The position numbers and the translations under genes were made by a program. Shown piece by piece: positions 1 through 64,000 of a stretch of DNA of 64,000 nt. Under the pieces are notes generated by a model. That model saw nothing but the letters and a program-made list of their open reading frames with translations, searched no databases and had not been told where the DNA came from. The first letter of the stretch is position 1. The number at the start of each line of letters is the position of its first letter. The DNA comes from Saccostrea cucullata (taxonomy: Eukaryota). The DNA lies in NCBI RefSeq assembly GCF_032062105.1, contig NW_026937660.1, forward strand, positions 1 to 64,000. The letters are read 5' to 3'.

Positions 1-27400: not shown

Positions 27401-28020
27401 ATTTAGAACTTACACTACCCAAGGATACTTACACATAAGTTTCAGCTTTCCTGGCCCAGTGGTTCTTGAAAAGAAGATTTTTAAAAATTCTTCCTATATA
27501 TTTCTATGTAAAACTTTAATTCCCGATTGTGGCCCTGTCCAACCCCCGGGGATCATAATTTGAACAATTTAGAATTTACACTACCCAAGGATGCTTCCCC
27601 ATAAGTTTCAGCTTTTCTGGCCCAGTGGTTCTTGAGAGGATTTTAAAAGATTTTTCCTGTATATTCCTATGCAAAACTTGGATTCCCCATTATGGCCCCG
27701 CCCAACCCCTGGGGGTAACGATTTTAACAATTTAGAATCTACACCACCCATGGATGCTTCCACATAAATTTCAGCTTTTCTGGTCCAGTGGTTCTTGAGA
27801 AGAAGATTTTTTTTTAATGACCCCACCCTATTTTTGTCTTTTCTTAATTATCTCCCCTTGGGAGAGGACCTGGCTCTTCATTTTAAGAATTCAAATTCCC
27901 CTTCACCCAAGGATGCTTTGTAACAATTTTGATCAAAATTGGCTCAGTGGTTCTTGAGAAGAAGTCGAAAATGTTAAAAGTTTACAGAAGGACAGACGGA
28001 CAAAATGTGATCAGAAGCAC
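24416..28020. repeat. Long Cg170-like satellite array inside a HINE; distal part duplicated
   Basis: Same left terminus (aaacaagaggcccatgggccacatcgctcac); many ~165-bp units (aatttagaatctacactacccaaggatgcttccacataagtttcagc...); right ends truncated at 26478 and 28020. Confidence 0.9.
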
Positions 28021-28312
28021 GACCTCCATCATAGCAACAGTCAACATTGCTTTATGAATGTGATGTTGCCAGAATTTATGCACACAAGGATCGCTGTAAT
28101 TTAAAACATTCAGTATCACTTAATAAACATTGCATGTAGCTGAGTGTAACATTGAAAATTTGCACCCCTCTAAAACCTTCTTCAGCCTTCACTGCACCTA
28201 GCTTGGTTTAAAATTGTTTTTGGTGTGAAATTTTTAAATGTTAGTTCAACTAAATGCAATATTTATACATGTATAATGTAAACACACACAAATTGTACAT
28301 ACAGACCACACA
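25197..28312. repeat. Near-identical direct tandem duplication, ~1.55 kb (25197-26770 / 26771-28312)
   Basis: Both copies run from cagggatcatgatttgaac to ttgtacatacagaccacaca, including non-satellite flank; they differ mainly in a poly-C tract. Confidence 0.9.
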
Positions 28313-28663
28313 TAATGACATTAACTTCAGAACAACAGCACCTTAAAATTGCATTAATATGTCTCTAGAAATTAATGTAACCATGTCAGACTTAAAATGT
28401 GTAATCATTGTAAACTCAATGATTAAATAACAGTCAGACTGGTTGGTCCTGAAGTTATACATGTATGACCTTCCAGTCATGCTTATTCTGGACTAAAGAG
28501 CTTTCTTGTCTGTTAGAGTATTTTATGGATATTTCATATATTTCCTGATCAAAGCACTTGAGTCATTGGAGAAATTTGGCGAATTTCCTAAATGTGACTT
28601 GTTGTTATACCCAGTTTTTGATCCTCCTCTTCAATATTGATTTTTAATTTTATTATGCAATAT

Positions 28664-31600
28664 TTAAGGCTCAATCTGCATCAGTCTGTCTTCTACAAAA
28701 GTAAAAACAAATCATTTAGATGAAATTCGTCATGATGTTTCTAGAAATGTACTTTATGTACAAACTCACTCTCCTTAATTATTTTAATTAATTGTTTCCT
28801 GCAGTTAAGTACAGATATAATTATGTTAATTGCAACCTTGTACAGATCAATTATCAAGTGTGCACTGATATACCAATTAAGTCCATCCTAATTTTTATCT
28901 CTTTTTGTACTCTGTACTTGAATATGTTTATAATTAACTAATTCATTCAAAATTATATAAAATCAGATCACTTTTGTAGCTTCAAGGTCTGGCGCAGGAG
29001 ACATAAAAAAAGTAAAATAATTGCCATTCCGTATTACATAACAATCAGTTGATAAGGATGTAAATTTCATTGAAATCACTCTTTTTTATATAATTTCTCA
29101 ATTGTTTCTCCTATAATTTAAACATAAGAGCTCTTCAGTTACTAAGGTATTCAATTTCACTATCTAAAATACATATCATTTTTTAAATGATACTCAGTTA
29201 CTAAGGTATTCAATTTCACTATCTAAAATACATATCATTTTTTTAATGATACTTATTACAACTTAGGTAAAGTGTTAATTTCATGTAATATTCAAGATAT
29301 CCATGTTGGGTAATATTTAATTTCTTAGGTATATTCATTTATACTATATTAACTATATATTAAAGGATACAAATTATAACTCAGGCAAAGTGTTAAATTT
29401 AAGTATTATTTAAAGTATCTTAATTGGGTTATATTGCATTTTAAAATGAGTGAGCTAAAAGTATTTGAATAGTATTTATAAAATAAAATATGTTCAAACT
29501 AACTTAAATATCTACGGATTAGGAGAAGGCTATAAGTTTTACATATCTTAAATTCAGTTTTATAAACGTGTACTAGAGTCTGTGCAAAATACAGATGATA
29601 CAAAGCATACTTGTATATATGATCAAACATTCACAAGACAAACATATGCATTAATTAGATACTGGTGTTTTATTTTTCATAGCATAACACCCTTTTTTAC
29701 GCTATACAACCATTCTGAAAAAGTGAACACAAACAAGAAACCCAGAACGCAATTAAATTTGGATCATGCTTTAATCCAGAGGCCATTAAATTGACAAATT
29801 TGAAAGAGGTACCATTTCTTATCATAACTGTACATTAAGCATGCTTTGGTTACTTAATACCTAGGCTAAAGGTAGAAAAGAGTAACAAAGAGAAAATGCA
29901 TTTCCACTAACCCACTGAACCACTGACCCTGGGGCCACATATTTCAAAATTTTTAAAATTTGCCATTAATCATATTTTATCATAAATGGATTGATTTATT
30001 TTCAGACTATGTAATCAACACCCACGCCCCCTTACAAATATTTTTGAATCAGGGTCCTGAAATTAGCAATTTTGAAGAGGCACCTTTCTTCATCATAAAT
30101 ATGTACATTTACTTAGATCATTGTCATAATAAAACATGGAGCAAAGGAAAATATTTTCAAATAAATTCATACCATTCCCGACATATTCATTAAGGCCCTG
30201 CCCTAACACCAGAACCCCTGACCCAGGGGCCATGAAATTCACAAATCTGAAAGAGGCAACCTTTCTTATTATATCTACATGTATATACATGTACATAGCT
30301 TTTTGGTTTAAAACCCAGGATAAGAGGAGAGATTTCTAAAGATTTTATGCTTTTTCACTTTATAACCAATAAAGCCCCGTGGGAATCCGGGTTAAAATAG
30401 GTCCTCAGAACCCCCTTGCTTGTCGTAAAAAGTGACTAAATGGGGCGGTCCTTTGGATGAGACCTTATAAACCGAGGCCCCGTGTCACAGCAGGTGTGGC
30501 ACGATAAAGATCCCTTCCTGCTCAAAGGCCGTAGGTACCGATTATAGGCCTAAATTTGCAGGCCTTCACCTGCAATGGTGACGTCTCCATATCAGTGAAA
30601 TATTCTGGAGAGGGACGTTAAACAGTATACAATCAATCATAAAACCAATAAAGCCCTTATACTAGAACCTCTGACCTAGGGGTTCTGAAATTCACGATTT
30701 AGGATGAGGCATGCAGTCTTATTCAACATAACTATTTACTTGGTATTTATTTAATACCCAGGAGCAGAGAAAATTTTTTAAACCTGTTGAAGAATAAGTG
30801 TATTTCGTTATATACTATTAATCAATAGATCCCTACCCTAACCATAGAACCCCTGACCCAGTGCCCATGAAATTCATAATTTGGGAAGAGACATTTTTTC
30901 TCATCATAAATATATACTTAGTTGGTTTGTTAAATACCCAGGAGCATAGATTTTCAATCAATTGTTGTATTTTAATTTATAATCAATAGAGACCTGTCCT
31001 TACATCAGAAACCCCTAACCTGGGGGCTATGAAATTCACAAAGGCAAAAATGTGCAATTTATGGCACACAATTTTTTGTGCACTTTTGGGGAGAATTTCT
31101 CCATTTTCCAGCATTGGTCAATTAGATCCGTAATTTGAGACACATTCCTTAACCAATCTGTATTTATTATCCACCTCAAAACCCTTTATAGTTGTCTCTT
31201 CAGGTGATAAACTCACTGTCTGGAATGTTCGGAAATCCAACAGACAATTCATTTCAAACCAGTTAATGGCAAGTAGAGATGGCTATAAAGGGTTGGGGCT
31301 TGGATGAGATATACAGATTAGTTTAAGAACGTGTCTCCAGTTAGGAAGAAAAAGTAGCTATTTGCAATATGCAGAAAAGTGGAGATATTCTCCCCAAATG
31401 GGCGTAAAGAAATTTCACATTTTTTGCATAACAGGATCTGCAGCGTTATAGTAAAAGACAAATACAGAAAACCATAAGGTTAGAGTTCTGCAGCTAGAAG
31501 ATTTTTAAAAATTGTTTACAGACAGGTTGACAGACAGCTAAACTTAGTTGGACTAATACATGATGGACACCTTACTTGGACTAATGATAAGGAGAAAAAA

Positions 31601-34600
31601 AATTACAATAACTGGCCAAGATGTTCTCCAACTATTGTCAATATTCCAATTAAGAGACCAAAGGGCCTTATAGGTCACCTGAGAATCATGCACCCACTTT
31701 CAACTGATTAAATTTGGTTCATGATTTAAGCTAGATGTTATGCCATTCACATTCTTTGAAATGGCACCATTGCTAATCATAACTATACAATAAGCAATTG
31801 CTTAGTTTTGTTACTTAATACCCATAGGCAGGGTAGGGGAACAAAAAATGCATTTCAACTAATCAGTAACATTCAGCAATAATCAGTAGTGCCCCTATAA
31901 CACATGAACCGCTGACCCTAGATCAACACATTGCACAATTTTTGAAAAGGCACCTTTGCTTATCAAAAATGCTTTATTGATACCAAAGATCAGATTATGA
32001 ACAATTCATTTCCAGTATATAAGAAGAGACCTCTTCTAGTCTTCCCAGGGGCCTCGAAATTCATCAATCTAGAAGAAGGGCCCTAGCGCATCATAATTAT
32101 ATAGGTAGTTTATCTGCTAATAAACCAGGAGCAGAGAAGAATATTTTCAAAGATTTAGTGTAGATTTTCACTACATGTGTATATAATTAATCAATACAAC
32201 CCTGACCTACACCAGAACTCCTAAACCTGGGGCCATAAAATTTACAATTTTGGTAGAAGCAGTCTTGCTTATCATGACTATGTACTTAATTTGTTTATTT
32301 AATACCAAGGATAAGAGAAGAAGATTTTCAAGGAATCAATGCATTTTCATTATATAATCAATAGAGCCTGCCCTAACACCAGGACCCTTGACCCTGGGGC
32401 CATAAAATTCACAATTTTGGGGAAGGCAGTAGTACTCATCATAACTATGTACTTAATTAGTTTATTCAATACCTACCTAGGAGCAGAGAAGAAAAGTTTC
32501 AAAGAACTAGTGCTAATTGTAACGGGGACCGTTACAGATGTTCCCCAAACGCTCCCCAACTCCCTTTTGATGCCATATTCCCTGTAAGCTTCATTAAATA
32601 AGACAAACTCTATGCATCTGAGATTTTAACAACATTTACAAAGAAGTGTACAAAAATCATTTAAACTTTAGCATTGCACGCGTGCACATGTGAATGAATT
32701 TGCGTCATGACCATATCATCTTGTCTACACAATCTATATTTTTAATACACTGAATATTAAAGTATTTAATCCAGAATTATTTAAAAAATACGCTCATTCA
32801 AGTGTATGTTTGATTTTACTCATTTCACGTGCAGGCACGTGCATACATGAGCATGGTGACCATACCTTCTTGTAGAAATCCATTATATCTATCTATGTTC
32901 CAAATCCCATCCTGTTTGGTTAAAAACCAAGGGAGTTATAGCTGTTTAAAGTTTCAGCCAATCAGATTGCAGCACATGTACACGCACGTGTTTGCCTGTG
33001 CATGGTGACCATACCTACTTGCAGAAGTCCATTATATCTATCTATGTTCCAAATCCCATCCTGTTTGGTTAAAAACCAAGGGAGTTATAGCTGTTTAAAG
33101 TTTCAGCCAATCAGATTGCAGCGCACGTGCATGCACGTGTTTTCATGATAATTGCTTTATTTCATGTTGTAGAATATCCTAATGCATGGCTATGTTCAAA
33201 ATTTCAAAGGATTTCGTCAAAAAACAAGAAAGATATTGAGACTTTAGTTGCAGCCAATCAGAGCGAAGTGCACGTGCATGCGCGTGAGATCTTGCTATTT
33301 TCACCATGTCGTCATGTCTATACTACTAATATTTCCTCACATTATGAGTTTCAAAGCATTTCATCTAAAAATAGAAAAGTTGTGGCTATATCTATTATAT
33401 TGGTCATTTCACGTGTTGCACGTGCACGCTCTTGCAAGCACGTGCGCGCAAAATGACCTTGATTCCGCAAATCTACATAACATGTCTACTAACCCTAAAA
33501 AGGTTTTACCTACATAGGACGAACAGTTTACATTATCATTCCCGGACAAAAAAGTTCCAGGAAGAAGAAGAAGAAGAAGAAGAAGAAGAAAAATAATAAT
33601 AATAATAATAATAATAATAAGAAACAGAGTAAAAACAATATGTTCCCCAACTTCGTTTGGGGAACATAATTAATGTATTTTCACTATATAATCAATAGAG
33701 CCCCACCCTAGCACCAGAACCCCTGACCCTGGGGCCATAAAATTCACTATTTTGGTAGAGGCAGTCTTGCTAATCATGACTACGCACTTAGTTGGTTTAT
33801 TTAATACACGTACCTAAGAGAAGAGAAGATTCTTAAAGAAACAAGAGATGTTTGTAAAACACTTATGCCCCCTCCCCCAAATTGGAATTTTTCCAAGTCC
33901 AAGGGGCAAAACTCTGTCAAAAATGACCTAGAAATTAATGTGATATATCTGTATACAAAATTTCATTTCAATATGTGCAACGGTTGCAAAGAAAATGAAC
34001 GGAAGTCCAAGGGGCATAACTCTGTTTAAAATAGTGCGATCGTACCAAAAACATAACTTGACCTAGATATTCATCTGATAAATCCGCATAGTAGATTTCA
34101 TCTCAGCATGTGCAACGGTTGCAAAGAAAATGAACAGAAACTGCAAATAATTGAAATTTTACTAAGTCCAAGGGGCATAACTCTGTCAAAAATGGCGCGA
34201 TCATACTTAGAACAAACCTTGACCTAGATATTTATCTGATATATCTGTATACAAAATTACATTTCAGTATGTGCAACGGATGCAAAGAAAATGAACGGAA
34301 ACTGCAAATAATTGAAATTTTTCTAAGTCCAAGGGGCATAACTCTGTTAAAAATTGTGTGATCGTACCCAAAACAGAACTTGACCTAGATATTGATCTGA
34401 TAAATCTGTATACTAAATTTCATTTCAGTATGTGCAACGGTTGCAAAGAAAATGAATGGAAACCGCAAATAATTGGAATTTTTCTAAGTCCAATGAGCAT
34501 AACTCTGTCAAAAATGGCGCGATCATACCAAAAACAAAACTTGATCTAGATATTCATGTGATATATCTGCATACTAAATTTCATCTAAATATGTGCAACG

Positions 34601-37600
34601 GTTGTAAAGAACATGAACGGAAACTGCAAATAATTGAATTTTTTCTAAGTCCAAGGGGCATTACTCTGTCAAAAATGGCGCGATCGTACCCGAAACAACA
34701 GTTGACCTAGATATTTATCTGATATATCTGTATACCAAATTTCATTTCAGAAAATGAATGGAAACTAAATGGACCGACAGACCGACGGACCGACAGACAG
34801 CAGCAAAGCAATATGTCCTCCCTTCTTCGAAGGGGGGCATAAAAATGCATTCTCAGAATATAATCTATATAGCCACGTCCTAGCACTTGAAATCCTGACA
34901 CTGGGGCCATAAATTTCACAATTTTGGTAGTGCACTCATTGCTCATTACATTCATGCCAACAGTTTGACTGCTTGGTGTCATGAAATAAAGAGGAAGAAT
35001 TTTAAAGATTTCATTAGTTTTTGTAGTTTTTGCCCCACCCCTAAGGCCCCAGGGGTGCAGGGATAAAAAATTCACAATTTTTCTTCCCCTTTACCCATAT
35101 ACACTGTATACCAAATTTGGTTTAAATTGGTTCAGTGGTTTCAGAGAAGAAGCATGAAAATGTTTAAATGTAAACACACGACACACTACGATGGACAAAA
35201 ACAGATAATGTAAGATTCTGTAAAATTTTTACAATTATTGTGTAAGAAAATTTTTTGCAAGGATTCAATTTTGGCATCATTAGCATGCATTGTGAGATAG
35301 CAAAAATTTAATATCACTAAAATTAATTTTTAATGGGTTTTTCAGTGATTTTTTTAAGATCTCAACAAATCTGCATTATTTCTTAGTTATTGCTCCTTGG
35401 TATTGTTTGGTCATTCATCTGAAAAGAATTTGAATACCCTTTACACTAGGATTCCCTGTGCCAAGTTTGGTAAAAATTGGACTGTTGTTCTGGAGAAGAG
35501 GTTTAAATTCTGAAAAGTTTACAACAATGGCACACCGCAACAACAGAGAGCATAAAAATTTTGATCAGGGAAGTTCAAATTAATCTATCCTTCATATTTA
35601 ATCAAGTATCACAATATTTACCTATTTTTCCATTTTCCTTCATGAGTTGACCATTCTCTTCTACTGTTTCTAAAATACATGTATTTTATTAATTAAGAAT
35701 GTGTAAGAAAATCTAGCATTAAGTTTGAAATCTTATGAGTTAATCATTAATTCTTAAAAAATTAAGGAAGGTTACTATAATTCTTGCTGATACAAATGCT
35801 AACTAGTAACCAATATGAAATAGGAAATGATGCATTACAGTGCAATTTCGATGAACGGGGTGGGAAAGCTGGTGCCTATTGGATACTTAGTGAAATAACT
35901 TAGGAAGGAGAGGGGGATATGAGAATCTGTGTGAAATAAATACTCGAATTAATATAAATGCATGTCATAATTTTACCTTTTTCAGTAAGGCATTGCTCTT
36001 TAGATTTAGCTTGACGTCTCTTCAGTAAAAAAATTGCAACAGCGGTTCCAACTACCAGAAGGATTCCAATTGTAATAGTGATTTCAATAATAAGTTCCAA
36101 GTTTATATCTTTAACATTTTCCATATCTGACCTATAAATGAAGGGAACAAAAGAGCAAACAAATTAAATCATTTTAATCATAACTATTAATTGATGCTTA
36201 TAATTAATGTTCTTGACTTTCAGTTGATATTTTAATATCAAATAATTGAATAAGGGCCTGAGGTTCAAATGAAAAAAATGGCTACACAAAAATGTTTTTT
36301 TTTAAATATATATGAATAAAGTCATAAATATCATTAAAAGATTTTTTATACACTATATTATTTTATCATAATGAAATAAATGAATCAAAGTGTCTGCAGA
36401 TAAATTTTCTATGATTGATGATGATTATAATAGATAACAGGTTTAGATACCAAAGGAAGGATAACTCTTTGAATGATGAAACATTTAAATGGAACATAGT
36501 GTCTAAAAGAGTTATCTTTCTTTGCATACAAGAGAATATTACATCAAAGCGTACAGGGGAATTTATTAGTGTGTCAATACATTTTTTCCTAGCATTGATA
36601 AAAATAAACAAAAGGACTCGGAACAAGTACAAAAGTGACACTTGTTAATTATATAACTCACTCTTCAACCATGGACATATTTTCAGTCGGTACATTTGTA
36701 TCAGAGGTAGGGACAGACGCTGCTGTAGTTGGATTCTGTACTGTGGATTTCTTTGTCAGATCATAGCAACCAGGGTCTGAAAAAAAAGATCATGATTATA
36801 ATTTTGTTTATATCATTCATATAGGTTGTTACGAAATTCGTTTCGTCACTTTTATATATTTCATTGATCACTCGCAGCGTATGCAGTTGTTATCAGCATA
36901 TTGATATGTACATGATTGTTTGTTATTAAATAATTAATAGCGAGCGCAGCGAGCGTCGCAAAGCGACGCTCGCGAAGCGAGCTCAATAGACTAACGTGTA
37001 TGAACAGAGGAAATTCGGATTGAAATCCGTACATACGTCAGCCAAATTTCTCTGTGCAACATTCCCAGAATTCCTGCACTACCCAATGTCCTTTGCGCGA
37101 ATAAGTCAAAAATAGTAAAAAAATGAAAGGAACATTGTTTCTTACCGAAATCTTAACGAAATGATTTAGCCTTAGGCCCTACCTTATTAAAAAAAAAATA
37201 CCCCCATGCCACAACACCGGCCTTCACCTTGCCCTTCGGAAATGATACAAATGACGTCACCGGAAACTTACGAATTTTGACGAAGTTATGTCGGTTGCTT
37301 CCGTGAAACTCGGAAAACATGTTGCGGTGCATAGCAACAACTTACTTGAAAAGAACGATTAAATGCAATCTCTTTTCCATAAAACTAGCGTTTGCGTCCT
37401 AAGTCAACAGAGCTTTTCATCTGACGTCATACTTTCGTCACTTCAACGGTTCGGGTATTTCCAATTTTGTCGGAAACTTCCGAGAAGTTTGGAATCTCGA
37501 TCCCGATGCTTGGGAAATGATTTCTTTTTATAGTTTTGTTTTATTCTTTTTGCTTTCTTTTTCTTGAATGATAGACAGTACATGTGTAAGTTTTTGATAG

Positions 37601-40600
37601 TAAATAAACTGCGCTCGTCCCAACGGTCACACCGTAAAACATATTAAAAAGTTGTAAAAGAAATAAGTTATATGCTGTCAATCATATAATATTGTTTTGG
37701 AATCGGGTTCACTGTATTTCGACCCGGTCTCGATCTCGATAGCATGTTTGAAGTCAATTATCACATTTCGTCTTTGAACATTGTATTGTCATTGTTTAAA
37801 TCAACTTAATAACGTAATAGCTACTTGTACTTATCGTATTTTGGTAGATAAAATCCCATTTTGTATGGTTAGTAATGATTTTCTATTAGAAAACTTCTCT
37901 GCGTGCACTTTCCCTGATTTGTTTATACCGGAAGTGGCGTAGGGTCATTCCGGGTCAGCGATTGGCTAATTGAGGTTACCAGTGGGTACAGTAAAGGTAT
38001 ACAAGTTTAGCTTTTGAAAAAAGCTTAGATAGTCAGCCACTGGATTTTTATTCCTTGGTGAAACATTTTACAGCGGTACAAAACATTTATATTGGTCATT
38101 TTTAATACCAGTATTTTCAATAGACCCAATATTTAACAAGAGTTAGTTCTTGTTGGCCGCCACATTGGGGTTTAACATGCTCCTATTATATCAGAATGTA
38201 TCCAACTGTAACTTTTATACTGGCAATGATGTAGGCATGTTACAGCAGGTGTGGCACGATAAAGATCCCTCCCTACTCAATGGCCCTGAGTGCCTAGCAT
38301 AATCCTAAATTTGCAGCCCTTCACTGGCAATCAGTGAAATATTCTGGAGAGGGGCATTAAAAAGTATACAATCAATCAATCTTTCTATATATTGTGTACC
38401 CTTGAGAAAACTTCACATTGGTTTTTTGAACGATAAGTACTAGGGCTTTTATACCTTATACATGTAATCCTTTTGAAAAGACTTACATTGGATACCAAGC
38501 ATTTTGAATTTTGACTCTGACTATGACCTTTAAATTTAACCTACTTTTAAAAACCAATCCTTGATTATAACCTTAAAGGGTTAAGGCTAGTGCTCCCAAT
38601 TATTTTACACATTAAATCCCTGTTACAAGATCTTTCATTTCATACCGAGAATTTTGACCCTTTTACCATGACTTTTAACCTACTTTATATTTTTTTAACC
38701 TGAACGTTTAAGACTTCCATACTGTACATAGTTTCTTGTGTGGCATGAGTTTTTTGGATATCAATTACCTTGACATTTTGACCTTGGACACTTTTATACT
38801 TATTGAAATAAATACTTCAACAATGAACTACTTCTCAAATTTCACAATTGTTTTCTAGTAAGATTACATATTTTTGGTACCAATTAATTTAATTTGCATT
38901 TAAGAAAAATTTATTTTGGGATTTTGCCATACAAGGGGCATCAGTGTTTCACAAACACATCTTGTTTCTCACTTAAATGTAACTAAAAACAATGTGGTCG
39001 ATGTCAGAAATCTTGAAAAGAAAGAATCAATTTTAGTGTCAATACTTGTGTTTATTCAAGTAATAAACAAAACAGAAACAAACATGAGTAAAAAAAATTG
39101 AACAATGTCTATTCTACTATCAGTTAATCTGTTGGTTAACAATTTAAACAACATGTACAAAAAGTATATGAGTTACCTGAGTTTTACAGATTTTAAAAGT
39201 TCAGTTGAAATGTACTTATATAATATAAATGTATAAAAAGGAATGCAAGTTATCACAATGTTTGACTAAAAAAATTTTAGTAAACAGTAGCAATGAAATG
39301 ATCAATATCTTGTAAATACTGTAAGAAAACCACCTCTTTGAATGTATTAGGCAATGCATATAAAAACAGGCAATATATAAAATATCAAAAACATATAGCA
39401 CCCTCTTGTACACATAAAAAATTTGCTAACTAGTCTTATGGCTTTTTTCTAAAAAAAAAAAAAAAAAACTACATCAAAAAATGGACAAACTGGCTATGTT
39501 GTGAAAAAAAATATTTACACAAGATGCATTCAGAAATTCACTATTAAACAAATAAGGAATTAATTTAAAAAAAAAAGGAAAAAACATCTGGTATGTTAAC
39601 TGATTAATATCAACTGCATATACAATCCTAAAGTATGAGAATTGTGAACAGTAAATTTTTCATTTTTTAACATTTTATGCATCTTTATTTAATAACACAA
39701 AAACTGTTATAAAAGATACTAAATAAAAAGTTTCGAAACAGAAATGAACAACTATGCTAAAAATATATATACAAAAGAAGAAGAAAAAAAAAACTCAGAA
39801 GCAATCATTAACCAGTAATGAACTTATAATATGAAGCTTTAAAGTTACATCATATTTAATAACCACTCTTTTACAAGTAATAATGTCAAGTAGCATTATG
39901 GGTTTTTTTTTTTTTGTTTTAAAATGATTTTAAAAAGTTGTAAAACTTTTGATGCTTTGTAATATTCTTATTGATAGCTAAAAATTTCACATCACAGTTT
40001 GAAGTTGCTTAAAAGTCTCATTTTTGTTGTTTTAGTCTGAGTTAAAGTTCCTGTACTTCAATTATCTCAAGTCCCATGGTAAAACCTGCATACATTGATT
40101 TTATTCTCAAAATCAATCATGTTTCAATAAGTCACCAGAAGCAGGAAGGGCAATCTCTTAAGGAGCACTTGTTTTACTGCAGTTTTAAAACTTCTTAATG
40201 GTTGTAATTTTGTTACTGTTGAAAGCGAATTTTACTCTTATTGGCATTGCAGATTTAAGGCTGCACAAGGTCTCATCTTTGTTGCTCAAGTCTGACTTGA
40301 AGTTCATTGATTCCAATAGTTGTATTAGTCCGTCAGTAAATACTGTAAAAACGTTCATTTTGTTCTCACAATTAATGAGAACCTTCAGAATGCCAGCATA
40401 CCCTGCCGAGTTCACAGTATATTGAATTGCGCAATTCGGACACCGGAAATCCTCTCCTACCTTTTTTTTGCAGCACTTTGGGATGAGGCAGCACCTATAA
40501 TATATATTGTTCAAAAATAATTCAGAAGGGAAATATAAATAATTCATGATTATCTTAAAATTCTTGTGCCAGTTTTAAATTAATTTCATTTAACTATAAT

Positions 40601-43600
40601 TCAATATTATTTTGGCTATATATACAAATAGTGTGCTTTTGATAATTTATTTATATAGTGTTTCAGGCACTAATTTATTAATGAAATCAAAACCTTGTAT
40701 ACAAACTTATAAGAAGAGGCCCATGTGTCAAATCACTCACTTGAATTGCTTTGTTTATGCTATTTTTTACATTTTCTTCTTCATATAATTATTGTGACTT
40801 TTACCTCATGAGTCAATGACTGCCAAATTTGTATAATTTAAAATATATACTACCCCTGGGTGCTTTCACATATCATATAAGTTTCAGCTATACTGGCCTA
40901 TCAGTTCCTGAAAATTTTAGAAGTTTTTCCTAAAGATTTCTATGTAAAACTTGGATTACAAATTATGGCCCCACCCTAGTCCTGGGATTGTGAATTAAAC
41001 AATGTAGAAATAATGCTCCCCTAGGGTTCTTTCACAAAAGTTTTAGTTTTTCATTACAAATTATGGCCCCACCCTAGTCCTGGGATTGTGAATTAAACAA
41101 TGTAGAAATAATGCTCCCCTAGGGTTCTTTCACAAAAGTTTTAGTTTTTCTGACCCAGTGTTTTACAAGAATAAGATATTAATGAATTTGCCTATTTACA
41201 TTTCTATGTAAAAACTTGTTTCCAAAAGTGGCCCAACTAAACTCTCTGAGGTCATGATTTAGATTTTACACTTCCCCAAGATGCTTAAAAACAACACACT
41301 ATATTTGTATTTTTTGATTATTTCCTCTTATGAAATTACTTGGCAATTCAGACAAACATGATGTGATTAGAAAACCTTTGCCTTTGGTGAGCTAAAAAAA
41401 CACATTAACATTATTACCTGTAAGTGAAGAGGCTTTCAATTCCAATTATGGTTCCAGTTGGCATAACTGCACTCTCCTCTTCACTATCTTGGTCGTCATC
41501 AGATATCTCAGCAAACGAAGGAATGAACTAAAATTCAATTATTTCCATTACCAGTATATCATATGAGAAAAATATGAAATGAAATGTATGATCAAATTGA
41601 TAAAACTTACAAACCATGAAAAGTAAACACATTTTATACAGAATATAAATTGAAATCTTACAACATATAAAAAAAACAGAAATAAAACTATTTTTTGAAA
41701 ACTATTTTGAAAAAATTGAAAGAAAGCTAAAGAAAAAATATTAGTTTGCAATTTACCTCTACTGCTGATTGAGATGACCTGTTGGAGAGAACAGGTTTTT
41801 GTGCCTTTGTTTTCATGTCAAAGGTTTGTGTTGTCGTAAAATTATGAAGGGCGACATAACAGCCTTGCTTTACTGGTGTATCTGCAAATTCCCTCCATAA
41901 GGCTACGTTAACAACTCCACTTCCATCTTTGACCTTTAGTCTCTTAAAAGGGACTTCTTCTCTAGTGTTGCGTAGTCTCTTAGTGGTAGGTGCACATGCC
42001 TAAAGGCAAAGTAAATATAAATTAATATATGCTTATTTATCATTAAGGGAAAGAAAGATTAAATTTAAATGTTAAGAAACCCATATAAAGATTAAATTTA
42101 AATGTTAAGAAACCCATATAAAAATTTATATATAAGAAATATTACATCTTGTTATGGCTATGATACATACAAGGACAACTTTCCCTTTGATAGAGACTGT
42201 AGTTCTATGAGGGGATGTTGCTGCACTCAATATAGGCATGCAGTCTGGTTTCTTTGTTGCTTCTTCTAAGACCTCTTTGGGGACTGTTACCATTTCTTTG
42301 TTGGTAGTGAACACATTGGAAACCTGAGTTACAACCAGAGATCTACACAATAAAGAACAAAATAATATTACTGTACATGTTATAATTTTATAAAAATAAT
42401 TCATTAATTCTAGTCCTTAATTTAGCCAAGTTATTAAACTATGTGACCTTTTCCACATAAATTCTTACAACTTAGATTCTTACAAATTGTGCCCATTTTC
42501 TCAATTAATATTACAGTTTTAGTAAGACTTCAAAAATTCTTTAGAAAGATTTTTTTTTAAAAGGGTCACTGATGCTCATTTAAAAAATAAAATCAGGAAA
42601 TATTTACCCATCTTCCTTCTTAACAAAATCCGTCAGGATGAGTACTTCTCCTTCCTTAAATAACGGAAATTTTGATGCGTCATACAAATGCACCTCTGTG
42701 TGACTTGTAGAGTCGGCAATTTTGGCGGTCACCATTTGACTCGCTCCCTTCTTCTTTGAGGTGTATGATGTTGGAGCCGAAACTTCCAACACTTTAACAG
42801 TCAGAAATGACTTAAGGGTGTGTTCTCCTTGCAGATTTTTTACGCCTTGTAGTGTTGAAACATCTGTAAAGCAAGAAAAGAAATATTAGTCATTAGAGTA
42901 TAAAATACAAGAATCCGAGGAGCATAAACTGAGTGGCAATAGTTTGTATTAGTGATTTAAATTCAACTTACCAAATAAATTAATAAGAAGATGGAAATGC
43001 TGTGTGTAATATTTGAATTAATGAATAAGGTAACTAAGTACAATCTCCAACAGCAAAATTTTTATTATTTGGGTATTTGAGAGGCAAACATGATGAAAAT
43101 TTTAAATACAAACTAATTTTGACTTTGGTTTTTATTTGTAATATAGCATTTCTAAACTCATATAATTTGTTCATGGTTCATTTTTTTTCCTGTGCAATCT
43201 TACATACTCTTCAATAACACTTTGATCAGCAGTTATTTTATGTAAAGCCAAGCTTAATAATTGTACATTTTCTAATGTTCTAACTCTACTTAGAGCAACA
43301 TAAGCTTGGCCGTGCTGAAATAACGAGTTGTTTAAAGATATTGCTGCTTTATGCAAGGATAACCCTTGCACCTTATGTACTGTTGCTGCCCAACATGGCA
43401 TTAATGGAAATGTTTCTCTAATAATATAGCGACCATGACTTAAAAATTCTTGCCTGTACATAAACAGAGTTACAGAACCATTGCTATTGGATACAGTAAG
43501 TGGAATCTTTTCAGAGTTGTCAAACTTTACATTTAAACTGTTAACATTTGTTTCATTTTCATTTACTGATACACTAGAAATTACTCCACGAGCACCATTT

Positions 43601-46600
43601 ATTAATCCATATTTGACACATAAATTTCTCAGCAACATAATTTTTGTACCAATAGATACCACCAGAACAGATGGTAGTCCACCTGCATCTCTGTCATCTT
43701 CTGGTATTAAGTCTTCATCAACATCTCCATTTACATTAATATCATTATCTGAGAAATAATGTTTAGCACATATGCTGTAATGCGTTTCATTTATATTGCT
43801 TTGAATTGCACAATTATGATTTTGAACTTGTTTTCTTGTAGCATAAATGTACAAAATGTTTGGATTTGGCTGATTATGCTCATAAATTCTGCTTTTTAAG
43901 ATATCAACATCATCAGAAGTCATTTGACCAATGCGCACACGATTTAATAACTGTGCATAATCAGAGTCTTCTGACTGTCTCATATTTTGTTGCAAAAAAA
44001 AGGGTTTAAATAAAGGCCAAAGAATTTGATGTTTGAAAGTAAATTCTCCTCGTACTGGACGTAGCTGAAAAAAGTCTCCAACTACTATGATATTTAAACC
44101 TCCAAAAGGCTGATCATTATTTTGAATTGTTTGTAAACGGTCATGAATAAGCTCAAACATTTGTGAACTAACCATGCTTATTTCATCAATGATAACTGTA
44201 TGCTTACTTTTTAATTCAGTACGCATTTTCTTCAATACTGTAGCAGACAACTGACTATTATTGAAATGGTAACCGTGTTGAACAGGTAATTTCAAAGCTG
44301 AGTGAATTGTTTGACCATTTATATTATGAGCTGCCACACCTGTAGGAGCAAGAATTAAAACAGGATCATGCCCAGAGAATGAAGCTGTACAAACCCTGAA
44401 ATATTGTATAAGGAATTCAATCAAGTAACTTTTCCCCACACCAGCTCCTCCTGTTATGAACATCTGAAACTTTTGCCTCTTCAACATTGATTCTTTTATG
44501 TATTTAAATACATGGCATTGATCTCTAGTTAGCCGTTTAAATTTTTCAGCCAATGTATTATTATCAATGCATGTTGAAAGACAGTGCCATTGCATATCTG
44601 TGCTGTCTAGATCTAAACAATTATCTGCCTTGATTGTTGCATTTGAAAGATTTTGTTCTGAAATTAAATTAGGAATACTCTCTGAATCTTCAAAATCTTC
44701 ATGTAATGATATAGGTTCAGTATCATTTTCACAGGTATTTGGAGCCATCATATCAAATTCAATGTTTGACAAATGAATAGATTGAATTATTGAATCTAAT
44801 TCTGGCATTTGAAACCCAATCTGTATTGCTTCATTATCAAAAAATCTGTATTTATTTAGAAAAGCATCTTTAACACAAGAATAAGGCTCTAAAAGTTCTT
44901 GTGCATTTCTGTGGGGTAAAAACAAAAGTAAATAGCTGAAGTAATAATCATCACTACCACGTCTAGGTTTACAAGTTCTAACAACTGCTAGAACTGTGCG
45001 TCTTTGTATATAAATGTCTCCAGGAATGGGTAATTTGTAACTTTCAATTGTTTTAGCCAATTTTCGAACTACTTTAAACTGCCGACAAAATGAAAACAAC
45101 GACAAAGAATTCAAGTGCATAGGTCGTGCATAATAGTAATCATAAATGTTGTTTTCAAAGATGTCTGTTGAATTTAATGGCAATTGATTTAAAACATTTT
45201 GTGGTTTCAATTTTTTAAATTGTTTCTCAGGAGTGTATGTAAGAACTTTTACAACTTCCCTAGAAAACCATGTCAACTGCAAATGTCCTATTCTATAAGC
45301 TGCTTCTTGAGCACTTAAAGTTCTATGCTTTAAAATACAAAAGCCAATTTTGCAAAGTTTTGACCTTAATGATGGTGAATTCACTGAGTCTTGAATGTTC
45401 CGCAGTGTCTCGGCTAATGCATTTTTTAAAGTATTTGGTTCTGATTTGCAAATATAACTACATACATAGTATGCTACACCAAATGGTCCATTTACCATTT
45501 GAATGTCCATGTTTGCTTGCCAGTGAAGTAAAATTATTGGATTGTATGCATTAACCATTGAATCTTCAGGACCTCTTTTAGTTTCATAGAATTTTTTACT
45601 TCCAGTAACATCTAGTCCTGTAATAAGGTGTGTTTTATTGCAAGGCTCATAAGGGAATGAAAATCTACAGGAGTTACCCCTTAAACATGTTGGCCTATGA
45701 CTATGAATTTGATATTTCTTTACATATGAAGAAAGAATACTGCTCTCATTTCTAGGAATAGTTGTATGAATAACTTTGTCTATGTAATTTACCAATTCAT
45801 TTTGAGATGAACTATTGAAAACAGATGGCACATTTTCTATCCAGAAGAAAATATGCAAATGTGGACTTCCTCTTGCTTGGAATTCAATGCGAGCAAAATA
45901 GTCAAGTACTTTACCAAGTGGCTGAGCAGGACCATTGACTACATGACGCAACAGTGCTCTCCATCGTCTTTCAAAATGTATTGCAGTTAAAAGGGGGTTA
46001 TTTTGTACAGCTGACGGAAGTTGGTCAAGCGGTACATTTAAGGTACTTGCAAGCTCAGGCCAATGATAATCATTAGCAGAAAGTGTCATAAATAATGTTG
46101 GACAACCAATGTTTTTAATCATGGCTAACAAATTAAACAAAGTATCTTTCCAGTATGCCACAGTCCCCCTGATCTGTTTCATGAACATAAATGAGTTGTT
46201 ATTTAAATCTGGGTTATTATTCAAAGACTGCAACTCGCTTAACTGTAATAAATTCTGTCCAGATGAATGTTTCCGTACCCTCATATAAATAGAAACAACC
46301 TCAAATAATTTTAATTTTTCAAAGGTATTCACTGAACTTAAGAGGTATGATACATTTGTCCTCCAACGGTCATCGGTATTATATAACCTTGCTTTATAAT
46401 ATTGTAATAAAGTTAACTTTTTCAGTCTCTGAAAGTTGTATCCACATTTTCCATAAGGAAACAAAGTTGGGAAGGCCATTTCCTCACCACTTTGCAACTT
46501 GAATATATCTTTGAGTGAAGAAGAAATGGGTAATTTATAAGAATTACCACTTAACCGTAAAACATCAGACATATTTATGTCTGGCATGTCATAATTTTGT

Positions 46601-49600
46601 TCTATAGTTCCTATTTCAGGTAAATCTGCTATGTCATATGGTATTTCATTTTCACACGCAGATAACGAGTCCAGTACATTCTCTACATCTAGGTCATTAT
46701 ACAGTGGATTATTGAGCATTAACCATCTTAATGCATATTCAACTTTACCAACATTTACAGATTTTGGAACTTGATTATTACTTGATGGAAATATTACAGC
46801 TAAATTTTGATTGTTCATGCAAGATTTCAATCCATGCAATACGTCAGTTACATTCAATGGCAAATGTATTACTAATCCTTTCATACCAAATTGACTCACT
46901 GGAAAAGCAGGCAACAACACTAATGAAAAAAAAGTGTTTAACTTTGAAATGCACCTCTTTTCAGATAGGGAGAGTCCTTTCAATTCTTTGGGTATTTGCC
47001 CAGCATCTAAATTATTGAGAACATAATCCAAGGGAGACATCTCTCCTCTCTTTAAGCATGTGTAACAAAATCTGCATAATGAACACCCCTCAGACACATT
47101 GAACTGCTCAAACACATCTTTAGAAATAACAACTTGATTTTTAAATAAGATTCGCTTACAAACAATACAACAATGTTCTGGTTTCATGTTTATCTGAGTA
47201 ACAAACTTCTGACACCTATTGATTTGAGAAGTTACATTTTGATGGGAGGTCCTATCATGTTCTGTGATGGGGACTTGTTGTAAGTTGTCAATCAAAGTAT
47301 TCAAGGGATGCTGGGGCATATGTACACGAAGTACATTATCTTTGGAAATATCAACATTGAAATATTCTTGATTTAATGAGTAACTATGATCACTTTGCAA
47401 CATAGGTCTAGTTGGTTGTGTATTTCCCCTGGAGAAATTAAAATAATCATGGTCAAGCATTACATAATATTCTTCATCATAGTCAACATTTGTCATACAT
47501 GGTTCTTTGCCCCTAAATATTTCCCCCTGTGATTTACCATTATTTTTTTGTGTCATACTATTAAATGGCATATTATTGAGGTCTCCTGATTTTGTGCAAT
47601 TTTTCTTTCTTGACTTATTTAAATCAGTATTAAAAGTAGCTCTTCTTGGACAAGAGGATTGTTCTCTTTCTGTTTGAAATGCATTTACTGTTTGAACCCT
47701 AACTGATGATAACTCAAACGTTAAACCACTATACTCTGTTGCTAAATATCTTGATAAGGATTCCAAATCTATAAAAGTAAGTAATACAGCTGTACCATTG
47801 CTACATCTGGAACCATCTTGATTGCAGCTATGAGAATCAAACACAGAATACTCATTCGAAAGCTCATTGTGTGCCAATGCAATAGAATATTCAGAAAAAG
47901 TAGCAAGCACGCTTGAGCTCGATGAAAAAGCATCAGTAACACCCGTCGATAAATTTACAGAGCCAGAGGCAATATCACCCCTTTCCCCAACAACTCCATA
48001 CCAAGATACTTCATTCACAGACACTTCAAAATCCACACCATGATTGAACAAGTTATGCAAGTAATGTGGTATCTCATTATGCTGCAAATTTCTGGGTAAA
48101 ATGTTAAGATTTTGTACTGTTTCAACATATCTGTGATGTCCTTCTTGAACTATTTCATTTATGTTTGCACATGTCAAGTCATTAATTTCTGAATTAAATG
48201 AAAGGAAGCACAAAGCTACACACGCTATGACAGTACATTGTCTTCCAGCATATGCAAGGTCAAAATAAGGATATCCTTGGTGTAATGAACCTTGGAATGA
48301 CCTCATGATTAAGCAAAAATTCCAAACACTTTATAGTACCCTTATTTTTTTCTCTGTAACAAACTTCAACAAATTTATGGAAGAAATGAGTAAAAATTAC
48401 TTACCCCCTTCAGTGTCAACCTGAACAGCACTAGAGTCCGAAGACATCGCCATTTTGAAAAATGAAATCGCAGACTGACGGTAATCCCATGCACAGATTG
48501 ATATAACTGAAATGAATGCAGCGACGCAGTTTCCTTATTTATACTCGGGTCGCGGACGTCGGTGAAGACACCCTAAGCTACAGCGTTAAGACAATGGGCG
48601 AGATGCCCATTTCACCGCATTTGTGTTTCTTTCTCTATTTCACTTCCTTGTTCTTAAGCATTCTATTCATATTTGAGCGCCAAATATACACAGTTAATAA
48701 CAGACTAGAGGAGAAGGAGGGAGAAGTTGGGAGGATACGAAAGCCTCCAGATTATTATTTTAGAAGTACTCCCATCATTGGTAATCATTAAAGGGATGGC
48801 AGACCCTATGCAGACCAGATGGGTAATTATATTAGTCAAGTTATATTAAATTGAGACGCTGAGATATCCCTGTGGGAGACCCATAAGTAGAGTGGGAGAC
48901 CCATCGACGGGAAAACTTATGGGAGAATTTATGGGAGTACAATTTATTATTAAAACTATATAGGTCTTACAGAATAGGCATAAATAAATTATATTAAACC
49001 AAGGAAAGTATATTTTAGTACAAGTAGCTAATTTTTATAATTATTTTGGGAGATTTAGATTTTACCTACGGGTTGTGGGAGTGACTTCACTTTATAAGAG
49101 ACTGGTATATATATTGTATTGTGATTTTTATTATAACAATACTTACATTTAATTGTACATAGTGTAAATAAATTTTATTTGTTGAACTTTTATCCTGACT
49201 TAATTATTAATTTATAAGTTAACATACGAGAGTGGAAAGCCCACACAGTTGCCCCACTCTCTCCCGAGGTGGGAGGCGCAACACTGGTGTCAGAAGTGGG
49301 ATCAAGTCCCTTTGATTGGGAAGAAATTTTCCACATTCTCGGTTAGCTTTATTAAATTCAAAATTTTACAATCATTGAAATTTCATAGTATACAATAAAA
49401 AAAATAAAAAAAAAAAAAAGTCACAGAAATGTCAGATTTAGAAGAGTCCGGGGAAGTCACTTTCAGACCCATAGGTCAGCAAATTTTCAGTCCCGCTGGA
49501 TCCATTGCGGATAACGGGAAATTCCCTGCTCCCACAGAAGGTATCTCAGCAGCCATGTCTCCCATATCTGAAAATGCAAATGTGTCATTAGTTAAGGTTT

Positions 49601-52600
49601 TACAAGAGCAATTTTCTAGAGAATTTGCAAAAATGAATCAAAAGATAGGAGAGCAATTTGTAAGCATTAGGGAAGAAATTGATGGGAGGTTAGAGAATAT
49701 GCAGGAAGAGATTTTTAAATTTAAACACGAATCCCAGAATTTATGGGAACGGGATCAAACAAGGGTAAAAGATGCCCACATAAATAATAGACCCCCGTAT
49801 CAAATCCCATCACATTTAAGTAATGACAATGTTAGGGAAAATAGACACCCAAGTTCATATGACCAATATAGAGTGGGAGAAGAGAATGGGATAAATAGAG
49901 GGATGATAGGATCTCAATTCAATTTTACAGGTGACCTCCCAGAATTTAGTAGGAAAGATTCAAGGTCAGGGATGGGAGATTACCATCAGTTACCCAGTGT
50001 ACCCAAATTAAACAGGTTTAGCACTCCCGATCACAATGGGAGTAGGAATGTGTTAACACCCACTAGGGATCCCCCGAGGGAAAGGGCTAAACCTAGGATA
50101 TTTGATGGGAATGAAGATTTTGATGATTATCTCTCTCAGTTTGAGATAGTCGCAGACCTTAATAATTGGGATTACAAGACTAAATCTTTACAGTTAGCAG
50201 GTCATTTAGCTAAAGATGCATGTAGTTTGTTGGGAGAGTTGAGCCCAGGTCAGAGAAGGGATTTTAATACCCTGATAACAGCCTTGAAAAGACGCTTTGG
50301 GGCCACAGAAAGATCTGAAATGTTTAGGGCAAGATTGAAAACCCGGGTGAGGGGTCAAAATGAGAGCATCTCTGAGCTGGCCCAGGCAATAAAAAAAATA
50401 ACCAGACAAGCCTATCCCAGCGCTGAGCCCAGTCTCACTGACGTATTAGCATTAGACCAATTTATAGACGCGTTACCAGATCCCGACATTAGGCTGCGCC
50501 TGAGGGAGGCCCGACCTAGGGATATAAATGAAGCCGAAACTCTAGCAATTAGGTTAGAAACTTATAGGTTGGCGGATACACAGAAGTGTGCAAAGTTTAA
50601 CAATGTAAACGCCATAGATGCTAGTGGGAGTGGTAACACCCAAGATTCATTTAAATTGACCAAATTATTGGGGAGATTAAATGAAAACATAGAAAGGTTA
50701 GAAAAAACAACCAGAATACAGAATCCCAGTCCACCTTTTAAAAAAGGAAATTGGAAAAATTGGAATTAGAAAATTAACCAGGGTTGGAAAGCTCAAAAAT
50801 CCGGTTATAATGGCCCAAATAATAAAAAAAAATGGGAATGGTTATTCTTGGGGAAATCAAAATGGTAGCACCCAAAATCAAGGTCCCAAAAAGGGAAATA
50901 ACTCAAGTTCAGGGAAACAACAGGGAAACCTTCCCGTGTCGGCTTCGGGGGTCGGAAATCGACAAAATTTGGGGGAAGACCCACTCCATTAGAAGAGATT
51001 GAAATAAAACCCCAGGAAAATGAAACAAAGTTTCAGGAAATTGTAGGTGAAAATAAAAATGAATCAAATGTTAATGATACTCTTTTGACCTCAAATGAGG
51101 GAGATGGGAATGAAAAAGTTGAGAGGGATATGGGAGAGAAATCTGGCCCAAAAGAAACCCTTTCTCAAGCTACCAAAGTAATTGTTCATAATGCAAGCAA
51201 AATTGAATCAGGTATATTTGTTCCCACACAAATCAATGGGAAAGAATGCAGATTTTTAGTAGATTCTGGGGCAGATGTTACCATTATCAGTACCCAATTT
51301 TTAGAGAAATGTTTTGGAGGGAAATCACCTCCCTTAGAACCCTATGATGTGAAACCAGTCTCTGCTACAGGGGACCCAATACCAAATAGTGGGAAATGTG
51401 AAGTCCATTTTAAAATGGGGAAAAATGAAATCACCCACAAAGTGATAGTAGCTGATATTAGATACAACGGTATCTTAGGTTTAGACTTCATGACTGAACA
51501 TTCATGTGATATCTTAGTACAAAAGATGTGTTTACGGGTTAAGGGTCAAGAGATCCCTTGTTTTAGATTTAGTAGTGATGAGGTAGATTGTACCTTTAGA
51601 GTTGCATTAATGGAGGACGTGAAAGTACCTCCCAACTCAGAGTTTATTGCCCATGGTAGAATTTTGGATTCTATTCCTAAATGGGATGAGGCTTTGGTAG
51701 AGCCAAATATAGAATTTATGGGTAAACATGAAGTGTTAGTGGCTAGGACACTTGTAAACCCCACATCTGGGATAATCCCATTAAAAGTCATGAATGTGTC
51801 AGATAGGGAAATTGAACTCCATAAAAATAGTCTTATGGGAGGAATGGAGAAAGTCTCTATGTTAAAAGATGATAGTTTAGCTATATCAGAAATCAGCTTA
51901 GAAGATACCCCCACTAAATTACCAGAACATTTGAAAAATCTGTATGAAGAGACATGTATTGGAATAACAGAAATTGAAAAAGAGCAATTAAAAGATTTAC
52001 TTGTAGAGTATCAGGGTTGTTTCTCTAAAAATTCTGAGGATATGGGACTTACAAATATGGCAGAGCATAGAATAGATACTGGGAATAATAGACCCATTAA
52101 ACAAGCCCCAAGGAGAATTCCTCTCGCCAAAATGCAAGATGTTAATAGGGAAATTAAAGAAATGTTAGCTAAGGGAGTGATTGAAGAATCAGATAGTCCC
52201 TGGAGCTCCCCTATAGTTCTAGTTAAAAAGAAAGATAACTCGATAAGGTTTTGTATAGACTTTAGAAAACTCAATGAGGTAACTATCAAGGATAGTCACC
52301 CTATTCCTAGGATAGAGTCAATATTAGATGCCCTTTCCGGATCAAAATACTATTCCACTATAGATTTGAAAAGTGGGTATTGGCAGGTTAAGGTAGCAGA
52401 GGAAGATAAACCTAAAACAGCATTCTCAATCCCGGGGGGTGGTCATTGGAATTTTACTGTCATGCCATTCGGTTTGTGCAACGCGGGGGCCACTTTCCAA
52501 AGATTGATGGAAAAAGTACTCTCTCATTTGTCGTGGGAAATTTGCATGGTATATCTTGATGACATTATTGTCTTAGCCCCTAATTTTTCCCAACACCTTA

Positions 52601-55600
52601 GGAACTTAGAAAAAGTGTTCAGTAGATTAAAGAAAGCAAACCTTAAAATCAACCCTAAAAAGTGCAAACTTTTACAGAGGAAAGTAGCATACTTAAGACA
52701 TATTATCAGTGAACAGGGAATAAAGACTGACCCTGACAAAATTGATGCGGTCCAAGATTTGCCCACACCTAAAAATGTTAGGGATGTCCGTAGTTTTCTA
52801 GGTATTTGTTCCTATTATCGGAAATTTGTTCAAGGGTTTTCTGTAATAGCTAAGCCCTTGCACAAATTAACAGAAAAATCCCAAAAGTTTGTATGGGACT
52901 CAGACTGTCAAGAAGCCTTTGACAAGTTGAAAAGAGCTTTAACCAGCAGCCCAATACTTTCTTATCCCAAGAAAGAGGGACAATATGTGATAGATACAGA
53001 TGCCTCAAACACTGGCATGGGATCTGTACTATCCCAAATCCAGGATGGGGAAGAAAAAGTCATAAGTTACTATAGTAAGCTATTCAATACGGCTGAACGC
53101 CGATACTGTGTGACTAGACGGGAATTGTTAGCTATTATTCAGTCCATCAAACACTTTCACCATTATCTTTATGGGCAAGTATTTAAAATAAGAACAGACC
53201 ATGGTTCATTACGATGGCTTCTGAAATTTAAGAATCCCGAAGGTCAAATAGCCCGTTGGCTAGAAACATTAGCTTCTTACCAATTTGAAATAGAACACAG
53301 GCCAGGTCGCTTGCATGGGAACGCAGATGCTTTATCCCGCAGACCTTGTGCTGATGTGGAGTGTACATACTGTGCTAAAGCAGAGGTAAAATACCTACCT
53401 GAAGAATCTACACAAAAGTGTTCAGTTATTGAAACTAGGTCGAAACAAAAGGCACCTGAAAATAAAGAAAGATTAATTAGCACAGAAAATTTTGATGTGG
53501 GAAAATATCAAAATGAAGACCCAGATTTAAAGCATGTTATTAAGTGGGTACAAGATGGAACTCAACCCAGTTGGGAAGATATATCCCATTTAAGTGAGAC
53601 TTGTAAATTTTATTGGGTTCGATTCGAGTCTTTAGAGTACAGACACAATACCTTGTACTATGTCCATGATGGGTTAGAAAGAAATTATTGTATAGTGATC
53701 CCAAAAGCTTTAGTGGGAGAAGTTTTGACCCTATTACACAATAGTACTACAGGAGGTCACTTAGGTATTAAGAAAACCCTATCTAAAGTAAGGGAAAGAT
53801 ATTTTTGGTACCAAATGAGTACTGATACAAAACATTGATGTGTTACATGTGACACTTGTGAGTCTAGAAAATCCCCTAATAGGAGGATGAGAGCCCCACT
53901 TCAAAAATATGTGGTTGGTGCTCCTTTAGAGAGGGTAGCAATTGACGTTATGGGACCATTGCCCAAATCCAATAAGGGAAATCTCTACATCTTAGTTATG
54001 GGCGATTATTTTACAAAATGGGTGGATGCGGTACCCATACGTAATCAGAAAGCTGTCACAGTCGCTCAAAAGTTAATTGATAGAATAGTTAGTATTTTTG
54101 GAACACCCATGCAAATCCACAGTGATCAGGGAAGATCATTCGAGTCAGATGTATTTAGGGAAATGTGTAGGATTTTAGGCATCGAGAAAACCCGAACCTC
54201 ACCATATAGACCTCAGTCAGATGGGTTGGTAGAGCGGGCAAACAGAACAATAGAAAATATGTTAGCATCATTTGTTTCTCAAAATCAGAAAGATTGGGAC
54301 GAACATTTACCCTTGCTCATGTTAGCTTATAGGTCAGCCCAGCACGAGTCAACTGGCGTAAGTCCATGTGAGATGATGTTTGGTAGGCATGTTTCTCTCC
54401 CAGCCGATTTAGTATTGGGAAGGTTACAACCTGAAAGTACATTAGAAATGTCAGAATATGCTTACAAATTGTCTCAATCTATGGATAAAATACATGAGTT
54501 TGCCAGGGATAAAATGAGTTTAGCTACAGAAAAAATGTTAAGGGAATACAATTCAAAGATAAATTTTCAAGGTTATGAAGAGGGAGATCTTGTATGGTAC
54601 TACGCCCATAATATTAATAAAATGGGATCACCCAAGCTCCAATGTCGTTGGTTAGGACCTTACTTAATTCTGAAAAGAATCAATGATGTTATATACAAAA
54701 TTAGAAAAACAACAAAAAGTAAATCCAAGGTTGTTCACTATAATTTGTTGAAGCCTTACAAAGGAAGTAATAGACCCAACTAGAAATATGGGATCTGCCT
54801 CGAAATATATGTAGCTTAGTGAATATTAAATATACTCATCATTTTGTCGGAAATTTTAGTAAATCATATTAATATGCAGTTTTATTATGCCCATTATTAA
54901 TGTTTGGGATGTTGTCAGAAATGAGGGACTAAGTATCCCTTTATTACTTTACAGATCCAAAGATTCAAATGTGGACTATGCACAGAAGACAGAGAGTTCA
55001 CGCAACAGAGTCACTGTGAGAGGCACATGACTGCAGTGCACTCGGGGTTCGTGTTCCGATGTGCCACTTGCGGGATCGTACTTGGACGAAAAGATCAAAA
55101 GCACGGGTGTGAGGGCAGGACCCTGCAGAGAGTGAAGAAATCAACACTCACGCTCACCATAGAGGAAGAGAAGGAGTTTGAGGCCTTCCAACGTGGGAGA
55201 GGGAGACATGTCGTGCCCTTCATGAAGGAGCTCCCCTTAGTGTTCAGCGATCAGCCGTACCACCAGGGCCAAGCAAAAAAGAGAGCAATATACACGGAGC
55301 CTCACCAAGGACGGAATGCCAAGAAGCGACCAAAGAGATCCGCACAAGCGCCAGCACTCCTGTCATCACATAGGTCCGCCCCAGCGCCTGCACTCCTGTC
55401 GATGTCGACCGAGAAGTCCATCACAGCGCCTGCGCCCTTGTCAACCAAGATGCCCACTCCAGGGCCTGCGCTCCTGTCGACTGAGAAGTCCGACACAGCG
55501 CCTGCGCCCTTGTCAACCAAGATGCCCACTCCAGGGCCTGCGCTCCTGTCGACCGAGAAGTCCGACCCAGCGCCTGCACTCCTATCAATGCCGACCGTGA

Positions 55601-58600
55601 AGTCCACCCCAGCGCCTGCTCTCTTGTCGACTGAGAAGCCCCAAGTCCATCCCAGCGTCTCCACTCCTGCAGTCGGAAAAGTCAACATCATCACGTCAGA
55701 GTAAGAACGATACACCGCAGAGGAGGTCTTTCAAACGATTATTCGGGGACAGTTTAAGTGACTCGTCAGATGAAGAAGATCTTCTTACTCCTGATATTTC
55801 AATAACGGAGCCTCCTGTTACCTCTACACCGAGTAGAATCCTAACAACCATGACGGAGAGGGAGTTTGACAAACGAGACGTTTCGATACAGACTTCCTCC
55901 AGTGGTAGCGCACATCCCTTAGTGTCACAACAATGTATTGGTCTGGATGTTGGCGGGAAACTATTTGTGACGACAGTTGCCACTCTTACAAACCAACCTG
56001 ATTCCCTTTTCGCAAGGATGATGGAGGACCCCACCTTATTACCTGCTTATAATATACTGGATAGAGGGAACCTACCAGTCTACTTTATTGACCGTGATGC
56101 CACCTACTTCGATGTCATACTCCATTACATGAGAGATGGACCGAAGAACATTAATTGTCATTTACCTAATGACGTAAGGACCTTAAGGAAAATCCACATC
56201 GAAGCGGTATATTATAGATTAGAGACGCTAGTCGAAATAATTGGTAGCCAGCTGTTTGTAATGATCTTTGGACACATAGAGTTCTCAGAAGAATAACTGT
56301 AATTTGTGAAGATAAAATATGATTTGTGTGTTTTGGAATATATGTCCAATTTTTATAAATACTCATTCATGTCAAATGTTTTGATGATAGGAGAAGTATT
56401 GTAAATCCAACTAAGTCCAGTTCTTTTGTTTTGTTGTTGTTGTTATAAATATCAAGTAGTTAAGGGATGGATGTAGCCGAAATGTTTTTATATAATAATT
56501 ACATGTAGCATTAGTCATTGCGATGAGTATATGGATTCAATTAATGTGATATGATTGATTATCATATTTTATTAATGCTACTTCTTGTCATGTTATGCAT
56601 GTCATTGTACATTTTAATTGCATTATTGTTATATTGATTCATACTTACTTCTATAACTGCAAGTGATGTTTTCAGTAGACCCAAGTCCAGTTGCATTCGG
56701 GACGAATGTTTTCTTCAGGAGGGGGCTATGTTACGAAATTCGTTTCGTCACTTTTATATATTTCATTGATCACTCGCAGCGTATGCAGTTGTTATCAGCA
56801 TATTGATATGTACATGATTGTTTGTTATTAAATAATTAATAAAAAGTTGTAAAAGAAATAAGTTATATGCTGTCAATCATATAATATTGTTTTGGAATCG
56901 GGTTCACTGTATTTCGACCCGGTCTCGATCTCGATAGCATGTTTAAAGTCAATTATCACATTTCGTCTTTGAACATTGTTTTGTCATTGTTTAAATCAAC
57001 TTAATAACGTAATAGCTACTTGTACTTATCGTATTTTGGTAGATAAAATCCCATTTTGTATGGTTAGTAATGATTTTCTATTAGAAAACTTCTCTGCGTG
57101 CACTTTCCCTGATTTGTTTATACCGGAAGTGGCGTAGGGTCATTCCGGGTCAGCGATTGGCTAATTGAGGTTACCAGTGGGTACAGTAAAGGTATATAAA
57201 GAAGCGAAAATTTCGTCTGCTAGAGGAGAAGGGGGGAGAAGTTGGGAGGATACGAAAGCCTCCAGATTATTATTTTAGAAGTACTCCCATCATTGGTAAT
57301 CATTAAAGGGATGGCAGACCCTATGCAGACCAGATGGGTAATTATATTAGTCAAGTTATATTAAATTGAGACGCTGAGATATCCCTGTGGGAGACCCATA
57401 AGTAGAGTGGGAGACCCATCGACGGGAAAACTTATGGGAGAATTTATGGGAGTTACAATTTATTATTAAAACTATATAGGTCTTACAGAATAGGCATAAA
57501 TAAATTATATTAAACCAAGGAAAGTATATTTTAGTACAAGTAGCTAATTTTTATAATTATTTTGGGAGATTTAGATTTTACCTACGGGTTGTGGGAGTGA
57601 CTTCACTTTATAAGAGACTGGTATATATATTGTATTGTGATTTTTATTATAACAATCCTTACATTTAATTGTACATAGTGTAAATAAATTTTATTTGTTG
57701 AACTTTTATCCTGACTTAATTATTAATTTATAAGTTAACATACGAGAGTGGAAAGCCCACACAGTTGCCCCACTCTCTCCCGAGGTGGGAGGCGCAACAT
57801 AGGTAATGATATACATTTACAATGTGTCTCGATATCATATTAAATATATGTTCCTTTATGAAACTTTAAGCTAAAGGGTACAGAATTTTTTTTTCATCAT
57901 CATTTCTAAAGTTAATTTACGGGAAAAAGTTAAAAACACGTTATTAGCATAAAGAAAAGAAAAATGAATGGAGGAGGGAATTAAACTGACACAGACACCC
58001 CCTCCCCCTCCCAGGCCCCTTCCTCCATTCATTTTTTTTTTTTTTTTTTGTTATTCAGCAAAATTAATTTAAGTTAAAGAATAAAATATACACAGTTAAG
58101 TAAAATTGTGTATTCTATTGAACACTTACATTTGTATGCTTCTGTGGAGTGGTAGCCACTGGGACATGGATTCTGGGTAAACTTGGAACAGTCTGTATCA
58201 TAATTCTGCTGGATTATATTGCCACTGTAGCTGTACTCCGTACAATAACCTGTAAATATTGTCAAAATTAGATGTCTGTGCCTATAGGAAATAATATACA
58301 TTTACAATGTGTCTCGATATCAGATCAATATATGTTCCTTTATGAAACTTTAAGCTAAAGGGTACAGAATTTTTTTTTCATCATCATTTCTTAAGTTAAT
58401 TTAAGGGAAAAAGTTAAAAACACGTTATTAGCATAATTTAAAAAAAAAACACAAGAAGTCTGTGAACCAAAGTTTAAATTATTAATAAACAATATTCTCT
58501 TCAGTTTTGTGTATATTGCGGTATGGCAAGATGCAGGGATATTTGGTACAGACAGACACATGGATAAGCAGCTAATAAGATAACATCTGATTTATACAGT

Positions 58601-61600
58601 AATCAGTAATACAATTGAGTCACACAGCTTGAAGTGTTTCCCTTTACCCCCCCCCCCCCCCTTTCCTCCTCCCCCTTTTTTCATGAAATGTCATGATCTC
58701 CCTCTTTAGACTAATTTTCTTAATATTTTAAGCAAAATCTTATGAATATTCAGAATTTAAAAAATAAAGGTATCTAAGTGTAGACATTGTCAGACCCCCC
58801 CCAAACCTTTTAAAGCCCATACATTTTGGCTTCCCTTGATCCACAATTGCTCCACAATTGAACAGCTAACAGATGAATGTTAATGTCTTTGTTGCATCAG
58901 TAATTGTTATTCATCAAGAACATCTAGTCTTAAAAGTATGTAATGTCATATGAACNNNNNNNNNNNNNNNNNNNNNNNNNNNNNNNNNNNNNNNNNNNNN
59001 NNNNNNNNNNNNNNNNNNNNNNNNNNNNNNNNNNNNNNNNNNNNNNNNNNNNNNNNNNNNNNNNNNNNNNNNNNNNNNNNNNNNNTTAATTGTTTTTATA
59101 AAAATGTTTTCTTATGATTTTTTATCCTTGTTTGGCATCAACCCCTCACCTAGTGACACTGCGTGAGGGCTTGTTGCGCAATTGTTTGGACGCCTCCAAG
59201 AATTTACTTATTAATGTTATGTTTTATACATTTTTACATGCACTCTGATTTGTTCACTGCATATAAATATCTAGTCAGTCTCAGGGGGATCACACTTGTA
59301 CCTTTCACCTATGTACATGTAACCTGTATTGTTTAATATTAGGTGATCCCCCTTAATGATTTGTTCTACATTTTACTTTATGTCATTTCAATTAAATTGC
59401 ATATTCGACAAAACTGCATATCTTTGTTTGGTTATTTTTCACATCACTATTAGGCTGCTGTTTCTCACAAGAGGCATAAAAATACTAGTACCTAAGTGTA
59501 GACATTGTCAATCCCTCCTAAACCCTATATAGCCCGAACACCCCCCCCCCCCCAGGCTACGCAAAAATCAAATTGTGATCAAAAAAGCTCACATGAACTT
59601 TCAGCTCAGGTGAGCTAAGACTTTTAATATTTTTCTTTTCAATCTTACACAAAATCTAACAGGTGCTAGATATCTTATGCACTTCTATCAAAGAATCTTA
59701 TGTGCTAGTTAACTGAAAATTGATTTTCTATATAAATGCACATTCGACTGATTTCAGCAAGAAAAATTGCACCCAGGACAGTGTGTTCATTATCTACATG
59801 GTGAATATACAATTGATAAATTTCTTTTCAAAGTGTTTATTTTCGCATTTTTTTAAAAGCCCTCCACATGTGCACGATTTTATTTAGCATTGCACTATGG
59901 TCTACATTACCTATCATTTAAATGGCCCAGTGCCAAAATGTTTACCGAATTTCCTTTGACTTCTGGTACTAGTATCTTTGATATACATATACTTTCTTTT
60001 CACTCTCCAAAGAAGGATGTATATAGAAATAGGTCCCGCTTTCACTGCCTAAATTTCAGCAATAAAAATGTAAGGTAGGTGAAAAGGGCTTATTCTGAAG
60101 AGGAACATCTATATAATAGCATTAAGGTATGTGTTGTTTGAGTCTAAAGGGGACAAAAAGTAAATACTCTCTGAAAAATAATAAAATTTAAAAAAAGTAT
60201 TTGTATGATGAAAGGGAATGCTCAAAATAATAGTGCACAAATCGTGAATACCAGTACTCTATTCACTGTCTATCAAATAACAGCACAAGATTCATGAATG
60301 CAGCATATCCTTTATGATAATTGTTGCATAACCTGTATCAAAATATGAAGGGAAAATCACAAATATTCCATATCCTAAGTAAATTGGTAAAGTTTGAGGC
60401 TGACTGGACATAAATGAAAGAAATAATGCACTGATACAATGGTTTTATAGAGAGAGACCATTATGACTCTTGACCTAAACTCAGTTCAAGGTCACTGCAC
60501 ATTCATTAACCAGTGGCACTCTGTGAGTGAAGTATGTGTCACATTGAACCAAGGGGAAAGAAGATATGCTCTGAACAAGGAGTTTTCATTTAATTCTGCT
60601 ATAACCTTAACCTTACACCTAGGAATATAGTTCAAGGACATTGCACACGCTTTACCCAAAAACACTCTATAGATTATTGTTAAATAAATGTGAAATTCTC
60701 TTGAAATTTTTGAAATTGAACTTAAACTTTTTTTTTATTTTTTTAGTCCATGTTTCTTGATTTGCTTTAATAAATTTCATTTAACCATATATACGTGCTA
60801 CTCAGTGCAAGATTAACAAACATATTCAACGTACCTAGATGAATGTACATTCCATAAGCACATACTTCCAATGTTTGATTCACAAATGGATTTATCACAC
60901 AATGGTACAAAAGTTTGTCAGGTTCACTACATTGACTGGCAAAAGCTGAACAGTTCTTTCTTTGAGAAGCTTTTTGCCATTCTGATTCACTGGTCGGACA
61001 GTTTGGAACAATATCCATAGTTTGTCTTGATACTGGACAGGAATCACTGTTACATTTGACTTCCTGTGAAAGAAAGAAGCTTAAGAAATTGAATTTAAAT
61101 TTTCTAAAATAAAAAAAAAATCATTGCTACTTGTTTAAAATTACCTGGAAAAATAAATCTTCGACATTTAGTTTTTTTCTTGTTTTTTTTTTAAAGCATA
61201 GGTTGATATTTTTACTATAATAATTATGGAACGAAAAGAAAGCACAACTACATGTATATACGTGTATAATTTAAATAATTTATATAAAATTAGTAGATTG
61301 GATTGTATTATACAACAAACACACTAATGAGTGAATGAATACACTTGGAGAGAAGTGATTTTTTTTTCTGTGGACTGTGGCTTTATATAAACATATATGT
61401 GGATATATTAGACATGTGAATTGTAAACTGTTACAAATTACACACTTTTAGCAAAGTAATTTGATTTGTCCATCCATGGCACTTACTTGTAGAATTTTAC
61501 CCAGTGTGAATCTGCACTGTATTCACATGTATATGTTTAATTCTTTAAGGTTCATGGGGTGTGGACAAAAGGGTTACAGTTTGGGGGCATGTACATTTTG

Positions 61601-64000: not shown

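Follow-up and report, generated by a model that had tools for sequence, protein, structure and literature searches.

The locus studied here raises the question of why an oyster retrotransposon should carry a gene for a zinc-finger and BTB protein downstream of integrase, and of what such a protein may do for the element. The usual picture of an animal LTR retrotransposon is of gag-pol, accompanied or not by env, and of dependence on host transcription factors. The window (the whole 64,000-nt stretch of Saccostrea cucullata DNA analysed) was found by a Pfam-type domain search to contain gag followed by the order PR-RT-RH-IN, as in the Ty3/Gypsy class, and TG..CA LTRs, target-site duplication, primer-binding site and polypurine tract (PPT) were all present; features lie on the + strand unless stated otherwise. 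The element is flanked by the 5-bp duplication TAGGT (36822..36826, second copy at 57800-57804). Its 5′ LTR starts at 36827 and is split by two insertions into piece 1, the start of U3 (36827..36939, 100% identical to the 3′ LTR), piece 2 (37642..38004, 98.9%), the end of which falls inside the TATA box, leaving it partly lost, and piece 3, the likely R-U5 (48705..49283). The first insertion, recognised by LTR comparison, is of about 700 bp and undefined strand (36940..37641); the second, of 10.7 kb on the - strand (38005..48704), carries a 1719-aa Helitron-like ORF (43171-48330) and parts U3 from the leader exon. The primer-binding site (49285..49302), which we take to be tRNA-Leu-like, has the identical 18 bases in related families. 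The ORF list and domain search placed gag at 49429..50769, with an early stop leaving 446 aa vs 518-524 aa in 8 of 11 sister copies, and pol (PR-RT-RH-IN) at 50902..54783, with a stop codon at 53836-53838; in sister copies gag and pol overlap in the -1 frame at GGGAAAC. The PPT (56717..56728) and a complete TG...CA 3′ LTR (56729..57799; TATA box at 57193-57201) follow, the latter with a second copy of leader and donor. Because gag is shortened and pol contains a stop, the window copy is dead; its accessory gene is nonetheless real. The original prediction had overlooked this death, as well as the gene being a marker of a whole clade and the conserved motifs of its linker.

That prediction was of a spliced gene lying after integrase and before the PPT, where env would be, with its start codon in the LTR, and this layout was borne out. 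The leader ATG at 48796 opens a coding exon of nine codons (48796..48822) ending at a phase-0 donor, 48822|GT, and the phase-0 acceptor AG (54953..54954, AG|54955) stands five codons ahead of the first Cys, both sites being where they had been claimed; in unspliced RNA, exon 1 is the start of a 17-codon upstream ORF. RNA support for the proposed mRNA skipping gag-pol was thin. One contig of run X1 (presumed RNA; depth 14.3, 29 letters on the shorter side) contained the joint 48821>54954 (GT..AG, cut +1), while the joint was absent from runs X21 (only 57 reads), X2 and X4. RefSeq protein XP_062606823.1 consists of the 9-residue leader joined to the frame of a sister copy, and the C. virginica model XP_078324263.1 has the identical splice frame, so that the LTR-donor splice is present in RefSeq models from two oyster genera. 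Furthermore, the phase-0 AG five codons before Cys1 was conserved across families (26/32 loci), and a donor with an in-frame ATG was present in 11 of the 18 LTRs examined. A DNA copy derived from the spliced RNA was looked for and not found (0/35 matches start at the acceptor). Antisense exons were considered as a gene and rejected, their longest frame being 57 codons.

In the window copy the accessory coding region consists of two frames (54925-55704 and 55601-56296). Their interruption had been attributed to one slipped C at 55639-55642; it is really a private out-of-frame indel of several bases in the repeat region near 55635, shared by 0/6 aligned copies. The claimed length of about 455 aa turned out to be the upper end of a range of 393-455 aa with the leader, set by repeat number. 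A single ZnF+BTB frame runs through 5 of 11 sister copies, as had been anticipated, and the frame is broken in the other six. Purifying selection was also confirmed, with a dN/dS of 0.03-0.07 against diverged alleles; among young copies the BTB gave 0.15-0.84, values resting on few changes. Divergence of the gene was not mainly of CpG type.

The N-terminal domain (54955..55296) contains a C2H2 finger with Q/S/H/R at positions -1/2/3/6, a second module C-x2-C-x10-H-x-C and a helix. Two fingers had been claimed: two Cys/His modules are indeed present and finger 1 is C2H2, but the second is not a canonical finger. The beta-beta-alpha Cys2His2 fold of finger 1 was obtained both by structure model (pLDDT 85) and by profile (ZBTB20, E 2.6e-7; ADR1, E 1.4e-6), and its resemblance to known fingers was modest (rmsd 2.4-3 over some 50 aligned residues, Z about 4). 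The last Cys and first His are 14 residues apart in the window family and 12 in L071, L078 and L081; thus the window family has neither the 12-residue spacing nor the tandem arrangement of canonical fingers. Foldseek with the N-terminal model gave no match at E<=0.001 in the PDB or viral libraries, the nearest ESM Atlas clusters were unnamed or C2H2, and full-length fold prediction was poor (pLDDT 39).

Pro/Ala/Ser/Thr repeats in units of 36/72 nt (55325..55660) follow, in numbers that differ among copies, and then three short linker motifs. SFKRLFGD with an acidic tract (55727..55750; [RK]xLFG in 10/11 copies) is presumably cyclin RxL-like or TIM-like, PPxTSTPx[KR] (55811..55837; 8/11) is assumed to be a CDK/Polo-box-like site, and [DE]xxxQT (55877..55897; 11/11) is taken as an LC8-type motif. 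The KCTD/T1-type BTB domain (55940..56230, residues 298-394 of 415; frame end 56296) matched BTB_2 (PF02214) at E 2e-15 and solved chains at about 1e-13, with KCTD16 and KCTD5 as best solved relatives. The basic motifs, repeats, acidic patch and KCTD-type BTB thus all lie where they had been placed. Pfam found no env family in the accessory protein and no long hydrophobic stretch was seen by eye, in keeping with the view that it is not an envelope protein.

Many of the genome's Gypsy families, with RTs 58-76% identical, have the gene 3′ of integrase; of 31 loci with the finger, 29 have integrase immediately upstream, and the RT and accessory trees largely agree. Named relatives occur in Crassostrea, Pinctada and Mytilus, and the clade with the gene extends over three bivalve orders; the linker motifs are missing from most other families. 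Related Gypsy elements carry finger-only genes, without BTB, at the equivalent position, and in L137 a finger region shares the reading frame of integrase. The phylogeny called for by the original prediction had a branch dividing the element BTBs from host KCTDs (21 vs 12 rows, support 85/83). Young copies without the gene, such as L121 (LTRs 99.8%), retain the word described below, their donor or leader frame having decayed, and in one young copy, L070 (LTRs 99.7%), the gene alone is retained. Copies without the accessory gene still spread, which suggests that it may be dispensable. Our literature search, which lay outside Repbase and most subscription journals, found no published description of the gene.

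What is new here is a word excess in the core families: gag-pol and R-U5 are over-filled on both strands with TGGGA, TGGGT or TAGCT, and which word it is changes along with the residues that finger 1 has at its base-contacting positions. TGGG occurred at 14.4-19.6/kb in 10/10 core copies, with 49 and 52 occurrences on the two strands of L025; 24 further copies of Gypsy elements gave 3.9-9.7/kb, and host DNA 4.8/kb. In the window copy it reached 18.7/kb in gag-pol and 24/kb in the stretch of the 3′ LTR matching 5′ LTR piece 3; the excess was confined to gag-pol and R-U5, with none in U3 or the 3′ UTR. Words were tested by a max-z null, its 95% level at about 3.1, in which the protein, its codon use and the dinucleotides at codon junctions are preserved. 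TGGGA was the top word where finger position -1 is Q or N (z 4.2, 5.4, 3.8), TGGGT where it is L (z 5.5) and TAGCT where H3 is replaced by L (z 3.9), a link that comprises about 3-4 independent contrasts found post hoc. As far as it is set out in the available part of PMC12264921, the published finger code pairs G with R/H and A with Q/N, L for T not being spelled out there. The null was exceeded in 6/7 core families and 0/3 distant ZnF+BTB families; L075 had CGGGA as top word (z 3.3), an in-clade family with a Q3/Q6 finger had TGGG at 8/kb, and L081, L082, L084 and L086 have the gene and no word above null. CpG decay was rejected as the source of TGGG, since the excess falls yet persists under the junction-keeping null. 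The idea that finger-only families as a rule have an "own word" was not supported, 2/9 being clearly above null (L147, 3.4; L154, 3.7), with L142 marginal and nine other copies at or below it.

We consider it somewhat more probable than the contrary that the spliced protein is nuclear, clusters, binds the family word in trans and keeps its own family transcribed. An LTR transcript spliced past gag-pol would yield the conserved zinc-finger/BTB protein, which would likely enter the nucleus and likely cluster through its BTB; it would then bind in trans the short family-specific word across R-U5 and gag-pol, and this binding would hold copies of its own family in transcription. Clustering would convert a low-affinity word of five bases into specificity through density. 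DNA binding is predicted from the finger sequence, oligomer formation from the BTB class, and docking to LC8 and cyclin from the linker motifs. Action in trans is suggested by the gene-less L121 and gene-only L070, and the effect would be activation or anti-silencing rather than repression. The nuclear regulator of the original prediction gains independent support from the finger-word correlation. More tentatively, and with probability on the lower side, this may be a VANC-like self-recognition in an animal LTR lineage, in which a multimeric reader and its target word in gag-pol codons and LTR co-evolve, gene-less copies live off their siblings, and the protein shields the family from host silencing in step with the cell cycle, which would act on it through the cyclin, Polo-box and LC8 motifs.

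Other readings explain parts of these data. The BTB could recruit Cullin-3 while the N-terminal part delivers a host silencing or restriction protein for degradation, much as Vif and Vpx act as degradation adaptors via other cullins. Its KCTD class, with KCTD16 and KCTD5 closest, and a CUL3 gene in the host agree with this, but KCTD16, 15 and 1, which are CUL3 non-binders, score as well as KCTD5. According to a passage in PMC7084138, CRL3 adaptors are numerous among the KCTD proteins. The element BTBs are, however, just 26-45% identical between families, and an adaptor leaves unexplained both the finger-word link and the finger-only genes of related Gypsy. Prediction of four BTB copies together with oyster-type CUL3 (20-285), run without alignments, gave a score of 0.01 and a mark of 0.34, which weighs neither for nor against binding. 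We regard an adaptor role as unlikely, and it may be combined with DNA-binding regulation. Similarly improbable is the same DNA binding with negative sign, a self-repressor or insulator limiting copy number or restricting cell type. The words do lie downstream of the start site (R-U5, gag-pol) and outside U3, copies that lost the gene have spread, and BTB-finger proteins and KCTD1/15 are frequently repressors; yet a pure trans brake should be easily lost, and selection has kept this gene across a clade in three bivalve orders.

A slightly less probable reading puts the protein at the RNA or particle level (export, packaging, leader translation with upstream ORFs, or integration targeting), with hairpins in the RNA, a host factor or biased mutation as the source of the word excess. 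TGGG and CCCA are able to pair, five ATGs precede the gag ATG, a finger region of L137 is read in the frame of integrase, and antisense-type spliced joints exist; against this, the excess survives the junction-dinucleotide null and tracks finger residues, and 24 further Gypsy copies in this host do not show it. That the gene is a passively carried fragment of a captured host KCTD, or a product of chance or assembly, is highly improbable. All three genes of the window copy and the accessory frame of six sisters are broken, but the low dN/dS, the integrase-linked position and splice sites conserved across families and genera refute it, and the element BTBs branch apart from host KCTDs.

These results matter for several reasons. 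A spliced finger+BTB gene is retained by a clade that occurs in three bivalve orders, related Gypsy have finger-only genes at that position, and some oyster or mussel models called "uncharacterized" or "potassium channel regulatory protein" are element genes. Should the finger recognise the word of its own family, animals would have a system comparable to the VANC anti-silencing of plants and to the transactivators of retroviruses, and one that can be tested; families with other finger residues, gene-less copies and a gene-only copy are natural controls.

Among known proteins, the ZBTB/Tramtrack type also joins both domains in one chain, and the fingers closest to finger 1 are those of ZBTB20, ADR1 and Tramtrack. 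As originally predicted, the element protein is nevertheless no ZBTB: those have an N-terminal PF00651 BTB and a C-terminal C2H2 array, whereas here the order is reversed, the BTB is of another class and there is a single canonical finger. With host KCTD5, 16, 1 and 15 it has the T1-type BTB (PF02214) in common; the KCTD family has its BTB at the N-terminus, whereas that of the element is C-terminal, after a finger domain, and is separated in the tree from 12 BTBs of host type. Foamy virus Tas, HTLV Tax and WDSV rv-cyclin, transactivators of complex retroviruses, are spliced and encoded near the 3′ LTR, with a donor near the 5′ end. The oyster gene resembles them in its spliced 3′ position, its 5′ donor and its likely role as nuclear regulator of its own LTR, but belongs to a Gypsy element and has a host-type finger plus BTB; the likeness is one of layout, with no homology seen. 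The env/ORF3 product of errantiviruses has a signal peptide, a fusion ectodomain and a membrane anchor, and is translated from a spliced subgenomic mRNA that includes a leader exon. The oyster gene shares this manner of expression, and its location between integrase and PPT, with env/ORF3 of errantiviruses and of other Gypsy. BTB, KCTD and zinc finger have 0 occurrences in the main text of PMC13524379, which deals with such env genes. Unlike errantivirus env, the oyster protein appears to be without a recognised env family, evident signal peptide or membrane anchor. VANC belongs to Arabidopsis VANDALs, which are DNA transposons; the oyster system differs in being an animal LTR element with a C2H2+BTB protein. 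In the available part of PMC5735166 the VANC motifs are mainly non-coding, while the oyster words lie in gag-pol codons and R-U5; what the two would share is an element-encoded protein, family-specific short motifs and specificity by motif density, shown for VANC and predicted for the oyster element.

The window contains the internal region of a Ty3/Gypsy element, in which gag is followed by PR-RT-RH-IN, with the primer-binding site at 49285, the polypurine tract at 56717 and a complete 3′ LTR at 56729-57799. The 5′ LTR, which starts at 36827 with a 5-bp TSD, is interrupted by two insertions, one of 700 bp and one of 10.7 kb, the latter with a Helitron-like ORF. The former (~700 bp, 36940-37641) lies in U3; the Helitron-like element (38005-48704) was inserted at the TATA box of the LTR and carries an unbroken 1719-aa Rep/PIF1 ORF with DUF6570 (43171-48330, minus strand). 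With a premature stop in gag, a stop in pol and an accessory region split over two frames, the window copy is dead. The features predicted for the accessory gene (leader ATG, donor, acceptor, repeats and BTB) were all located where they had been placed. The frame break had been ascribed to a one-base slip; it involves several bases near 55635 and is private to this copy (0 of 6 aligned copies). In unspliced RNA, five ATGs precede the gag ATG (48796-48931), the first opening a 17-codon ORF; gag translation would need reinitiation or internal entry. Leader and donor recur in the 3′ LTR (57312-57338), from which read-through RNA could splice into host sequence downstream.

The accessory gene is real and conserved. 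As the original prediction implied, it is continuous in sister copies: five of the 11 other full-length copies hold a single frame from acceptor to end (384-446 codons), differing in length mostly by repeat number. The family is young, since the LTR pairs of eight sisters are 97.9-99.9% identical. The predicted RefSeq model XP_062606823.1 of Saccostrea cucullata is one sister copy and its residues 1-9 are the LTR leader; XP_078324263.1 of Crassostrea virginica has an identical junction frame at 55% identity. The proposed splice (48821>54954, GT..AG) was present in one contig of sequencing run X1, presumed to be RNA, and absent from the other three of the four runs compared; the raw run in this check gave 57 reads in total. 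X1 also contained CT..AC joints (49567>53281, 49567>53399 and 53453>54309; one read in X21), which represent spliced antisense RNA over gag-pol with no long ORF within. dN/dS fell below 1 as anticipated, being 0.03-0.07 against diverged alleles, or with silent sites saturated at dN 0.09-0.23; among young copies, changes in the finger domain were mostly silent, and the BTB gave 0.15-0.84 on few changes. When the young family was compared with the old copies L032-L036, divergence at four-fold sites of the gene (54955-56296) was 0.57-0.70, compared with 0.11-0.21 at those of integrase and 0.05-0.19 in non-coding flanks, and a second finger allele, with 32 common changes, occurs in both L024 and L031; these sequence comparisons suggest cassette exchange between lineages.

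The N-terminal 112 residues gave a fold model with pLDDT 85. Finger 1 is of C2H2 type, its family profile matching ZBTB20 (2.6e-7) and ADR1 (1.4e-6), and the structure matches were DNA-bound fingers, all weak. It is followed by a C-x2-C-x10-H-x-C module with a strand and a helix, and the BTB is closest to KCTD16 and KCTD5. Among 11 aligned relatives the linker averages 34% identity and three motifs stand out, [RK]xLFG (10/11), PxxxSTPx[KR] (8/11) and [DE]xxxQT (11/11), which we take to resemble a cyclin-docking or TIM motif, a CDK/Polo-box motif and an LC8 motif, respectively; all three are missing from most other families.

The accessory gene is characteristic of a clade of Gypsy families. 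Protein searches of the genome returned 92 BTB and 83 finger-domain matches. The finger domain was matched in 31 of 40 fetched loci, with integrase directly upstream in 29 of the 31, and many loci had paired LTRs and an RT 58-76% identical to that of the window. Of 32 loci, 26 had a phase-0 AG five codons ahead of the first Cys (and two more had it at six codons). A narrow pattern for a GTAAT donor preceded by a short ATG leader in frame matched 11 of 18 LTRs and none of the remaining 7; the TATA-to-donor spacing was 147 bases in the window versus 84-95 in five other copies. Main groups agreed between RT and accessory trees (11 unbroken copies), and the BTB tree set 21 element BTBs apart from 12 host-type ones (support 85/83). 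On an RT tree of 37 rows, families with the accessory gene fell together to one side of a branch with weak support (74). A profile search over 1.84 billion representatives yielded 58 proteins (E<=0.001), including a few unrelated repeats or plain C2H2 proteins. The named members belong to Crassostrea gigas, Crassostrea angulata, Pinctada imbricata and Mytilus coruscus, and the Mytilus gene model is a fusion with RT-RH-IN. This spread, the tree agreement and the named relatives argue for a single old capture of a KCTD-type BTB followed by mostly vertical descent. KCTD-like genes with a single exon (~240 aa) form an expanded family in the host, where some of them are arranged in tandem (L097-L099, L104). 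Finger-only ORFs between integrase and 3′ LTR also occur in Gypsy families that lie outside the BTB clade (L136, L137, L139, L141-L144, L147, L151, L152, L154, L160). Of nine scanned, eight gave Pfam C2H2-type matches, most of them weak, and many of these ORFs have a QT motif close to their end; the one in L137 shares its frame with integrase. The finger gene may thus predate the BTB.

TGGG occurred at 14.4-19.6/kb in gag-pol of 10 core copies, against 3.9-9.7/kb in 24 other Gypsy copies, 4.8/kb in host DNA and 4.8-9.4/kb in four distant ZnF+BTB copies. In the window it reached 18.7/kb in gag-pol and 24 in R-U5, versus 4.1 in U3 and 6.7 in the accessory region. TGGG is found on both strands. 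Scores were compared with shuffles preserving protein, codon use and junction dinucleotides, all 512 words being allowed for (95% level ~3.1). The top word was TGGGA in L025 (4.2), L069 (5.4) and L072 (3.8), CGGGA in L075 (3.3), TGGGT in L078 (5.5) and TAGCT in L071 (3.9); no word rose above this null in L081, L082, L084 and L086. At positions -1/3/6, finger 1 carries Q/H/R in L025, L069 and L075, N/H/R in L072, L/H/R in L078 and L081, and L/L/R in L071. According to PMC12264921, the 5′ base is read by residue +6, the middle one by +3 and the 3′ one by -1, with R/H for guanine and Q/N for adenine, so Q/H/R predicts GGA. One family, whose finger has Q at both 3 and 6, falls within the same RT group (97% support) and had 8 TGGG/kb, on 2 kb. 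The word appears to track finger 1 residues, an indirect, post hoc relation with few independent contrasts.

Several copies of the L069 family lack the gene, namely L121, whose LTRs are 99.8% identical, L123, and L124/L127, which are a single insertion; there were five full matches in total. These copies retain TGGGA. The donor GT is lost in both LTRs of L121, and the leader is shifted in L124/L127 and intact in L123. About 235 unrelated bases stand in place of the gene (L121:6885-7121). L134 shows a comparable loss in the L082 family, and L070 (LTRs 99.7%) keeps the whole accessory gene and has lost gag-pol. Copies therefore do not require the gene in cis, as would be expected both of a shared trans factor and of a dispensable gene.

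On balance we consider it most likely that the protein acts in the nucleus as a multimer, reads DNA of its own family and keeps the family transcribed. The analysis established the gene, its splice, the selection on it, its spread, the fold model and the word statistics, and we infer DNA binding, oligomer, partners and sign of effect. The KCTD-type BTB would also suit a CRL3 adaptor, which we consider unlikely beside the relation between finger and word; that same relation would serve a self-repressor too, a reading about equally improbable, in whose favour the gene-less copies with near-identical LTRs count. A role at the level of RNA or particles is slightly less probable again. A passenger gene is very improbable beside the low dN/dS against diverged alleles.

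No description of the accessory gene was found in the published papers searched. BTB and KCTD received no mention in the sections consulted of PMC13524379 and PMC12440569; in the corresponding sections, PMC6238403 classes mollusc Gypsy by RT only and PMC7084138 concerns host KCTD genes. The gene is apparently undescribed so far, and the proposed mechanism of an LTR accessory gene is open to direct testing. The element belongs to the Gypsy class, and its accessory gene differs from env and its product from both ZBTB and standard KCTD proteins. Complex retroviruses encode spliced transactivators, to which the gene may be likened. In its working, the protein would most resemble VANC, the anti-silencing protein of VANDAL transposons, which according to PMC5735166 has family-specific motifs whose density is decisive.
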